DNA of 56,875 nucleotides from an uncultured Ardenticatenales bacterium (lineage in GTDB: Bacteria > Chloroflexota > Anaerolineae > Ardenticatenales > JAADHH01), in the NCBI GenBank assembly GCA_964508275.1, contig CAZDTE010000001.1, positions 26,941 through 83,815 on the forward strand, read 5' to 3'. The position numbers and the translations under genes were made by a program. The notes below the pieces were generated by a model that saw only the letters and a list, made by a program, of their open reading frames with translations, was not told the DNA's origin and made no database searches. The stretch's first letter is position 1. Each line of letters opens with the position of its first letter. Positions 1 to 56,875 of the stretch are shown here, one piece after another.

Positions 1-118
1 GGGGGCGTGGTCGTTGCTTCCCCCCTCGCGGGGGGCGTGGTCGTTGCTTCCCCCCTCGCGGGGGGCGTGGTCGTTGCTTCCCCCCCAGCGGGGGGGACCG
101 AGGGGGGGAGATCTGCAT
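1..118. repeat. Tandem 30-bp repeat (GGGGGCGTGGTCGTTGCTTCCCCCCTCGCG, 3 copies) ending in the terminal motif GAGGGGGGGAGATCTGC. Each unit junction forms a C6/G6 hairpin.
   Basis: Direct reading: units at 1-30, 31-60 and 61-90 are identical except for the tail of the third. The core GCTTCCCCCC-N4-GGGGG and the terminal GAGGGGGGGAGnTCTGC recur in the element at 6726-6830. Confidence 0.85.
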
Positions 119-998
119 GCCCATCGTCATCCCACCTGCCCCGGGATCGCTCATGGGCGCTATTGTGCCCCTCCACCTCCCGACGATAGCTAATCCAGCC
201 GTTGATTCCGGCAGCGAGCAGCACAAGGGCGGCTAATCCCAGCGCCCAGACGTGAAACGGTTTGCCGACGAAAAACCGCCCGACCGTCAGGACAGGAAGG
301 GCCAGGCCATAGGCGTGACTGTAGGGCAACGGGCTCGTCGCCTGAGGTTGGCGCAGCATCGTGGGCACCCACGGCAAGAACGAGATGGCCACCAACCCAC
401 CAGAGGCTACCCACGGTTTCCACAGCGACCGCAGTCGCCGGTCGCGGGCCATCCACCAAACTACCACCAGACCCTCTGCTGCCAGAATGAACGCGCCGTA
501 GTAGTGGGTGTAGAGCAACAGCACGTTCACCACCACCCAGCCGGCCCACAATCGCCAGGGAGAGGCCGTATGTCGCCGGCGGGTCACGGCGAGCAGCAAA
601 CACATCGCCGCGGCGGCAAGGAAGCAGAGAGCCATGTACATGCGCGCCTCCTGCGAGTACTTCACGTGGTAGGGCAGCGTGGCCAGGATGGCAGCGGCAA
701 GGAGTCCGGTCTGCCGACCGGCCACTTCTCGTCCCAACACATACGTCACCGCGACTGTCGCGATCCCGAAGAAGGCAGGGAGCAAGCGTACGGCAAAATC
801 GCTCATGCCTATGGGACGGTTGAAAAGGTTCAGCAGCAGATGGAACGCCGGCGGATGTTGAACTTTCTGGCCGATCAATTGGAGTGTGTTCTGCAGGCTG
901 CCGCTTCCCTGGAACACCATTTTGATCTCGTCGTACCAGAGGCCCTCGTACCCCAGGTGATAGAAGCGCAATGCTGTGGCCCAAAGCAGCACGGCCAT
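1..998 (-). CDS. GT39 / ArnT-PMT-like membrane glycosyltransferase, partial. The frame stays open to the window edge.
   Basis: Absent from the ORF track because there is no stop in the window. My translation from ATG 998 (minus) is MAVLLWATALRFYHLGYEGLWYDEIKMVFQGSGSLQNTLQLIGQKVQHPPAFHLLLNLFNRPIGMSDFAVRLLPAFFGIATVAVTYVLGREVAGRQTGLLAAAILATLPYHVKYSQEARMYMAL... This has the LRxYxLGxxxLWxDE N-terminus and multi-TM pattern of GT39/GT83 enzymes. Hydrophobic character ends near nt 190, and the frame then reads through the G/C-tract repeat. The start could instead be GTG 1016. Confidence 0.6.
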   Translation of the reverse strand, partial: MAVLLWATALRFYHLGYEGLWYDEIKMVFQGSGSLQNTLQLIGQKVQHPPAFHLLLNLFNRPIGMSDFAVRLLPAFFGIATVAVTYVLGREVAGRQTGLLAAAILATLPYHVKYSQEARMYMALCFLAAAAMCLLLAVTRRRHTASPWRLWAGWVVVNVLLLYTHYYGAFILAAEGLVVVWWMARDRRLRSLWKPWVASGGLVAISFLPWVPTMLRQPQATSPLPYSHAYGLALPVLTVGRFFVGKPFHVWALGLAALVLLAAGINGWISYRREVEGHNSAHERSRGRWDDDGHADLPPSVPPAGGEATTTPPARGEATTTPPARGEATTTP

Positions 999-1106
999 GG
1001 TGGCCCGGCTATTCACTGTGATCGAGAGAGAACGAGTTTCGCGGCTCGTGTGAAGGACGGCTTCGGATGCTGTTGCGCAGGCCCCGATTTGAACTGCCAA
1101 AACGTG

Positions 1107-1664
1107 CTAGACCAGTTCCGGGATAATCCAGCCATAGTTGCCATCTCGACGCCTATAGACAACCTGCACCCCGCCCTGGTCGGGGTTGTAGAAGACAAAG
1201 AACGTGTGACCCAGCAACTCCATCTGCTCGATCGCCTCCCCCTCTGTCATGGGGGCCATAGGGAAATGCTTGACGCGTACGATGGAGCCGGTCTCTTCCT
1301 CCTCCAGATCTTCGAGAGGCAGCAGAAGTTCTTCCTCGGCAGAGGCCGTGCCCCTTCGCCAACGTGCCAACCGTTTCCCTTTGTACCGCGCGATCTGCTG
1401 GTACATCTTGTCCAACACGATGTCTATGGCGGAGAAGACATCGGCGGATCGCTCCTCGCCCCGCAATATCCGGCCCTTTCCTACGTTCACGGTAACCTGA
1501 ACAACTTGCCGCTCGCCGGCGTCGCGTGTGTTCTCCTCAGCAAGTTCGACCCGCACACCAGCGATGTCCGGAAGGTAACGCTCCAGTTTGCGGAACTTCT
1601 TTTCGACGTAGTCCTCCAATGCTTCGGTGACTTCCAGGTTTCTGCTGTTGATCGTGAGATTCAT
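1107..1664 (-). CDS. hpf: Ribosome hibernation promoting factor, long form
   Basis: ORF track 1107..2003; the homologous part starts at the internal ATG 1664. Sequence MNLTINSRNLEVTEALEDYVEKKFRKLERYLPD...VVRVKHFPMAPMTEGEAIEQMELLGHTFFVFYN shows a sigma-54-modulation/S30AE N-domain plus the long-HPF C-domain. Confidence 0.9.
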   Translation of the reverse strand: MNLTINSRNLEVTEALEDYVEKKFRKLERYLPDIAGVRVELAEENTRDAGERQVVQVTVNVGKGRILRGEERSADVFSAIDIVLDKMYQQIARYKGKRLARWRRGTASAEEELLLPLEDLEEEETGSIVRVKHFPMAPMTEGEAIEQMELLGHTFFVFYNPDQGGVQVVYRRRDGNYGWIIPELV

Positions 1665-1725
1665 GGTCTCGTCCCTTCTAGCAAAGTTCATGTTGCAGAG
1701 CCATCTATGCCAAGTGTGCCGCCCC

Positions 1726-1754
1726 ATTGTAGTACGATTCGTGAAAAACGTCAA
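1726..1754 (-). promoter_or_regulatory. Sigma-70-type promoter TTGACG-N17-TACAAT for hpf
   Basis: Minus strand: -35 at 1754..1749, a 17-nt spacer, -10 at 1731..1726. It lies about 60 nt upstream of the hpf ATG. Confidence 0.5.
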
Positions 1755-1821
1755 CTGGTCGCTGTGCCGGAATCGGGAATCCGGGGCCACAACGCAGGGA
1801 GTCGCGGCGGGACGCGGTCGC

Positions 1822-1850
1822 TTGACGATTCCACGGGGTTGGACTATCAT
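1822..1850 (+). promoter_or_regulatory. Sigma-70-type promoter TTGACG-N17-TATCAT; the following ATG is only 10 nt after the -10 box
   Basis: -35 at 1822-1827, 17-nt spacer, -10 at 1845-1850, ATG at 1861. This implies a leaderless or very short-leader mRNA. Confidence 0.5.
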
Positions 1851-1860
1851 AGGGCCGGAC

Positions 1861-4149
1861 ATGGTGATTCGATACTGGAGTAACACTCGTAGCCACACCT
1901 TCGAGCTGCTCGCGCGCGGCGGGATCGTTGCCCTGGCCGGGACGGCGGCGGCCCTGTTCGTTTGGCGGATGCACAGCGCCCTGGGTGTGACTCTGCCCGC
2001 CAACCTGGTGGCCTGGCGAACAGGCGTGCTGGCCTTGCTGGTTTCCGGCTGCCTGCTGGATTGGCTGCTCTGCCTGGGTGTGCTTCACGCCCGCGCCACC
2101 CACCGCCCGTTGCCCGAAAGCCTGGGCACCGGCGCGATGGCGCTCTACCCGCTTCTGATTCTGGCCCTGGCCTACGTTCCGGGTGTTCGTGGCCACCAAA
2201 CGTTGCTGGAAATGGTGTCCGTGCTCACAGTCGGAACCGTGGGCGGCCTGCACCTGAAGCACTGGGCCAAGCCGCTCGCCCGCTCTCGATCTCTGCGCCG
2301 CGCGCTGCCGGCCATCGCAGTTGGCAGCATGACCGGCTATGCCTTGACCCTTGCGGTCGCCTCCTGGCTGCGGCACATGGCCCTGCAATCCAACGCCCTG
2401 GACATGGGCATGATGGACCAGGTGCTGTGGAACCTCGCTCACGGCAATGGGTTCTACACCTCGTACAAGGGGTTCTCCTTCCTGGGCGAACACTTCTCCC
2501 CCCTGCTTGCTCTCCTTGTGCCGGCCTACTGGCTTGCCGGCGGGAACGCCGTAGCCGCCCTGGTGGTGGCCCAAAGCGCACTGGTTGCCCTGACCGCCGG
2601 GGCGCTCTATCTCGTGGCCCGGCACGAATTGCGCAGCACCGCACTCGCCACGGCCCTGGCGATCTCCTTTCTGCTCGCGCCGCTGCTCCACGACGCCAAC
2701 CTGTTCGACGTACACCCCGACGCCCTGGCTCCACCGTTCATGATTCTCGCGTTCTACTTCCTGCGCCGGGGCCACGACCGGTCGTTCGCTCTGACGCTGA
2801 GCCTGGCCTTGCTGGCGAAAGAGGATGTAACCCTGTTTGCCATCGCCCTGGGCGTCTATGCGTTCGTCGGGCTGGGACGCCGGCGATTGGGGACCGTGGT
2901 CACACTGACCAGCCTGCTGTGGCTGGCGCTCGTTGTGCTGCTGATCATCCCCCACTTTCGCGGGCCGGGCACAAGCTATGGGCTCTGGTGGCGCTACGAT
3001 TACCTCGGCCAGACCCCCTGGCAGATCGCGACGACGGCGATCACACAACCCGCGCTGGTGGCCAGTCGCGTCCTATCCCTTTCGCGTGCCACGGCACTCG
3101 CCACGCTGCTGGTCCCGCTGGCGGGGCTTCCGCTGCTGGGAGGGAGCGCTTTGCTGCTGGCCCTGCCGTCGCTCGCCGTCAACACGCTCAGCCAGTACGA
3201 GCCCCAGGCAGCCCTGCACATGCACTACGCGTTACTGGTCTATCCGCCCCTCTACCTGGCCGCCATCGTTGGCCTGCGTCGCTGGCTGGCCGGCAGGCCG
3301 GGTGAGGCCCGCCAGCGCCAGCAACTCTTCTGGGCCGGCTTCCTCGTCATCGCTGCTCTCCTCTCGAGCTACTACCTCAGCCCGCTGGGTCGCTGGCGAA
3401 AGAGCGAACTGCTCACGGTCGACAGCCGCACGCGGGGCGCGCAATCGTTCATGCGCCGGATTCCGGCGGGCGTTCCCTTGAGTGCCCAGTCTAACCTGGC
3501 CGCGCACCTTTCTGAGCGGAAACAGGTCCGCTTGTTCCCGGACATCGAGGACACAGAGTTCATCGCCCTGGACACCGCCACGTACAACCGCTATCCGGCA
3601 AACGACAAGTACTTGCAGATTGTGGAAGCGCTGCTGCAAGCCGGGAATTTCGGCGTGATCTGGCGGGAGGAAGGATTTCTGCTGCTCCAGCGGAACGCCC
3701 CGACCGATTACAACGAGACGGTACGGCATAAACTTTACGACTTTCAGGACCTGTTCCTGTACCGCCGGGCTGCGTGGGGCGGCAAGATTGTCGTCGACCC
3801 CGATGCTTCCGATGGCCGGGCGCTGCTGGCCGTGCCGGGGGAGCACGTGGAAGGTGTGATGAGCCAGGGGCCATACTTGCGCTTTCCGTCGCCCGGCCCG
3901 CATCGGGTGGATTTCGTGCTCAAGGCGGAAGCAGCAGATTCAGAAACGACCGTCGCGGCGCTGGACGTGGTGAGCCCCCGCACCGGCCAGGTGCTCGCCT
4001 CACAAGAACTGCGTGGGGCCGATTTCCCTGACGGCCGGTACGAGACCTTCCGCCTGGCGTTCCAAAACGATCCCCGTCAGCCGCTCGAGTTTCGCGTGTT
4101 TTTCCGCGGACAGACGGCGCTGTGGCTCGATCGCATAACCTTCGAGTAG
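1861..4149 (+). CDS. DUF2079-family integral membrane protein with an extra N-terminal TM region and a C-terminal soluble domain
   Basis: ORF track 1627..4149. The upstream part overlaps the hpf start, so I take ATG 1861. Motifs LDMGMMDQVLWNLAHGNGF and FLGEHFSPLLALLVP match what I recall of DUF2079. Many TM segments are followed by a roughly 250-aa hydrophilic tail. Confidence 0.75.
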   Translation: MVIRYWSNTRSHTFELLARGGIVALAGTAAALFVWRMHSALGVTLPANLVAWRTGVLALLVSGCLLDWLLCLGVLHARATHRPLPESLGTGAMALYPLLILALAYVPGVRGHQTLLEMVSVLTVGTVGGLHLKHWAKPLARSRSLRRALPAIAVGSMTGYALTLAVASWLRHMALQSNALDMGMMDQVLWNLAHGNGFYTSYKGFSFLGEHFSPLLALLVPAYWLAGGNAVAALVVAQSALVALTAGALYLVARHELRSTALATALAISFLLAPLLHDANLFDVHPDALAPPFMILAFYFLRRGHDRSFALTLSLALLAKEDVTLFAIALGVYAFVGLGRRRLGTVVTLTSLLWLALVVLLIIPHFRGPGTSYGLWWRYDYLGQTPWQIATTAITQPALVASRVLSLSRATALATLLVPLAGLPLLGGSALLLALPSLAVNTLSQYEPQAALHMHYALLVYPPLYLAAIVGLRRWLAGRPGEARQRQQLFWAGFLVIAALLSSYYLSPLGRWRKSELLTVDSRTRGAQSFMRRIPAGVPLSAQSNLAAHLSERKQVRLFPDIEDTEFIALDTATYNRYPANDKYLQIVEALLQAGNFGVIWREEGFLLLQRNAPTDYNETVRHKLYDFQDLFLYRRAAWGGKIVVDPDASDGRALLAVPGEHVEGVMSQGPYLRFPSPGPHRVDFVLKAEAADSETTVAALDVVSPRTGQVLASQELRGADFPDGRYETFRLAFQNDPRQPLEFRVFFRGQTALWLDRITFE

Positions 4150-4159
4150 GTGTTGAGCA

Positions 4160-5653
4160 ATGACCGTAAGAAGCAAAGCAAAACGGGGCATGTTCTGGGT
4201 CGGCGGTGCCCGAATAGCCGTCAAGGCCATGTCCTTCGTCGAATTCCTGATCCTGGCCAAGCTGCTGATCCCGGAACATTTCGGCTTGGTGGCCACAGCC
4301 GACCTGGCCATCAACGCCCTGCTGCTGTTCCAGGAACTGGGCTTCGGCGCAGCCCTGATCTACCGGCAGGACGACATCGAGGATGCGGCAGACACGGCGT
4401 TCTGGACCGTGTTGGGGACCAGCGCCGCTCTGTACGTTGTGGCCTTTCTGGCCGCGCCCTTCGTGGCCTCCATCTTCAGCAAGACACCGGCCAGCGCCGC
4501 CGAGGTGACGTCAATCTTGCGCGTTCTGGCGGTCACGCTCGTGATCTCAGCGCTCGGAAAGGTCCACTACACCCTGCTCGCCAAAGAGCTCGACTTCCGG
4601 CGCAAAGTAATCCCCGAGTTCCTGGGGCAACTGGGTGGCGCCATCACGTCACTAACGCTGGCCTTCCTCGGCTTTGGGGCCTGGAGCATCGTCTACGGGC
4701 GTGTCCTGGAATCCAGCGCCATGACGATCCTGGTGTGGGCGTTCTTCCGCTGGCGACCGCGCCTCCGCTTCCACCGAAACCTGGCCGGCGAGATGTTCAC
4801 CTACGCCAAACACATCCTGGGCAGCCAGGTGATGGTCTTCTTCATCACCAACATTGACGATGCCTTCGTCGCCCGCCTGGCCGGACCGGCCGCTCTCGGC
4901 CTATACGGTCTGGCCTACAAGCTATCGAACATGCCGGCGACCGAGGTCAGCCGAGTCGTTGCCCAGGTGATGTTCCCCACCTTCTCCACGATCCGTGAGG
5001 ACATGGCAGCCTTCAAACGTGCTTTCCTCACCTCCACCCGCTACGTCTCGTTGGTGGCGATTCCGATCTCGCTGTGCATCGTCTTCTTCGCTTCCGACTT
5101 CGTTCTGGGTATCTACGGGCAAAAGTGGGCCGGGGCCGTTCTGCCTCTACAATTGCTCGTCGTCTACGGCCTGGCCCGCTCTATTGCCGTGAACATGGGC
5201 AACGCGATCAAGGCCGGCGGGAAACCACAGTGGATCACGGCAATCGCCACCTGGCGGTTGACGACCATGGCCGTGTTCCTATACCCGGCCACGTCCCGGT
5301 ACGGCATCGTTGGCGTCGGCGGATTGTCGGCCATCGTGGCCATCGTAGACTTCGGTATTTCCGTCTGGATGGTCGGCCATATCGTTCACACAACCTGGGG
5401 CGACTGGGTCCGCCTGCTCACCGCTCCATTCCTGGCCGCACTGACCGCCGCCGCGTTGGCCAAGTTTGCCTTCCTGCATGACATCAACGCCCTGCGCGTG
5501 ACCATTGCCTTGCCGGTTGCCGGCGCCTTGATGGTGGCCCTCTATGTCGCCATCCTCTGGCTGATCGACCGCCGCTTTCGCCAGCTAGTCTCCGAAATGA
5601 CCCGTTACGGTCTGGGCCTCTTGGGCCGTGCGCGACCGGCGACCGGATCGTAG
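4160..5653 (+). CDS. MOP-superfamily polysaccharide flippase (Wzx-like)
   Basis: 497-aa polytopic protein. N-terminus KRGMFWVGGARIAVKAMSFVEFLILAKLLIPEHFGLVA... is typical of polysaccharide biosynthesis (PST) transporters. It starts 10 nt after the stop of the upstream gene. Confidence 0.8.
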   Translation: MTVRSKAKRGMFWVGGARIAVKAMSFVEFLILAKLLIPEHFGLVATADLAINALLLFQELGFGAALIYRQDDIEDAADTAFWTVLGTSAALYVVAFLAAPFVASIFSKTPASAAEVTSILRVLAVTLVISALGKVHYTLLAKELDFRRKVIPEFLGQLGGAITSLTLAFLGFGAWSIVYGRVLESSAMTILVWAFFRWRPRLRFHRNLAGEMFTYAKHILGSQVMVFFITNIDDAFVARLAGPAALGLYGLAYKLSNMPATEVSRVVAQVMFPTFSTIREDMAAFKRAFLTSTRYVSLVAIPISLCIVFFASDFVLGIYGQKWAGAVLPLQLLVVYGLARSIAVNMGNAIKAGGKPQWITAIATWRLTTMAVFLYPATSRYGIVGVGGLSAIVAIVDFGISVWMVGHIVHTTWGDWVRLLTAPFLAALTAAALAKFAFLHDINALRVTIALPVAGALMVALYVAILWLIDRRFRQLVSEMTRYGLGLLGRARPATGS

Positions 5654-5662
5654 GTGCTGCCC

Positions 5663-6718
5663 ATGTCCCAGCCCGTGCGCGTCGTCCTGCTATCCAAAGT
5701 GCGTATGAACCCCTACGTGCAATTGCTGCGCCAGGGGCTGACGCAGGCCGATCCACACCTTACGGTTTCCATCGAGCCATACTTCTCCCTGCCCTGGTTC
5801 CTCCGGAAGCGGGGCCAGGTGGACCTGCTGCACCTGCACTGGCTGGAGTTGCTGTACGACTACGCCGATCTAGGCTTGCGTCTAAAGCGGGCCTTCTCCG
5901 TACTGGCCGGACTGCTGGTGGCTCGCCTTAGCGGCGTGCGGCTGGTCTACACGGTACACAACCTGGGACAGCATGAAGATCGCCATGCCCGACTGAACGC
6001 CCTGGCCAACCGGCTCGTTTTCCGGCTGGCCGATGCCGTTCATGTACACGACCAGATGGCAGCTTGGGAGGTGGCACGCTTGTACGGCCGGCGACAGGGC
6101 GTCTACATCGCGCCACACGGACACTACGCGACCTGGTACCCGAACGTGGTGAGCCGTGCGGAAGCCCGTCGCCGGCTGGACATCCCGGAAAACGCATTCG
6201 TCTATCTTTCCCTCGGCCTGATCCGCCCGTACAAGGGTCTGGAGACGCTGTTGGATTCGTTTGCTGCTGTGCCGGACACGAGCGCTCGCCTGATCGTCAC
6301 CGGCCACGGAGCCGAGCCGGACTACCTGGACCAACTGAAGCGGCAGGCACAGCGAGACGACCGGGTGTTGCTGCGTCCCGGATACGTGCCGGACGATGAT
6401 GTGCAAGTGAACTGCAACGCCGCCGACACCTTCGTGCTGCCGTATCATCGGGCCACGACCTCCGGGGCGGCCTTGCTGGCCTTCTCCTTCGGGATCCCGA
6501 TTGTGGCTCCGGATCGGCCCCCGTTTCGCGCGTTGCTGGCTCACGGTCGAGGCGTGGCCTACAACCCGGAGCTGTCCGAATCCCTGGGCCAGGCCCTGCT
6601 TCGAGCGCGAGACATAGACATGGAGAGCGCGCGCCGCGCCGTGCGCGCCTACACCCAAGAACTAGATTGGCCATCCGTTGCCGCCATCCACGCCGGCACC
6701 TACAGGCGACTGCTCTGA
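5663..6718 (+). CDS. GT-B fold glycosyltransferase (GT4-like)
   Basis: The ORF track starts at GTG 5654; ATG 5663 gives MSQPVRVVLLS... Size and C-terminal region (FVLPYHRATTSGAALLAFSFGIPIVAP) fit family 4/1 glycosyltransferases. Confidence 0.75.
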   Translation: MSQPVRVVLLSKVRMNPYVQLLRQGLTQADPHLTVSIEPYFSLPWFLRKRGQVDLLHLHWLELLYDYADLGLRLKRAFSVLAGLLVARLSGVRLVYTVHNLGQHEDRHARLNALANRLVFRLADAVHVHDQMAAWEVARLYGRRQGVYIAPHGHYATWYPNVVSRAEARRRLDIPENAFVYLSLGLIRPYKGLETLLDSFAAVPDTSARLIVTGHGAEPDYLDQLKRQAQRDDRVLLRPGYVPDDDVQVNCNAADTFVLPYHRATTSGAALLAFSFGIPIVAPDRPPFRALLAHGRGVAYNPELSESLGQALLRARDIDMESARRAVRAYTQELDWPSVAAIHAGTYRRLL

Positions 6719-6889
6719 AAATAGCAGATCTCTCCCCCCTCCGGCTCCCCCCACTGGGGGGAGTGAACACCGGCCGCTTCCCCCCATGCGGGGGCCCCCT
6801 TCGGGGGGGGATTGAGGGGGGGAGCTCTGCGACCCTTTTTTCGTCCTTGGTGGCGCGCAAGCACTCGTGGCGACTGCTCTGAAAATAGC
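6705..6889. mobile_element. MITE-like G/C-tract hairpin element (143 bp, 6726-6868) flanked by a perfect 21-bp direct repeat
   Basis: GGCGACTGCTCTGAAAATAGC occurs at 6705-6725 and again at 6869-6889. The insert starts GCAGATCTCTCCCCCCTC, and its hairpin core ends in GAGGGGGGGAGCTCTGC (about 40 nt before the second repeat); these are imperfect terminal inverted repeats. It contains three Cn-N4-Gn hairpins. Confidence 0.55.
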
Positions 6890-7267
6890 GTGTCCACTGC
6901 AGGGCGACCTGCCCGAACGGGCAGGCGGACTGCCGACCGAGCTCCGTCCTATTCGCCTCGGTGTAGGGGCAGTCCTCGCGGCTGCCAGCTCGGCGAGCGA
7001 GCGAACGATTGTCCGCGCAAAACTTTGACGCACACCCCCAGTTCCAGGGTATACCCGACGGTCGGACGCGCCGGAAGAAGTGTTGGGTCCCCGAGGATCG
7101 CTGCTGTCTCCACCAGCGAATTCGTGGCGAATCGGCAAATCGCCGCTCTTCCTGCATTGTTCCGCGCATTTCTGGCTGGGGTGAGCACAGAAAAGCCGGC
7201 CGGCATCGTGCTTTCGACGCTTGCCGGACCATTTGTCTTGTGGTGAGTATACTTGCGGATCAGAGAT

Positions 7268-7296
7268 TTGACGAACGCGCATAGGCGTGGTATAGT
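7268..7296 (+). promoter_or_regulatory. Sigma-70-type promoter TTGACG-N17-TATAGT
   Basis: -35 at 7268-7273, 17-nt spacer, -10 at 7291-7296. The next gene starts at 7609, which implies a leader of about 300 nt. Confidence 0.5.
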
Positions 7297-7608
7297 ACAC
7301 ACGTACTCGGAGGGTTGGGGCGCGGCGAACAACCGGCCATTCAGGCCGTAGATCGCGCGTGCAGACGCGGGGGGATGGTGGCAGGGAGCGACTCCCCGGG
7401 GCAGGGGGCCTGAGGCTGTGACCGCGCGTGTGGGGCAAATGTGCTTTCGGTCATTGTCCATTGGGGATGAGGCGGGTTCGTTGGGGGGTGGCTTCGCGCA
7501 GGCCCCGGCCGTCACACGAACAAGTCAATAGAGCCAACCCAAAGAGCGGCGCAGCAGAGGCCTCCGCAGTGCCGCTGGGCAGCAACACCAAAGCCAAGGA
7601 GGCAGGTG

Positions 7609-8880
7609 ATGAAAGAGCTATCCCACGTTCGGAGGGTTCTGGTTTGGGGTTCGTTGGTGCTCATTCTGTCCCTTCCGCTCAAGGCTGATGCCGGCAGTCC
7701 CATCGATGGCTCACTGGTCATCTCGGCAGACTCCGAGCAAGAGGTGCAACCGAGCATCGCCTACAACAGCCAGCGCCAGGAGTACCTGGTGGTTTGGTAC
7801 AACGACCGCGCAGGGTGCGACGACGTCCGGGCCCGGCGGGTATCGCGAACAGGCGACTTGTTGGGCAGCCCCTTTTACGTCTCTGCTGGCTGTCCGGCCG
7901 ACCGCCGCTATCCGGATGTAGCCTACAACAGTGCCCATGACCAGTACCTGGTCGTCTGGGAACAGCACGAAGCGGCCAGTGGGAACAGCATCAAGGCCCG
8001 GCGTGTCTCCGGCACCGGGCAGGTGCTGGACACGACGGATATCCCCATCCGCAGCGCGGGCTACAATACCTACACGCCGGTCAAGCCGGCCGTATCCTAC
8101 GCTTCCACGTCCGATCGCTACCTGGTGGTCTGGGCAGAGACGTGGCATCCGCTGCCCATCATCCACGACGTTTTTGGCCAGGTGGTGACCCAGTCCGGCG
8201 CCCTCGAAGGCAGCCGCTTCACCATTTCCGAGGGCACGGGCAACGATGTTCGCGATGAACCGGATGTGGCCTACAACCGCCATGCCAACCGCTACATAGT
8301 TGTGTGGCAACAAAAAGCCGGCAGCCTGTGGGATATCCACGGCCAGCAGGTGCATGGCGGTGGCGGCCTGTACCAGGGGGACATCACCATCGCCTACTAC
8401 ACGATCAGCAGCACAGCACCGGCCGTGGCTGCCATCCCCACCACGCCCAGCAACTACAAGTTCTTGGTAGTCTGGGAGGCCAACCTCCCCACTCACCGGG
8501 ACATCTACGGACGCGTGATCGAAGAGGGTGGCACGCTGGCCCCTACAGAGTTGCTCATCGCTTGGACCGGTGTCGATCAGTCCGCGCCAGCCGTGGCCGG
8601 CAACGAGAGCGGCGACCGCTACCTGGTGACCTGGCGGCAGTCACAAGGCGTGGTGGATGTGCCCATCTATGGCCGGTCCATCGCCTACGATGGGACATTT
8701 CAGGATGTCTTCCACATCGGTGGGCCGGCCACGGATTTCCCGGCGGTGGCTGCCGGCGCAACCGGTGATTTCTTTGTGGCCTGGCAGGATCAGCCGGTAT
8801 GGGCGACCAACACGAACCTTTACGGGCAGTTGTGGGGCAATCGAGTGTACCTTCTGCCACTGCTGCGCAATGCGCCGTAG
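7609..8880 (+). CDS. Secreted protein with seven approximately 50-aa repeats (propeller-like); family unknown
   Basis: AAGGAGG lies 6 nt before ATG 7609. Signal-peptide-like N-terminus (VLVWGSLVLILSLPLKADA). Seven repeats are marked by P-x-VAYN...(Y/F)LVVW...G: EYLVVW, QYLVVW, RYLVVW, RYIVVW, KFLVVW, RYLVTW, DFFVAW. Confidence 0.8.
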   Translation: MKELSHVRRVLVWGSLVLILSLPLKADAGSPIDGSLVISADSEQEVQPSIAYNSQRQEYLVVWYNDRAGCDDVRARRVSRTGDLLGSPFYVSAGCPADRRYPDVAYNSAHDQYLVVWEQHEAASGNSIKARRVSGTGQVLDTTDIPIRSAGYNTYTPVKPAVSYASTSDRYLVVWAETWHPLPIIHDVFGQVVTQSGALEGSRFTISEGTGNDVRDEPDVAYNRHANRYIVVWQQKAGSLWDIHGQQVHGGGGLYQGDITIAYYTISSTAPAVAAIPTTPSNYKFLVVWEANLPTHRDIYGRVIEEGGTLAPTELLIAWTGVDQSAPAVAGNESGDRYLVTWRQSQGVVDVPIYGRSIAYDGTFQDVFHIGGPATDFPAVAAGATGDFFVAWQDQPVWATNTNLYGQLWGNRVYLLPLLRNAP

Positions 8881-9025
8881 GGGTGTTCCCGGAAACTGAA
8901 GCATTGCGTTGCAGATCGTGCTGCTGGGCGACCGAAAGTCTCTGCTGAAGCGGCGTCGCCCCCAGCGGGGGTACAGCTCCATAGCCAGCCAACCTGCCCG
9001 CTCTCTCTGCGATCCGCCTGCTTGA

Positions 9026-9054
9026 TTGACAATTGGCTGGGTTTGCCGTATAAT
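9026..9054 (+). promoter_or_regulatory. Perfect-consensus promoter TTGACA-N17-TATAAT for the mgtE leader
   Basis: -35 at 9026-9031, 17-nt spacer, -10 at 9049-9054. Confidence 0.65.
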
Positions 9055-9060
9055 GGGGCA

Positions 9061-9276
9061 CGAGTACAGACGCAAGAGAGGTAACGGTGGACAGCGAAGC
9101 TTCTGATAGCTCTAAACACAGAGCACAACACAAGCGGTTAGATCAAGTCATCCGGTCAGCGGATCTGCGTGGTCGCCCTATGCGGGGATGGAGGGTGTCC
9201 ACATAGACTCCTGATGTGACTTTGGCGTGCTCTCTGCCGGCCTCTCAACTTACAGTCCGAGAGGCCGGTTTTTGTT
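9061..9276 (+). promoter_or_regulatory. Structured 5' leader of mgtE ending in an intrinsic terminator; candidate Mg2+ riboswitch (M-box-like, unverified)
   Basis: About 215 nt lie between the consensus promoter and a terminator, directly upstream of mgtE. Loose resemblance to the M-box segments I remember (GUUAG..., GAUcUGCgUGgUcGCCC, UGUCCAcAuAGAC). Confidence 0.4.
9237..9276 (+). terminator. Intrinsic terminator inside the mgtE leader
   Basis: CCGGCCTCTC (9237-9246) pairs perfectly with GAGAGGCCGG (9259-9268) across a 12-nt loop, and TTTTTGTT follows. Confidence 0.7.
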
Positions 9277-9309
9277 GGCCAGGACACAGCGCTGGCAAGG
9301 AGGGAACCG

Positions 9310-10668
9310 ATGCTAGATCCTATACGGCTACGAGACCTGGAACGGAAACTGCTCGACCGCTACGAACGGGCAGCGACCGACGAAGCCTTCTCCCTGCTTC
9401 AGAACACCCACCCCGCCGACATCGCCGATCTCCTGGACGCCCTGGACGAAGAACCCCGGCTGTGGGTCTTTGGTCTGCTCGACGATCACGTGGCCAGCGA
9501 GGTGCTCGATGAAGCGCTAGACGAATCCACGCTGGACCTGGTCGAGGCGGCACCGAGCGAGCGCATCGCCGACCTGCTCGAAGAGCTGCCCATGGACGAT
9601 GCCGCCGAACTCCTCAGTGAGCTTCCGCCAGAGCAGGCGCAGGAACTGATCGCCCTGATGGAGCCGGAGGAGGCTCTGGAGGTGGCCGATCTCTTGCGGT
9701 ACGCCGATGATACGGCCGGCCGCCTGATGACCGAGAAGGTCGTGCGCATCCGCCGTCGCTGGACGGTGCAGGAAACCCTCAACTACCTGCGCACGGTGGA
9801 CCCGGAGACCGAAACCCTGGCCTACTTGTACGTGGTTGACGATGACGACTGCTTGGCCGGTGTGGTTCCCCTGCGCAGGCTGGTCACCGCCTTCCCGCAC
9901 GCGCTCGTACGCGACGTGATGCAGCCCGATGTTGTCCACGTGTCCGTGGACACGGACCAGGAAGAGGTGGCCCGCCTGGTCAGCCAGTACGACTATCTGG
10001 CCGTCCCGGTTGTTGACCGTCGCGGCCGGCTTGCCGGCGTCATCACCCACGACGATGTGGTAGATATTCTGCACGAGGAATTCACCGAGGACATCCAGCG
10101 CATCGGCGGCTCCCAGCCGCTCGAGCGGTCCTATTTCAGCGTCAGCATCGGCACGGTAGCGCGCAAGCGGATCGGCTGGTTGCTGCTGCTTTTTCTCACG
10201 GCAACGCTCACCGGTACGGTCATGCGCCTCTTCCAAAACGAACTGGACACGGTCGTGGCACTGACCTTCTTCGTGCCCCTACTCATCGGCACCGGCGGCA
10301 ACGCCGGCTCGCAAACGACGACGACGATCATCCGCGCGCTGGCCATCGGCGAGGTACGTATGCGCGATGCCCTGCGCGTACTGGTCCACGAGTTTAGTGT
10401 GGGGCTGCTGCTCGGACTCGGCATGGCGGTCGTAGCCTACGCCCGCGCCGTCACCTGGGGAACCGGCATTGCTGTCGCCATCGCCGTCGCTGTCAGCATC
10501 CTGGCAATCGTGCTCTGGGCCACCAGCGTGGGGTCGTTGCTCCCACTGCTGGCCGCCCGGCTCGGAATTGACCCGACGGTCGTATCCGGCCCTGCTATGA
10601 GCACGCTGGTAGACGCTACCGGCCTGTTCATCTACTTCAGCATCGCCCGACTCGTGTTGCGCATGTGA
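9310..10668 (+). CDS. mgtE: Magnesium transporter MgtE
   Basis: Acidic MgtE_N domain, CBS pair, and a C-terminal TM domain with the LLIGTGGNAGSQTTT motif. AAGGAGGG precedes the ATG. Confidence 0.92.
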   Translation: MLDPIRLRDLERKLLDRYERAATDEAFSLLQNTHPADIADLLDALDEEPRLWVFGLLDDHVASEVLDEALDESTLDLVEAAPSERIADLLEELPMDDAAELLSELPPEQAQELIALMEPEEALEVADLLRYADDTAGRLMTEKVVRIRRRWTVQETLNYLRTVDPETETLAYLYVVDDDDCLAGVVPLRRLVTAFPHALVRDVMQPDVVHVSVDTDQEEVARLVSQYDYLAVPVVDRRGRLAGVITHDDVVDILHEEFTEDIQRIGGSQPLERSYFSVSIGTVARKRIGWLLLLFLTATLTGTVMRLFQNELDTVVALTFFVPLLIGTGGNAGSQTTTTIIRALAIGEVRMRDALRVLVHEFSVGLLLGLGMAVVAYARAVTWGTGIAVAIAVAVSILAIVLWATSVGSLLPLLAARLGIDPTVVSGPAMSTLVDATGLFIYFSIARLVLRM

Positions 10669-10729
10669 ATTCACGTCACCGGCGCGGCTCACACGTGCGG
10701 CCCGGGGCAAGCGCTCACCGTGCGAAGAG

Positions 10730-10758
10730 TTGCTCGCCGTTTTCACCTGTGGTATAAT
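10730..10758 (+). promoter_or_regulatory. Promoter TTGCTC-N17-TATAAT with TG extension, upstream of glgA
   Basis: -35 at 10730-10735, 17-nt spacer ending in TGTGG, -10 at 10753-10758. Confidence 0.5.
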
Positions 10759-10894
10759 CCGACGGGGCAGCGATTCGCTCGATTTGAGCGCGGCTGCGCG
10801 CATTACCTAGGATGAAAATGGCGCGCTGGACGGTGGACAATGCACGGTCGCTCGTCGTCGGTTGCCCATGGATGTCTGTTTTCATGACAGCAAC

Positions 10895-12334
10895 ATGAAG
10901 ATCCTGTATCTCTCCGCAGAAGTCTCACCGTTGGCGAAGGCCGGCGGCCTGGCGGACGTGGCCGGCTCGCTGCCCTCCGCGCTACACGCGTTGGGCCACG
11001 ACGTACGCGTCGTCATGCCCGCCTACGGCTTCATCGACCACACGCGATTCGCCTTGCAACCGATCCTAGACCGGGTCCGTCTGTCGTTTGCCGGCGGCGC
11101 AGGAGATGCCGCCATACTGCAGGGCACGATTGGCGATGGCACGCCGCTTTACCTGGTGGATCAACCCGCTTACTTCGATCGCGACAACATCTACGGGTAT
11201 GATGACGATGCGGAGCGCTTCCTCTTCTTCTGCCGGGGAGCCCTGGAAGCAGCGAGAGCACTGGGATGGCGACCCGACGTCGTTCACGGCAACGACTGGC
11301 ACACAGGCGCTGTGCCCCTTTGGTTATCAACGGCCAGCCAGAGCGATCCGCTCTACGCTGAAACCGCTACCGTCCACACGATCCACAACCTGGCCTACCA
11401 GGGAGTCTTCCCCGCCTCTGTGTGGCGCATGACTGGAGAGCAGGCCCCAACCCTCACCGCAACCGTCAACTTCATGGCTCTGGGCATCCGCCATGCCGAC
11501 GTGGTGACCACGGTCAGTCCCACGTATGCACGCGAGATCCTCACGCCCGACCGGGGCGAGGGGCTGGAACACCTGTTGGCGACCCGCCACGACCGGCTGC
11601 GGGGCATTCTGAATGGATTGGATACGGCCGCCTTCGACCCGGCCACCGATTCCGCCCTCGTCCAACGATTCGACGCCGACCACCTGGAAGCCCGGCAAAC
11701 GAACAAGAGTGCGCTGCAAACCGAAGCCGGCTTGCCGGTCGGTGACCAGTTCGCGTTGGGCATGGTCTCCCGCCTCGCCAGCCAAAAAGGGTTCGACATC
11801 TTGATCGCTGCGCTGGACCGGCTGATCCCCGAAACGGACGCCCAGTTTGTGCTGTTGGGTACCGGCGACCGCGAGTACGCCAACCGGCTGAGAGCGTTGG
11901 CCAGGCAATACCCGCAACAAGTCGCCGTGTTTCTCTCCTTCGATTCCATCCTGGCCCAGCACATCTACGCTGGCTGCGATGCGTTTCTGATGCCGTCGCG
12001 CTACGAGCCCTGCGGCCTGGGACAACTCATTGCCTTGCGCTACGGCGCGGTGCCGATCGTGCGGGCCACCGGCGGCCTGATCGACACGGTACGCGATTTC
12101 GACGAGGCAGCCGGCAACGGCTTCGTCTTTCGCGCATACGACGCCGAGGCATTTCTCGGTGCTATTCACCGCGCTCACGAAGCCTACCGGAATCCCGGTA
12201 ACTGGCACGCCTTGCAACAACGAGGCATGAGGGAAGACTTCTCGTGGGATGCCTCGGCCAGTCAGTACGTCGCGGCCTATGCGGAGGCTATCGAAGCGAG
12301 CCACGGATCGGCAGAATCTGCGCCCATCCCGTGA
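10895..12334 (+). CDS. glgA: Glycogen synthase (ADP-glucose type, GT5)
   Basis: The ORF track starts at TTG 10862; homology begins at ATG 10895: MKILYLSAEVSPLAKAGGLADVAGSLPSAL (KxGGL motif). The C-terminal part MPSRYEPCGLGQLIALRYGAVPIV also fits. Confidence 0.9.
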   Translation: MKILYLSAEVSPLAKAGGLADVAGSLPSALHALGHDVRVVMPAYGFIDHTRFALQPILDRVRLSFAGGAGDAAILQGTIGDGTPLYLVDQPAYFDRDNIYGYDDDAERFLFFCRGALEAARALGWRPDVVHGNDWHTGAVPLWLSTASQSDPLYAETATVHTIHNLAYQGVFPASVWRMTGEQAPTLTATVNFMALGIRHADVVTTVSPTYAREILTPDRGEGLEHLLATRHDRLRGILNGLDTAAFDPATDSALVQRFDADHLEARQTNKSALQTEAGLPVGDQFALGMVSRLASQKGFDILIAALDRLIPETDAQFVLLGTGDREYANRLRALARQYPQQVAVFLSFDSILAQHIYAGCDAFLMPSRYEPCGLGQLIALRYGAVPIVRATGGLIDTVRDFDEAAGNGFVFRAYDAEAFLGAIHRAHEAYRNPGNWHALQQRGMREDFSWDASASQYVAAYAEAIEASHGSAESAPIP

Positions 12335-12462
12335 CTGTCAATGAAACAATGCGCCGCCTCTGGGCTCGGTCGGGAGTCCGCCTGCCCTTCGGGCAGACCT
12401 CAGCGAGAGAGCAGAGCGGTCTTCATCCCTGGCGGTGCGGTGCGCGCACTGCTGGGCACGGC

Positions 12463-13104
12463 CTAGTGGGCTTCAGTCTGCCACACCGCCAACGCGGTGA
12501 CCAGGAAGCCGGAGACCATCAACGGAACACCCCAACCGAGAGCAACCGGCCGGCCGTACAGGCCATCAAGCAGCGGCTTGAGCTGCGCAAACTCCCACAG
12601 CGGCAGGGCGATGCCGGCCAACGCGATCCCCACACCGAATGTCCGCCATGCCGGCCCGCGCGTCACGAAGCCGAGCGGGCCGGCCACGAAGGCAACGGCG
12701 CACGCCATCATGCCCACCAGAGCGAGCACCGTTTGCCCACGGAACTCCGCGGAGAACAGCACCGGCACGCGGTAGGGAAAAGGCGGCAGCAACGTGAACG
12801 CCATCCAAAGCCCGGTCGCGCTCGCCAATCCATGCGCCAGCAGGGGCCTTCGTTTCCCGCCGCGTACGACGGCCAACGCCAACAACAAGGCGGCGGCCGC
12901 AGGCGGAACCCAGAGCGCTTCGCGAACCCCGGCCAGCGTCCCCGAACGAAACTCCGTCGTGAACTTGACGAACTCCGCAAGATCGAAGCCGATCAGCACC
13001 AGCGATGGCGACTTGTGGTTCACCCAGGGGGCCCAATAGCCGGCCAGCACCAATAGCGCACCGACCCAGGTCCACACGAGGCTACTCCTGGCAAATCGTC
13101 GCAT
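12463..13104 (-). CDS. Hypothetical polytopic membrane protein
   Basis: 213-aa ORF with about six hydrophobic segments and coding-like composition. I do not recognise a family. Confidence 0.6.
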   Translation of the reverse strand: MRRFARSSLVWTWVGALLVLAGYWAPWVNHKSPSLVLIGFDLAEFVKFTTEFRSGTLAGVREALWVPPAAAALLLALAVVRGGKRRPLLAHGLASATGLWMAFTLLPPFPYRVPVLFSAEFRGQTVLALVGMMACAVAFVAGPLGFVTRGPAWRTFGVGIALAGIALPLWEFAQLKPLLDGLYGRPVALGWGVPLMVSGFLVTALAVWQTEAH

Positions 13105-13170
13105 GACTCCTCAAGTCAATCCTGGGCGCACTGTTTTCATTACGGCGTGCCGGGACGTGTGCTCGCTGGC

Positions 13171-13638
13171 TCATCTCTGCTTCATCGCCAGACGATGCGC
13201 GCGTCGTTCCTCCGCCTCGGCCCAGCAGCGTTGCTCTTCCTCCGTCTCCAGGAGCAAGCGTGGCACCGGCACCGGCCGGCCCGCAGAATCCAGCGCCACG
13301 TAAACGGCGTAGGCCGAGTTGGTGTGCGTAATCTCACCGGTCAACGGGTTCTCGGCTTCCACGCACACCTCCACCTCCATCGAGGTGCGCCCGACCCAGT
13401 TCAAATGGGCGCGCAGGGTGACCAGGTTCCCAACGAAGACCGGCGAAAGGAACGTGACAGAGTCAATCTCGGCGGTGACCACGAAGGTGCGCGCGTGGCG
13501 CGTGGCGCACATGCCCGCTGCCGTATCGATCAGCTTCATGATCGTACCGCCGTGGACGTTGCCCTGTGGGTTCGCGTCGGTGGGCAGCATCAACTGTGCC
13601 AGCACGACCTCCGAATCTTGGACACGCTTTTCAGTCAT
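13171..13638 (-). CDS. Acyl-CoA thioesterase (hotdog fold, YciA/BFIT-like)
   Basis: LMLPTDANPQGNVHGGTIMKLIDTAAG...VTAEIDSVTFLSPVFVGNLV is typical of this family. Confidence 0.85.
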   Translation of the reverse strand: MTEKRVQDSEVVLAQLMLPTDANPQGNVHGGTIMKLIDTAAGMCATRHARTFVVTAEIDSVTFLSPVFVGNLVTLRAHLNWVGRTSMEVEVCVEAENPLTGEITHTNSAYAVYVALDSAGRPVPVPRLLLETEEEQRCWAEAEERRAHRLAMKQR

Positions 13639-14788
13639 GATTGATCTCCTTAGCCGCCTGCCGATAAACGCTCAGCACCCGGCGAGCCGCCTCGTCCCAT
13701 GAGAAGTGCCGAGCTTGCTCTGGCCCGCGATTCGAGAGCAACCGGCGCAGGGTTTCGTCATCGAGCACCCGATGGATGGCGCGGGCGATGTCGGCCACGT
13801 CGTGCGGATCGCAGTAGACGGCAACGTCGCCGGCCACCTCCGGCAGCGAGGACACGTTCGACGTAACGACCGGCGTGCCACAGGCCAATGCTTCCAGCAC
13901 CGGCAACCCGAATCCTTCGTAAAGCGAGGGGTACACGAGACAAGTCGCCATGCTGAGCAGCGCCGGCAAGTCCTTGTCCGGCACGTAACCGAGGAAGCGA
14001 GTGTGCTGACCAATCTCAAGATCGTCTACCAACCGGAAGACCCCGTCCATCAGCCAGCCGACATCCCCAGAGAATGCAAGGGGAGGAACGGTGGCCTCAT
14101 CCGGGCCGTCGATCCAGAGATGGGCGTAGGCGCGGATCAGGCGATCGAGGTTCTTCCGGGGCTCCAGAGTCCCCAAGGCCAGGATAAAGGGGCCGGTCAG
14201 GCCGTATCGATCGCGCACGCGCAGCCGAGTCTCCTTGTCCTGCACCGGCCGGAACCGGGAATCGACCCCCGGATAGACGACGGCCACCTTGTGTTCGGGC
14301 AGGTCGAACAGGTCAAGAAGATCGTGGCGCGTGTTCTGCGAATCGGCCAGGACGATGTCGGCGCGGCGGGCGGATCGCGGGACGGCGGCGGTCAGGTAGC
14401 GCCGCTGTGCCGGGTCGGCGCACTCCGGCACGCGCACGAAGCTGAGGTCGTGCACGGTGAGCACGCCCTGCGCGCGCCGCAGGGGAGGGAGGGTGAAATC
14501 GGGCGAGTGGAACACGTCAACCGGGCCGGTGAGCAGCTCGGCCCAGAGGGGAATTCGCAGGCGGTACCACAGCCAGATCAACATACGCTCGGTCAGCGGA
14601 AGGCGGACCAGCCGGCTGCGCGGCGGCACATCCTCGGCCGGCGGCGGCCCCCCGGCATCCCGCGCCCAGCAGATGACGTACTCGTTTTCGCCATCCAGGC
14701 GGGCCAGGCCACGCACTAGCTCACGCACGTAGCGCCCGATGCCTGCGCCCTGGTGGAGTGCGGCCGTGTAGTCAATGGCTACGCGCAC
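13631..14788 (-). CDS. Glycosyltransferase family 4
   Basis: MRVAIDYTAALHQGAGIGRYVRELVRGL... together with the C-terminal LVYPSLYEGFGLPVLEALACGTPVVTSNVSSLPEV (E-x7-E region). Confidence 0.85.
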   Translation of the reverse strand: MRVAIDYTAALHQGAGIGRYVRELVRGLARLDGENEYVICWARDAGGPPPAEDVPPRSRLVRLPLTERMLIWLWYRLRIPLWAELLTGPVDVFHSPDFTLPPLRRAQGVLTVHDLSFVRVPECADPAQRRYLTAAVPRSARRADIVLADSQNTRHDLLDLFDLPEHKVAVVYPGVDSRFRPVQDKETRLRVRDRYGLTGPFILALGTLEPRKNLDRLIRAYAHLWIDGPDEATVPPLAFSGDVGWLMDGVFRLVDDLEIGQHTRFLGYVPDKDLPALLSMATCLVYPSLYEGFGLPVLEALACGTPVVTSNVSSLPEVAGDVAVYCDPHDVADIARAIHRVLDDETLRRLLSNRGPEQARHFSWDEAARRVLSVYRQAAKEINHD

Positions 14789-14827
14789 GCTGGCTCCTCC
14801 GACAGCGGTTCAGCAGGCGTTCTGGAC

Positions 14828-15715
14828 TCATCCATCGACAGACGCGGTAGGCCGGCTTTCGGCCCCCGCATCCGGACGGATGTGCACATCGAGTTGTGGG
14901 GCGGGCATGGCGATCCCTTCCCTCTCGAATGCCACCTTGATCCGCCGTCGCAACTCGCGCCCGACTCGCCACTGTCCACCGGGCTGTGTCTTGACCATCA
15001 GCCTCATGGTAATCGCCGAATCGTCGAACTCGAGGGGCCCGACCGCCGATGGTTCCCCCAGCAGCACGCGGCTCATAGCCTCGTCTTTGCTCAATCCCTG
15101 GCCCACCTGCTCCAAGACAGCCATGACCCGGTCGAGGTCGGCTCCGTACTCGACGCCCACATCCACAACCGCCCGTGCCCAATCCTTGGTCAGATTGGCG
15201 AGGACGCGAATCTCGCCGTTAGGGACGACGTGTACCGCGCCGTTGACGTCGCGAACGAAGGTGGCCCGCAGCGTCATCCTCTCGACCGTGCCACTGGTAT
15301 CCCCGACCCGGATCGAGTCGCCGACGGCGAACTGGTTTTCCAGCAGGATGAAGAAGCCGGAGATCACATCTTTGACCAGCGATTGTGCCCCGAATCCGAC
15401 GGCCAGCCCGACCAGGCCCATGCCGGCGATGATCGGTCCTATATCCAACCCCAACTCACGCATGATCATGGTGCCGGCGATCACGGCAACCAGGACAAAG
15501 ATGGTATTCCACAGGATTTGGCCGAGGGTTTGGGCCCGCTGTTCCACCTCGCTGACGGTGCCTGCGTCCTCGTCTTCGACCAGCTTCTCAACCCGGAGGA
15601 TGGTTATGCGGGCCAGGCGCAGGCTGAACCAGGCGGCGACGAGGATGAGGATGATGTGGGCCGCGCCGGGTATCACGCGGCCCTCGAACCAGCCCTGGAG
15701 TATCGCCCAATTCAT
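14828..15715 (-). CDS. Small-conductance mechanosensitive channel (MscS family)
   Basis: GLVGLAVGFGAQSLVKDVISGFFILLENQFAVGDSIRVGDTSGTVERMTLRAT is the MscS pore/beta-domain signature. Confidence 0.88.
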   Translation of the reverse strand: MNWAILQGWFEGRVIPGAAHIILILVAAWFSLRLARITILRVEKLVEDEDAGTVSEVEQRAQTLGQILWNTIFVLVAVIAGTMIMRELGLDIGPIIAGMGLVGLAVGFGAQSLVKDVISGFFILLENQFAVGDSIRVGDTSGTVERMTLRATFVRDVNGAVHVVPNGEIRVLANLTKDWARAVVDVGVEYGADLDRVMAVLEQVGQGLSKDEAMSRVLLGEPSAVGPLEFDDSAITMRLMVKTQPGGQWRVGRELRRRIKVAFEREGIAMPAPQLDVHIRPDAGAESRPTASVDG

Positions 15716-16899
15716 GGGGTAGCTTCGGTCGCCGTCCAGTCCATCACCCGCTCGCTGGAAAAGCCGTATTGCAACGGCAGATTGTCCACCTCCGTGCCGG
15801 CGAAGAGGGGGCGTTGGTTGCTACCGTCTGCGTTCATGATGTAGAACCGCCAGCGACCGTCGCGGTCGGTGACGAAGGCGATCTGCCGCCCGTCCGGCGA
15901 CCAGACCGGCGCAGCGCTGTTCGCAAGTCTGGCGGCTCCGATGGCATCGCCGAAGGTCAAACGCTGCCGGCCGCTGCCATCCGCGTTCATGACGTGGGTT
16001 TCGAGGTGGTCGTGCTGCCGGTAGGTGACGGCGATGCGCGTGCCGTCGGGCGAGACGCGCGGGTCGGTGTCGTTGATGTCCAACGTCACGCTGTTGATGT
16101 AAGGCAAGTGGACGTCCGCGCCCCCGAAGCTGTCGTCGCGCGCCGTCTTGTGCATCCCTTTGTCGCTGTCGTAGATGATCGTGTCGTTGTCGAGCCAGTC
16201 CGGGGAGAAGGAATGATCCCAGGAGAGGAGGTCGCGGAAGTTCCAGGTATCCGCCTCGATCAGGCCCAAATGCCAGCGGGCGTCCGGCCCGGCCGTCATA
16301 CAGAACTTTCTCCCGAAGAAGCTGAAGCACTGGCTGATATCGCCGTGGGTGGGGCCAACCTGGCGGGTAAAGACGATAGCCTTGCCGTCCAGTGACCAGA
16401 CGGGAGCCTTGGCAGAAGGCCAATCGAAGACACGCCAGGCGTACGAGCCATCAGCCCCGGCGACGTAGATGCCGCCGGGCGCGACCCAGTTGGCGTAGGC
16501 GATGCGCATGCCGTCGGGCGACCAGGCGGGGTCCAGCCCATCGGCGATGTGGCGCAGATCCGTACCGTCGGCGTTCACGGTGTAGATCGGCCCGCCGCTG
16601 GCGAGCTGGAACACCAGCCGGCCAGTCAGGCCGGCCGGCCCGCTCACTCGGACGGCAACCGTGCCGGGCGCGGGGATGGTGAGCACCTGTCCGGGGTAAA
16701 TCAGGTTCGGGTTGGCCAGGTCGTTGACCTGAGCGATGGCCCGGTAGTCCACGCCGTACTGCCTGGCGATGGTGCCCAGCGTGTCTCCCCGCTGCACGAC
16801 GTACGTCGTCGGCCCCTCGGCGGGCGGCGCGGCCAGAGCCACCGCCGGAAGCAGCATGACAAGGAACATAACCAGCAAAATGGCAAAACGTTTCTTCAT
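15712..16899 (-). CDS. Secreted LysM domain plus TolB-like (PD40/WD40-like) beta-propeller protein
   Basis: Signal peptide, then the LysM motif YVVQRGDTLGTIARQYGVDYRAIAQVNDLANPNLIYPGQVLTIP, then repeated (W)SPDG motifs. Confidence 0.85.
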   Translation of the reverse strand: MKKRFAILLVMFLVMLLPAVALAAPPAEGPTTYVVQRGDTLGTIARQYGVDYRAIAQVNDLANPNLIYPGQVLTIPAPGTVAVRVSGPAGLTGRLVFQLASGGPIYTVNADGTDLRHIADGLDPAWSPDGMRIAYANWVAPGGIYVAGADGSYAWRVFDWPSAKAPVWSLDGKAIVFTRQVGPTHGDISQCFSFFGRKFCMTAGPDARWHLGLIEADTWNFRDLLSWDHSFSPDWLDNDTIIYDSDKGMHKTARDDSFGGADVHLPYINSVTLDINDTDPRVSPDGTRIAVTYRQHDHLETHVMNADGSGRQRLTFGDAIGAARLANSAAPVWSPDGRQIAFVTDRDGRWRFYIMNADGSNQRPLFAGTEVDNLPLQYGFSSERVMDWTATEATP

Positions 16900-16933
16900 T
16901 TCAGGTCTCCATTCGTCATGTTCACGTCCCCAC

Positions 16934-17206
16934 TCATAATTGTCGCAGACAACGCTCCAGATCTCGCCGAGGAATTACGGCCAGAACGTGGACTTCGTCC
17001 TCCAGCACCTCGTACAGTACCCGGTAGCCGCCCTAGCGCAGGCGCACCAATCCGCCAGTGCACATAAGGCGTTTCCACTTCTTGCCTGGCGGAAAAGGGT
17101 CTCCTTCCAGATCAAGAACAGCCTGCGTCACACGCCTCCGGCTGGCCTCGGGCAGCTTTCGCAACTGCTTGAATGCCTGCCGTTCAAGCTTCAGCCGGTA
17201 GCCCAA
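16934..17206 (-). pseudogene. RelE/ParE-family toxin interrupted by an in-frame TAG
   Basis: My translation from TTG 17206 is (M)GYRLKLERQAFKQLRKLPEASRRRVTQAVLDLEGDPFPPGKKWKRLMCTGGLVRLR*GGYRVLYEVLEDEVHVLAVIPRRDLERCLRQL. The amber codon is at 17033-17035, at the position of the conserved RxRVGdYRviY core. Absent from the ORF track. Confidence 0.75.
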
Positions 17207-17229
17207 GCCACTCAGCTTCCCAGCATCAC

Positions 17230-17472
17230 CTACAGATCCTGGGAGGTGACGAATTCACCCCGGCGGATCGCCTCCCGTGCCCTCTCCCGCAGCGCAATGA
17301 AATGAGGATGGTGAGTCAGTACGTAATCCTCCATCTCTTCGTCATCCACAGGCAAGATGACGGCCATCGGTCGTCCTTGATAGGTAATGACGTATTCAAC
17401 TCCTTCCTCGCGTACCGCGCGCAGGATCTCGCTGGTACGATTCTTCAGTTCACGCACGCCTACTTTTGGCAC
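17230..17472 (-). CDS. Phd/YefM-family type II antitoxin
   Basis: VGVRELKNRTSEILRAVREEGVEYVITYQGRPMAVILPVDD. The ORF track begins at GTG 17493, but GAAGGAG sits upstream of GTG 17472. Confidence 0.8.
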   Translation of the reverse strand: MPKVGVRELKNRTSEILRAVREEGVEYVITYQGRPMAVILPVDDEEMEDYVLTHHPHFIALRERAREAIRRGEFVTSQDL

Positions 17473-17502
17473 AATTGCTTCTCCTTCAGGCACCGGACGG
17501 AT

Positions 17503-17566
17503 TGTGGCTACAAGTGTAGCGCTACATTTGTAGCCACAGTATACTATCTTTGCGTCGCAGTGTCAA
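17503..17566 (-). promoter_or_regulatory. TA-operon promoter (TTGACA-N17-TATACT) followed by a 36-bp near-perfect palindrome (operator)
   Basis: Minus strand: -35 at 17566..17561, -10 at 17543..17538. The palindrome TGTGGCTACAAGTGTAGC|GCTACATTTGTAGCCACA spans 17503-17538 with one mismatch in its 18-nt arms. Confidence 0.65.
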
Positions 17567-17686
17567 TCAACGTGCACGAAATGTGTTGCGTGATGTGTCG
17601 GGTGCCAGGTGTCAAGTTTTACGTTTCACGCTCGACGCTCTCCGCTCCACGCCCTGCGCCCTACTCCGTTCATCATTCCGCACGCC

Positions 17687-20600
17687 CTAGCTTGTCTCCT
17701 GCTGCGCCGGCACGCGGCGGAATCGCCGCTGCAACGACACGCGCGGGTTTCGCAAGAAGGTGATCAAGTCATCCATCAGGCCGTAGGCGGCCGGTACCAG
17801 CAACAAGGTTAGCACGGTGGAAGTAATCAATCCGCCGATGACGGCGATGGCCATCGTGGCCCGGAAGCCTCCACCCGCACCCAGTCCCAAAGCGACAGGG
17901 AACATGCCGACGATCAGGGCCAGCGACGTCATCATGATCGGGCGCAGGCGCAAGGGTCCGGATTCGAGCAGTGCCTCGTCGCGTGGCAAACCACGCCGGC
18001 GCGCCTGGTTGGTGAAGTCCACGAGCATGATCGAGTTCTTGGTCACCAGGCCCATGAGCATGATCATGCCGATCATGGCCATCATGTCCAGCGGTTTGTT
18101 CGTAAGGAAGAGGCCCAGGAACGCGCCGACGAATGAGAGCGGCAGGGCCAGCATAATCACGAGCGGTTGGGTAAATGAGCCGAACTGCGAGGCCAGGACC
18201 ATGTAGACGAAGATGACGGCCAAAGCCATGGCTGTGAGCAGGGAGGAGAACGATTCCGCCATCTGTTCGGTCTGGCCACCGTAGCTCAACTCGACGCCGG
18301 GTGGCAGAGTAACGTCCGCCAGTTTATTGCGGATGTCTTGCACCACCTCGTTCTGCGTGCGTCCGATGGCATTCGCGCCGACGATGATCTCGCGCTGCTG
18401 ATCCTCCCGAAAGATCTGGGTGGGGCCGGATGTCTGTTCCAGCCGGGCGACCGAGCCGAGAGGTATGGGTGTCCCCGTCAGTGTGCTAACGTACAAGGAG
18501 AGCAACCCGGCGGTATTCTGCCGGTCAATGAGGCGCAGCCGGACCATGATGTCGGCCTCGTCGCCGTCCAGGCGGTACTTTGAGGCGGTCTGGCCATTGA
18601 TCAGTGTCCGCACGGTCGAGCCGATCTGGGCCGTGGTGAGTCCGAAGTCGGCGGCCCGGCGGCGGTCCACACGGATCTGTACCTCTGGCTTGCCCGGTTC
18701 GTAGCTGCGGGCAAGGTCTACCAGCCCGGGGACATCCTGGATAGCCGCCATGACCTGTTGTGAGGCGACGTCCAGATCGTGGAAATCGCCGGTCGTGAGC
18801 AGCTTGATCTGGATGGCGCGACCGGTCACGCTGGTGGCGCTGCCGCCTTCCATGCCACCACCGCTGAAGGCCAGGCCCGGCACACCGGCCAGGCTTTGCC
18901 GAACATCTTCCTCAATCTCTTCACCGGTGACGCCGCTTTGCAGCTTGACGAAGAAGCTGGCCTGCTCCGGGCTCCCCGTGCCGCCGACCGTGGTCAGAAC
19001 ATCCACCACGTCCGGTCGCTGTGCCAGCACGGTCTCCACCTGGCGAGCTGTGGCGTCAGTTTCATCCAGCGTCGTCCCTGGAGCAACTTTGATGCCCAGG
19101 TCAAGCGTGTTCTCACCGACGCTCGAGATGAAGGCGAACTTCAGGAACGGCAAGGTCGCCAGGCTTATGCCGAAGAAAGCCACGGCTATGATGGAGGTCC
19201 AGACCTTGTGCCGCAGCGTCCAGCCCAGGAAAACCCGGTAGTAGCGATCTATCACGGAGTAGATACGGCCCATCTGCTCTTCCTCGGTCTTGGCCTCCTG
19301 CTGCTTGAAGAAGTAGGCCGAAAGCATGGGCGCTAACGTGAACGCTTCGAACAGGGAAAGGAGCACAGCAAAGGCCACGGTCAGGCCAAAGGCGCGGAAG
19401 AAGCGTCCGACGATGCCTGTGGTGAAAGCCACCGGCAAGAATACGGCAACGACGGTTAAGGTCATGGCCAGCACCGAGAGGGCGACTTCGGCGGTTCCTT
19501 TGCCCGAGGCTTCTTTAGGATGCTTGCCCATCTCCATGTGGCGGAAGATGTTCTCGCGCACGACGATGGCGTCGTCAATGACCAACCCCACGGATAGCGA
19601 CAGGGCGAGCAGCGTGATCATGTTGAAGGTCAGGCCGGTCGCGTCCATCACTGCGAAGGTGCCGATCATGATGATCGGCAGGCCGGCGACGGTGACCAGC
19701 GTGTTGCGCATGTCGCGGAAGAACAGCAGCACGACCAGCATGGCCCCGATCCCGCCGAGGAGCAGGTCGAACAAGGCGTCGTTCGTCGACTCGCGAACGA
19801 AGTCAGACTGATCGCGGGCGATGACGATCGTCAGTTCGGGGTTATCTTCCTGAATCTGATCGACCTCATCCAAAACAGCATCGGCCACCTTCACCGTGTT
19901 GGTGCCGGATTGTTTCTGGATCGAGATGACGATGCTGTCTTGTCCATTCAGGCGACTGTAGCGATCAACCTCTTTGAAGCTGTCTTCCACTGTGGCCACA
20001 CCTCGCAGGAAGACGGGCGACTTCCTGCCGCCGACAACGACGTTGCGCAAGTCTTCTAGCGAGTTGAACTCTCCGGGTGTGCGTATGAGCAAGTCTTGCC
20101 CGTTCTCGGTGACGCTTCCGGCCGGCACACTGATGTTCTGTGCCTGGATCGCCCCGACGACTTGTTGGGGGGAGATGTGCCGGGCACGCAGAGCGCCCAG
20201 ATTCAGGTTGACATGGATCTCGCGCTCGCGACCACCGGTCACGTTGACCGAAGCGACACCCTCAAGCCGCTCGAACAGCGGCTTGATGTCGTCATCCACG
20301 CGGTTGCGCAGTTCACCCGGAGCGAACTGGTGGTCTTTCGGCGCGATGGCAAACGACATAATCGGCAAGGCAGAGAAATCGAACCGCTGGATCACCGGGT
20401 CCCGGATGTCTTGTGGCAGCCGGTTGCGGATGGCCGCGATCCGTTCTTGCACATCCCGCACGCCCTCAGATGCAGAGTGCTCCAGTTTGAACTGGATCAC
20501 GAGCTGAGAGATCCCTTCGGCGGATGTGGATTGGATCGTGTCCACGCCGTTCAGGGAGCCCAGAGATTCTTCCAGCACTTTGGAAACACGGGTTTCGATC

Positions 20601-20773
20601 TCGTCCGGGCTGGCACCCGGATAGATCGTCGTGACGGAGACAACCGGGATGGCCACATCGGGAAACAGGTCGACCGGAATCGAGAAGTACGCGAGGATGC
20701 CGACCACGAGCAAAGCGAGCATCAGCATGGTCACGAAGACCGGCTGCTTGATCGAAGTATCAGAGACCCACAT
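17687..20773 (-). CDS. RND-family efflux transporter (AcrB/HAE-like)
   Basis: 1028 aa. N-terminus SIKQPVFVTMLMLALLVVGILAYFSIPVDLFPD, with 12-TM architecture and two large loops. Confidence 0.92.
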   Translation of the reverse strand: MWVSDTSIKQPVFVTMLMLALLVVGILAYFSIPVDLFPDVAIPVVSVTTIYPGASPDEIETRVSKVLEESLGSLNGVDTIQSTSAEGISQLVIQFKLEHSASEGVRDVQERIAAIRNRLPQDIRDPVIQRFDFSALPIMSFAIAPKDHQFAPGELRNRVDDDIKPLFERLEGVASVNVTGGREREIHVNLNLGALRARHISPQQVVGAIQAQNISVPAGSVTENGQDLLIRTPGEFNSLEDLRNVVVGGRKSPVFLRGVATVEDSFKEVDRYSRLNGQDSIVISIQKQSGTNTVKVADAVLDEVDQIQEDNPELTIVIARDQSDFVRESTNDALFDLLLGGIGAMLVVLLFFRDMRNTLVTVAGLPIIMIGTFAVMDATGLTFNMITLLALSLSVGLVIDDAIVVRENIFRHMEMGKHPKEASGKGTAEVALSVLAMTLTVVAVFLPVAFTTGIVGRFFRAFGLTVAFAVLLSLFEAFTLAPMLSAYFFKQQEAKTEEEQMGRIYSVIDRYYRVFLGWTLRHKVWTSIIAVAFFGISLATLPFLKFAFISSVGENTLDLGIKVAPGTTLDETDATARQVETVLAQRPDVVDVLTTVGGTGSPEQASFFVKLQSGVTGEEIEEDVRQSLAGVPGLAFSGGGMEGGSATSVTGRAIQIKLLTTGDFHDLDVASQQVMAAIQDVPGLVDLARSYEPGKPEVQIRVDRRRAADFGLTTAQIGSTVRTLINGQTASKYRLDGDEADIMVRLRLIDRQNTAGLLSLYVSTLTGTPIPLGSVARLEQTSGPTQIFREDQQREIIVGANAIGRTQNEVVQDIRNKLADVTLPPGVELSYGGQTEQMAESFSSLLTAMALAVIFVYMVLASQFGSFTQPLVIMLALPLSFVGAFLGLFLTNKPLDMMAMIGMIMLMGLVTKNSIMLVDFTNQARRRGLPRDEALLESGPLRLRPIMMTSLALIVGMFPVALGLGAGGGFRATMAIAVIGGLITSTVLTLLLVPAAYGLMDDLITFLRNPRVSLQRRFRRVPAQQETS

Positions 20774-20776
20774 GAG

Positions 20777-22006
20777 CTATCCCTCCTGCCGGAACGAGAC
20801 GGTTGCGAACATGCCAGGGCGGAAGATGGCGGCCCCTTCCAAGGGTGCGATGGTGACCCGTTGGGTACGGGTTTGGGTGTCTACGGTGGGCGCGACGCGC
20901 ACTACCCGACCCTTGAAGGTCTTGTCGGGAATGGACGAGAGCTGAATCTCTACATCCTGGCCGATCTGAATGGAGCGAGCGACCGTTTCATCTGCATCGA
21001 ACACGACCTTGGCCCTGGTGGAGATAATGGTAAAGGCAGGCATGCCTGGCCCGGCATACGCACCGGTGATCACGCGACGGGCCGAGATCACGCCATTCAT
21101 TGGGGCGCGGAGGAAGGCGTTGTCGCGCTGCACTTTCATGGCGTCGAGGGCCGACTGTGCCTGGAGTATCTGGGCAGCGGCCACGGCCAATTGCGCCGGT
21201 TTGGGGCCATCGAGCAGCTTCTTCAGCCCCGATCGCGCCTGCAGAAGCCCGGAATAGGCAGCGGCGATCTGATCCTCGGTGGCACCCTTCGCGATCTTAT
21301 CGTAGGTCGCTTTCGCCGTCTGGTACCCGATGGTAGCCTGCTCCAACCCCAAAGCCTGCGGCATCAGCCCGGCGTTCGGCAGGCCGGCGATCTGGTCGTA
21401 AGCCGCCTGCGCCTGCTTGAGGCCGGCCTCTGCCTGGGCCACGGCCGCCCGAGCCTGGATCAGGTCCTCTTCGGTCGGCCCGGCGAGCATGCGGTTGTAA
21501 CCCTTCTCCGCGGCATCTACGGCGGCGCGAGCCGCCGCCAGGTCAGCCTCATCGGGTGGTTCCTGGAGCAGGGCCAGTTGTGCGTTGGCGACCTTCAGTG
21601 CAGCCTCCACCTGCGCCACTTGGGCATCGAGTGACCGGTGGTCGAGCATAGCCAACACTTGACCCACCGCCACCGGATCCCCGACCCTGGCGTGTACTTC
21701 TTGCACCCGGCCGGGAACGGGGAACACAACGCCGACTTCACGGGCCGCCTCGACGTCAGCGGGCAACGTGATAGCCGCCGCCGAGTTGGAGACAAGTTGA
21801 GCCGTGACCGCCGCCGGCGTGGGCGACGGTTCAGTAACGGCGGCCGGCGCTTCCTGCGGAGCGGCCTGTGCCGCGCGCGATGACGACGTCTCCTGACCGG
21901 GACGCACACAGCCGGTGATGACCAGCGCGGCCACAGCCAAGAACCCCACCAAGAAAAGGACAGTTCTCTTCAACGTACGGCACGAATGATTGGACATGAA
22001 ACTCAC
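20777..22006 (-). CDS. Efflux membrane-fusion (periplasmic adaptor, HlyD/RND-MFP) lipoprotein
   Basis: Lipobox-like VITGC, an Ala-rich coiled-coil hairpin, and barrel-sandwich motifs (PVPGRVQEVHARVGDPVAVGQVLAML). Confidence 0.85.
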   Translation of the reverse strand: MSFMSNHSCRTLKRTVLFLVGFLAVAALVITGCVRPGQETSSSRAAQAAPQEAPAAVTEPSPTPAAVTAQLVSNSAAAITLPADVEAAREVGVVFPVPGRVQEVHARVGDPVAVGQVLAMLDHRSLDAQVAQVEAALKVANAQLALLQEPPDEADLAAARAAVDAAEKGYNRMLAGPTEEDLIQARAAVAQAEAGLKQAQAAYDQIAGLPNAGLMPQALGLEQATIGYQTAKATYDKIAKGATEDQIAAAYSGLLQARSGLKKLLDGPKPAQLAVAAAQILQAQSALDAMKVQRDNAFLRAPMNGVISARRVITGAYAGPGMPAFTIISTRAKVVFDADETVARSIQIGQDVEIQLSSIPDKTFKGRVVRVAPTVDTQTRTQRVTIAPLEGAAIFRPGMFATVSFRQEG

Positions 22007-22060
22007 TCCTTCTTCCGAATCGCTTGAATGAATCCAACAGGTGTTGCAGTCTTCCCGCCA

Positions 22061-23302
22061 TTATTCGCTGTCGTAGACTTCCGACGGCTGCCAGGCGAAG
22101 GTACGGTCTGCCTGGACTTCATGTGTGAAGAAGCGGCGGGAAAAGAGTAGGATGATTACGAACGCCAACGCCCCCAGGACGTAGGGGGACTGATACCCGA
22201 CCACATCAAATACGACCCCACCGATAATGGGGCCGGCGACACGGCCAAGGCTCTGAGCGCTTTGGACATAACCCATCATCTGCCCTTGCACTTCCGGCGC
22301 GCTGCGTTTGGAAAGCAGCGAGGCGATGGAGGGACGCATCGCCGCCTGGCCCACACCGGTGAGGCCCATGATCACGAGCAAGCTCGGCATGTCCCAGGCG
22401 ACCAGCAAGGCAGCATAGCCAATAGCACTGGCGATCATGCCTATCTCGATCATCCGTTCTTCGCCCCATCGGTTGATGAAGGGGCCGACGAGCAGGCCTT
22501 GCGTGACGACCATGACGATGCCAAGGCCGACAAAGACCGTGCCCATCTCGCTGGCCCCGAAGCCAAGCGAGCGCTCGGCAAACAGGGCAAATGTCCCTTC
22601 AATGTTTGCGGCGGCGAAGCTGACCAGGAAGCCGAGCAGGAGGATGAAGCCGATGGGGCTCAGGAGCGCCTCCCATACTGCAGCCCACTGGCCAGGCTGG
22701 CCGGCGGTAGTTTGTGCCCGTGCGCGGGCTTTGTCCTCTTCGGTCAACGATTCTTCCAGGAGGAAGAATCCGACCAGGGCGATGGCCAGAGCAATGGCGG
22801 CGGCCACGAAGAAGGGCAGAGACATGGAAACCGCTCCGGCATAGCCACCGATGGCCGGCCCGAAGATCATGCCCATGCCCATACTCGCTCCCATCAGGCC
22901 CATGCCACCGCCGCGCTGTTCTTCGTTGGTGACGTCCGCAACGTAGGCCATGGTCGTGGGTAACACAGCAGACGACAGTGCTCCGCCGAGAGCACGCGCC
23001 GCGAATAACTCCCACAGCCGGTTGGCCAGACCAAACAGGATGAACGAGAGTGCAAACCCAACGAGACCAATGAGAATGACCGGCCGGCGGCCGATCCGGT
23101 CAGAAAGCCGGCCCCAATATGGAGCAAGCACAAATTGTAGAATCGAGTAGAGGGCAAACAGCAGACCCAGATGGGTTGCCGTAGCGCCCATGTTCTCCGC
23201 ATAGAAAGGCAGGATCGGCATGATGATGCCGAAGCCGACCATGACGATGAACATCATGCTGAACAGGACGATCAGTTGACGACGGTTGCTTTGTTTTTCC
23301 AC
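22061..23302 (-). CDS. MFS transporter (DHA1 / tetracycline-efflux-like)
   Basis: GTG start with an AGGGAG RBS. Motif A-like WGRLSDRIGRRPVILIGL; about 12 TM segments. Confidence 0.88.
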   Translation of the reverse strand: MEKQSNRRQLIVLFSMMFIVMVGFGIIMPILPFYAENMGATATHLGLLFALYSILQFVLAPYWGRLSDRIGRRPVILIGLVGFALSFILFGLANRLWELFAARALGGALSSAVLPTTMAYVADVTNEEQRGGGMGLMGASMGMGMIFGPAIGGYAGAVSMSLPFFVAAAIALAIALVGFFLLEESLTEEDKARARAQTTAGQPGQWAAVWEALLSPIGFILLLGFLVSFAAANIEGTFALFAERSLGFGASEMGTVFVGLGIVMVVTQGLLVGPFINRWGEERMIEIGMIASAIGYAALLVAWDMPSLLVIMGLTGVGQAAMRPSIASLLSKRSAPEVQGQMMGYVQSAQSLGRVAGPIIGGVVFDVVGYQSPYVLGALAFVIILLFSRRFFTHEVQADRTFAWQPSEVYDSE

Positions 23303-23441
23303 GGCGACTCCCTATTCCAAGGCGTGACGCTGCCATCCTTCGCCAGGGGCGAATGAGTTTCCGCCTGTCGAACGAAGCTTGCTTCCGGGCACGACTGTCA
23401 GGCAGCCGGGATGTTTCCGGCCCGGTCATATCCGCTTGCGA

Positions 23442-24125
23442 TTATTTGCTCGCTGCGAACGGTTGGGCAACCACAGTGTGATCTAGATCGTGTGAGCCAA
23501 TCTGCACGGGGGGCGCTGTGCGATGTGTGCCCACCCCCTCGAAGAAAATGGCCACCACGGATTCGATCTTTTGCGAGTTCGCGCTGTCCTCTTGGAGAAA
23601 GGTTTGGTACATGAGCATACTGTTTGCCAGACCCATCAGGGCGAAGCTGGCTACGCGAACGTCCACGTCGGCGCGAACTTCGTCAGTATTCTGGCCCGCG
23701 CACAAGATCTCCCCGATGAAGTTGACTACCCAGTCCCGCGCTCCTATCCAGATTTCGTGCACAGTCCCGGCCAGATCGACGATGTCGCGCGCTCCTTGGT
23801 GAAACATGCTTTTCTGTTCCATTGCCAGTGTGATGTAGGCCAAGATCAGGCGGGTGATACGATCTCTGCAAGACGTCCCCTCTGCAGCGGCCTCCTCCAA
23901 CACCCGACCCATACGCTGCAAGCTGTGACGCAGCATGTTCAGGAAGATGTCTTCCTTGCCGGAAAAGTGATAATAGAGGGCGGCGTTGGTCATGCCCGAT
24001 GCCTGGGCAATATCGCGGATGGAGACGCCCCGATAGCCGTGCTGGACAAAGAGTCTCTCTGCTTCACGTAGTATACGTTGTCGCCCCTCCAAAGTTTCTT
24101 TTTTTCCTGCCATCAGGGACACCAT
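23442..24125 (-). CDS. TetR-family transcriptional regulator
   Basis: GRQRILREAERLFVQHGYRGVSIRDIAQASGMTNAALYYHFSGKEDIF is a TetR_N helix-turn-helix. Confidence 0.9.
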   Translation of the reverse strand: MVSLMAGKKETLEGRQRILREAERLFVQHGYRGVSIRDIAQASGMTNAALYYHFSGKEDIFLNMLRHSLQRMGRVLEEAAAEGTSCRDRITRLILAYITLAMEQKSMFHQGARDIVDLAGTVHEIWIGARDWVVNFIGEILCAGQNTDEVRADVDVRVASFALMGLANSMLMYQTFLQEDSANSQKIESVVAIFFEGVGTHRTAPPVQIGSHDLDHTVVAQPFAASK

Positions 24126-24470
24126 TTTCCTGGCACACTGTTTTTGCCATTTCTTGATGCACTTCGGCGCTTGCTCCGCCGGTCATGGCGAGACGTCTGT
24201 TCGCGGCAGACAGCCCCAGCGCCGAACGGATGCGGCGCATCCGCGTAATCCCCAACCGGCGGTTCGCTATGACGCCGTGGGCGTGTTGTTTTCGCCCCAG
24301 TTACTGAACGTTTGGTAAGTACGAGGAGAGATTATAGCACCAATCGTGTTGGCTGTCAAATCGAGCCGCGCAGAGGGTATCGCGAAAGACCGTGGGGAGT
24401 CGCTAGGCGGCCACCGCCCCTCTGCCGGGTAGCATCTGCCAGGTCGTTTCTATGGGCTCCGGCCATTGGG

Positions 24471-24499
24471 TTGCGGGAGCCGCTGTTTGGTGGTACAAT
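24471..24499 (+). promoter_or_regulatory. Promoter TTGCGG-N17-TACAAT with TG extension
   Basis: -35 at 24471-24476, 17-nt spacer ending in TGG, -10 at 24494-24499. It lies about 270 nt upstream of the response-regulator ATG. Confidence 0.45.
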
Positions 24500-24770
24500 A
24501 GCATCGAAGGTAGCCCCCTTTCGCTCATTGGGACGGGTGTTTCTAGACCCCAATTATACGACGAAGAGGCTACCTTTACCATTCAATTGTCAAGGTGCGT
24601 TCGCTTCACTTATGAACCATGCCCGAAAAAGTAATCTGCAAGGGAGTTCCTTGGGCTTTTCCACCTCGTTTGAAGACATTTGGCGAATTCTAACAGTCTT
24701 CGTGATACCTTTCTGGAAGGTTTATTTCTCTGGAAAAGCCTGAGACAGAGCGTACGCGGAGTGGCCGGAC

Positions 24771-25463
24771 ATGACCCAGAGAATCCTGGTGGTGGATGAT
24801 GACAAGCAGATCACTCGCCTGATACGCTCCTACCTGGAGCAGGCCGGCTTTCGGGTGCTGACGGCCTACGATGGGGAAACGGCCTTGCACACGATCCGGC
24901 GCGAGCGACCGGACCTGATTGTGCTCGACTTGATGCTGCCCGACCGTGACGGCTGGGAGATAACGCAGATCGTGCGCGGCGATGCCGGCCTTGCCGGGCT
25001 ACCGATCATCATGCTCACCGCGCGCATCGAGGACACCGACAAAATTGTCGGGCTGGAACTGGGGGCCGATGACTACATCGCCAAACCGTTCAACCCGCGC
25101 GAAGTCGTGGCCCGCGTTCGCGCGGTCCTGCGTCGGGCGAACGGAAAAGCTTTCCGGTCGCCGCTGCTGCGGGTCGGCGACCTGCAGATGGACACTGACC
25201 GCCATGAAGTCATCTTTGGTGGGCAGGCTGTGGATTTGACCCCCACGGAGTTTTCGTTGCTCAGAGCGCTCATCGAAAACCCGGGCCGTGTCTTCACCCG
25301 GCTGGAGCTGATCGAAAACGGGTTGGGCTACGCGTACGAAGGCCTTGAGCGCACGGTGGACAGCCACATAAAGAACCTGCGCCGGAAGATCGAGCCCAAC
25401 CCCGGCGACCCCACTTACATCGAGACCGTATACGGCGTTGGGTACCGGATGCGAGCAAGCTAG
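24771..25463 (+). CDS. OmpR/PhoB-family response regulator
   Basis: Receiver domain (ILVVDDD...DLIVLDLMLPDRDG) plus a winged-helix output domain (YIETVYGVGYRM). Confidence 0.92.
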   Translation: MTQRILVVDDDKQITRLIRSYLEQAGFRVLTAYDGETALHTIRRERPDLIVLDLMLPDRDGWEITQIVRGDAGLAGLPIIMLTARIEDTDKIVGLELGADDYIAKPFNPREVVARVRAVLRRANGKAFRSPLLRVGDLQMDTDRHEVIFGGQAVDLTPTEFSLLRALIENPGRVFTRLELIENGLGYAYEGLERTVDSHIKNLRRKIEPNPGDPTYIETVYGVGYRMRAS

Positions 25464-25503
25464 GCAAGCGCAGACAGGGATCGATATACCCGCGAGGAAG
25501 AGA

Positions 25504-26901
25504 ATGAACAAGCTGTGGATACGGCTGTCGGTGGCGTTCGCATTCGTCTCTGTCATCGGAATCGTGACGGCCGCCGTGCTCGCCCGCCAGCAGGTGAACA
25601 CGCAGTTCAAGCGCTTCGTCGCCCACGACATGATGCTGCGCTCCCCCCTGGTGGCCGAACTGGCGACCTATCACGATCAGCATGGCGGCTGGGCCGGGGT
25701 GGATTCAATTCTCGGCAACCACCACGGCCCCGGGCCCATGCGACCGGACCGCAGCGGGTGGCGCGGGGGACCCGCGCTAACGCTGGCCGATTCGTCCGGC
25801 CAGATCGTCTACGCCCGGCAGGGAAATCGCCATGCCGGCCAGTTGACCGAGCAGGAGCGGGCCGAAGCCGTGGCCATCGAGACCGGCGGGCAGGTCGTCG
25901 GCTACCTGACGTTCAGCGCACCGTCGCCGGCCGAACTGGAGGCGCCGGCCCAAGTGTTCCTCGACCGCTTCAACCGGTTTGTGCTGGAAGCCGGCCTGAT
26001 CGCGATGGCCATCGGCGCGGTGGTGGGCTTGTTTGTCGCGCGCGGGCTGGCTGCGCCGCTCGGTGAGTTGGCAGCCGCCGCCCGGCAGATCGCCCAGGGA
26101 AAGCTGGACCGGCGTGTGCCCACAAAGGGCACGGACGAAGTCGCCGACCTGGCCCGAGCCTTTAACGAGATGGCCGGGGGACTGCAACAGGCCGAGATGC
26201 TCCGACGCAACATGGTGGCCGACATCGCTCACGAACTGCGTACCCCCTTGACCGTGATCCAGGGGAACCTGAAAGCCATCCTGGATGATGTCTACCCACT
26301 GGAAAAGACCGAGATCGCGACCGTCTACGACGAGACGTTGATTCTCAACCGGTTGATCGGCGATTTGCGCGAGTTGGCCCAGGCCGAGGCCGGCCAGTTG
26401 AGCCTGAGTGTCCGGCCGACAGACGTTGCCCCCGTCGTCAGCAGCGCAGTGGCCCTGTTCGATGAAACGGCTCGCCAGAAGGGGATTGAGCTTGACGTGT
26501 CGGTGCCCCCTGACTTGCCGCAGGCACAGGCCGATCCGGATCGCGTGCGCCAGGTGATCCAAAACCTGCTCGCCAACGCGCTCCAGCATACGCCGGCCGG
26601 TGGCCGGGTCACGATTCAGGCATCGGTGACCGGTGATCAGAGTCTGCACCCGGATCGCTCGCCGCTGCTCACCGTTTCCGACACCGGACCGGGCATCGCA
26701 GCCGGCGATTTACCCCACGTGTTCGACCGCTTCTGGCGCGCCGAGCGTTCGCGGTCGCGCGAGCGCGGCGGATCGGGCCTCGGGCTGGCGATCGCCAAGC
26801 ACCTGGTCGAGGCACAGGGCGGCCAGATCGGCGTGGAGAGCCAGGAAGGCGCGGGCAGCAGTTTCTGGTTCACGCTGCCCTGCGCCCAACCGGAGGCCTG
26901 A
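25504..26901 (+). CDS. Sensor histidine kinase (TM-sensor-TM, HAMP, HisKA, HATPase_c)
   Basis: The ORF track starts at 25438; I take ATG 25504 (MNKLWIRLSVAFAFVSVIGIV). H-box ADIAHELRTPLTVI and G-boxes SDTGPGI and GGSGLGLAI are present. Confidence 0.9.
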   Translation: MNKLWIRLSVAFAFVSVIGIVTAAVLARQQVNTQFKRFVAHDMMLRSPLVAELATYHDQHGGWAGVDSILGNHHGPGPMRPDRSGWRGGPALTLADSSGQIVYARQGNRHAGQLTEQERAEAVAIETGGQVVGYLTFSAPSPAELEAPAQVFLDRFNRFVLEAGLIAMAIGAVVGLFVARGLAAPLGELAAAARQIAQGKLDRRVPTKGTDEVADLARAFNEMAGGLQQAEMLRRNMVADIAHELRTPLTVIQGNLKAILDDVYPLEKTEIATVYDETLILNRLIGDLRELAQAEAGQLSLSVRPTDVAPVVSSAVALFDETARQKGIELDVSVPPDLPQAQADPDRVRQVIQNLLANALQHTPAGGRVTIQASVTGDQSLHPDRSPLLTVSDTGPGIAAGDLPHVFDRFWRAERSRSRERGGSGLGLAIAKHLVEAQGGQIGVESQEGAGSSFWFTLPCAQPEA

Positions 26902-26905
26902 CCCG

Positions 26906-29900
26906 TCAGCGCATCAACGCCGGTAGGTACACGTGCTCAGTCGCATAGCCGATCACGATGTCAACCGCAGCCTGCCCGCTCATGCCGTCGCTATCCGTCG
27001 CCGTCAGGGTGATGCGGTGGTGGCCGGTGGAGAGATTGTGCAGCGCCAGCTCTTCGCCCGTGCCGAGAGCGCCATCCCGATCGGACGTCCACTGTAAGGC
27101 GTTCCCGCGCAGCGTGCCCTCCTCCATGTCCAGCCCCACGCCCTCCAGGACAACCAGCTTGCCCGGCGCGGAGAATGTGCCATCCTGCGGGCTGGTGATC
27201 ACGGAGAGCGGCGCGGAGCCGGGCACGCTGAATACCGCATCGGAAACGTCCTCGCCGGTATTCACGCCGTCGCTGGCGATCACCTTGAGCAACGCCTGAT
27301 TGCTGCCCAGCATGTCGGCCAGGATGTTCTCGTCCACGGTGAGGCTCGTTTCTCCGGTGTCCAGCACCAGCGCGCGCCAGGTGGCTCCGGCGTCGGTGCT
27401 GTAGAGCAGCGTGTATAACAGGTCGTCGCCGTCCGCGTCGGAGCCGGTCCACTGCAACAGGCTGCCGATCTGCATCTGCTCGCCACCGTTGGGCGAAAGC
27501 AAGTGTACGGTGGGTGCGTGGGCGCTGACCTGCCGCTCGGCGATCACCGTCGGGCCGTGGCGAATCCGGAGCCATTGCGTGCCGGCCGGGAACGGAATGA
27601 CCGAAGCGAAGGACGTGATCAACGCACCGTTGTGAAAGTCCTCGTTGAAGGCAATGGTCTCGGTGTAGAGCGGGTGGCTGGCTGCGTCTTCCAACGTGAA
27701 CAGCCAGCCGGAGGCGGGCGGCGGTGCCTGTGCTCCGGCGAGCAGCGTTTGCACCCGCTCCTCCAGCTCCTGGGGCGGAGGCTGTGACAGGCGGTAGGCC
27801 GGGTCGAGCGTGGCGGTTTCCTGATTGGCGTTGGCCGTGCCGCCGGCGAGCAGGTATTCGGTCGCACTCTGCAACGCGGCCACGATGCGCAGCGCCTCGG
27901 TGGAGGGCCGGGTCACCCGGTTGTCGGCCGCCGCGCTCCACGTCAGGCTACACGTGATGCCGTACTCTTCCAGGAGGTTGCAGTACTCCCACGGCGAGAC
28001 CCAATTGGGCGACTCGTAGCCCATCAACGGGTAACCCAGATGCGGCTGGCTTTCACCGGGATCGTTGCTGATCACCTCTGGTTCGCTCAAGCCCCAACTG
28101 CTGTAATACACGTCGAGACCGTAATACCCCTCGGTGTCCACCACAGCCAGGCTGCAATCGGGATACGGCCAGGGGTAGCTGCTGTCCGTTGCGCCCCCTT
28201 CTTCCTCGTCGGGAGTGCCGTCCCCGTCGTCATCTGCGCAAGCCACATGCTGGAGGCCCTGATTGTGACCCAGTTCGTGGGCCATCGTCTCCGGTCCCCA
28301 GCCGTGCCAGGGCGAGGCGGTCCAGAAGTCGCTATCCATCGTGCCCAGGGCGACCCAGCCCGGCGTGTCGGCGAGCCCTCGTGCCGCGAACGTCTCGTGG
28401 ACCATGCCGTAGTAATGCATGTCACTGACCGGGTCGTTAGTCCACGTCCGCTTCCACTTCAAGCGATTCAAGATGGCGGACCGGTCGCTGTCATCGTTCG
28501 GGTCCCATTCCTTGTGGACTGGCCAACCGTGCCAGATCGGTTTGAGCGAGGTAGTGAATCGCCAGAGGTTCAGATCGGCGATAGGATGGAAACGCAGCAG
28601 GTCATCGTAGATCTCGTCACAGTCCGACTCGGTACACCAGTAGATGTGCGTCGATTTGTCACGGTCGGCGTCCTCGTGCAGGTGCAAGGGAACCATCGCC
28701 ATGTTCAGCGAATCGGTCGCCTCGAAGCTGACGTCCGTTTCGATCTCGTTGTCGTCCTTGTCGTACTCGGTCACGGCATCGTCGTAGTTGACCTCCGCGC
28801 GCAGCGTGACGTCGCCCGACCGCCAGTCGCTGGGCAGGTAGAACCAGAACGAGTCGTTCAGGTTGGTGCGGTCACCGCCGTCGGCCTGGATGGTGACCGG
28901 GTTGTTTTCCGCGTCGATGGGCGATCCGGAGAGGGAGGAGCCGCCTCGCGTGCCGTAGAGCCGGGCATTGACCCCGCCGACGGCTGTGCCGGTAGCCTGT
29001 TGCGCATAAACCCGCACGATCGTGCGCCGGTCCTCCACCAGCGGCATCTCGTTCGCCAGGTTCTGGGTGCCCTGGCTGACCTCCATACCGGTCACCTCGA
29101 AGTCGGGTGGCGCTGTCCAGAGGTAGTCTTCGGTCTCACCGTCGGCCCAGCCGCCGGCCGGCCCGCTGCCATCTGCGTTGCTGGCCGGACTCTCGCTCAG
29201 GCTGATGCGCACCCACATGTCCTTGTTATAATCGGCGTTGTACACCAGAAAGTAGGGCGTGGTGAAGGTGGCGTAGTGGCTGCCGAGCGTGATCACGTGA
29301 TTCTGCACAGCCCACTCGGAGAAGGGGCCGCCGCCACAGTTCATGCTGTCGCCCCACTCACCGTTGCGGTTGAAATCGAGCCAGACGTTGAGGTAGGCCT
29401 TGGTACCGTAGGCACTGCTATCGCGCACGGACACAGTGTAATCCATGTTGGTGTACTGGCAATCCGGAAAGGTATCCGGCAGTTGCAGGCCGTCATCCAT
29501 GCGGTCCTTGTCCGCGCCGGACTGGCCAATGTTGTTGATACCGTCCTCGTCGTAGCCCATGTCGGCTTCTTCCTCGCCGCTGATGCCCTCACCGAGATAG
29601 AAACGCAGGGGGTCGTTGTGGTGGATCGGGCCGTAGGGCGGCGAGCCGGTGCCGAAGACCGTCGGGAACTGGCCGATCACGCCGGAATAGGCGTCCATCG
29701 TGTCACCCAGGTTATTGCTGGAATCGGGGGCGTCGCCCAGGTCGGGGACCGGCGTGGGCGTGGCAGTGGGCGTGGGCGTGACAGTCGGGGTCGGCGTCAG
29801 CGTCGGCGAGGGCGTGTAGGTCGGCGTCACGGACGGCGTGGGGCTGTTCGGCACGCCGGCGATGTGGTAGTCCTCCGTCTCGCCGAAATCGAATCCGGTG

Positions 29901-31285
29901 GTCGGGCCGCTGCCGTTCCTGGCCTGGGGCACAGGCAACGGCTTCTCGCTGATCGTGATCCGCAGCCAGATGTCCTTTGTCGGATCGAAATTGTAAACGA
30001 GGAACGCGGGTGTGTAGAAGCTGTGATAGCTCGGCCCGGGCAAGGTGATCGCCTGATTCTGCACCGCCCACTCGGGTGCGTTCGTGCCACCGCAGGATGG
30101 AGTCTCGCCCCATTGCCCGTTGCGATCCCAGTCGGCCCAGACGTTGACGTAGGCGGTGGCCGGCGCGCCGGTGTAGACCCGCACGTTGTAGGCCATCGTG
30201 GTCGTATGGCAGTGGGGGAAGGACGGCGTGGCCCCCAGGCCATCGTCACCCAGGTCCTGGTCCGCGTGGTTCGCGACCGGATCGATGTTATGGACGCCGT
30301 CGGCGTCAACTCCCGCGTCCGCCTCTTCCTCGCGGGTGATGTTGTCCCCCAGGTGGAAGAGCAGCTTGGCGTTGTGGTGCAACGGGCCGTAGGGCGGCGA
30401 TCCGGCCGAGAACACGCTGGGGAAGTGGGCCGGAATGCCGGGGTAGGCGTTCATTCCCAGGCCGTGGCTGTTGCTGCTGTCGGGGGCGTCGCCCAGGTCG
30501 GGCAGGCCGGTTGGCGTTGGCTGGACTGTGCCGGTCGCCGATGGCGTCGGCGTGAGCGAAGCACCGGCTGTAGACGTTGGCGTTGGCGTGGAGGTGGCGC
30601 CGCCTGTAGACGTTGGCAGCGGCGTGAGCGTGGCGCTGGCCGTGAACGTCGGCCGTGGCGTGAACGTCGGCAGTTGCTCGTAGGCGATGATCAACTCCGG
30701 CACAGGCGTCACCTCTTTGGAGGCCAGGTAGACGCCGTAGCTCGCCTGGGCCGGGCCGACCAGCTTGAGGCCGTTGTTCGCGTCCACACCGCTGTACCAC
30801 TTCTGCACCTGGCCGGTCACGTCCCACGTGGCCCAGCCAACGCCCCCGACTGACGTGCTGCCGCCAATGGCCACGGAGGATGGTTGGGTGTTCCAGGTGA
30901 CAGTGGACTCGTTCCAGGAGCCGGTCACGCGGCGCAGGCTGACCGTCTGCGGCATGGTGCCGGAGGTGTCGCGCACGTAGATGCGCAGTGTGCCGGTGAG
31001 GATAGTCACACCGGCGGGCAGGCTGCTGAGGTCAAATTGCACGAGGCTGAGGTCTGCGCTGGCTCCGGCGCTGAAGCCGACGACCATTTGCTGGCCATTG
31101 TAGTTCGTCGTCGGAGCACCTTGGGAAATCCGCGCGTCTCCGGTGGCATACAGTTTGGTCTGGCTGGCCGGTCCAGTACCCTCGGCGAGCCGGCCGGCCA
31201 CCGGCTCGACATGGCGGGCGGCGACGATCACCAGCAGCGCGAAAACCCCCAGGATTGCCAGTCGCTCAAATGACCACGTCTTCAA
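26906..31285 (-). CDS. 1459-aa secreted multidomain protein: signal anchor, DNRLRE-type domain, two GEVED domains separated by Pro/Thr linkers, metzincin-type Zn protease (HELGHNQGLQH), and Asp-box/Ig-like C-terminal modules
   Basis: TTG start at 31285 with AGGAGG 7 nt upstream; the first in-frame ATG is codon 66, after the signal helix. DNRLRE-like: LYATGDARISQG...NYNG...LVQFDLSSLPAGVTILTGTLRIY...VTGSWNESTVTWNTQP. GEVED ends: FGETEDYHI and DGETEDYLW. HExxHxxGxxH lies at codons 1003-1013 (nt 28247-28279). Asp-box YSTDAGATW. Confidence 0.85.
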   Translation of the reverse strand: MKTWSFERLAILGVFALLVIVAARHVEPVAGRLAEGTGPASQTKLYATGDARISQGAPTTNYNGQQMVVGFSAGASADLSLVQFDLSSLPAGVTILTGTLRIYVRDTSGTMPQTVSLRRVTGSWNESTVTWNTQPSSVAIGGSTSVGGVGWATWDVTGQVQKWYSGVDANNGLKLVGPAQASYGVYLASKEVTPVPELIIAYEQLPTFTPRPTFTASATLTPLPTSTGGATSTPTPTSTAGASLTPTPSATGTVQPTPTGLPDLGDAPDSSNSHGLGMNAYPGIPAHFPSVFSAGSPPYGPLHHNAKLLFHLGDNITREEEADAGVDADGVHNIDPVANHADQDLGDDGLGATPSFPHCHTTTMAYNVRVYTGAPATAYVNVWADWDRNGQWGETPSCGGTNAPEWAVQNQAITLPGPSYHSFYTPAFLVYNFDPTKDIWLRITISEKPLPVPQARNGSGPTTGFDFGETEDYHIAGVPNSPTPSVTPTYTPSPTLTPTPTVTPTPTATPTPVPDLGDAPDSSNNLGDTMDAYSGVIGQFPTVFGTGSPPYGPIHHNDPLRFYLGEGISGEEEADMGYDEDGINNIGQSGADKDRMDDGLQLPDTFPDCQYTNMDYTVSVRDSSAYGTKAYLNVWLDFNRNGEWGDSMNCGGGPFSEWAVQNHVITLGSHYATFTTPYFLVYNADYNKDMWVRISLSESPASNADGSGPAGGWADGETEDYLWTAPPDFEVTGMEVSQGTQNLANEMPLVEDRRTIVRVYAQQATGTAVGGVNARLYGTRGGSSLSGSPIDAENNPVTIQADGGDRTNLNDSFWFYLPSDWRSGDVTLRAEVNYDDAVTEYDKDDNEIETDVSFEATDSLNMAMVPLHLHEDADRDKSTHIYWCTESDCDEIYDDLLRFHPIADLNLWRFTTSLKPIWHGWPVHKEWDPNDDSDRSAILNRLKWKRTWTNDPVSDMHYYGMVHETFAARGLADTPGWVALGTMDSDFWTASPWHGWGPETMAHELGHNQGLQHVACADDDGDGTPDEEEGGATDSSYPWPYPDCSLAVVDTEGYYGLDVYYSSWGLSEPEVISNDPGESQPHLGYPLMGYESPNWVSPWEYCNLLEEYGITCSLTWSAAADNRVTRPSTEALRIVAALQSATEYLLAGGTANANQETATLDPAYRLSQPPPQELEERVQTLLAGAQAPPPASGWLFTLEDAASHPLYTETIAFNEDFHNGALITSFASVIPFPAGTQWLRIRHGPTVIAERQVSAHAPTVHLLSPNGGEQMQIGSLLQWTGSDADGDDLLYTLLYSTDAGATWRALVLDTGETSLTVDENILADMLGSNQALLKVIASDGVNTGEDVSDAVFSVPGSAPLSVITSPQDGTFSAPGKLVVLEGVGLDMEEGTLRGNALQWTSDRDGALGTGEELALHNLSTGHHRITLTATDSDGMSGQAAVDIVIGYATEHVYLPALMR

Positions 31286-31812
31286 CCGACTCCCTCCTCT
31301 CCTTCGACGATGCGAATCTCCTCTGCGGCCAGGCCGTACAACTTGTACACCAGCGCATCAATCTGCGCATCCGTGGCCGCGATCTGGCGCTGGTAGAGGG
31401 TCTTCTCGGCCGGGATGGACGCGGCGGCCAGCTCTTCGAAGTCGGTGAGCACGCTCAGCGGCAGCCTGGCGCTCCAGGCATGGCGACGACGCTGGTAGGC
31501 CGGCCCGACGTCATCGCGGATGGAGACCGAGGGCTTCTTCACTTCCAGGAAGAACTTGCGCGTGCCACCGACGCGGAAACAGTAGTCCGGGGCGCGGGTG
31601 GCCCTGCCGACTTTGATGGTATCCTCGTGGACCACGTCCTTGTACTGCGCGGCTACGCCGCGCACGTTGCGCACGTCCCAGCCGAGGGCCTCGAAGAACG
31701 GGTCCACGAACTCGATGCGCACGCGCGTCTCTTTGTAGTCGGCGCGCTTGTAGACATCCAGATTGGGGCGGAAACGTTCGACCAGCTCAACGACGCCGGC
31801 GGGTGCGGACAT
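31282..31812 (-). pseudogene. Internally deleted remnant of a type IIG / Eco57I-like restriction-modification enzyme (N-terminal about 135 aa fused to C-terminal about 40 aa)
   Basis: MSAPAGVVELVERFRPNLDVYKRADYKETRVRIEFVDPFFEALGWDVRNVRGVAAQYKDVVHEDTIKVGRATRAPDYCFRVGGTRKFFLEVKKPSVSIRDDVGPAYQRRRHAWSARLPLSVLTDFEEL is joined directly to ...QIAATDAQIDALVYKLYGLAAEEIRIVEG. These match the two ends of enzymes normally about 1000 aa long, as I recall them. Confidence 0.7.
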
Positions 31813-31928
31813 TTGCTTCTCCCCTTGTGGAGGCCGCGAGCGGACAGAGTGTTCAAAAGCTCTGTCCGGTTTCACGTGCATGCAACAGATCGTGTGGAGA
31901 ACAACACGACATGCTGCGCAGCGCATCA

Positions 31929-31957
31929 ATGATACCACAGATCGTTGCCAAGTTCAA
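31929..31957 (-). promoter_or_regulatory. Promoter TTGAAC-N17-TATCAT with TG extension, upstream of the R-M remnant and the giant protease
   Basis: Minus strand: -35 at 31957..31952, 17-nt spacer ending in TGTGG, -10 at 31934..31929. The leader contains a 9-bp hairpin, CGGACAGAG/CTCTGTCCG. Confidence 0.5.
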
Positions 31958-32039
31958 GCGATGGTCTCTCGGAGTAGTGTATCCCTTTCGGTGGAAACTG
32001 TGCTCGTGCTTTTTCTGAGCCAAGGGTCAGCGCGTATCC

Positions 32040-32130
32040 CCCTCATCCCCCCGCTTGCTTGAGGAGAAGGGGGCGAAATGGCCTAATCGGGCCCCTCCCC
32101 CGCCGCGGGGGAGGGGCTACGGGGGGGGGG
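32040..32130. repeat. G/C-tract hairpin repeat cluster (includes an 11-bp perfect stem, CCCCTCCCCCG/CGGGGGAGGGG, at 32092-32116)
   Basis: Direct reading. Composition and Cn-loop-Gn organisation resemble those at 1-118, 6726-6868 and 34526-34562. Confidence 0.7.
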
Positions 32131-32370
32131 GTGATCTTCCGTGACATTAGGAGGCGCGTTTTTCCTGCGCACCCATTATCCACCGAATTGTATACACAAC
32201 CTCTCTCGGAAGGCAATCCCAGAGCCTGTTTCGATGGCAACGCACCGTAAGGGGGCTAACTCCTGTAGGCCAATTGAGGTTGGTGGAGGGAATGCCTTGC
32301 CCCTACTGAACGCTCGCGAACCTGCACAGCACGTAAGATGCTGGCCGCCGGCAGCGTCGAAAGACCAACA

Positions 32371-32403
32371 GTGACCGTCACCTTACGGTGACCGTCACCT
32401 TAC
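32371..32403. promoter_or_regulatory. Two tandem copies (17-bp period) of GTGACCGTCACCTTAC, each containing the palindrome GTGAC-C-GTCAC
   Basis: Copies at 32371-32386 and 32388-32403 are identical. They lie about 240 nt upstream of the first gene of the membrane-protein trio. Confidence 0.5.
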
Positions 32404-32639
32404 CAATGTCGCCCAGTGGCAAAGAGGCCACTCGTTCATCAGGCGGTAGGTCAAGCGCCTATCCGCCAACCGGCTTTTGCCCCACCCCAGGGTGTGTCGT
32501 GAAGCTGATTTTCCGCCCGGGGAAGGGTACCGGAGCCGATGTCGGACAGGCGCTAAGTCAAGTGCAACTGTGTTGGAACAAGAGGCTGAGAACTTCAATC
32601 GAGGAAGAAGCACGGAATCTAGAAATGTGGAGGTTACAA

Positions 32640-33323
32640 ATGCAGAAAATGATTGTAAAGATGGCTAAGATGTATCCCGTGATGATCGTGATGGGTTTCA
32701 TGATCGTGCTGATCGCTTTCGTCGTCGGGTATTTCAACTCGCAGACCGCGGCGGCCTACTTCGGAGAGGCCAAGGCGCTACGCGAAACCACGTTGATGGC
32801 CCAGCGGGCTTCGATCGAAAGCATCGGGCTCTGGCTACCGCCCTTCAAGTTCCTGGGCATCGGCCTGATCCTCGGCGGCATCGTCATGGCCCTGCGGATC
32901 ATCATTGACAACCTGAAAGCCGCCGGCGTGGAAGTACTGTCCAACGTTCCGGCGGAGAAGCGCCCGCAAATGCCGGCCACACCCTGGTACGCATCGCTGA
33001 TGCCGGCCGTTATGATGCTGGGCGAGGTGGTATTCCTGGTCGCATTCGGCGTCGGCGTATGGCTGTCCGGGCTTGCCCGCACGGTCTTTGCCAACCCGCT
33101 ACCGACCATTGACGCTGCCGGGGCCGGCTCGGCCCTGCTGGCCAACCTGCAAACGATCCATGCGGTCGAAGGCTGGCTGGTGCCGCTCAAGTTCTTTGGC
33201 ATAGCGACCGAGTTCCTGGCCATCACCATGGGCCTGGCAACGATCATCTACATCCTCAACGCGCAGACCAACATGTTGGACCGTGGCTTCCGAGCCGCCA
33301 AGTCCGGCCAGGCTGCCAGTTGA
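32640..33323 (+). CDS. Membrane protein, two copies of an approximately 110-aa two-helix module (paralog 1 of 3); family unknown
   Basis: GGAGG lies 6 nt before ATG 32640; the ORF-track start at 32388 sits inside the operator-like repeat. Module motifs: AAAYFGEAKALRE...WLPPFKFLGIGLILGGIVMAL and GSALLANLQTIHAVEGWLVPLKFFGIATEFLAITMGL. Confidence 0.75.
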   Translation: MQKMIVKMAKMYPVMIVMGFMIVLIAFVVGYFNSQTAAAYFGEAKALRETTLMAQRASIESIGLWLPPFKFLGIGLILGGIVMALRIIIDNLKAAGVEVLSNVPAEKRPQMPATPWYASLMPAVMMLGEVVFLVAFGVGVWLSGLARTVFANPLPTIDAAGAGSALLANLQTIHAVEGWLVPLKFFGIATEFLAITMGLATIIYILNAQTNMLDRGFRAAKSGQAAS

Positions 33324-33341
33324 GGGAAAAGGAGTTTTCTG

Positions 33342-33710
33342 ATGAGTAAAATCAAAGCGCCGGACACAGCCTGGCAAATGAAACTGTTTCCTGTGCTGAC
33401 CTTGCTGGGTTGGGTCCTGATTGGTACGTCGTTCGTGATTGGACTGTTTGTCCTGACCCCCACGGCCGCCAGCTACTGGGGCGGCAACGCCAAAGCCGCC
33501 CGCGACGCGGCCGTAGCCGGTTCCGTCCTGCTGGGGCAACAGGGAACGTTGACTACCATCCCGCGATGGTTAGTGCCGCTCACGTTCCTGGGCGCGGCCT
33601 CCTTCATCGTGGGCATCGCCCTGGAGTTCTCCAGCATCCCGGCGTTGCTCAAGAACCGGGGTCAGGTGATGAGCGCTTGCTTCCCGTACATCGCGAAGCA
33701 GGACTCGTGA
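33342..33710 (+). CDS. Membrane protein, a single copy of the same module (paralog 2 of 3)
   Basis: AAAGGAG RBS. AASYWGGNAKAARDAAVAGS...RWLVPLTFLGAASFIVGIAL aligns with the first module of the flanking genes. Confidence 0.75.
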   Translation: MSKIKAPDTAWQMKLFPVLTLLGWVLIGTSFVIGLFVLTPTAASYWGGNAKAARDAAVAGSVLLGQQGTLTTIPRWLVPLTFLGAASFIVGIALEFSSIPALLKNRGQVMSACFPYIAKQDS

Positions 33711-33726
33711 TAAAGGAGAGACTACC

Positions 33727-34500
33727 GTGAAGGAAAAATCGCCGTTTCCGTTCAGTATGATCGAAAAAATGATGCCGCTGTTTCCCACTATCGCCGTGAT
33801 GGGTTGGCTGATCGTGCTGGCATCGTTTCTGGTCGGCTTCTTCATCTTCAGCCCCGCCCAGGCGACCTTCTTCGCGGACGCCAAAGCCGTCCGCGAGGGG
33901 GCCGTAGCTGGCAGCACCTTTGTACAGGCCAACACCACGATCCACGTCACCAAAGCCTGGCTGCCGCAGTTCAAGTTCTTTGGGCTCGGTTTGGGGCTGC
34001 TGGCGATCACCATGGCCTTGGGCATCATCGCCAAACGGCTACGCCACATGGGCCAGGTGATCACCGGGCACATTCCGGCTCACGCCCGCCCAACCATGCC
34101 CGCCCCGCCAAAGCTGGTACGCGTGTTCCAGTCCAGCGCCATGATGGGCGTCATGGTCCTGCTGGCGGCGCTCATCATCGGCACCGTTTTGGCGACCGGC
34201 GTGGTTCCGGCCTACTGGAGCCATTCCATAGCCAGCGAGCTGAACGCGGCTCAACCGGGCTCGGCACTGCTGGCCCAATTGGGCGTCGTGAGCAGCTTCG
34301 CGTGGTGGCTCAACCCGCTGCGCATGGTTGGCATGGCCTTCCTGTTCACGGCCATCACGCTCGCCCTGGTCGTGATCATCGGCACCCTGCGTTTGCAGGC
34401 CACCTTGCTGGTCAAGTACTACCGGGGCGTCACCGGCGAACAAGAGCCGGTGATCACCGGCACCACCACCCGCGAACCGGAATACGTTCCGACCGGGTAA
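33727..34500 (+). CDS. Membrane protein, two copies of the module (paralog 3 of 3)
   Basis: GTG start with AAGGAGAG 6 nt upstream. QATFFADAKAVREGAVAGS...AWLPQFKFFGLGLGLLAITMAL and GSALLAQLGVVSSFAWWLNPLRMVGMAFLFTAITLAL. The inter-module hinge PAHARPTMPAPP matches PAEKRPQMPATP in paralog 1. Confidence 0.75.
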   Translation: MKEKSPFPFSMIEKMMPLFPTIAVMGWLIVLASFLVGFFIFSPAQATFFADAKAVREGAVAGSTFVQANTTIHVTKAWLPQFKFFGLGLGLLAITMALGIIAKRLRHMGQVITGHIPAHARPTMPAPPKLVRVFQSSAMMGVMVLLAALIIGTVLATGVVPAYWSHSIASELNAAQPGSALLAQLGVVSSFAWWLNPLRMVGMAFLFTAITLALVVIIGTLRLQATLLVKYYRGVTGEQEPVITGTTTREPEYVPTG

Positions 34501-34525
34501 CCTGGGCCAACCGGTACATCCCACA

Positions 34526-34562
34526 CCCCTCCCCGTGGTTCCTCCTCCGCCACGGGGAGGGG
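34526..34562 (+). repeat. 13-bp perfect G/C hairpin (CCCCTCCCCGTGG/CCACGGGGAGGGG) 26 nt after the trio; possible terminator without a U-tract
   Basis: Arms at 34526-34538 and 34550-34562 with an 11-nt loop. It belongs to the same CCCCTCCCC/GGGGAGGGG hairpin class as 32092-32116. Confidence 0.6.
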
Positions 34563-34626
34563 GCTCGAAACGAAGAAGTTCTACTTCGGCGAGAAGTCGA
34601 ACGCCTCACTTGCTCACATTCGCCAA

Positions 34627-34655
34627 TTGACCAGACCCCACTGGTATGCTACAAT
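34627..34655 (+). promoter_or_regulatory. Promoter TTGACC-N17-TACAAT placed 6 nt before the ATG (leaderless mRNA predicted)
   Basis: -35 at 34627-34632, 17-nt spacer, -10 at 34650-34655, ATG at 34662. There is no Shine-Dalgarno sequence. Confidence 0.5.
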
Positions 34656-34661
34656 TACCCC

Positions 34662-35303
34662 ATGAATGAAGATCCGGCCTCCGTTGTGGAACGAGGCTAT
34701 GACGAGAGGGCCGAGTCGTTCGCGACTCGTTGGTTCGGGGCTCGCGTCGAACCGTTGACCGGCATGTTCGCCAACCGGCTGGCGCCCGGCTCGCGCGTGG
34801 TTGACCTGGGCTGCGGACCGGGCCGGGATGCGGTCCGCCTGGCAGCGCTAGGCATGCGCGTTTTCGGGCTCGACCGGTCCGCGGGGGTGCTCGACGAAGC
34901 CCGCCGCCGGCAGGTGACCACGCCGCTGATCCGGGCGGACATCCGCCGGATTCCGCTTGCCGATCACTGCCTGGACGGGGTCTGGGCCTGCGCGTCGTTT
35001 CTGCACCTGCCGCGCCGGGACCTGGCAATCGCCCTGGCCGAATGCCGGCGCGTGCTGAAACCGCGTGGCGTCATGGCCCTGGCGATGAAGCAGGGCACCG
35101 GCGAGGGATGGGAAGATCGGGATGGCACGCCCCTCTTCTTCGCCTATTACCAGGCCCAGGAATTGACCCGCGCTCTGCGGCATTGCGGCTTCCGGCCGGA
35201 AACATGGTGGCATCAGAATGATTCCGCCGGCCGGTCCACCGGTTGGATAAACGTCCTGGCCCGGTTGGAGAGCGACGAGCAGGAGACCGGGCAAACAGAG
35301 TAG
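34662..35303 (+). CDS. Class I SAM-dependent methyltransferase
   Basis: This is the last 214 codons of ORF-track entry 33804..35303. Motif I VVDLGCGPGRDA and post-I FGLDRS; LKPRGVMAL. Confidence 0.85.
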   Translation: MNEDPASVVERGYDERAESFATRWFGARVEPLTGMFANRLAPGSRVVDLGCGPGRDAVRLAALGMRVFGLDRSAGVLDEARRRQVTTPLIRADIRRIPLADHCLDGVWACASFLHLPRRDLAIALAECRRVLKPRGVMALAMKQGTGEGWEDRDGTPLFFAYYQAQELTRALRHCGFRPETWWHQNDSAGRSTGWINVLARLESDEQETGQTE

Positions 35304-35307
35304 ACCC

Positions 35308-36078
35308 ATGGCGACGTTCCTGGAACGGGTAACCGAATGTGAACACCAGGCCTACCGGATCTTGGAAGCGGGCATCTTGAGCACGCGACTCGAACGGGAG
35401 CGCGGGGTTGCGCTGCTTACCTGCCCAGGCCTGCCCGGCCCGCGATTCAACCACCTGGCGTTGATCCGCGTGCCGGCGGCCGACGACGCGGCCACCGTGG
35501 CGCTGGCCCGGCGCAAGCTGGCCGGCACCGGCATAAGCCCGCCGGCGCTGGCGCTCTCGCCGGCCAGCTTCCCGCCCACGCTTGCCGCTCTCGCGCCGGG
35601 GGCAGGGATGAAGCCTTGGTTAACCGAGAGCTGGCTGGTGTTTGAACGGGATTCCTTGGCCACGCTCGGCCCCATGTCCGCCGGACGGCCCGTTTCGCGG
35701 GCCTCCAGCCGCGGCCACGTCAGGGCGGGGCTGGGGCTACTAACCGGCCAGGCCCCGGCAGAAAGCGCACCGCAAAACGACGAACTTGAGAGTTTGCTAT
35801 GGCTGGCTTCGCTGCAAGATGGCGCGGAACTGGCGGCTCTGATTGTCGCTTGGAAAGAAGACGCCGTCGTGTACGTGGGAGGACAGCACGCTCACACTTC
35901 GGCGGCCTATCAGGGCATCGCTCGCGATGTCCTGCACCGTCAACCCGATCTGGCCAGGCTGACACTTGTCATCCCGGGGCCGGACATCGCCGCGCCTCAA
36001 GCGGTGCCGCCACTCCCGGCGGGCGCCTGGGCTTTTCGGCGCACGATCTTTGCGAAACAGGAGGGAGATGGGGAATGA
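35308..36078 (+). CDS. Hypothetical protein (possibly GNAT-like, not established)
   Basis: 256-aa ORF tightly packed between the MTase (a 4-nt gap) and coaD (ATGA overlap). I see no motif I can name with confidence. Confidence 0.55.
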   Translation: MATFLERVTECEHQAYRILEAGILSTRLERERGVALLTCPGLPGPRFNHLALIRVPAADDAATVALARRKLAGTGISPPALALSPASFPPTLAALAPGAGMKPWLTESWLVFERDSLATLGPMSAGRPVSRASSRGHVRAGLGLLTGQAPAESAPQNDELESLLWLASLQDGAELAALIVAWKEDAVVYVGGQHAHTSAAYQGIARDVLHRQPDLARLTLVIPGPDIAAPQAVPPLPAGAWAFRRTIFAKQEGDGE

Positions 36079-36572
36079 CAGATTCATCGGTCGTATTCCC
36101 TGGCAGTTTCGATCCACCCACGGCCGGACATCTGCACGTCATTGAACGAGCTTCCGCTTTGTTCCCCCGTGTGGTGGTGGCTGTGGGACACAACCCGCGC
36201 AAGCGCTCTGCCTTCACCGTCGCCGAGCGGCTGCGGATGCTGGAACAGGCCACTGCCCACCTGGACAACGTGACGATCAAAAGCTTCAGCGGGCTGCTCG
36301 TTGACTTCCTGAAGCAGAATGACGCTCACGTTCTCCTCAAGGGCCTGCGGCGCGTCGAGGATTTCGCCAACGAGTGGCAGCAGGCACGCGCCAACAGGGC
36401 CTTGCTCCCCGGTGTAGAAACGGTATTCCTGATCAGCGACGCCCATCTGATGTACTTCGGGTCCACGCTGGTCCGTGAGGTCGCGCATCTGGGCGGCAAC
36501 ACCAGGGGCCTGGTCTCCGATGACATCCAGGCCCAACTGGAAAAACAGGCCGATCCATGGCTGAATCCCTAA
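36075..36572 (+). CDS. coaD: Phosphopantetheine adenylyltransferase
   Basis: MTDSSVVFPGSFDPPTAGHLHVIERASALFPRVVVAV (T/HxGH motif). This is the homologous part of ORF-track entry 35799..36572. Confidence 0.92.
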   Translation: MTDSSVVFPGSFDPPTAGHLHVIERASALFPRVVVAVGHNPRKRSAFTVAERLRMLEQATAHLDNVTIKSFSGLLVDFLKQNDAHVLLKGLRRVEDFANEWQQARANRALLPGVETVFLISDAHLMYFGSTLVREVAHLGGNTRGLVSDDIQAQLEKQADPWLNP

Positions 36573-37390
36573 ACCGCCCGGAGGTGCGCCTCCTCGCCTT
36601 AGATCTGGACGGGACGCTCATCGACCACGACCTCCGGCTTTCGCCCCGTCTGAAACGCGCGGTGGCCGCCGCGACGGCTTCTGGTGTGACCGTCACGCTG
36701 GCCACGGGGCGCATGGTGCGGGAGACTCTGCCCTACGCGACTCAACTTGGCCTGACCGCGCCGCTCGTTTGCCACCAGGGGGCTCTGATTTCGCAAGGGG
36801 CCGAGGTTCTGTACCACCAGGCGTTGCCGCGGGTGCTGGCGACGCCGGTCCTCTCGTTTGCCCAGGAACATGGCATCCACGTCAACGTGTACATCGGCGA
36901 CTCGCTGTTCGTGCGCGAAATGACCCGCGCCGCCGAGAACTACGAGCGCTATTCGCCGGGGATAAAGATTCAGGTTGTCGGGGATCTGCTCCCGTTCATG
37001 GCGGACAGGGAGGCGACCAAGCTGCTGCTCATCGACAAAGAGGGAGCGGTGGATTCGTGGTGGCCCACGGTGCGCAGCCAGTGGAGCGAAGCGATGCAGG
37101 TCGTCCGGTCCCATGCCAACCTGGTGGAGTTCACACACCTCGATACGTCCAAAGGGGCCGCGCTCGACTTCCTGTCCCGGCGACTGAACATCCCCCGAGA
37201 GACCGCGATGGCCATTGGGGACAACCACAATGATGTGAGCATGATCCGGTGGGCCGGCATCGGCGTGGCCATGGGCGGTGGGCACCCCGCTGTGCTGGCC
37301 GCCGCCGACTACGTGGCTCCTCCCTTCGTCGAAGACGGCGCTGCCGAAGCGATCGAAAGATTCGTCTTGGGCCAGTCAACGGAGGCTTGA
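36557..37390 (+). CDS. Cof-type HAD-IIB phosphatase
   Basis: LLALDLDGTLI (motif I), TLATGR, GDNHNDVSMIRWAGIGVAMG (motif IV). Confidence 0.88.
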   Translation: MAESLNRPEVRLLALDLDGTLIDHDLRLSPRLKRAVAAATASGVTVTLATGRMVRETLPYATQLGLTAPLVCHQGALISQGAEVLYHQALPRVLATPVLSFAQEHGIHVNVYIGDSLFVREMTRAAENYERYSPGIKIQVVGDLLPFMADREATKLLLIDKEGAVDSWWPTVRSQWSEAMQVVRSHANLVEFTHLDTSKGAALDFLSRRLNIPRETAMAIGDNHNDVSMIRWAGIGVAMGGGHPAVLAAADYVAPPFVEDGAAEAIERFVLGQSTEA

Positions 37391-37415
37391 CGTCCTAGCG
37401 TAATCGTGTTATAAT
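37387..37415 (+). promoter_or_regulatory. Promoter TTGACG-N17-TATAAT with TG extension, driving tRNA-Arg
   Basis: -35 at 37387-37392 (overlapping the HAD stop codon), 17-nt spacer, -10 at 37410-37415. The tRNA starts at 37427. Confidence 0.6.
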
Positions 37416-37426
37416 GTTCCTATCCT

Positions 37427-37499
37427 GCCCCGGTAGCTCAGTGGACAGAGCGGCTGCCTTCTAAGCAGCGGGCCAGGGGTTCGAATCCCTTCCGGGGCG
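37427..37499 (+). tRNA. tRNA-Arg (anticodon TCT)
   Basis: GCCCCGG/CCGGGGC acceptor stem, D-arm GCTCAGTGGACAGAGC, anticodon stem GCTGC/GCAGC with loop CTTCTAA, T-arm GGGGTTCGAATCCCT. Length 73 nt; CCA is not encoded. Confidence 0.93.
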
Positions 37500-37577
37500 C
37501 TGAGCACTGCTGGTAGTAGTTCGTGAGCACCTAACCCCTACATCTTGTGGTGGTGAACAGAAGGGGGTACAGCCGTC

Positions 37578-38309
37578 ATGACGACTCGCCAACTGCCTCC
37601 CATGTCGCTCAAACGTGCTCGGGACATCTTCGCCCTACACCTCGAAGCCTCTGGTTGCTCGCTGCGCACCTTGGTTTACTACGCTTATGTGCTGTCCTCA
37701 TTCTTTGCCTTCCTTGCTCAGTATAACCGTTGCCGGCCCGGTTGACATCGCCCCAACCCATATCCTATACTGCTTCCTGCACCTGAGACAACGCGGTGTC
37801 CGCGACATCACCGTCCACACCCACGCGCGAGGCATCAAGGCCTGGCTCAACTTCCTGGCGCGTGAGGGTGTCATCGGCGACAACCCGATGGCCAAGGTGG
37901 CCATGCCGGTGGTCAAGAAGCGACTCAAGCCGGCCTTCACCCAAGGCGAGGTCAAGAAGCTCCTGAAGACGTGCTGCTCCCGGCGGGACAGGGCCATCAT
38001 CTCTGCCTGCTGGAGCAAGAAATACTGAGTGGGGCCGTTTGGAGGGGGGAGAGGGGGCCGCTCACGGCCAGTGGGATCACACAGCTACTCCGCAGAGTGG
38101 CGCAGCGGGCCGGTGTAATGAACGTCCACCCCCACCGTTTCCGCCGCACCTTCGCCAACTGGACCCTGAAAGGCGGCATGGACGGCCACTACCTGCGCTG
38201 GCTCCTGGGCCACTCCAGCATGGACATGGTCGCCCGGTACCTGGCCCCGACCAGGCAAGACCTGGAGCAAAGCCACGCCCAGGCCAGCCCCATTGACAAC
38301 TGGCTCTGA
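37578..38309 (+). pseudogene. Tyrosine recombinase / phage-type integrase, with at least two frame disruptions and an internal deletion
   Basis: Frame 1 from ATG 37578 gives MTTRQLPPMSLKRARDIFALHLEASGCSLRTLVYYAYVLSSFFAFLAQYNRCRPG*. Homology continues in the frame of 37615..38028 (VDIAPTHILYCFLHLRQRGVRDITVHTHARGIKAWLNFLAREGVIGDNPM...RDRAII). It then continues in the frame of 37971..38309 (GERGPLTASGITQLLRRVAQRAGVMNVHPHRFRRTFANW...LLGHSSMDMVARYL). The segment holding catalytic Arg-I appears to be missing. Confidence 0.8.
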
Positions 38310-38398
38310 CCCCCTCCGACCGTGAGCGTATCGTGCTGGGGACATGCAGGTGAGTAAAACGGGGCGGCGGGCTCCGTAAAAGGGTCTGAAAAAAGGAG

Positions 38399-39013
38399 GT
38401 GTACGGGGACGATTATGCCCAGACCCATCCAGAGGCGGAGGCTTTGAAGCGGGACGTCTATCACATCTTCAATGCTCAGACCAAACGGACGGCCCAGAAG
38501 CGCTACGGGGAGGTGATGGCCCAGCGGGAGCGGTACGTGCAGGAGACCCCTGCCGCGGCCGCCATCTTTGACTGTAAGTGTTCAGGGGCTACCTTGGAAA
38601 CACCTGCTTCAACCTCTTTTTTGCCACGAATTCGTAGCAGATTTAGGGGGTGCTGAACGGTTACCTTTGACTTTCTGGAGCGGCACTGGCCCACGCTGGT
38701 CAATGGCATCGAGAGTGACCTGATCCCGACGACCAACAATACGATGGAATTGGTCATTCGGCGGTTCGATCAGCGCTACCAGAACTTCTGCGGCTTCGAG
38801 AGCCTGGAGAGTGCGCGACTTTTCCTGGGGGTGTTCGAGAAAGTGTACCGCTTCACCCCCTTTTCGCCAGACGCGCAGCCCCGGATACGGGGGCAGTGCC
38901 CGCTGCAGCTGGCCGGCTACGACATCAGCCAGCTACCGATGGCCTCCCTCTGCGCCGGCCTCAGCATGATCTGGACCACGGAGGCAGCCCAAAACCATGT
39001 CCCCAGCTTGTGA
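38399..39013 (+). pseudogene. C-terminal fragment of a DDE-type transposase (family not assigned), split by a 99-bp in-frame insertion
   Basis: ORF-track entries 38399..38656 and 38744..39013 are in the same frame. ...ETPAAAAIFD | insertion with TGA | FDFLERHWPTLVNGIESDLIPTTNNTMELVIRRFDQRYQNFCGFESLESARLFLGVFEKVYRFTPFSPDAQPRIRGQCPLQLAGYD. The N-terminal catalytic part is absent. Confidence 0.65.
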
Positions 39014-39030
39014 CGGTGTCTACCCGCTCC

Positions 39031-39059
39031 TTGCAGTTACTCCGAGGTTGCGATATAAT
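39031..39059 (+). promoter_or_regulatory. Promoter TTGCAG-N17-TATAAT upstream of mutL
   Basis: -35 at 39031-39036, 17-nt spacer, -10 at 39054-39059, ATG at 39100. Confidence 0.5.
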
Positions 39060-39099
39060 TGGACCCCGAAACGCAACGAGATGGCGAGGAGTATAGCCG

Positions 39100-40818
39100 A
39101 TGAACATACGGGTATTACCACCCGAAGTGTCCAACCAGATCGCCGCCGGCGAAGTGGTCGAGCGCCCGGCATCGGTCGCCAAGGAACTGGTAGAGAACTC
39201 GCTGGACGCCGGGGCGACCGACATCCGGGTCGAGATTCGCAGCGGCGGCCGGAAATCCATCCGCGTGCGTGACAACGGGCATGGCATCCCGGCCGCCGGG
39301 GTGGAGACCGCCTTCGCCCGCCACTCGACGAGCAAGGTGCGCCAGGCAGATGATCTGTTCGACATCCATACGCTCGGTTTCCGTGGCGAAGCGTTGCCCA
39401 GCATAGCGGCGATCTCGATGGTCACATTGATCACTCGCGCCGAGGGCGAGGAAGACGGGAGCCTCGTCCAGTTGGAAGGGGGCAAGATCACAGCCCACCA
39501 GCCCCAGGGGTCGCCATCGGGCACCACGGTGACCGTTGAGAACCTCTTCTTCAACACGCCGGCTCGCCGGAAGTTTCTGCGCAGCACGGCGACCGAATCG
39601 GCCTGGATCGCGAGCCTGATCTCTAGCTACGCCCTGGCCTATCCGGAATGTCGATTCACCCTGATTAGCGACGGCCGGCGGGCCCTCCAATCTTCCGGCA
39701 GCGGAAAACTGCAAGACGCACTCGTCGCCGTCTATGGGTTGGATGTTTCCAGGCAGATGCTCGCGCTACCCGAAGATGACGAACCGATACGCGTATCAGG
39801 ATTCATAAGTGCTCCCTCCTTGCACCGGGCAAGCCGAAAGTACATGACGGTCTTCGTGAACCGGCGTTTGGTGCGGGATGCCATGCTGAATGCCGCCATC
39901 ACCCAGGCCTATCGTAGCGTCGTTCCGACCGGGCGTTTCCCTGTCGTCGTGCTCGATCTGCGGGTGCCAGCTCGTGACCTGGATGTGAATGTGCATCCGG
40001 CGAAGACCGAGGTGAAGTTTCGTGACCCGAATGCTGTCTTCCAAGCTGTGCAACGAAAGGCCCGCCGGCTGCTGGCGGACGAAGCGCCGGTGGCCATGGC
40101 TCAACATCTCAGCGCAGGTCAGACCGGCACGGGCGTCGGGGCTTTCTCGGTTGGGGGCCAGGGCGCACTGGCCCTGGGAGTCCAGCGCGCGGCTCCCGAA
40201 ACAGGGGAGGGTTCTGTGCCGCTGCTCGATGAGCGGATGCCCACACGCCTGCCGGTGCTCCGCGTACTCGGACAAATACATCAGACGTACATCATCGCCG
40301 AAGGCCCCGATGGGCTGTACCTGATCGACCAACACACCGCTCACGAGCGGGTGCTGCTGGAGCGGCTGCGCGCGCAGCGAGCCCGTATGTCCGTGCCCAG
40401 CCAATCACTGCTCGAACCGGTAGCTGTCGAGTTGACGCCAGAGCAGCAGGCAGTCGTGGAGGAGCAGGCGGAGGCCCTGGCCCAGTTGGGGTTTAAGTTA
40501 GAACCGTTCGGCGGCAACACCTGGCTGGCCCGCTCGATCCCGGAGGTCTTGCGCGGCAAGGATGTGGTGTCTGCGCTGGCGGAGATCATTGACAATGCGC
40601 GCGCAGACCGCTCGGAGTTGAGTTGGGAGGATCGAATCCTGATGTACGCTGCCTGCCGAGGAGCTGTGAAGGCCGGCGATCCGCTCAACCTGGAGGAAAT
40701 GCGGTCCCTTATTCGCCAACTCGAGGAAACCGATATGAGTCACACCTGCGCCCATGGCCGTCCCACCGTTATCCGCCTGAGCCAGGCACAACTGGAACGG
40801 GAATTCGGGCGACGGTAG
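39100..40818 (+). CDS. mutL: DNA mismatch repair protein MutL
   Basis: IRVLPPEVSNQIAAGEVVERPASVAKELVENSLDAGAT (GHKL ATPase N-terminus) and a C-terminal dimerisation domain with QTYIIAEGPDGLYLIDQHTAHERV. Confidence 0.93.
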   Translation: MNIRVLPPEVSNQIAAGEVVERPASVAKELVENSLDAGATDIRVEIRSGGRKSIRVRDNGHGIPAAGVETAFARHSTSKVRQADDLFDIHTLGFRGEALPSIAAISMVTLITRAEGEEDGSLVQLEGGKITAHQPQGSPSGTTVTVENLFFNTPARRKFLRSTATESAWIASLISSYALAYPECRFTLISDGRRALQSSGSGKLQDALVAVYGLDVSRQMLALPEDDEPIRVSGFISAPSLHRASRKYMTVFVNRRLVRDAMLNAAITQAYRSVVPTGRFPVVVLDLRVPARDLDVNVHPAKTEVKFRDPNAVFQAVQRKARRLLADEAPVAMAQHLSAGQTGTGVGAFSVGGQGALALGVQRAAPETGEGSVPLLDERMPTRLPVLRVLGQIHQTYIIAEGPDGLYLIDQHTAHERVLLERLRAQRARMSVPSQSLLEPVAVELTPEQQAVVEEQAEALAQLGFKLEPFGGNTWLARSIPEVLRGKDVVSALAEIIDNARADRSELSWEDRILMYAACRGAVKAGDPLNLEEMRSLIRQLEETDMSHTCAHGRPTVIRLSQAQLEREFGRR

Positions 40819-40825
40819 GAGAACA

Positions 40826-41806
40826 ATGAATGGAGGCTTTCACTTGTCAACCTGTCTAGTCACCGGCGCGGCTGGCTTCATCGGCTCTCATCTTGCCGAA
40901 CGGCTGGCAGCCGAAGGGCATCGGGTCATCGGCGTGGACTGTTTCACGGATTATTACGCTCGACCGCTCAAGGAACGAAACATGGCTGCCTTGCACGGCC
41001 ACCGGGGGTTCACCTTCATTGAGGCCGATTTGTTGGAGATGGATCTGCCGGCCCTGCTGCGCGGCGAGCTTCTGGGCGGTGACGAGCCGGTTGATCTGGT
41101 GTTCCACCAGGCGGCCCAGGCCGGCGTGCGAGCCAGTTGGGGCCGGCAATTCGAGGTCTACACGCGCAACAATATCCTCGTCACCCAGCGATTACTGGAA
41201 GCGGCCAAAGGAACGACGTTGCGGAAGTTTGTCTTCGCCTCCTCTTCGTCGGTCTATGGCGACGCCGAGCAGTACCCCACCGCCGAAAACCTGCGTCCCC
41301 AACCGGTCTCGCCCTACGGCGTGACCAAGCTGGCCGCAGAGCACCTGGCCTATCTCTACTGGAAGAACTTCGCCGTGCCGACGATCAGCCTGCGCTACTT
41401 CACCGTCTACGGCCCTCGCCAGCGTCCCGACATGGCCTTTCACCGGTTCATCCGCGCCCTACTGGACGGGGAAACGATCACCGTCTATGGCGATGGCGAG
41501 CAAAGCCGTGATTTCACCTACGTAGCCGATGCCGCGCAGGCGAATCTACTGGCGGCACAGAGCAGCGTGGCCGGCGAGGTGTTCAACATCGGCGGCGGAT
41601 CGCGCGTGACGGTGAACGAGGTATTGAGCCTGTTGGCCGAATTGACGGGGCGGACAGCGGACGTGAAACGCACGTCAAACCAGAAAGGGGACGTGCGCCA
41701 CACCGCTGCCGACACCTCCCGCGCCCGGCAACTGTTGGGTTACGCACCGCGCGTCTCTCTGCGCGCCGGTCTGGAGCAGATGGTTGCCTGGATGAGGCGG
41801 GGGTGA
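40826..41806 (+). CDS. NAD-dependent sugar-nucleotide epimerase/dehydratase (extended SDR)
   Basis: VTGAAGFIGSHL Rossmann motif, catalytic YGVTK (YxxxK), SSSSVYG. Confidence 0.88.
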   Translation: MNGGFHLSTCLVTGAAGFIGSHLAERLAAEGHRVIGVDCFTDYYARPLKERNMAALHGHRGFTFIEADLLEMDLPALLRGELLGGDEPVDLVFHQAAQAGVRASWGRQFEVYTRNNILVTQRLLEAAKGTTLRKFVFASSSSVYGDAEQYPTAENLRPQPVSPYGVTKLAAEHLAYLYWKNFAVPTISLRYFTVYGPRQRPDMAFHRFIRALLDGETITVYGDGEQSRDFTYVADAAQANLLAAQSSVAGEVFNIGGGSRVTVNEVLSLLAELTGRTADVKRTSNQKGDVRHTAADTSRARQLLGYAPRVSLRAGLEQMVAWMRRG

Positions 41807-41905
41807 TGAGCAACCTGTTGGCTGCTCGCTCAAGGGTCCTCGTGATCCGTTGAAGATCGGCGATTCGTCGTAGCTGGCCACACCGATTGGCGAGGTGGAC
41901 CGGGT

Positions 41906-42343
41906 TCAAGAAACTCCGGTGGTGATGTAGTTTTCGAGTTGCTCTATCAGGAATACCTGGTCGGAGATGACGGCCTTGACCACGTCCCCGATGGAGATCA
42001 CGCCGGCCAGCCGCCCGTCTTCCAGAACGGGCAAATGGCGTACGCGCTTGCTGGTCATCAATGCCATGCACTCTTCGGCTGTTTGGTCCGTGCGCACACA
42101 CACCATCCGACGCGTCATGATCTCCCGCACAAATGTGTCGGAAGCTGACTTGCCCTGGAGGCTCACCTTTCGAGCGTAGTCCCGCTCCGACATGATTCCG
42201 ACCACACCCTGCTTATCCATCACCAGCACGGCACCGACGTCTTGCTCGGCCATGAGCCTGAGCGCATCGAGCACCGTGTCATCCGGGGCAACTGACCAAA
42301 TGTCGCGCCCCTTTACCCGCAGAATCCCGGCGACCGTCTTCAT
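41906..42343 (-). CDS. CBS-pair domain protein
   Basis: The homologous part of ORF-track entry 41906..42484 starts at ATG 42343: MKTVAGILRVKGRDIWSVAPDDTVLDALRLMAEQDVGAVLVMD...VRHLPVLEDGRLAGVISIGDVV. Confidence 0.85.
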   Translation of the reverse strand: MKTVAGILRVKGRDIWSVAPDDTVLDALRLMAEQDVGAVLVMDKQGVVGIMSERDYARKVSLQGKSASDTFVREIMTRRMVCVRTDQTAEECMALMTSKRVRHLPVLEDGRLAGVISIGDVVKAVISDQVFLIEQLENYITTGVS

Positions 42344-42589
42344 TCTTGAGTCCCCCTTCAGGCAGTTTAGGCCAAGAGACTCGGCAACTACTACCCAGGC
42401 CACGCCTTGACTGGACGGCGAAATCCGGCCCCGCGAGCGTCGTTGCGAGCTCAACAAGGCGTCGGCGCACCACCCGGCGGGCAAGAAACGAATTCTGAGT
42501 TGTAACGAGTCCCACTGTTCTAATGATACTACGAAGTGGCGAAAAACGCCAATTCAGGGGGAGGAAATAGAAGGATTTGGAGGGAATGA

Positions 42590-44731
42590 CTAGCAGGAGG
42601 AGCCCCAGGCTGACGCGATGATCATCACGTCCAGGACGTTGATCACGCCGTCGCCGTTGCGGTCGGACTGCGGGTCGAACTCCGGGTCCGAGTTGCTGAG
42701 GTGCCAGTTGCCGGCAATGGTCTGTACCTCGTAGGCGGACACCTGACCGTCGCCGTTGAAATCTGGCAGAGTGCAGATCATCTCGTCGGCACCCATATCG
42801 GGAGCGGCCACACTATCGCCGTTGCCGTCGACCGGCCGGCCGTCGCCGTCAATATCCAGCGCAGGCACGTTGCTGCTTGTCCCCGCATCCACGACCGGTG
42901 ATCCGCCGCGCAGGTGGTAGTTGCCATTCGCCGGGTCCACGAATTGTGGGTCTGCCGAAATGTCACCGGTACCCGGAGCTGCCTGCCGGTAGTTAGCGAC
43001 ACTGCTGTTCCACACGTCGTTGTAAGACAGGGAAGGAGTGCCGCCGTACCCATCGGCATAGATGCCGTATGTGTGGTTGGCGACAATGTTGTTGTCGATT
43101 GCCGGGGAAGCCGGGTCGGCCAGGGTGCCGTAGACATAGATGCCCTCGCCGCTGCCCGGCGTGCCACCGACCGGCGCGGTGTTGTCGGCGATCGTGTTGT
43201 TGTAGATGGTCGGCGATGCGTTGCCCACGTAGATGCCTCCGCCCTTCATGAGGACACCGTTTTGCGCGATCAGGTTGTTGACGACCTCGCCGCTCGCCCC
43301 CGACTGGGTGAGGATCCCCCCGCCGTAGGAGTTGGTTGTGTTGCCCAGAATCTTGTTGCCCAAAACGCTCACCGCCGAACCGTTGACGACGAGGCCGCCT
43401 CCCCCTTGCACAGCGCGGTTGTCGCTCACCGTGTTCCCCTGGAATGTGCCGCCATCGCCGTTGAGGAAGTAGACGCCCCCGCCCCCGCCGGCCGTGGAGA
43501 CATTGTTGCTGATCGTGTTCCCTTCTATGGTGGCAGCAGAGTCGAGCGCCATGATACCCCCGCCGTTGATGGCCGTATGGTTATTGCTGATGTCGTTGCC
43601 GGTCAGGATAGCCGGACTGCTATTGAGCACGACACCTCCGCCGTAGCCGGTAGCCGTGTTACTTGTCACCGTATTGCTGATCACGGTTGGCGAGGACTGG
43701 TTTTCGATGTAAACGCCACCGCCGTCCGTTGCGGAGTTGTTGGAGATCGTGTTGCCGGAGACGAGGGGAGCAGCTCCCCCGTATATCTTTACGCCGCCGG
43801 CGATTCCAGGGTAGCTGGGGTCTGCCGAGGCATGGTTGTTCGTGATCGTGTTGTTTGTCAACTGGCCGGTGGAGTTATCCTGGATGACCACACCGCCGCC
43901 GTCGTAGCCGGTGACATTGCTGTCAATCGTGTTGCCGTCAATGATGGGTGCTGTTTGCATGCTGGCGATGATCCCGCCGCCGTAGAAGGTGGCCGTGTTG
44001 CCCTGAATCAGGTTGCCGACAAGCGTGGGGTTCATCCCGTTGTCCTTGATGTACAGCCCACCCCCATCCTCGGTCGCCGTGTTCCCCGTGATCTGATTGC
44101 CCTGCAACAGGGGCGATCCTCCCGCAAACATGCCTACACCGCCGCCAAACCGGGCCGTGTTCCCGTCAATCACGTTGTTCACCAGGGTCGGCGAGGAGCG
44201 GTTGTCGATGACGATTCCACCGCCAAATAGGGACGCCTGGTTCCCCGTGATATGGTTGTTCTCCACACGGATGTCTACTTCCCAATCAATGCGGATGCCC
44301 CCACCGCTATTGCCAACGATGTTGCCGCCACGGATGGTGAAACCGCTGATCAGGCTGGCGCTGGTGACGGGACCGAACCGGCCGGTCACCTCGATTACGG
44401 TACCGCCAGACGGCGACTCGATGGTGGTCGTGTCCGGGCCGTCACCCTGGAGGATGAGGTCTTTGTTTCCCCACCACAGCGTTTCGTAGTAGGTGCCGGC
44501 CAGGACATGGATCGTGCTGCCGGAGGGGGAATTGTTGATGGCGGTCTGGATGGAGGCATAATCGCACCCACTGGCGCACACCGTATAGGTGGTGGATGTG
44601 TCCGCTTCTGCTGCGGACGAGGTCCCGCCGAGCGGGCCGAGGAGAAGCAGGAGGAGAAAAGCAGCGCCTGCCCAACCGGCCGCTCTTCTCCAGTTCCGTA
44701 TTCCTATCGCCTTGCCTCGAAAAAGGTTCAT
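42590..44731 (-). CDS. Secreted right-handed parallel beta-helix (PbH1/CASH-like) repeat protein with a C-terminal dockerin-like double EF-hand module
   Basis: Signal peptide; YTVCASGCDYASIQTAINNSPSGSTIHVLAGTYYE; more than 15 coils with GGG(I/V) and N-x-I-x-x-N periodicity. C-terminus: CTLPDFNGDGQVSAYEVQTIAGNW...DRNGDGVINVLDVMIIASAWGSSC. Confidence 0.85.
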   Translation of the reverse strand: MNLFRGKAIGIRNWRRAAGWAGAAFLLLLLLGPLGGTSSAAEADTSTTYTVCASGCDYASIQTAINNSPSGSTIHVLAGTYYETLWWGNKDLILQGDGPDTTTIESPSGGTVIEVTGRFGPVTSASLISGFTIRGGNIVGNSGGGIRIDWEVDIRVENNHITGNQASLFGGGIVIDNRSSPTLVNNVIDGNTARFGGGVGMFAGGSPLLQGNQITGNTATEDGGGLYIKDNGMNPTLVGNLIQGNTATFYGGGIIASMQTAPIIDGNTIDSNVTGYDGGGVVIQDNSTGQLTNNTITNNHASADPSYPGIAGGVKIYGGAAPLVSGNTISNNSATDGGGVYIENQSSPTVISNTVTSNTATGYGGGVVLNSSPAILTGNDISNNHTAINGGGIMALDSAATIEGNTISNNVSTAGGGGGVYFLNGDGGTFQGNTVSDNRAVQGGGGLVVNGSAVSVLGNKILGNTTNSYGGGILTQSGASGEVVNNLIAQNGVLMKGGGIYVGNASPTIYNNTIADNTAPVGGTPGSGEGIYVYGTLADPASPAIDNNIVANHTYGIYADGYGGTPSLSYNDVWNSSVANYRQAAPGTGDISADPQFVDPANGNYHLRGGSPVVDAGTSSNVPALDIDGDGRPVDGNGDSVAAPDMGADEMICTLPDFNGDGQVSAYEVQTIAGNWHLSNSDPEFDPQSDRNGDGVINVLDVMIIASAWGSSC

Positions 44732-44915
44732 TGCCTTGTGTGCCGTTCGATGCCGGTAAAACTAAGGATTACACACTCCATCTACCGTTAGTATATCAGA
44801 GGGCGGAACCCGACACAATAGAGCTTTGGTAAGCAGCGAAAGGGACCAAAGTCCTGTGAGCGTATGGAGGCGAAACTTGTGCCAAGATGATTGTATCATT
44901 GAAAGAGAGCAATAG

Positions 44916-44953
44916 GTTAAAGTTCCGTTAAGGTATTGTTAACGTACGGTTAA
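44916..44953. promoter_or_regulatory. Four GTTAA boxes phased at exactly 11 bp, just upstream of a TGA-TACAAT extended -10 (minus strand)
   Basis: GTTAA occurs at 44916, 44927, 38 and 44949 (that is, 44916, 44927, 44938, 44949). On the minus strand, TACAAT is at 44895..44890 preceded by TG. The downstream gene starts at 44731. Confidence 0.5.
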
Positions 44954-44981
44954 CATAGAAGACCCGAGGGCTGGCAGGCGG

Positions 44982-47108
44982 TTAGCAATGTTGTCCCCAC
45001 ACAGATGTAATGAGAATCACGTCCAAAAGATCAACGCGCCCATCGCCATTGCGGTCGGCAGTCGGGGAAAACGGTGGGGCGCCCTGCTGCGTATGCCAGT
45101 GATCCGCCACCATCTGGATCTCTTCGACATCCACTTCTCCATTCCCGTTGATATCGAGGACCAGACAAATAAACTCGTCTGCTCCCATGTCGGCGACGGC
45201 AACTGAGTCATCATTCCCATCCTGGGGTCGGGTGTCGCCATCAAAGTCGTCTGCCGGCGCCGGTTCCGAACCGGCGTCCACCGCCGGCGAATTCCAAATC
45301 AGATGCACATCCCCCAGTGGGCGGTTGGCAAACAACGGGTCCGCCGAGATGTCTGTCGTCCCCGGAGACACGTTACCGTAGTGGGAAACAGCGCTTTCCC
45401 AGAAATCGTTGTGGGATAGAAGCGGCGTGGCCAGGCTACCCCACACGAAGATCCCGTAAGAGTGCCCGACAACCACGTTGTTCGTGATCGGCGGCAGCGA
45501 GCCTCCCTCCCCTGCACTGCCATAAACGTAGATTCCTTCGCCGGCGCTCGGCTGGCCTTGCACCAGCGCCTGGTTGTCCACAATAGAGTTGTTCAGCAGC
45601 GCGGGAGAGGCGTTGCCAACGTAGATTCCGCCTCCGCCGGCCAACGCACCGTTGCCCACAATTTGATTGTTGACGACCGAAGCATCGCTGCCGGACTGAA
45701 TGAGTAGGCCCCCTCCCCAGGTGCCGGCGGTATTGCCGGCCACCAGGTTATGGCTCACCGTCATTGACGAGCTGTGTGTAACCAGGCCACCGCCACCGTA
45801 GGCCGCGCGATTCTCGGAGACGGTGTTGTGAGAGAATTCGGCTCCCCCACTGCCCAGGAAATAGATACCTCCGCCATCTCCGGCGCTTGATTCGTTGTGT
45901 GCAATCCTGTTTTCCTCGAAGGTCGGAGTGGCGGAAAGGACAAGCACTCCCCCGCCGCTTGCCGCAGACAGGTTGCCGGTGATCACGTTGGTGGCAAACC
46001 AGGGGTTCCCCCTGTTGACCACAACCCCGCCGCCCCTGCTCTCGGCTGTGTTGCCCTCAACCGTGTTGTTCGTAATGGCCGGGCTGGAGAAGTTCTCGAC
46101 GTACATGCCGCCGCCGTCGTACCCATAGTTACCCGAAACATCATTGCCAGAAATCAAGGGATTGGAATAGCCCCATACTTTGACCCCGCCTCCAATTCCG
46201 TTGAAGCTAGGATCAGCAGAGGCCTGGTTGTTCGTGATCACGTTGTTCGTCAACTGACCGCCCGAATACTGCTGGATGATGACGCCTCCGCCATCGTACC
46301 CCGCCGTATTGCTGTCAATGGTGTTCCCTTCGATCACCGCTGCGGTCTGGTTGCCGGCGATGATGCCGCCGCCGAAATGACTGGCCGTGTTCCCCTGGAT
46401 CAGGTTCTCGCTGATCGTTGGGTTCGAACCACTGTCTTTGACATACATTCCCCCGCCGTCCAGTGTGGCCACGTTGGTCAGGATTTGGTTGCCCTGCAAA
46501 GCTGGTGACCCGCCGCCGAACATCCCCACACCGCCACCCAATTGCGCGGTGTTGCCCTCAATGACGTTGTTGGCCACCGCCGGCGAGGCACCCATCGCGA
46601 CGGCGATCCCGCCACCGAACAGGCCGGCCTGGTTACCCATGATGTGGTTGTCCTCAATGCGCGGGCTCGCGCCCCACAGGATGCCGATGCCCCCACCGTT
46701 GCCGCTGGTATTGCCACCCTGAATCGTGAATCCGGCGATCAGGCTGGCGCTGCTGACCGGTCCGGACCAGCCTGTTATCTCGATCACTGTGCCGCCGGAC
46801 GGCGCTTCGATCGTGGTCTGAGCGGCACCGCTTCCTTGCAGGACGAGGTCTTTGCCGGTCCAGTACACGTTTTCGTAGTACGTGCCGGGGAGGACGTTGA
46901 TCGTGCTGCCGGGGGGAACGCTGTCTATCGCGGTCTGAATGGCTGGGTAATCACATCCGCTGGCACACACGGTGTAGGCCGCGCCCGGCAATGCGCTTGC
47001 GGATGGTGATATAGTGATGAGCAGAAGTAGCAGACAACCAACCGAAATTATCCAGGCCCGGCGGTGCTGCAATATCTGTTGCCAGAAGCGCTTACGTTTG
47101 GCTCTCAT
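44982..47108 (-). CDS. Paralogous secreted parallel beta-helix repeat protein with a dockerin-like C-terminus
   Basis: YTVCASGCDYPAIQTAIDSVPPGSTINVLPGTYYE; the same coil periodicity. C-terminus: CLVLDINGNGEVDVEEIQMVADHW...DRNGDGRVDLLDVILITSVWGQHC. Confidence 0.85.
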   Translation of the reverse strand: MRAKRKRFWQQILQHRRAWIISVGCLLLLLITISPSASALPGAAYTVCASGCDYPAIQTAIDSVPPGSTINVLPGTYYENVYWTGKDLVLQGSGAAQTTIEAPSGGTVIEITGWSGPVSSASLIAGFTIQGGNTSGNGGGIGILWGASPRIEDNHIMGNQAGLFGGGIAVAMGASPAVANNVIEGNTAQLGGGVGMFGGGSPALQGNQILTNVATLDGGGMYVKDSGSNPTISENLIQGNTASHFGGGIIAGNQTAAVIEGNTIDSNTAGYDGGGVIIQQYSGGQLTNNVITNNQASADPSFNGIGGGVKVWGYSNPLISGNDVSGNYGYDGGGMYVENFSSPAITNNTVEGNTAESRGGGVVVNRGNPWFATNVITGNLSAASGGGVLVLSATPTFEENRIAHNESSAGDGGGIYFLGSGGAEFSHNTVSENRAAYGGGGLVTHSSSMTVSHNLVAGNTAGTWGGGLLIQSGSDASVVNNQIVGNGALAGGGGIYVGNASPALLNNSIVDNQALVQGQPSAGEGIYVYGSAGEGGSLPPITNNVVVGHSYGIFVWGSLATPLLSHNDFWESAVSHYGNVSPGTTDISADPLFANRPLGDVHLIWNSPAVDAGSEPAPADDFDGDTRPQDGNDDSVAVADMGADEFICLVLDINGNGEVDVEEIQMVADHWHTQQGAPPFSPTADRNGDGRVDLLDVILITSVWGQHC

Positions 47109-47333
47109 TGATGGCGGGTTCCGCGCGTAGTCAATTTTATGCTGTCAGCACCCAGGTTTCGTTCCCACACGGCACGCCAACACATGACAAATACAGCGCC
47201 AAAAAAAGAAAAGAAAGAGGAGGGGGTTCGACTTGCCCATCTGCTGCCCGGTTAAGGCAGCTACCCATACACCATGCCAAGTATACCACACATGCGTAGT
47301 TTTGTACAATGGGACTTTGGTCCCTATCGCACG

Positions 47334-49715
47334 CTACCGTCGCGGCGTTTTAGCTCGAATCTGGTGGCGATACACCCGTTCCATGTCGGCCACATAGCGC
47401 TCCACGCTGTACAACTCCTGCACGCGCGCCCGGCCGGCCGTGCCCATGCGCCGGCAACGGTCAGGATCCGTGAGCAGCAGGGCGATCGCATCGGCCAGGG
47501 CGTCTGCATCCTGCGGCGGAACGAACAGACCGGTCTCCCCCGCGACTACGATGTCCAGCGGCCCCCCCTGGCGGGTGGCGATAACCGGCTTGCCCGCGGC
47601 CATCGCTTCAATCAAGCTGATGCCGAAAGGTTCCGGCGTCACGGATGGTAGGACGAAGATGTCCATCGCGGCCAGCAAGTCGGGCACGTCCTGCCGGAAA
47701 CCGGTCCAGTGCACGCGATCATCAAGGCCCAACTCCTGAGCGTCCTGCTGTAAGGCCGCGAACTGCCCCTCCTGACCGGGAACCGTGCCGCCTACCATCA
47801 AGAGGTGAAAACCCGAATGTTCGGCCCTCAGGCGCGCCGAAGCCTGGAGCAGAATGTCCTGTCCCTTCCACCAGTGCAACCGGCCAACGGTGCCCACGAC
47901 GGCCACCTCCGGAGGGATTCTGAATTCCTGGCGTGTCGCTTCCCCGTCGGTCTGCGGATCGAAGCGGTCTAGCGAAATCCCGTTGGGCACGAGCACCGTT
48001 TTGGCCCGCGCGCGGGCGTTGGAACCGCAAATCCAGTCGCGGATGGCCGTGGAGATGACGACCAATTGGGTGGAAAGTGCCGGCACGATGCGCGAGAACA
48101 GCCAGGCCAACAGGGCCGGGCGGGTCACGATCTCGTGGACGTGCCAGATGTGCGGGCGCCGGCTCAGCCAGGCCGCCCACGCACCGGGGAGCACGGCCAC
48201 GGTGTTCGAGTGGACCAGGTTCACCCCCTCCCGCCGGATTATGCGCAGGAGGGCCAGCGTGGACATTGTCATGGCCAGAACATAGCGGAGCGCTCCCCAC
48301 GGCGTGTAATACCGTCGGCGGAGCACGGCCAGGCCAACCCGGAAGACCGGCACACCCAGTTCCTCCAATGAGGCCGACAGGGCGCCCTCATAGGGCAAAT
48401 CGTCCGGAAGCACGACCAACGGGCGGAACTGGGTTTGGTCCAACCCGCGCAGAAGGTGCAGAAGTGCCCAGTCGGAGCCGTACAGTTCGTCGCTGCTGTG
48501 GACGATCAGAACGGTCGGTCGCCGCGCCGGCGGCACCAGTTCGTCGTAGACAGCCGTCCATTTTTCGACGAACGGCCCCAGGGAAAACAAAGCCTTCCGC
48601 CGTTCGCGTCCCCGCTGGCCCATGGCCTGCCGTTTCTCGGGTTCTTCAATCAGATCGCCAATCGCTTTAGCGAACAGATCTGGCCGGTCCGGTTCGATCA
48701 GGTACCCCGTCGCCCCGTGCTCGACCATCTCGATGCTGCCGCCGTGGGCGTTGGCAACCACCGGTTTCCCGGCTGCCATCGCTTCCAGAACAACGGTCGG
48801 GAAGGGGTCTGGCAGGATAGAGGGCAAGACAAAAATGTCAAAGGCGTCCAGGACAGCCGGGATGTCGGTACGGAAATCGCTGACCGTGATCCGCCCAATA
48901 AGATCGAGATCTGCTGCCAGCCGGTTCAGGTCGTTAACGAGTCGTTCCTGTCCCGGAAACGTTCCGCCGACCACGGCGAAGTGGGCGGCGGGGTGCTGCT
49001 CGGCGACGGTGCCGGCCACTTTGAGGAAGTAGTCTTGTCCCTTCCAATGGCTGATCCGCCCAACCATCCCCACCAGCGGCTGGTCGGCCGCCACACCCCA
49101 TTCCTCGCGCACCTGTTGACCCTGTCCACTCATCGCATCGAATCGCGACGTGTCAATCCCGTTGTGGATGACCGTTGTGATCTCAGCGTTTCGCTTGTCA
49201 GCCGCGCACAGATGATCTCGCGTGGGGCCAGAGACAACGACCACTTGGTCGGAAAAGCGAGGCAGGAGCCAGGATGTTAGCCGCCAGAGGAACCCAGGGT
49301 GCACGATGATTTCGTGGACGTGCCACACGTGAGGCTTGCGCGTCAGGCGAGCGGCCAGCGCGCCCGGAATGACGCCCAGCGTGTTGCTGTGCACGATGTC
49401 GACGTCCTCTTGCCGTATGAGGTGGGCCAGGGAGATCGTGGACAGGATCAATCGAAGCAGGTACAGAACGAAGCCGTACGGAGTCAGATACTTGCGGCGC
49501 AGAATGGCCGTCTTCATGTGCACCGTCTTGATCTGCCGCTCACGCAAAGCCGCCGTCAACAAGCCCTTGTACGGCACGTCCGTGGGCAGTACGACGACGG
49601 GACGGAAACGGGTTTTGTCCAGCCGCTCAACGAGTTGCAGCAGGATCAGGTCGGCGCCGTACAGCTCGTCGCTGGAGTGCACGTAGAGGATCGTGCGCCG
49701 GCGGTCAGCGTTCAT
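47334..49715 (-). CDS. Fused double GT4 glycosyltransferase (two complete GT-B modules in one 793-aa ORF)
   Basis: Module 1 begins ILYVHSSDELYGADLILLQLVERLDKTRFRPVVVLPTDVPYKG. Module 2 begins VLIVHSSDELYGSDWALLHLLRGLDQTQFRPLVVLPDDLPYEG. Each ends in an E-x7-E-type region (FVLPSILPDPFPTVVLEAMAAGKPVV and FVLPSVTPEPFGISLIEAMAAGKPVI). Confidence 0.88.
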   Translation of the reverse strand: MNADRRRTILYVHSSDELYGADLILLQLVERLDKTRFRPVVVLPTDVPYKGLLTAALRERQIKTVHMKTAILRRKYLTPYGFVLYLLRLILSTISLAHLIRQEDVDIVHSNTLGVIPGALAARLTRKPHVWHVHEIIVHPGFLWRLTSWLLPRFSDQVVVVSGPTRDHLCAADKRNAEITTVIHNGIDTSRFDAMSGQGQQVREEWGVAADQPLVGMVGRISHWKGQDYFLKVAGTVAEQHPAAHFAVVGGTFPGQERLVNDLNRLAADLDLIGRITVSDFRTDIPAVLDAFDIFVLPSILPDPFPTVVLEAMAAGKPVVANAHGGSIEMVEHGATGYLIEPDRPDLFAKAIGDLIEEPEKRQAMGQRGRERRKALFSLGPFVEKWTAVYDELVPPARRPTVLIVHSSDELYGSDWALLHLLRGLDQTQFRPLVVLPDDLPYEGALSASLEELGVPVFRVGLAVLRRRYYTPWGALRYVLAMTMSTLALLRIIRREGVNLVHSNTVAVLPGAWAAWLSRRPHIWHVHEIVTRPALLAWLFSRIVPALSTQLVVISTAIRDWICGSNARARAKTVLVPNGISLDRFDPQTDGEATRQEFRIPPEVAVVGTVGRLHWWKGQDILLQASARLRAEHSGFHLLMVGGTVPGQEGQFAALQQDAQELGLDDRVHWTGFRQDVPDLLAAMDIFVLPSVTPEPFGISLIEAMAAGKPVIATRQGGPLDIVVAGETGLFVPPQDADALADAIALLLTDPDRCRRMGTAGRARVQELYSVERYVADMERVYRHQIRAKTPRR

Positions 49716-50389
49716 TCTTCGGCCCCCACCTGTTCATCGGGATTCCGCCAGCCACGGACGCTGGCCGGCACGCCCCCCACAATGGCATAGGGCGGCACAT
49801 CTTTCGTGACGACGGCCCCAGCCGCGACAATCGCTCCTCGGCCGATCCTGACCCCGGCCAGGACGGTGCTACCACTGGCCAGCCAGCAATCATCCTCGAC
49901 CATGATCGGCTCCCAGGTGACCCCCTGCTCCTTCATCGGGATGTCAGGCCGCGCGAAGTTGTGATTCTCCGCGTACAGATTCACGTTTGGCGACATCAAC
50001 ACGTTTTCGCCGATCTCGATGCCACCGGAGCAGCCGATGTAACAGTAGGCGCCGATGTTGGAGTGGTTTCCAACGCGCAGCCCGATACCGATCTCGCGGC
50101 CGTAGTACCCCGAGGGTCGGATCATCGCGAACCGCCCAACGGTCACGTGGTCGCCAATGACGATCCCCTGTTTCGAAAGCCCCTGGATCTCGCTGTAATC
50201 TTCCGCGACGAACTTGTCCCCTACCGAAATGTCCTGTGGGTTGCGGATGGTGACTTTCTTGCCGATCAACACCAGCCCGGGGGCGTTCTTGAGCCAGAGT
50301 TTCCACCACAATCCGCGCAGGAACATAGGGCCCACCTTGTGGGCCAGCTGAATCACCGCCAGCGGTGGGCGACCTGCAAACCTGTTCAC
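49712..50389 (-). CDS. Hexapeptide-repeat (left-handed beta-helix) O-acetyltransferase
   Basis: This is the C-terminal part of ORF-track entry 49712..50872. GTG 50389 has GGGGGAG 6 nt upstream and lies after the stop of the upstream GT2. Hexapeptide repeats IGDHVTVG..., IGENVLMSPNVNL, VEDDCWLASGSTVLAGVRIGRGAIVAAGAVV. ATGA overlap with the next gene. Confidence 0.8.
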   Translation of the reverse strand: MNRFAGRPPLAVIQLAHKVGPMFLRGLWWKLWLKNAPGLVLIGKKVTIRNPQDISVGDKFVAEDYSEIQGLSKQGIVIGDHVTVGRFAMIRPSGYYGREIGIGLRVGNHSNIGAYCYIGCSGGIEIGENVLMSPNVNLYAENHNFARPDIPMKEQGVTWEPIMVEDDCWLASGSTVLAGVRIGRGAIVAAGAVVTKDVPPYAIVGGVPASVRGWRNPDEQVGAEE

Positions 50390-50405
50390 CTTTAGCTCCC
50401 CCGAC

Positions 50406-51362
50406 TCATGGATGTGCCCCTCGCGAAGCTCCCAGGGCCGCCTTTGTGTATTCCACAAACTTGCGGGCTTCCGAACGCCACAACGCCTTGTTCTGGCCCC
50501 CCAGAAACCCTCGCCCGGCATACAAGGTGGCGCGCATGGCCAGCCCCGAGACCAGGATGGCGTCGAACAAAAACCTGCGCCACCGCGAGGGGCGATCGCG
50601 GCGGATGAAGTAGCTTCGCAGGCTGCGCACCCACATGACGGAGACCGGCTTGTTCTTGTCGACGCTGGCACCCAGACGATGCTCGACGACGGCCTCCGGC
50701 ACATGAAACAGCTTCCATCTGCGGATGGCCATCCGATGGCACCACTCCATGTCCTCCGCGTACATGAACCACTCCTCGCTGAGCGGCCCGACCTGGCGGA
50801 TAGCGGCTGCCCGCACCAGGAGACACGCGCCCGAAATCCACTCCACCGGCCTGATACGGTCGTCATGCACACCCAACCGCAGGTTCAGCCCCCGAAAGAA
50901 ACTCCTCTCCGGGAAGAGGGCTGAGAGTCCAAAATAGTGGTTGAACAATGTGCGGATGGTCGGCTGGTAGCCGCACGACAGAACTTGCAGACGCATGTCC
51001 GGGTGGATCACCTTCGGCCCCACGGCGCCGGCCTCTGGATGATCTTCCATGAAGCGCACGAGCAGGTCGAGGGCATCGTCCAGGACTCGCGTGTCCGGGT
51101 TGAGCAGCAGCACGTGCTCGGCAGAGCAGAGCGGGAGCACCTGGTTGTTCGCAGCGGCGAAGCCCACATTCGTGTTGTTTCGGAACAGGCGAACCTGAGG
51201 GAATTGCTCCTGTACCATTTCGGCGCTGCCGTCCACGGAATCGTTGTCCACGACAAACACCTCAAGCGACAGTCGCCGGCTCCCAGCAAAGACAGTTTGC
51301 AGACAGTCCCGCAAGAGGTCCCTCGTGTTCCAGTTGACAATTACTATGGAAAGGTCAGCCAT
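50406..51362 (-). CDS. GT2-family glycosyltransferase
   Basis: MADLSIVIVNWNTRDLLRDCLQTV...VFVVDNDSVDGSAEMV...NVGFAAANNQ; the DxD region is present. Confidence 0.88.
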   Translation of the reverse strand: MADLSIVIVNWNTRDLLRDCLQTVFAGSRRLSLEVFVVDNDSVDGSAEMVQEQFPQVRLFRNNTNVGFAAANNQVLPLCSAEHVLLLNPDTRVLDDALDLLVRFMEDHPEAGAVGPKVIHPDMRLQVLSCGYQPTIRTLFNHYFGLSALFPERSFFRGLNLRLGVHDDRIRPVEWISGACLLVRAAAIRQVGPLSEEWFMYAEDMEWCHRMAIRRWKLFHVPEAVVEHRLGASVDKNKPVSVMWVRSLRSYFIRRDRPSRWRRFLFDAILVSGLAMRATLYAGRGFLGGQNKALWRSEARKFVEYTKAALGASRGAHP

Positions 51363-52701
51363 CTTGGTCCCCACTCAATCTTTTGCTACGCAGGCCCAAA
51401 CCCGCGAAAAACCACATGTAACTGGCCACAGGAATCTCGAACAGAGCCGGAATGAAATTGGCCGCTGCGGACAGGCCCAAGAGCGCGGCCAAGCCGGCGA
51501 CCGGCAGCGCTCGCCGCCTATCGTCGCGCTCCTCCCTGATCCTGTTGAACAATGCGCCCGTTGCTGAACCGACTAGGAGGAGATAGAGACCCAAGCCCGG
51601 AACCCCTTTCTCCATCGCCACCTGAAGGTAGTAGCTCTCGCTGGCCAATTGCAACTTACCCCCAAACCGCTGCGTGCGAGAGCCAACCGTTCCCAAGCCG
51701 CTTCCCAGTGGGTGAGCGATCACAAAGTCGATCCCCTTCTGAAACGAGGGAATCCGGGAACGGGCCGAAGGGTCCTTCATCGTGATCGTGTCCACCAGCC
51801 GATCCGTCAGGTGGAACCGCCAGGCGACGGGGGCCAGTGCCAGCAGGATGATCGTGCCCCCCACCACCCACACCGTTTTGTTCGATGCGAAAACAAACGA
51901 AATCAACAGCCCGACGGCCAGCGCGATCCAGGCGCTGCGGGACAGGGTGAACAGCAGGGTTACGAGACAGACGGTGCTCACCGCCAGAAAGGCCCAGCGC
52001 CTCCGGTCCGATGCGCGTATGGCCAGGTTCACGCCGCCCAGAATGATGGCGGCCAGATAGAAACCAAGATGGTTCGGCGTGGTCAGCGTGGACGTAGCCC
52101 GTGGAAAGTGGAACCGGTACGCTAGGTAGGCGTTGGGAATGGTGCCGTCGGGATTGGCGTAGTATTGGTGCAGGAACGGGATCCGCAACACCAGCGCCTG
52201 GTACAGCCCGAAGAGGGCCACGCCAGCGGCAACGGCGAAGACGACCCACAAGACGCGACGCCACTGCTCGCGAGAGAGGGGCAGCAGTGCGGCCAACGCA
52301 AGAACGGCCAGCGGCTCCAAGTCCCCGCGAAACGCGTAGATGCCCAGCAGGCGGTTGGGGGCCAGCAGCAAGTACACCGTTACCCAGGCGGCGTAGAAGC
52401 CGGCCGCCACCCAGAACGGTCGCCAACGGAACCGGACCGCCCCTTGCCACCACAGCCATACCAGCGCTACCAGCAGGGCGGCCAGGAGCCCATCCTTCAC
52501 CAGGCCCACGCCCAACAGGACCGCACCCGGCAGATGAAGCGCCCTTTCGAGCAGCCGGGTGACTAACGGCATCACCGGGAAGAGTATCATGAGCAGGGCC
52601 ATCACCACCGCCGCTAAGCGCACCACGCGCACGTACGGAACCTGTCGCTCCGCTTGCCCAGCTCCTGGATCAACGAACGTTCTTGCCTCAGCTTCTAACA
52701 C
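51355..52701 (-). CDS. O-antigen ligase/polymerase-family (Wzy_C) membrane protein
   Basis: Polytopic. LFTLSRSAWIALAVGLLISF and ESYYLQVAMEKGVPGLGLYLLLV match the Wzy_C signature as I recall it. GTG start. Confidence 0.8.
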   Translation of the reverse strand: MLEAEARTFVDPGAGQAERQVPYVRVVRLAAVVMALLMILFPVMPLVTRLLERALHLPGAVLLGVGLVKDGLLAALLVALVWLWWQGAVRFRWRPFWVAAGFYAAWVTVYLLLAPNRLLGIYAFRGDLEPLAVLALAALLPLSREQWRRVLWVVFAVAAGVALFGLYQALVLRIPFLHQYYANPDGTIPNAYLAYRFHFPRATSTLTTPNHLGFYLAAIILGGVNLAIRASDRRRWAFLAVSTVCLVTLLFTLSRSAWIALAVGLLISFVFASNKTVWVVGGTIILLALAPVAWRFHLTDRLVDTITMKDPSARSRIPSFQKGIDFVIAHPLGSGLGTVGSRTQRFGGKLQLASESYYLQVAMEKGVPGLGLYLLLVGSATGALFNRIREERDDRRRALPVAGLAALLGLSAAANFIPALFEIPVASYMWFFAGLGLRSKRLSGDQDG

Positions 52702-52722
52702 AGGCGGCCACTCCTTTGCCGT

Positions 52723-55700
52723 TCACTCTACACCCATCTGCTGCAACCGCTCTTGGGCGATGGGGTCGTTTGGATCGAGCGCCAGCATGGTGCGGTAGGC
52801 CTGGATGGCGTCCTCGCGAGGCCGACCGGCCAGGCGGTAGAAGTCCCCAAGAGCCAGCCAGGCAAAGCGATAGCTCGGCATCAGTCTGGTCGCTTCCTGC
52901 GTCTCGCGGATCGCTTCCTCCCATTGCTTCTGCGCGCCATGAGCCTGCCCCAGCCACCAGTGGCCGGTGGCCGAATCCGGATGAATGGAGATGGTCTGTT
53001 GCAAGCATTGCTCGGCCTTCACGAAATCCTCCTGAGACATGGCGATCTGGCCGCACAGCATCCAGGCCTCCCAGAAGCGGGGGGCCAGCGTGGTGGCCTG
53101 ATCGAGCGCGAGCGCAGCAGCTTCCGAGTCGCCGGTTTCCGTCAGCGCACGGGCCAGCGAGTAGTAAGCCTGTGCATCGGACGGGTTCAGGGCCACGACC
53201 TGGCGGTAACTCTCCACCGCGGCCGCGTAGTCTCCACCGTCGAAGGCCAATTGACCGCGAAGATTCCAGGCCTCTGCATCGCCGGGAGTCGTTGCCAGCA
53301 AGCGATCTAACGCGGCACGAGCCCCCGCCGGATCTCCGGCATCCTGATAGGCTTTCAGCAGGCGATTGAAGGCTTCACGGTCGCGCGGGTCACTGTCCAG
53401 CATCACTTGATAGGCTCGAAGGGCGTCGTCCAGGTGCCCACCGGCCAGGCGATAGAAATCGCCCAGGGCGAGCCAGGCCAGACGGTATCCGGGCTCCAGC
53501 CGGGTCGCTTCCTGCGTCTCGCGGATCGCCTCCTCCCATTGCTTCTGCGCGCCATGAGCCTGCCCCAGCCACCAGTGGCCGGTGGCCAGGTCGGGGGCGA
53601 TGGAGACGACGGTTCGAAAACTGTGTTCTGCCGAAAGGAAGTAATCTTGCGCCATGTCGATTTGACCCTGCAGGTACCAGGCCCATGGTTGGGTGGGGAA
53701 GTGCTCCGACAGATAGCGCACCCACTGCTGGGCCAACTCAACCTGGTCAGCGTTCAGCCATTTCCTACCCGCCTCGATGGCCAGGAACGGGTTCTCCCGA
53801 TTCATCGCCACCGCTTGCTTGAAGATCTGCTGGGCCGACCACGCATCTCCGTCCACAAGATACGCGCTCCAGCCCAGCGCCAGAACGGTTCGTGCCTCCG
53901 GTTCCAGATCGACCGAGGCCTGGAAATCGTCTCTGGCTGCCGCATGATCCCCTTGGGCGAAAAGAATCTGCCCTCGGCGGCGGTAGGCGTCGGCCTGCTC
54001 ATGCACTCGCCCAGCGAAATCGTCGAGCTCCAGCGCCTGGCGGTACGCGTCGAGGGCAGCCGCTGTTTGCCCCTGCGCCTGAAGAATCCGCCCGCGACGG
54101 TAAATCGCGCGGCTATGCTGTGGGGCCAGGCGGATGGCCAGGTCGTAGAAGCGCGCGGCTCTCTCCAGATCGCCATTCACCTCTGCCGACCAACCTTGCC
54201 ACAGGAGGAAGGGGTAGGCCCGGTCGTCGTGTCGCCACGCTTCCAGGGCCTGATCCTCACTGCCGAGCAGAAGGTGACTCCGGCCAACGCGTCGCCATTT
54301 TTCTGCTTCTGCCCAGGGGAACGTCGTCCCGGACTGTAGGTCCGTCAGTGCGTCACGGGTCATGCGCTCCCGGTCGGAAGGCGGCAGATCGTTAGAGAGC
54401 AAGACCCGGTCGAGACGCAGCGCACCCCGACTGGCCCGCGCCGGCCCGGGGCCAAGGGCGGTGGAGCCTGCAAGCAGCACGGCCAGCAGGCCTAAGGCGA
54501 TGCCCATCTGCCGGGTGCGGCGGGGCCAGATCGTGTCGGACTCCAGATCGGACGCGTGGGCTACCATCGCCCCGAGAATCAGCCAATAGGCCAGGCTGGG
54601 CTTCGACCCCACGGTCACGGCATCGAGTAAGCCGAAGATCAGGTAACCGCACATGCCGGCGACGAGCCCTCGCACATACCAGCGGGCCGCACGCCCCCGT
54701 GTCCGGCGATAGGCGCGACCGGCCAAAACGAAGAACAGGACATTCATCATCAGGAAGGCGATCAGTCCGAACCAGCCTAGATCGGTTCCCACTTGCAGAA
54801 ACAGATTGTGGGCGTGCGTGATAGGGAAGCGAGGGTCAACTTTGTCGTAGGGATAGTTTGCCTTGCTCACCGCGGTGAAGGTGGCCAGGCCCGATCCGGT
54901 GAACGGGTAATCCCAGAGGCTATCCCATGCGTTCTGCCAGATCTCGCGCCGCACGCTCCAGGTGCTGCCCGAACGGCCTGGTCGGTTGGCCGTGCTCCGA
55001 TCCAAAGAGATCAGCAGATCCCCAGAGGTCGTGAATGTCGTCATCGTTGTTTGCTGTGCGGCTCCCGAAGAGGCGGTTGGAGGCGTGGAGTACAATTGGC
55101 TGGCGGACAAGAGAACGATTCCAAGCAAGGGGAGAATTGCCACGGACATCCAGCGGCGGCGACTGCCGGCGATTAGGATCACCAGAGCCACCGACATCGC
55201 GATCAGTGCCGCGCGCGACTGGGTGAGCACCAACGTCATGGCGGCGATGAATAGAACGCCGACCGTCAGCCAGGCCTCGGCGGCGCGTCGCGACACTCCG
55301 CCAACGGTCTGGGGGGACGAGGTGTCCGGGAGAGTCAACGCCAGAGCCGCAGCCAGGGTGATAGGAACCAGCATCGCCAGGGTGCCGCCCACTTCATTGG
55401 GATGAAACCCGCCGGCGCGGATTGAGCCGGGCACATTTCCCACCCAGCGAGGTAGGTGGCCATAGATGGTGCCCAGCGGAAGCAGCTTGGAGGAGAACCA
55501 GTCGGTGCCCACCAGTCCCAACAGGCAAACGCCGGCCGTCAGGGTGGTCAGGATGGTCATCAACTGTGGCCGCAGATGGCCCTGAGCTGGACGGTTTACC
55601 GCTGCATAGAAGATCGCCATCCCCAACAGGATCGTGGTCAGTTTTGGCAGGCTGGTCCCCCAGTCTGTGGAGGCCCAAAGGCTGAACGGAAGCAACGCCA

Positions 55701-55944
55701 GCAGCATGAAGACGGGTGCGTCCATAACGGTGGGCCGCGTGACGTGTCCTCGCGCCTTCCAGCGGGCGATCCACAGCCCCGGGAGCAGAGCCAGGGCAAG
55801 CATAGTCAGCGTGCGGGAGAAAAAGGGGAACAGCAGAAATGGGGCTACCACGGCCAGAAGCAATGGCTCCAGGACCACGACCCGTCTGCAGAGGCTGAAG
55901 GCGATCTTGTCGAAGAGCGGAACGCTCTCAAGCTGGTAGCTCAT
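52723..55944 (-). CDS. O-antigen ligase/polymerase-like membrane domain fused to a roughly 550-600-aa TPR-repeat domain
   Basis: N-terminal half: LVLTQSRAALIAMSVALVILIAG, THAHNLFLQVGTDLGWFGLIAF (Wzy_C-like), about 12 TM. C-terminal half: many 34-aa TPR units (WWLGQAHGAQKQWEEAIRETQEATRL..., AYYSLARALTETGDSEAAALALDQA...). Confidence 0.82.
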   Translation of the reverse strand: MSYQLESVPLFDKIAFSLCRRVVVLEPLLLAVVAPFLLFPFFSRTLTMLALALLPGLWIARWKARGHVTRPTVMDAPVFMLLALLPFSLWASTDWGTSLPKLTTILLGMAIFYAAVNRPAQGHLRPQLMTILTTLTAGVCLLGLVGTDWFSSKLLPLGTIYGHLPRWVGNVPGSIRAGGFHPNEVGGTLAMLVPITLAAALALTLPDTSSPQTVGGVSRRAAEAWLTVGVLFIAAMTLVLTQSRAALIAMSVALVILIAGSRRRWMSVAILPLLGIVLLSASQLYSTPPTASSGAAQQTTMTTFTTSGDLLISLDRSTANRPGRSGSTWSVRREIWQNAWDSLWDYPFTGSGLATFTAVSKANYPYDKVDPRFPITHAHNLFLQVGTDLGWFGLIAFLMMNVLFFVLAGRAYRRTRGRAARWYVRGLVAGMCGYLIFGLLDAVTVGSKPSLAYWLILGAMVAHASDLESDTIWPRRTRQMGIALGLLAVLLAGSTALGPGPARASRGALRLDRVLLSNDLPPSDRERMTRDALTDLQSGTTFPWAEAEKWRRVGRSHLLLGSEDQALEAWRHDDRAYPFLLWQGWSAEVNGDLERAARFYDLAIRLAPQHSRAIYRRGRILQAQGQTAAALDAYRQALELDDFAGRVHEQADAYRRRGQILFAQGDHAAARDDFQASVDLEPEARTVLALGWSAYLVDGDAWSAQQIFKQAVAMNRENPFLAIEAGRKWLNADQVELAQQWVRYLSEHFPTQPWAWYLQGQIDMAQDYFLSAEHSFRTVVSIAPDLATGHWWLGQAHGAQKQWEEAIRETQEATRLEPGYRLAWLALGDFYRLAGGHLDDALRAYQVMLDSDPRDREAFNRLLKAYQDAGDPAGARAALDRLLATTPGDAEAWNLRGQLAFDGGDYAAAVESYRQVVALNPSDAQAYYSLARALTETGDSEAAALALDQATTLAPRFWEAWMLCGQIAMSQEDFVKAEQCLQQTISIHPDSATGHWWLGQAHGAQKQWEEAIRETQEATRLMPSYRFAWLALGDFYRLAGRPREDAIQAYRTMLALDPNDPIAQERLQQMGVE

Positions 55945-56261
55945 CTAGGAGTTACTTGACCGGTTGGGTGTTGCGCCACGTGACTGCGCCCAAATCCCTC
56001 CACCAAGAAAACAGCGCTCCCAAAATCGTGGTACGTGAGGGCAATTGGCCAAATTCACCACGCCCCACGGGGGCACAAGCTCTTGGGTACGTTTGGATTC
56101 TGGAACTCCCTCGCCCGCCCCAACGGACACGGCCTGAACGTCTAGGCCGGGTGCGGCCTCGCAACGGCGTTGGCGGCAACTGAGGAGGCCATCGTCGCCG
56201 GCACGTCAGGGAACGTTGCGGGCTGCAAGCCTCTTCTGCTCGGACGCAACTCCCGACACCT

Positions 56262-56654
56262 TCACCCTGCCTTTTCCTGAACGCGGGCCAGGAAGCGGTC
56301 CACATCGATGATCATGCGCTGGTGACTCCCCTGGCCGATCTTCTCTTGCTCATCAAAGGCTTCCACATTGAACACCAGCCGGCGGCGGTCAACCTCGACA
56401 AGCTCTGCCTTCGCCGTAACCTTCATGCCCACCGGAGTTGGCGCCAGGTGCTGGATGTCCAAGGTAATGCCAACTGTGTCCTGGCCCGGCTCCAGACGGG
56501 GCGCAACGGCCTTGAGGGCCGCCTCTTCCATCAGAGCCACCATCAGCGGGGTGGAATAAACGAGCAGCTTGCCGCTCTTCAGGTGTTCTGCCGTGTGTTC
56601 CTCAGCCACGACCAGCGTGGCATCACACTGTAACCCAGGTTCAATCTGGCTCAC
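56262..56654 (-). CDS. Hotdog-fold thioesterase (small, fluoroacetyl-CoA-thioesterase-like / PaaI-type family)
   Basis: The ORF track starts at TTG 56672, but AAGGAGG precedes GTG 56654. HTAEHLKSGKLLVYSTPLMVALMEEAALKAV...GITLDIQHLAPTPVGMKVTAKAELVEVDRRRLVFNVEAFDEQEKIGQGSHQR. Confidence 0.75.
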   Translation of the reverse strand: MSQIEPGLQCDATLVVAEEHTAEHLKSGKLLVYSTPLMVALMEEAALKAVAPRLEPGQDTVGITLDIQHLAPTPVGMKVTAKAELVEVDRRRLVFNVEAFDEQEKIGQGSHQRMIIDVDRFLARVQEKAG

Positions 56655-56875
56655 TGTCTCCTCCTTGTGCAATCACAAAAACAAGGCATGGTTCGGGATG
56701 GCCTGAAAACGGGCTGACGAATTGCGTTTTGCTGCCGCCAGGGATCCGTGTGAGGCGTGTGGCGTGAAGAGAGCCCTATTCACGTTTCACGGGTTTTGGC
56801 TGCGCGAGCAGTAGCAATTCGTTAGACAGCCGTCTTGTATCTGCTCAATATTCCGGGGTGAGCAGGACGTCAAGC

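Follow-up and report, generated by a model that had tools for sequence, protein, structure and literature searches.

Three adjacent genes of an uncultured Ardenticatenales bacterium encode membrane proteins that resemble one another, and the locus raises the question of what these proteins form together and under which conditions they would be made. The Anaerolineae are abundant in sediments, the subsurface, and wastewater, and few of them have been cultured. We refer to the whole stretch of DNA that was analyzed (56.9 kb) as the window. All three open reading frames lie on its plus strand: g1 (positions 32640 to 33323; 227 amino acids) and g3 (33727 to 34500; 257 amino acids, with a GTG start) each encode two hairpin units (g1N and g1C, and g3N and g3C, respectively), and g2 (33342 to 33710; 122 amino acids) encodes one. 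By hydropathy, the three products have four, two, and four transmembrane (TM) helices.

The genes are separated by only 18 nt (g1/g2) and 16 nt (g2/g3), and each is preceded by its own Shine-Dalgarno sequence: GGAGG at 32629 to 32633, 6 nt upstream of the g1 ATG at 32640; AAGGAG at 33329 to 33334 for g2; and AAGGAG at 33713 to 33718, upstream of the g3 GTG at 33727. Conservation supports the g1 start at 32640: ortholog N termini read MQ(K/Q)xIGKMA(R/K)MYP, and each has its own GGAGG. We found that the five units, each about 110 amino acids long, all matched one another by BLASTP (E = 6e-8 to 1e-27; 24 to 43% identity). These results bear out the initial annotation, which had placed the three tightly spaced genes at these positions, each with a Shine-Dalgarno sequence, and had read their products as paralogs of a single two-helix module in a 2+1+2 arrangement. 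The unit motifs that it described (A-K-A-x-R-E/D and W-L-x-P-x-K-F-x-G) and the hinges PAEKRPQMPATP and PAHARPTMPAPP were likewise present and conserved. It had also reported no conserved His/Cys cofactor signature. Indeed, there is no recognizable cofactor motif; however, H73, H115, and H166 of g3 are conserved, and C114 of g2, the cysteine of a C-F-P motif, is mostly so.

No known family accounts for these proteins. Searches of Pfam-A returned no match for g1 at E values up to 1, and the top matches for g2 (DUF6755; E = 0.1, 13 bits against a cut-off of 27) and g3 (DUF4234; E = 0.44) were not significant. NCBIfam and the PADLOC anti-phage models gave no match for any of the three, PHROGs gave no usable match (only short membrane-protein profiles at E = 0.002 to 0.004), and nothing meaningful was found among PDB sequences with either phmmer or the unit profile. 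No consistent family emerged for 68 divergent members of the superfamily either. AlphaFold2 modeled g1 (pLDDT 90.7, pTM 0.81) and a natural g2+g3 fusion (pLDDT 90.7, pTM 0.86), the latter with its three hairpins packed together; Foldseek comparison of both models with the PDB yielded nothing significant (best E = 0.23 and 0.14 for the two models; TM score of ≤0.38). The initial annotation had been unable to name a family, and neither the profile searches nor the fold comparison produced a confident match. The trio is a real protein family that is represented in none of the family or structure libraries searched.

Homologs of g1, g2, and g3 (331, 192, and 298, respectively) are all unnamed, and the trio is confined almost wholly to Anaerolineae; the 36 genome matches are all metagenome-assembled genomes. 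Among about 40 loci from Anaerolineae and other Chloroflexota, the order g1-g2-g3 is invariant wherever the locus is long enough. Each paralog is conserved at 60 to 80% identity, every unit scores highest against the profile of its own orthologs, and across about 110 orthologs 46 to 52% of positions show at least 85% identity. The ratio of nonsynonymous to synonymous substitution (dN/dS) is 0.08 to 0.2 for unsaturated pairs, which indicates purifying selection. The block of three genes, whose conservation the initial annotation had left to be checked, is thus kept in every related locus and is under selective constraint. One locus (L018) carries two copies of the trio as inverted repeats that are 100% identical over 2,277 nt; this may be an assembly artifact, and the duplication was not used as evidence.

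How the three products relate physically is addressed by natural gene fusions. In-frame g2+g3 fusions recur in several lineages (in nine clusters of 50 to 90% identity and in loci L003, L004, and L014), and a distant relative of 584 amino acids, P0456, is a single chain of five units whose order roughly follows that of the trio. Because of these fusions and the five-unit chain, the products of g1, g2, and g3 very probably form one 10-helix assembly, and the hetero-oligomer that had been proposed from the unit count is strongly suggested. Five units are not universal in the wider superfamily, as a relative at locus L046 has a 1+2 arrangement. The proposed topology would place all termini in the cytoplasm, and Lys and Arg residues are distributed accordingly (28 on the proposed inside versus 9 on the proposed outside). 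Each of the five hairpins would then contribute an Ala-rich helical cap at the outer face of the membrane, marked by Y-x4-K-A-x-R-D/E, G-S-x-L-L, and W-L-x-P-x-K-F-x-G in that order. The extracytoplasmic cap, rather than the membrane core, is the most conserved part of the superfamily.

Upstream of the trio, we recognized a motif, GTAAGA-N16-CGTC, that looks like a promoter for an extracytoplasmic function (ECF) sigma factor (32333 to 32358, plus strand; 307 nt upstream of g1). The transcription start predicted from it lies at about 32365, giving a leader of about 275 nt. An exact match occurs once in the window on both strands combined, against 0.01 expected. Of 32 orthologous loci, 19 carry the motif 116 to 387 nt upstream of g1, and the other 13 lack the exact motif there. 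Elsewhere, it also precedes genes for a small Cys/His anti-sigma-like protein, CcdA/DsbD, DoxX, thioredoxin, and a DUF3179 selenoprotein, such that 49 of the 66 motif sites in the loci lie within 450 nt upstream of the trio or of one of these genes. At the anti-sigma-like gene, which is itself adjacent to an ECF sigma gene, the distance is 4 to 25 nt. A putative −35/−10 element that stands upstream of the trio and is common to the sigma/anti-sigma locus is the pattern by which an ECF regulon would be recognized. Judged from these sequences, a stress-responsive ECF sigma factor appears to activate the trio along with genes for thiol-redox repair. Apart from the promoter motif, nothing in the leader is common to other loci, and Rfam gave no match between 31000 and 35500.

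The initial annotation had instead pointed to an operator-like repeat upstream of the trio and to a strong hairpin downstream. A repeat search recovered the former as a tandem 17-nt repeat (ACAGTGACCGTCACCTT and ACGGTGACCGTCACCTT; 32368 to 32401), each copy of which contains the palindrome GTGACCGTCAC. It sits just 3′ of the predicted transcription start and would fold well as RNA (−17.4 kcal/mol; z = −3.75). The repeat and its palindromes are real, but the element is absent from all 43 related loci, and the conserved upstream element is the ECF-type motif; copies elsewhere in the window (with up to two mismatches) are not above chance. The tandem repeat could be a local operator or leader hairpin specific to this window. 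The downstream hairpin was also confirmed, as a G+C-rich inverted repeat on the plus strand (34526 to 34562) that begins 26 nt past the g3 stop, with 13-nt arms that are 100% complementary and a stem of 13 to 14 bp. The surrounding 96-nt region folds at −43.7 kcal/mol (z = −3.4). The hairpin has no U-tract and was therefore missed by a simple terminator scan; it probably marks the end of the transcript or stabilizes it.

The gene neighborhoods support a connection with an ECF sigma factor and weaken the earlier description of the trio as a self-contained unit, which does not fully hold: in about half of the loci, the trio adjoins an ECF sigma/anti-sigma pair, and its promoter motif is common to thiol-redox genes. 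In 20 loci, the sigma gene (TIGR02937; E = 4e-22) is found on the same strand about 1.6 kb upstream; its partner is a protein of 78 to 84 amino acids with an H-x3-C-x2-C motif and a weak match to RsrA (E = 0.002, below the curated cut-off). In the window itself, we found no gene for an ECF sigma factor, anti-sigma factor, DoxX, CcdA, or DUF3179, which means that control of the trio here would need factors acting in trans. The neighbors that the window does contain (an HsdR_N fragment, a SAM methyltransferase, a CoaD-like protein, a HAD hydrolase, and a two-component system) have no relation to the trio, and the surroundings vary widely from locus to locus; L042 and L043, for example, have a two-component system and a MacB-type ABC transporter nearby. 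Short open reading frames (42 to 47 codons) upstream of g1 in L002 and L003 were considered as a further component and rejected, as the frames of the two loci show no conservation between them and the window lacks an equivalent.

The promoter type that the trio has in common with thiol-redox genes makes it most likely that the complex is an inducible component of the envelope thiol/oxidative-stress response. Under this model, which we hold to have about an even chance of being correct, g1, g2, and g3 would be cotranscribed from the ECF-type promoter and their products would assemble into a single integral-membrane hetero-complex of five homologous helical hairpins and 10 TM helices. In relatives, the same promoter type would drive a small soluble Cys/His anti-sigma-like protein, thiol-reductant transporters of the CcdA/DsbD type, DoxX, thioredoxin, and the DUF3179 selenoprotein with its U-x-x-C motif; DUF3179 appears among the listed UxxC selenoprotein families (PMC9312934). 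The complex would probably act at the membrane or at its outer face. Since the trio has no invariant cysteine, it cannot itself be a thiol relay. The association of genes is silent on molecular activity.

Several other readings bear on what the trio does. The three genes could simply encode ordinary paralogs that act independently in the membrane, or a structural part of the envelope that filamentous Anaerolineae make constitutively, with the motif in front of them coincidental. The wide differences among neighborhoods and the lack of a sigma/anti-sigma pair in the window would fit this idea. However, strict co-occurrence in a fixed order, the g2+g3 and five-in-one fusions, the separate conservation of each paralog, and a promoter motif far above chance all argue against it, and we regard it as improbable. 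We give equally little credence to a metal-handling complex (for example, for Cu(I)) or an oxidant-scavenging one that would work through conserved methionines and the extracytoplasmic histidines of g3. The composition of the proteins is what suggests it: methionine makes up 6.6% of g1 and 5.1% of g3, versus 1.9% of the other long open reading frames of the window, many of these positions are conserved across orthologs, and H73 and H166 of g3 are conserved in the predicted outer caps. The neighborhoods add an extremely Met-rich protein of 162 amino acids next to the five-unit relative in L041 and a Metal_resist/LTXXQ protein upstream in L043, and the coregulated thiol-redox genes would fit disulfide stress induced by copper or oxidants. 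Yet methionine enrichment is common in TM helices and at N termini, g2 is not Met-rich, and the trio contains no canonical MxxxM, CxxC, or HxxH metal motif. Nor did the neighborhoods contain msrA, msrB, or msrPQ or a conserved copper ATPase, CopZ, or CsoR. It is very improbable that the complex transports sugars or compatible solutes, or serves as a release valve for them (candidates being trehalose, glucosyl- or mannosyl-glycerate, and glucans derived from glycogen). This idea arises from L041, where the five-unit gene lies between GH63/MGH1-like, GH15, and glycogen-debranching genes, from L021, where a GH15 gene directly 3′ of g3 has the same promoter motif in front of it, and from L022, where a GDE homolog is also present. 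Such genes occur in only 3 of about 43 loci, though, the window has no neighbors of this kind, and the trio has no likeness in sequence or fold to known sugar transporters.

A further reading concerns mechanism and could coexist with a role in a stress regulon. Here, the five hairpins would be arranged as a pseudo-pentameric ring through which ions or small solutes pass, as a channel or an ion-coupled machine, with TM2 lining the center and E191 of g1 as the conducting or coupling site. The number of units fits, being five both in the trio and in the single chain of P0456, and TM2 carries Gly/Ala-rich packing motifs with small residues (G-x-G-x-x-x-x-G). Several polar or charged residues of the helices are conserved: T190-E191 of g1 lies midway along TM4, some 13 residues below the Trp at its outer interface, and E95 of g2 and R86 of g1 each lie at the inner end of a TM2 helix. 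A receiver domain fused to one of the units in L046 points to a gated output module, and V-ATPase proteolipids, although not significant, are the sole recurring fold neighbors of g1. Against these points, all Foldseek matches have E values above 0.1, E191 is not conserved in P0456 or in the L046 relatives, superfamily conservation peaks in the cap and not in the membrane core, comparison with MscL was negative, and no conserved partner genes for an "axle" or ATPase lie nearby. We consider a conducting ring unlikely. The fullest version of the idea joins it to the envelope stress response favored above: the trio would be the first known case of a class of heteromeric membrane machines or channels with pseudo-pentameric form, made of five hairpins linked covalently or genetically and with a fold absent from the PDB, that an ECF sigma factor would deploy to protect or repair the Anaerolineae envelope under thiol or oxidative stress, with a conducting path through the buried Glu of g1. 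This version is speculative and likewise doubtful.

The 2+1+2 arrangement, together with its 1+2 and five-in-one variants, provides an unusually clear genetic argument for subunit assembly. The link to an ECF sigma factor with a Cys/His partner, CcdA, DoxX, thioredoxin, and DUF3179 yields a concrete hypothesis, namely induction by disulfide, oxidant, or metal stress, and defines a candidate envelope-redox regulon of Chloroflexota along with its promoter motif. Should the trio turn out to be a channel or a transporter, a new membrane fold would be added to those known.

Comparison with known systems distinguishes the regulatory setting from the proteins themselves. The setting resembles that of SigR-RsrA, Neisseria SigE-MseR, and Haemophilus influenzae RpoE2-HrsE, in which an ECF sigma factor is paired with a small soluble H-x3-C-x2-C partner. 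These sigma factors control genes for repair of oxidative damage in the envelope, including DoxX clusters, and, as in the candidate regulon here, DoxX is coregulated with envelope thiol or methionine-repair functions (PMC7907618). The trio is not a described member of any of these regulons, the −35 element here is GTAAGA and not GGAAT, and the Anaerolineae regulon is a candidate predicted from sequence.

Architecturally, a single unit of the trio recalls MscL: both span about 120 to 140 amino acids, with N and C termini inside, two TM helices, an extracytoplasmic loop, and a cytoplasmic helical extension, and five units would give 10 TM helices. MscL, however, gates under membrane tension as a homopentamer built from a single 2-TM subunit, whereas the five units of the trio are spread over three different chains and some are covalently linked. 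Identity with MscL was rejected, since hhalign of unit profile A1 against Escherichia coli MscL gave a probability of 0.1% (E = 0.55) and there was no match to PF01741. The proteolipids of V/A-type ATPases (c, c′, and c″) also have helical-hairpin modules duplicated within chains, a carboxylate buried in a TM helix, and, as proposed for the trio, paralogous chains within one hetero-oligomer. No membrane proteins other than these (6vq6_b and 6m0r_C; TM score of 0.34 to 0.38; E ≥ 0.3) came up repeatedly among the weak Foldseek neighbors of g1. They share no sequence similarity with the trio, Pfam gave no match to ATP-synt_C (PF00137), no ATPase genes lie near the trio in the window or in related loci, and the short cytoplasmic loop of the proteolipids contrasts with the long, conserved loop predicted to face outward here.

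FliP, FliQ, and FliR (SctR, SctS, and SctT) are likewise encoded by three adjacent genes of similar sizes whose products consist of helical hairpins. These contain 2 + 1 + 3 hairpins and form one pseudo-symmetric assembly, as the 2 + 1 + 2 hairpins of the trio may do. We found no Pfam match to PF00813, PF01313, or PF01311 at E values up to 1, no Foldseek match to solved export gates, and no flagellar or type III secretion genes near the trio in the window and about 40 loci. As there is no homology, FliPQR and the proteolipids were rejected as identities and are kept as architectural analogies only. Unlike the hairpins of FliP, FliQ, and FliR, all five hairpins of the trio are recognizably homologous in sequence.

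The trio comprises three adjacent plus-strand genes encoding membrane proteins: g1 (32640-33323, 227 aa), g2 (33342-33710, 122 aa), and g3 (33727-34500, 257 aa, with a GTG start). Spacers of 18 nt (g1-g2) and 16 nt (g2-g3) separate them, and a Shine-Dalgarno sequence can be read 6 to 8 nt 5' of each. An alternative reading of g1 yields 311 aa from a GTG at 32388; judged from its orthologues, the true start is 32640, because all of them begin at a conserved MQ(K/Q)xIGKMA(R/K)MYP behind their own GGAGG. Cutting g1 and g3 at Pro-rich hinges gave five units of ~110 aa, each with two transmembrane (TM) segments by hydropathy. In all-versus-all BLASTP, every pair of units matched (E = 6e-8 to 1e-27, 24 to 43% identity). 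The initial annotation had described three tandem homologous genes with 2+1+2 units, and both the open reading frames and the mutual matches bear this out. The unit motifs and hinges that it quoted were also found in the sequence and are conserved in homologues, so its core reading of the trio is upheld and the observation is real.

Each trio gene has hundreds of homologues at 60 to 80% identity, all unnamed or "hypothetical," and their named sources are Chloroflexi, Anaerolineae, or Anaerolineales. A scan of 185,579 species, with one genome per species, returned 36 loci, all in Anaerolineae/Chloroflexota metagenome-assembled genomes except one 2.6-kb contig binned elsewhere. A unit profile retrieved only 290 of 1.84 billion cluster representatives at E values up to 1e-3. 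The possibility had been raised that the three genes never co-occur in other genomes and lack purifying selection. Neither holds: the order g1-g2-g3 on one strand is kept in all loci of sufficient length, and dN/dS is 0.08 to 0.2 for g1, g2, and g3 in unsaturated orthologue pairs. Across ~110 orthologues, identity reaches 85% or more at 46 to 52% of positions.

The number of chains varies. An in-frame g2+g3 fusion via a short linker occurs in three loci (L003, L004, and L014) and nine protein clusters, g1 is broken into two open reading frames in locus L015, and the related protein P0456 (584 aa) carries five units in a single chain, roughly collinear with g1N-g1C-g2-g3N-g3C. The P0456 gene (L041:785-8456 region, on a contig of 46% GC) is flanked by GH63/MGH1-like, GH15, and glycogen-debranching genes, and directly 5' of it lies a gene for an extremely Met-rich 162-aa protein without a family match. 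By sequence, five units are typical of the core clade and not universal, because in locus L046 (5001-6736) a gene for a response-regulator receiver domain fused to one hairpin unit (P0467) is followed by a gene for a 288-aa two-unit protein; the family thus also has a 1+2-unit form, with phospho-acceptor input. Locus L018 (4301-11876) holds two [CcdA + trio] modules in inverted orientation whose sequences agree at 100% over 2277 nt; either an inverted duplication took place very recently or the assembly is at fault.

AlphaFold2 gave confident models of the natural g2+g3 fusion P0009 (alignment A5; pLDDT 90.7, pTM 0.86) and of the window's g1 (alignment A4; pLDDT 90.7, pTM 0.81). Each modelled unit consists of two long helices (roughly 30 to 47 and 48 to 62 residues) joined by a segment that includes a short helix; on these long-helix hairpins, the stretch annotated as Ala-rich and amphipathic would largely be TM helix prolonged beyond the bilayer. 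Because Lys and Arg number 28 on the N-terminal/linker/C-terminal side versus 9 on the cap side, the predicted topology has cytoplasmic N- and C-termini throughout and an extracytoplasmic conserved cap. Superfamily-wide conservation peaks in the cap and the start of TM2 (Y-x4-K-A-x-R-D-A-A-x-A-G-S-x-L-L ... W-L-x-P-x-x-F-x-G). Also conserved are T190-E191, midway along TM4 of g1; g2 E95 and g1 R86, each at the inner end of a TM2 helix; and three His residues in g3 (H73 and H166 in caps, H115 in the linker). A Cys of g2 is mostly conserved, and Met makes up 6.6% of g1 and 5.1% of g3 versus 1.9% in the window's other long open reading frames.

A motif laid out like an ECF promoter, GTAAG(A/G/C)-N15-17-CGTC, recurs upstream of g1: 19 of 32 loci have it, 116 to 387 nt before the g1 start codon. 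In the window it lies at 32333-32358, 307 nt before g1, and is the sole exact occurrence on either strand (0.01 expected by chance). Across loci, 49 of 66 motif sites fall within 450 nt upstream of the trio (21), an anti-sigma-like gene (12), CcdA (5), DUF3179 (5), DoxX (4), or thioredoxin (2). Sites before the anti-sigma-like gene often end just 4 to 25 nt from where its translation begins, a spacing that points to a transcript with a very short leader or none and to an internal promoter separating the sigma gene from the anti-sigma gene. This link of the trio, through a promoter-like motif, to thiol-redox partner genes is new from the present analysis.

Immediate trio neighbours vary widely, and clustering them over ~40 loci identified recurring partners: a same-strand ECF sigma gene about 1.6 kb upstream (TIGR02937, E = 4e-22; 20 loci), DoxX/DoxD (16), DUF3179 directly 3' of g3 (8), thioredoxin (7), and CcdA/DsbD_TM (5). 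Adjoining the sigma gene is one for a soluble 78- to 84-aa protein with H-x3-C-x2-C and weak RsrA likeness; such anti-sigma-like proteins (L002:6068-6304, L003:6143-6382, L028:4647-4901, and others) match RsrA and zf-HC2 weakly, below cut-off. DUF3179 genes directly after g3 (L002:10110-11063, L020:11998-13176, L028:7266-8444, also L027, L033, and L040) have an in-frame TGA inside a conserved W-U-P-I-C-Y-T-G, beyond which the frame stays open for ~215 codons. They probably encode a redox protein with selenocysteine in a U-x-x-C motif; the ECF-type motif precedes them too, and DUF3179 is already on a list of UxxC/T selenoprotein families (PMC9312934).

Immediately after the predicted transcription start, a tandem 17-nt palindromic repeat (32368-32401) has a predicted RNA fold of -17.4 kcal/mol (z = -3.75). 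The operator-like repeat of the initial annotation is therefore real, but it is absent from 43 of 43 related loci, and its near-matches in the rest of the window are no more frequent than chance predicts. A strain-specific operator is one possible role, a leader hairpin another. The remainder of the ~275-nt g1 leader showed neither conservation across loci nor an Rfam match. The strong hairpin reported downstream of the trio was recovered at 34526-34562 (z = -3.4) and has no U-tract. Upstream of the promoter, an intergenic, perfect 13-bp G/C-rich palindrome (32091-32117; GCCCCTCCCCCGC G GCGGGGGAGGGGC) resembles this hairpin in sequence (CCCCTCCCCGTGG...) and could be a REP-like repeated element or a bidirectional terminator. 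Also in the window are a minus-strand gene (26906-31285) for a 1459-aa secreted-looking protein with Pro/Thr-rich linkers, duplicated domains, and an HExxH-like metalloprotease motif (HELGH); a following 218-aa frame (31282-31938, minus strand) that is probably a gene fragment, because its sole match is to HSDR_N, a domain from the N terminus of type I restriction enzymes; and a 256-aa plus-strand frame (35308-36078) without a Pfam match, between a SAM methyltransferase and a CoaD-like gene.

Collectively, these data define one conserved three-gene unit of five homologous hairpins, repeatedly fused, strongly constrained, without detectable known relatives, and preceded by an ECF-type motif. 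The products very probably form a hetero-complex, and putative ECF control of the trio is rather likely; if so, the sigma factor would act in trans in the window's genome, because the window has no ECF sigma, anti-sigma-like, DoxX, DUF3179, CcdA, or thioredoxin partner genes. For a role in stress, the balance is about even. The full proposal, on which we are equally divided, is that g1, g2, and g3 products would assemble into a single membrane complex of 10 helices whose conserved cap is extracytoplasmic, induced within an envelope thiol/oxidative-stress response.

Among candidate activities, we would place a pseudo-pentameric conducting assembly using a buried Glu ahead of a scaffold or partner of extracytoplasmic redox proteins, followed by a Met/His-based sink for metal or oxidant. 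A sugar or osmolyte transporter, which GH15/GH63/GDE neighbours in three loci would favor, comes last.

Searches of the trio proteins against Pfam-A and NCBIfam gave no match near any cut-off, PADLOC and PHROGs no usable match, and PDB sequences (phmmer and unit profile) no meaningful one; Pfam searches of 68 divergent superfamily members found no consistent family and one receiver domain. Against 350,542 PDB chains, the best Foldseek E values were 0.23 (fusion model) and 0.14 (g1 model), with TM scores of at most 0.38, and the weak neighbours were generic long-helix proteins, ABC-exporter TM domains, and V-ATPase proteolipids. The comparison with MscL was negative (hhalign against E. coli MscL, probability 0.1%). 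By these searches, with the fold compared with PDB chains, the trio represents a protein family and a fold not described before, although a remote relative may exist among uncharacterised or cellular models. It is confined to one poorly cultured bacterial class, and its modular genetics are unusually clear; the present analysis adds a testable regulatory context. The FliP/Q/R export gate is built of 2+1+3 hairpins; its likeness to the trio, like that of proteolipid rings, is an architectural analogy only. SigR-RsrA, Neisseria SigE, and H. influenzae RpoE2-HrsE, the last with a DoxX cluster among its members, are published regulons of ECF sigma factors and small Zn-Cys anti-sigma factors for envelope oxidative damage (PMC7907618), and the partner set around the trio (ECF sigma, H-x3-C-x2-C protein, and DoxX) mirrors them.
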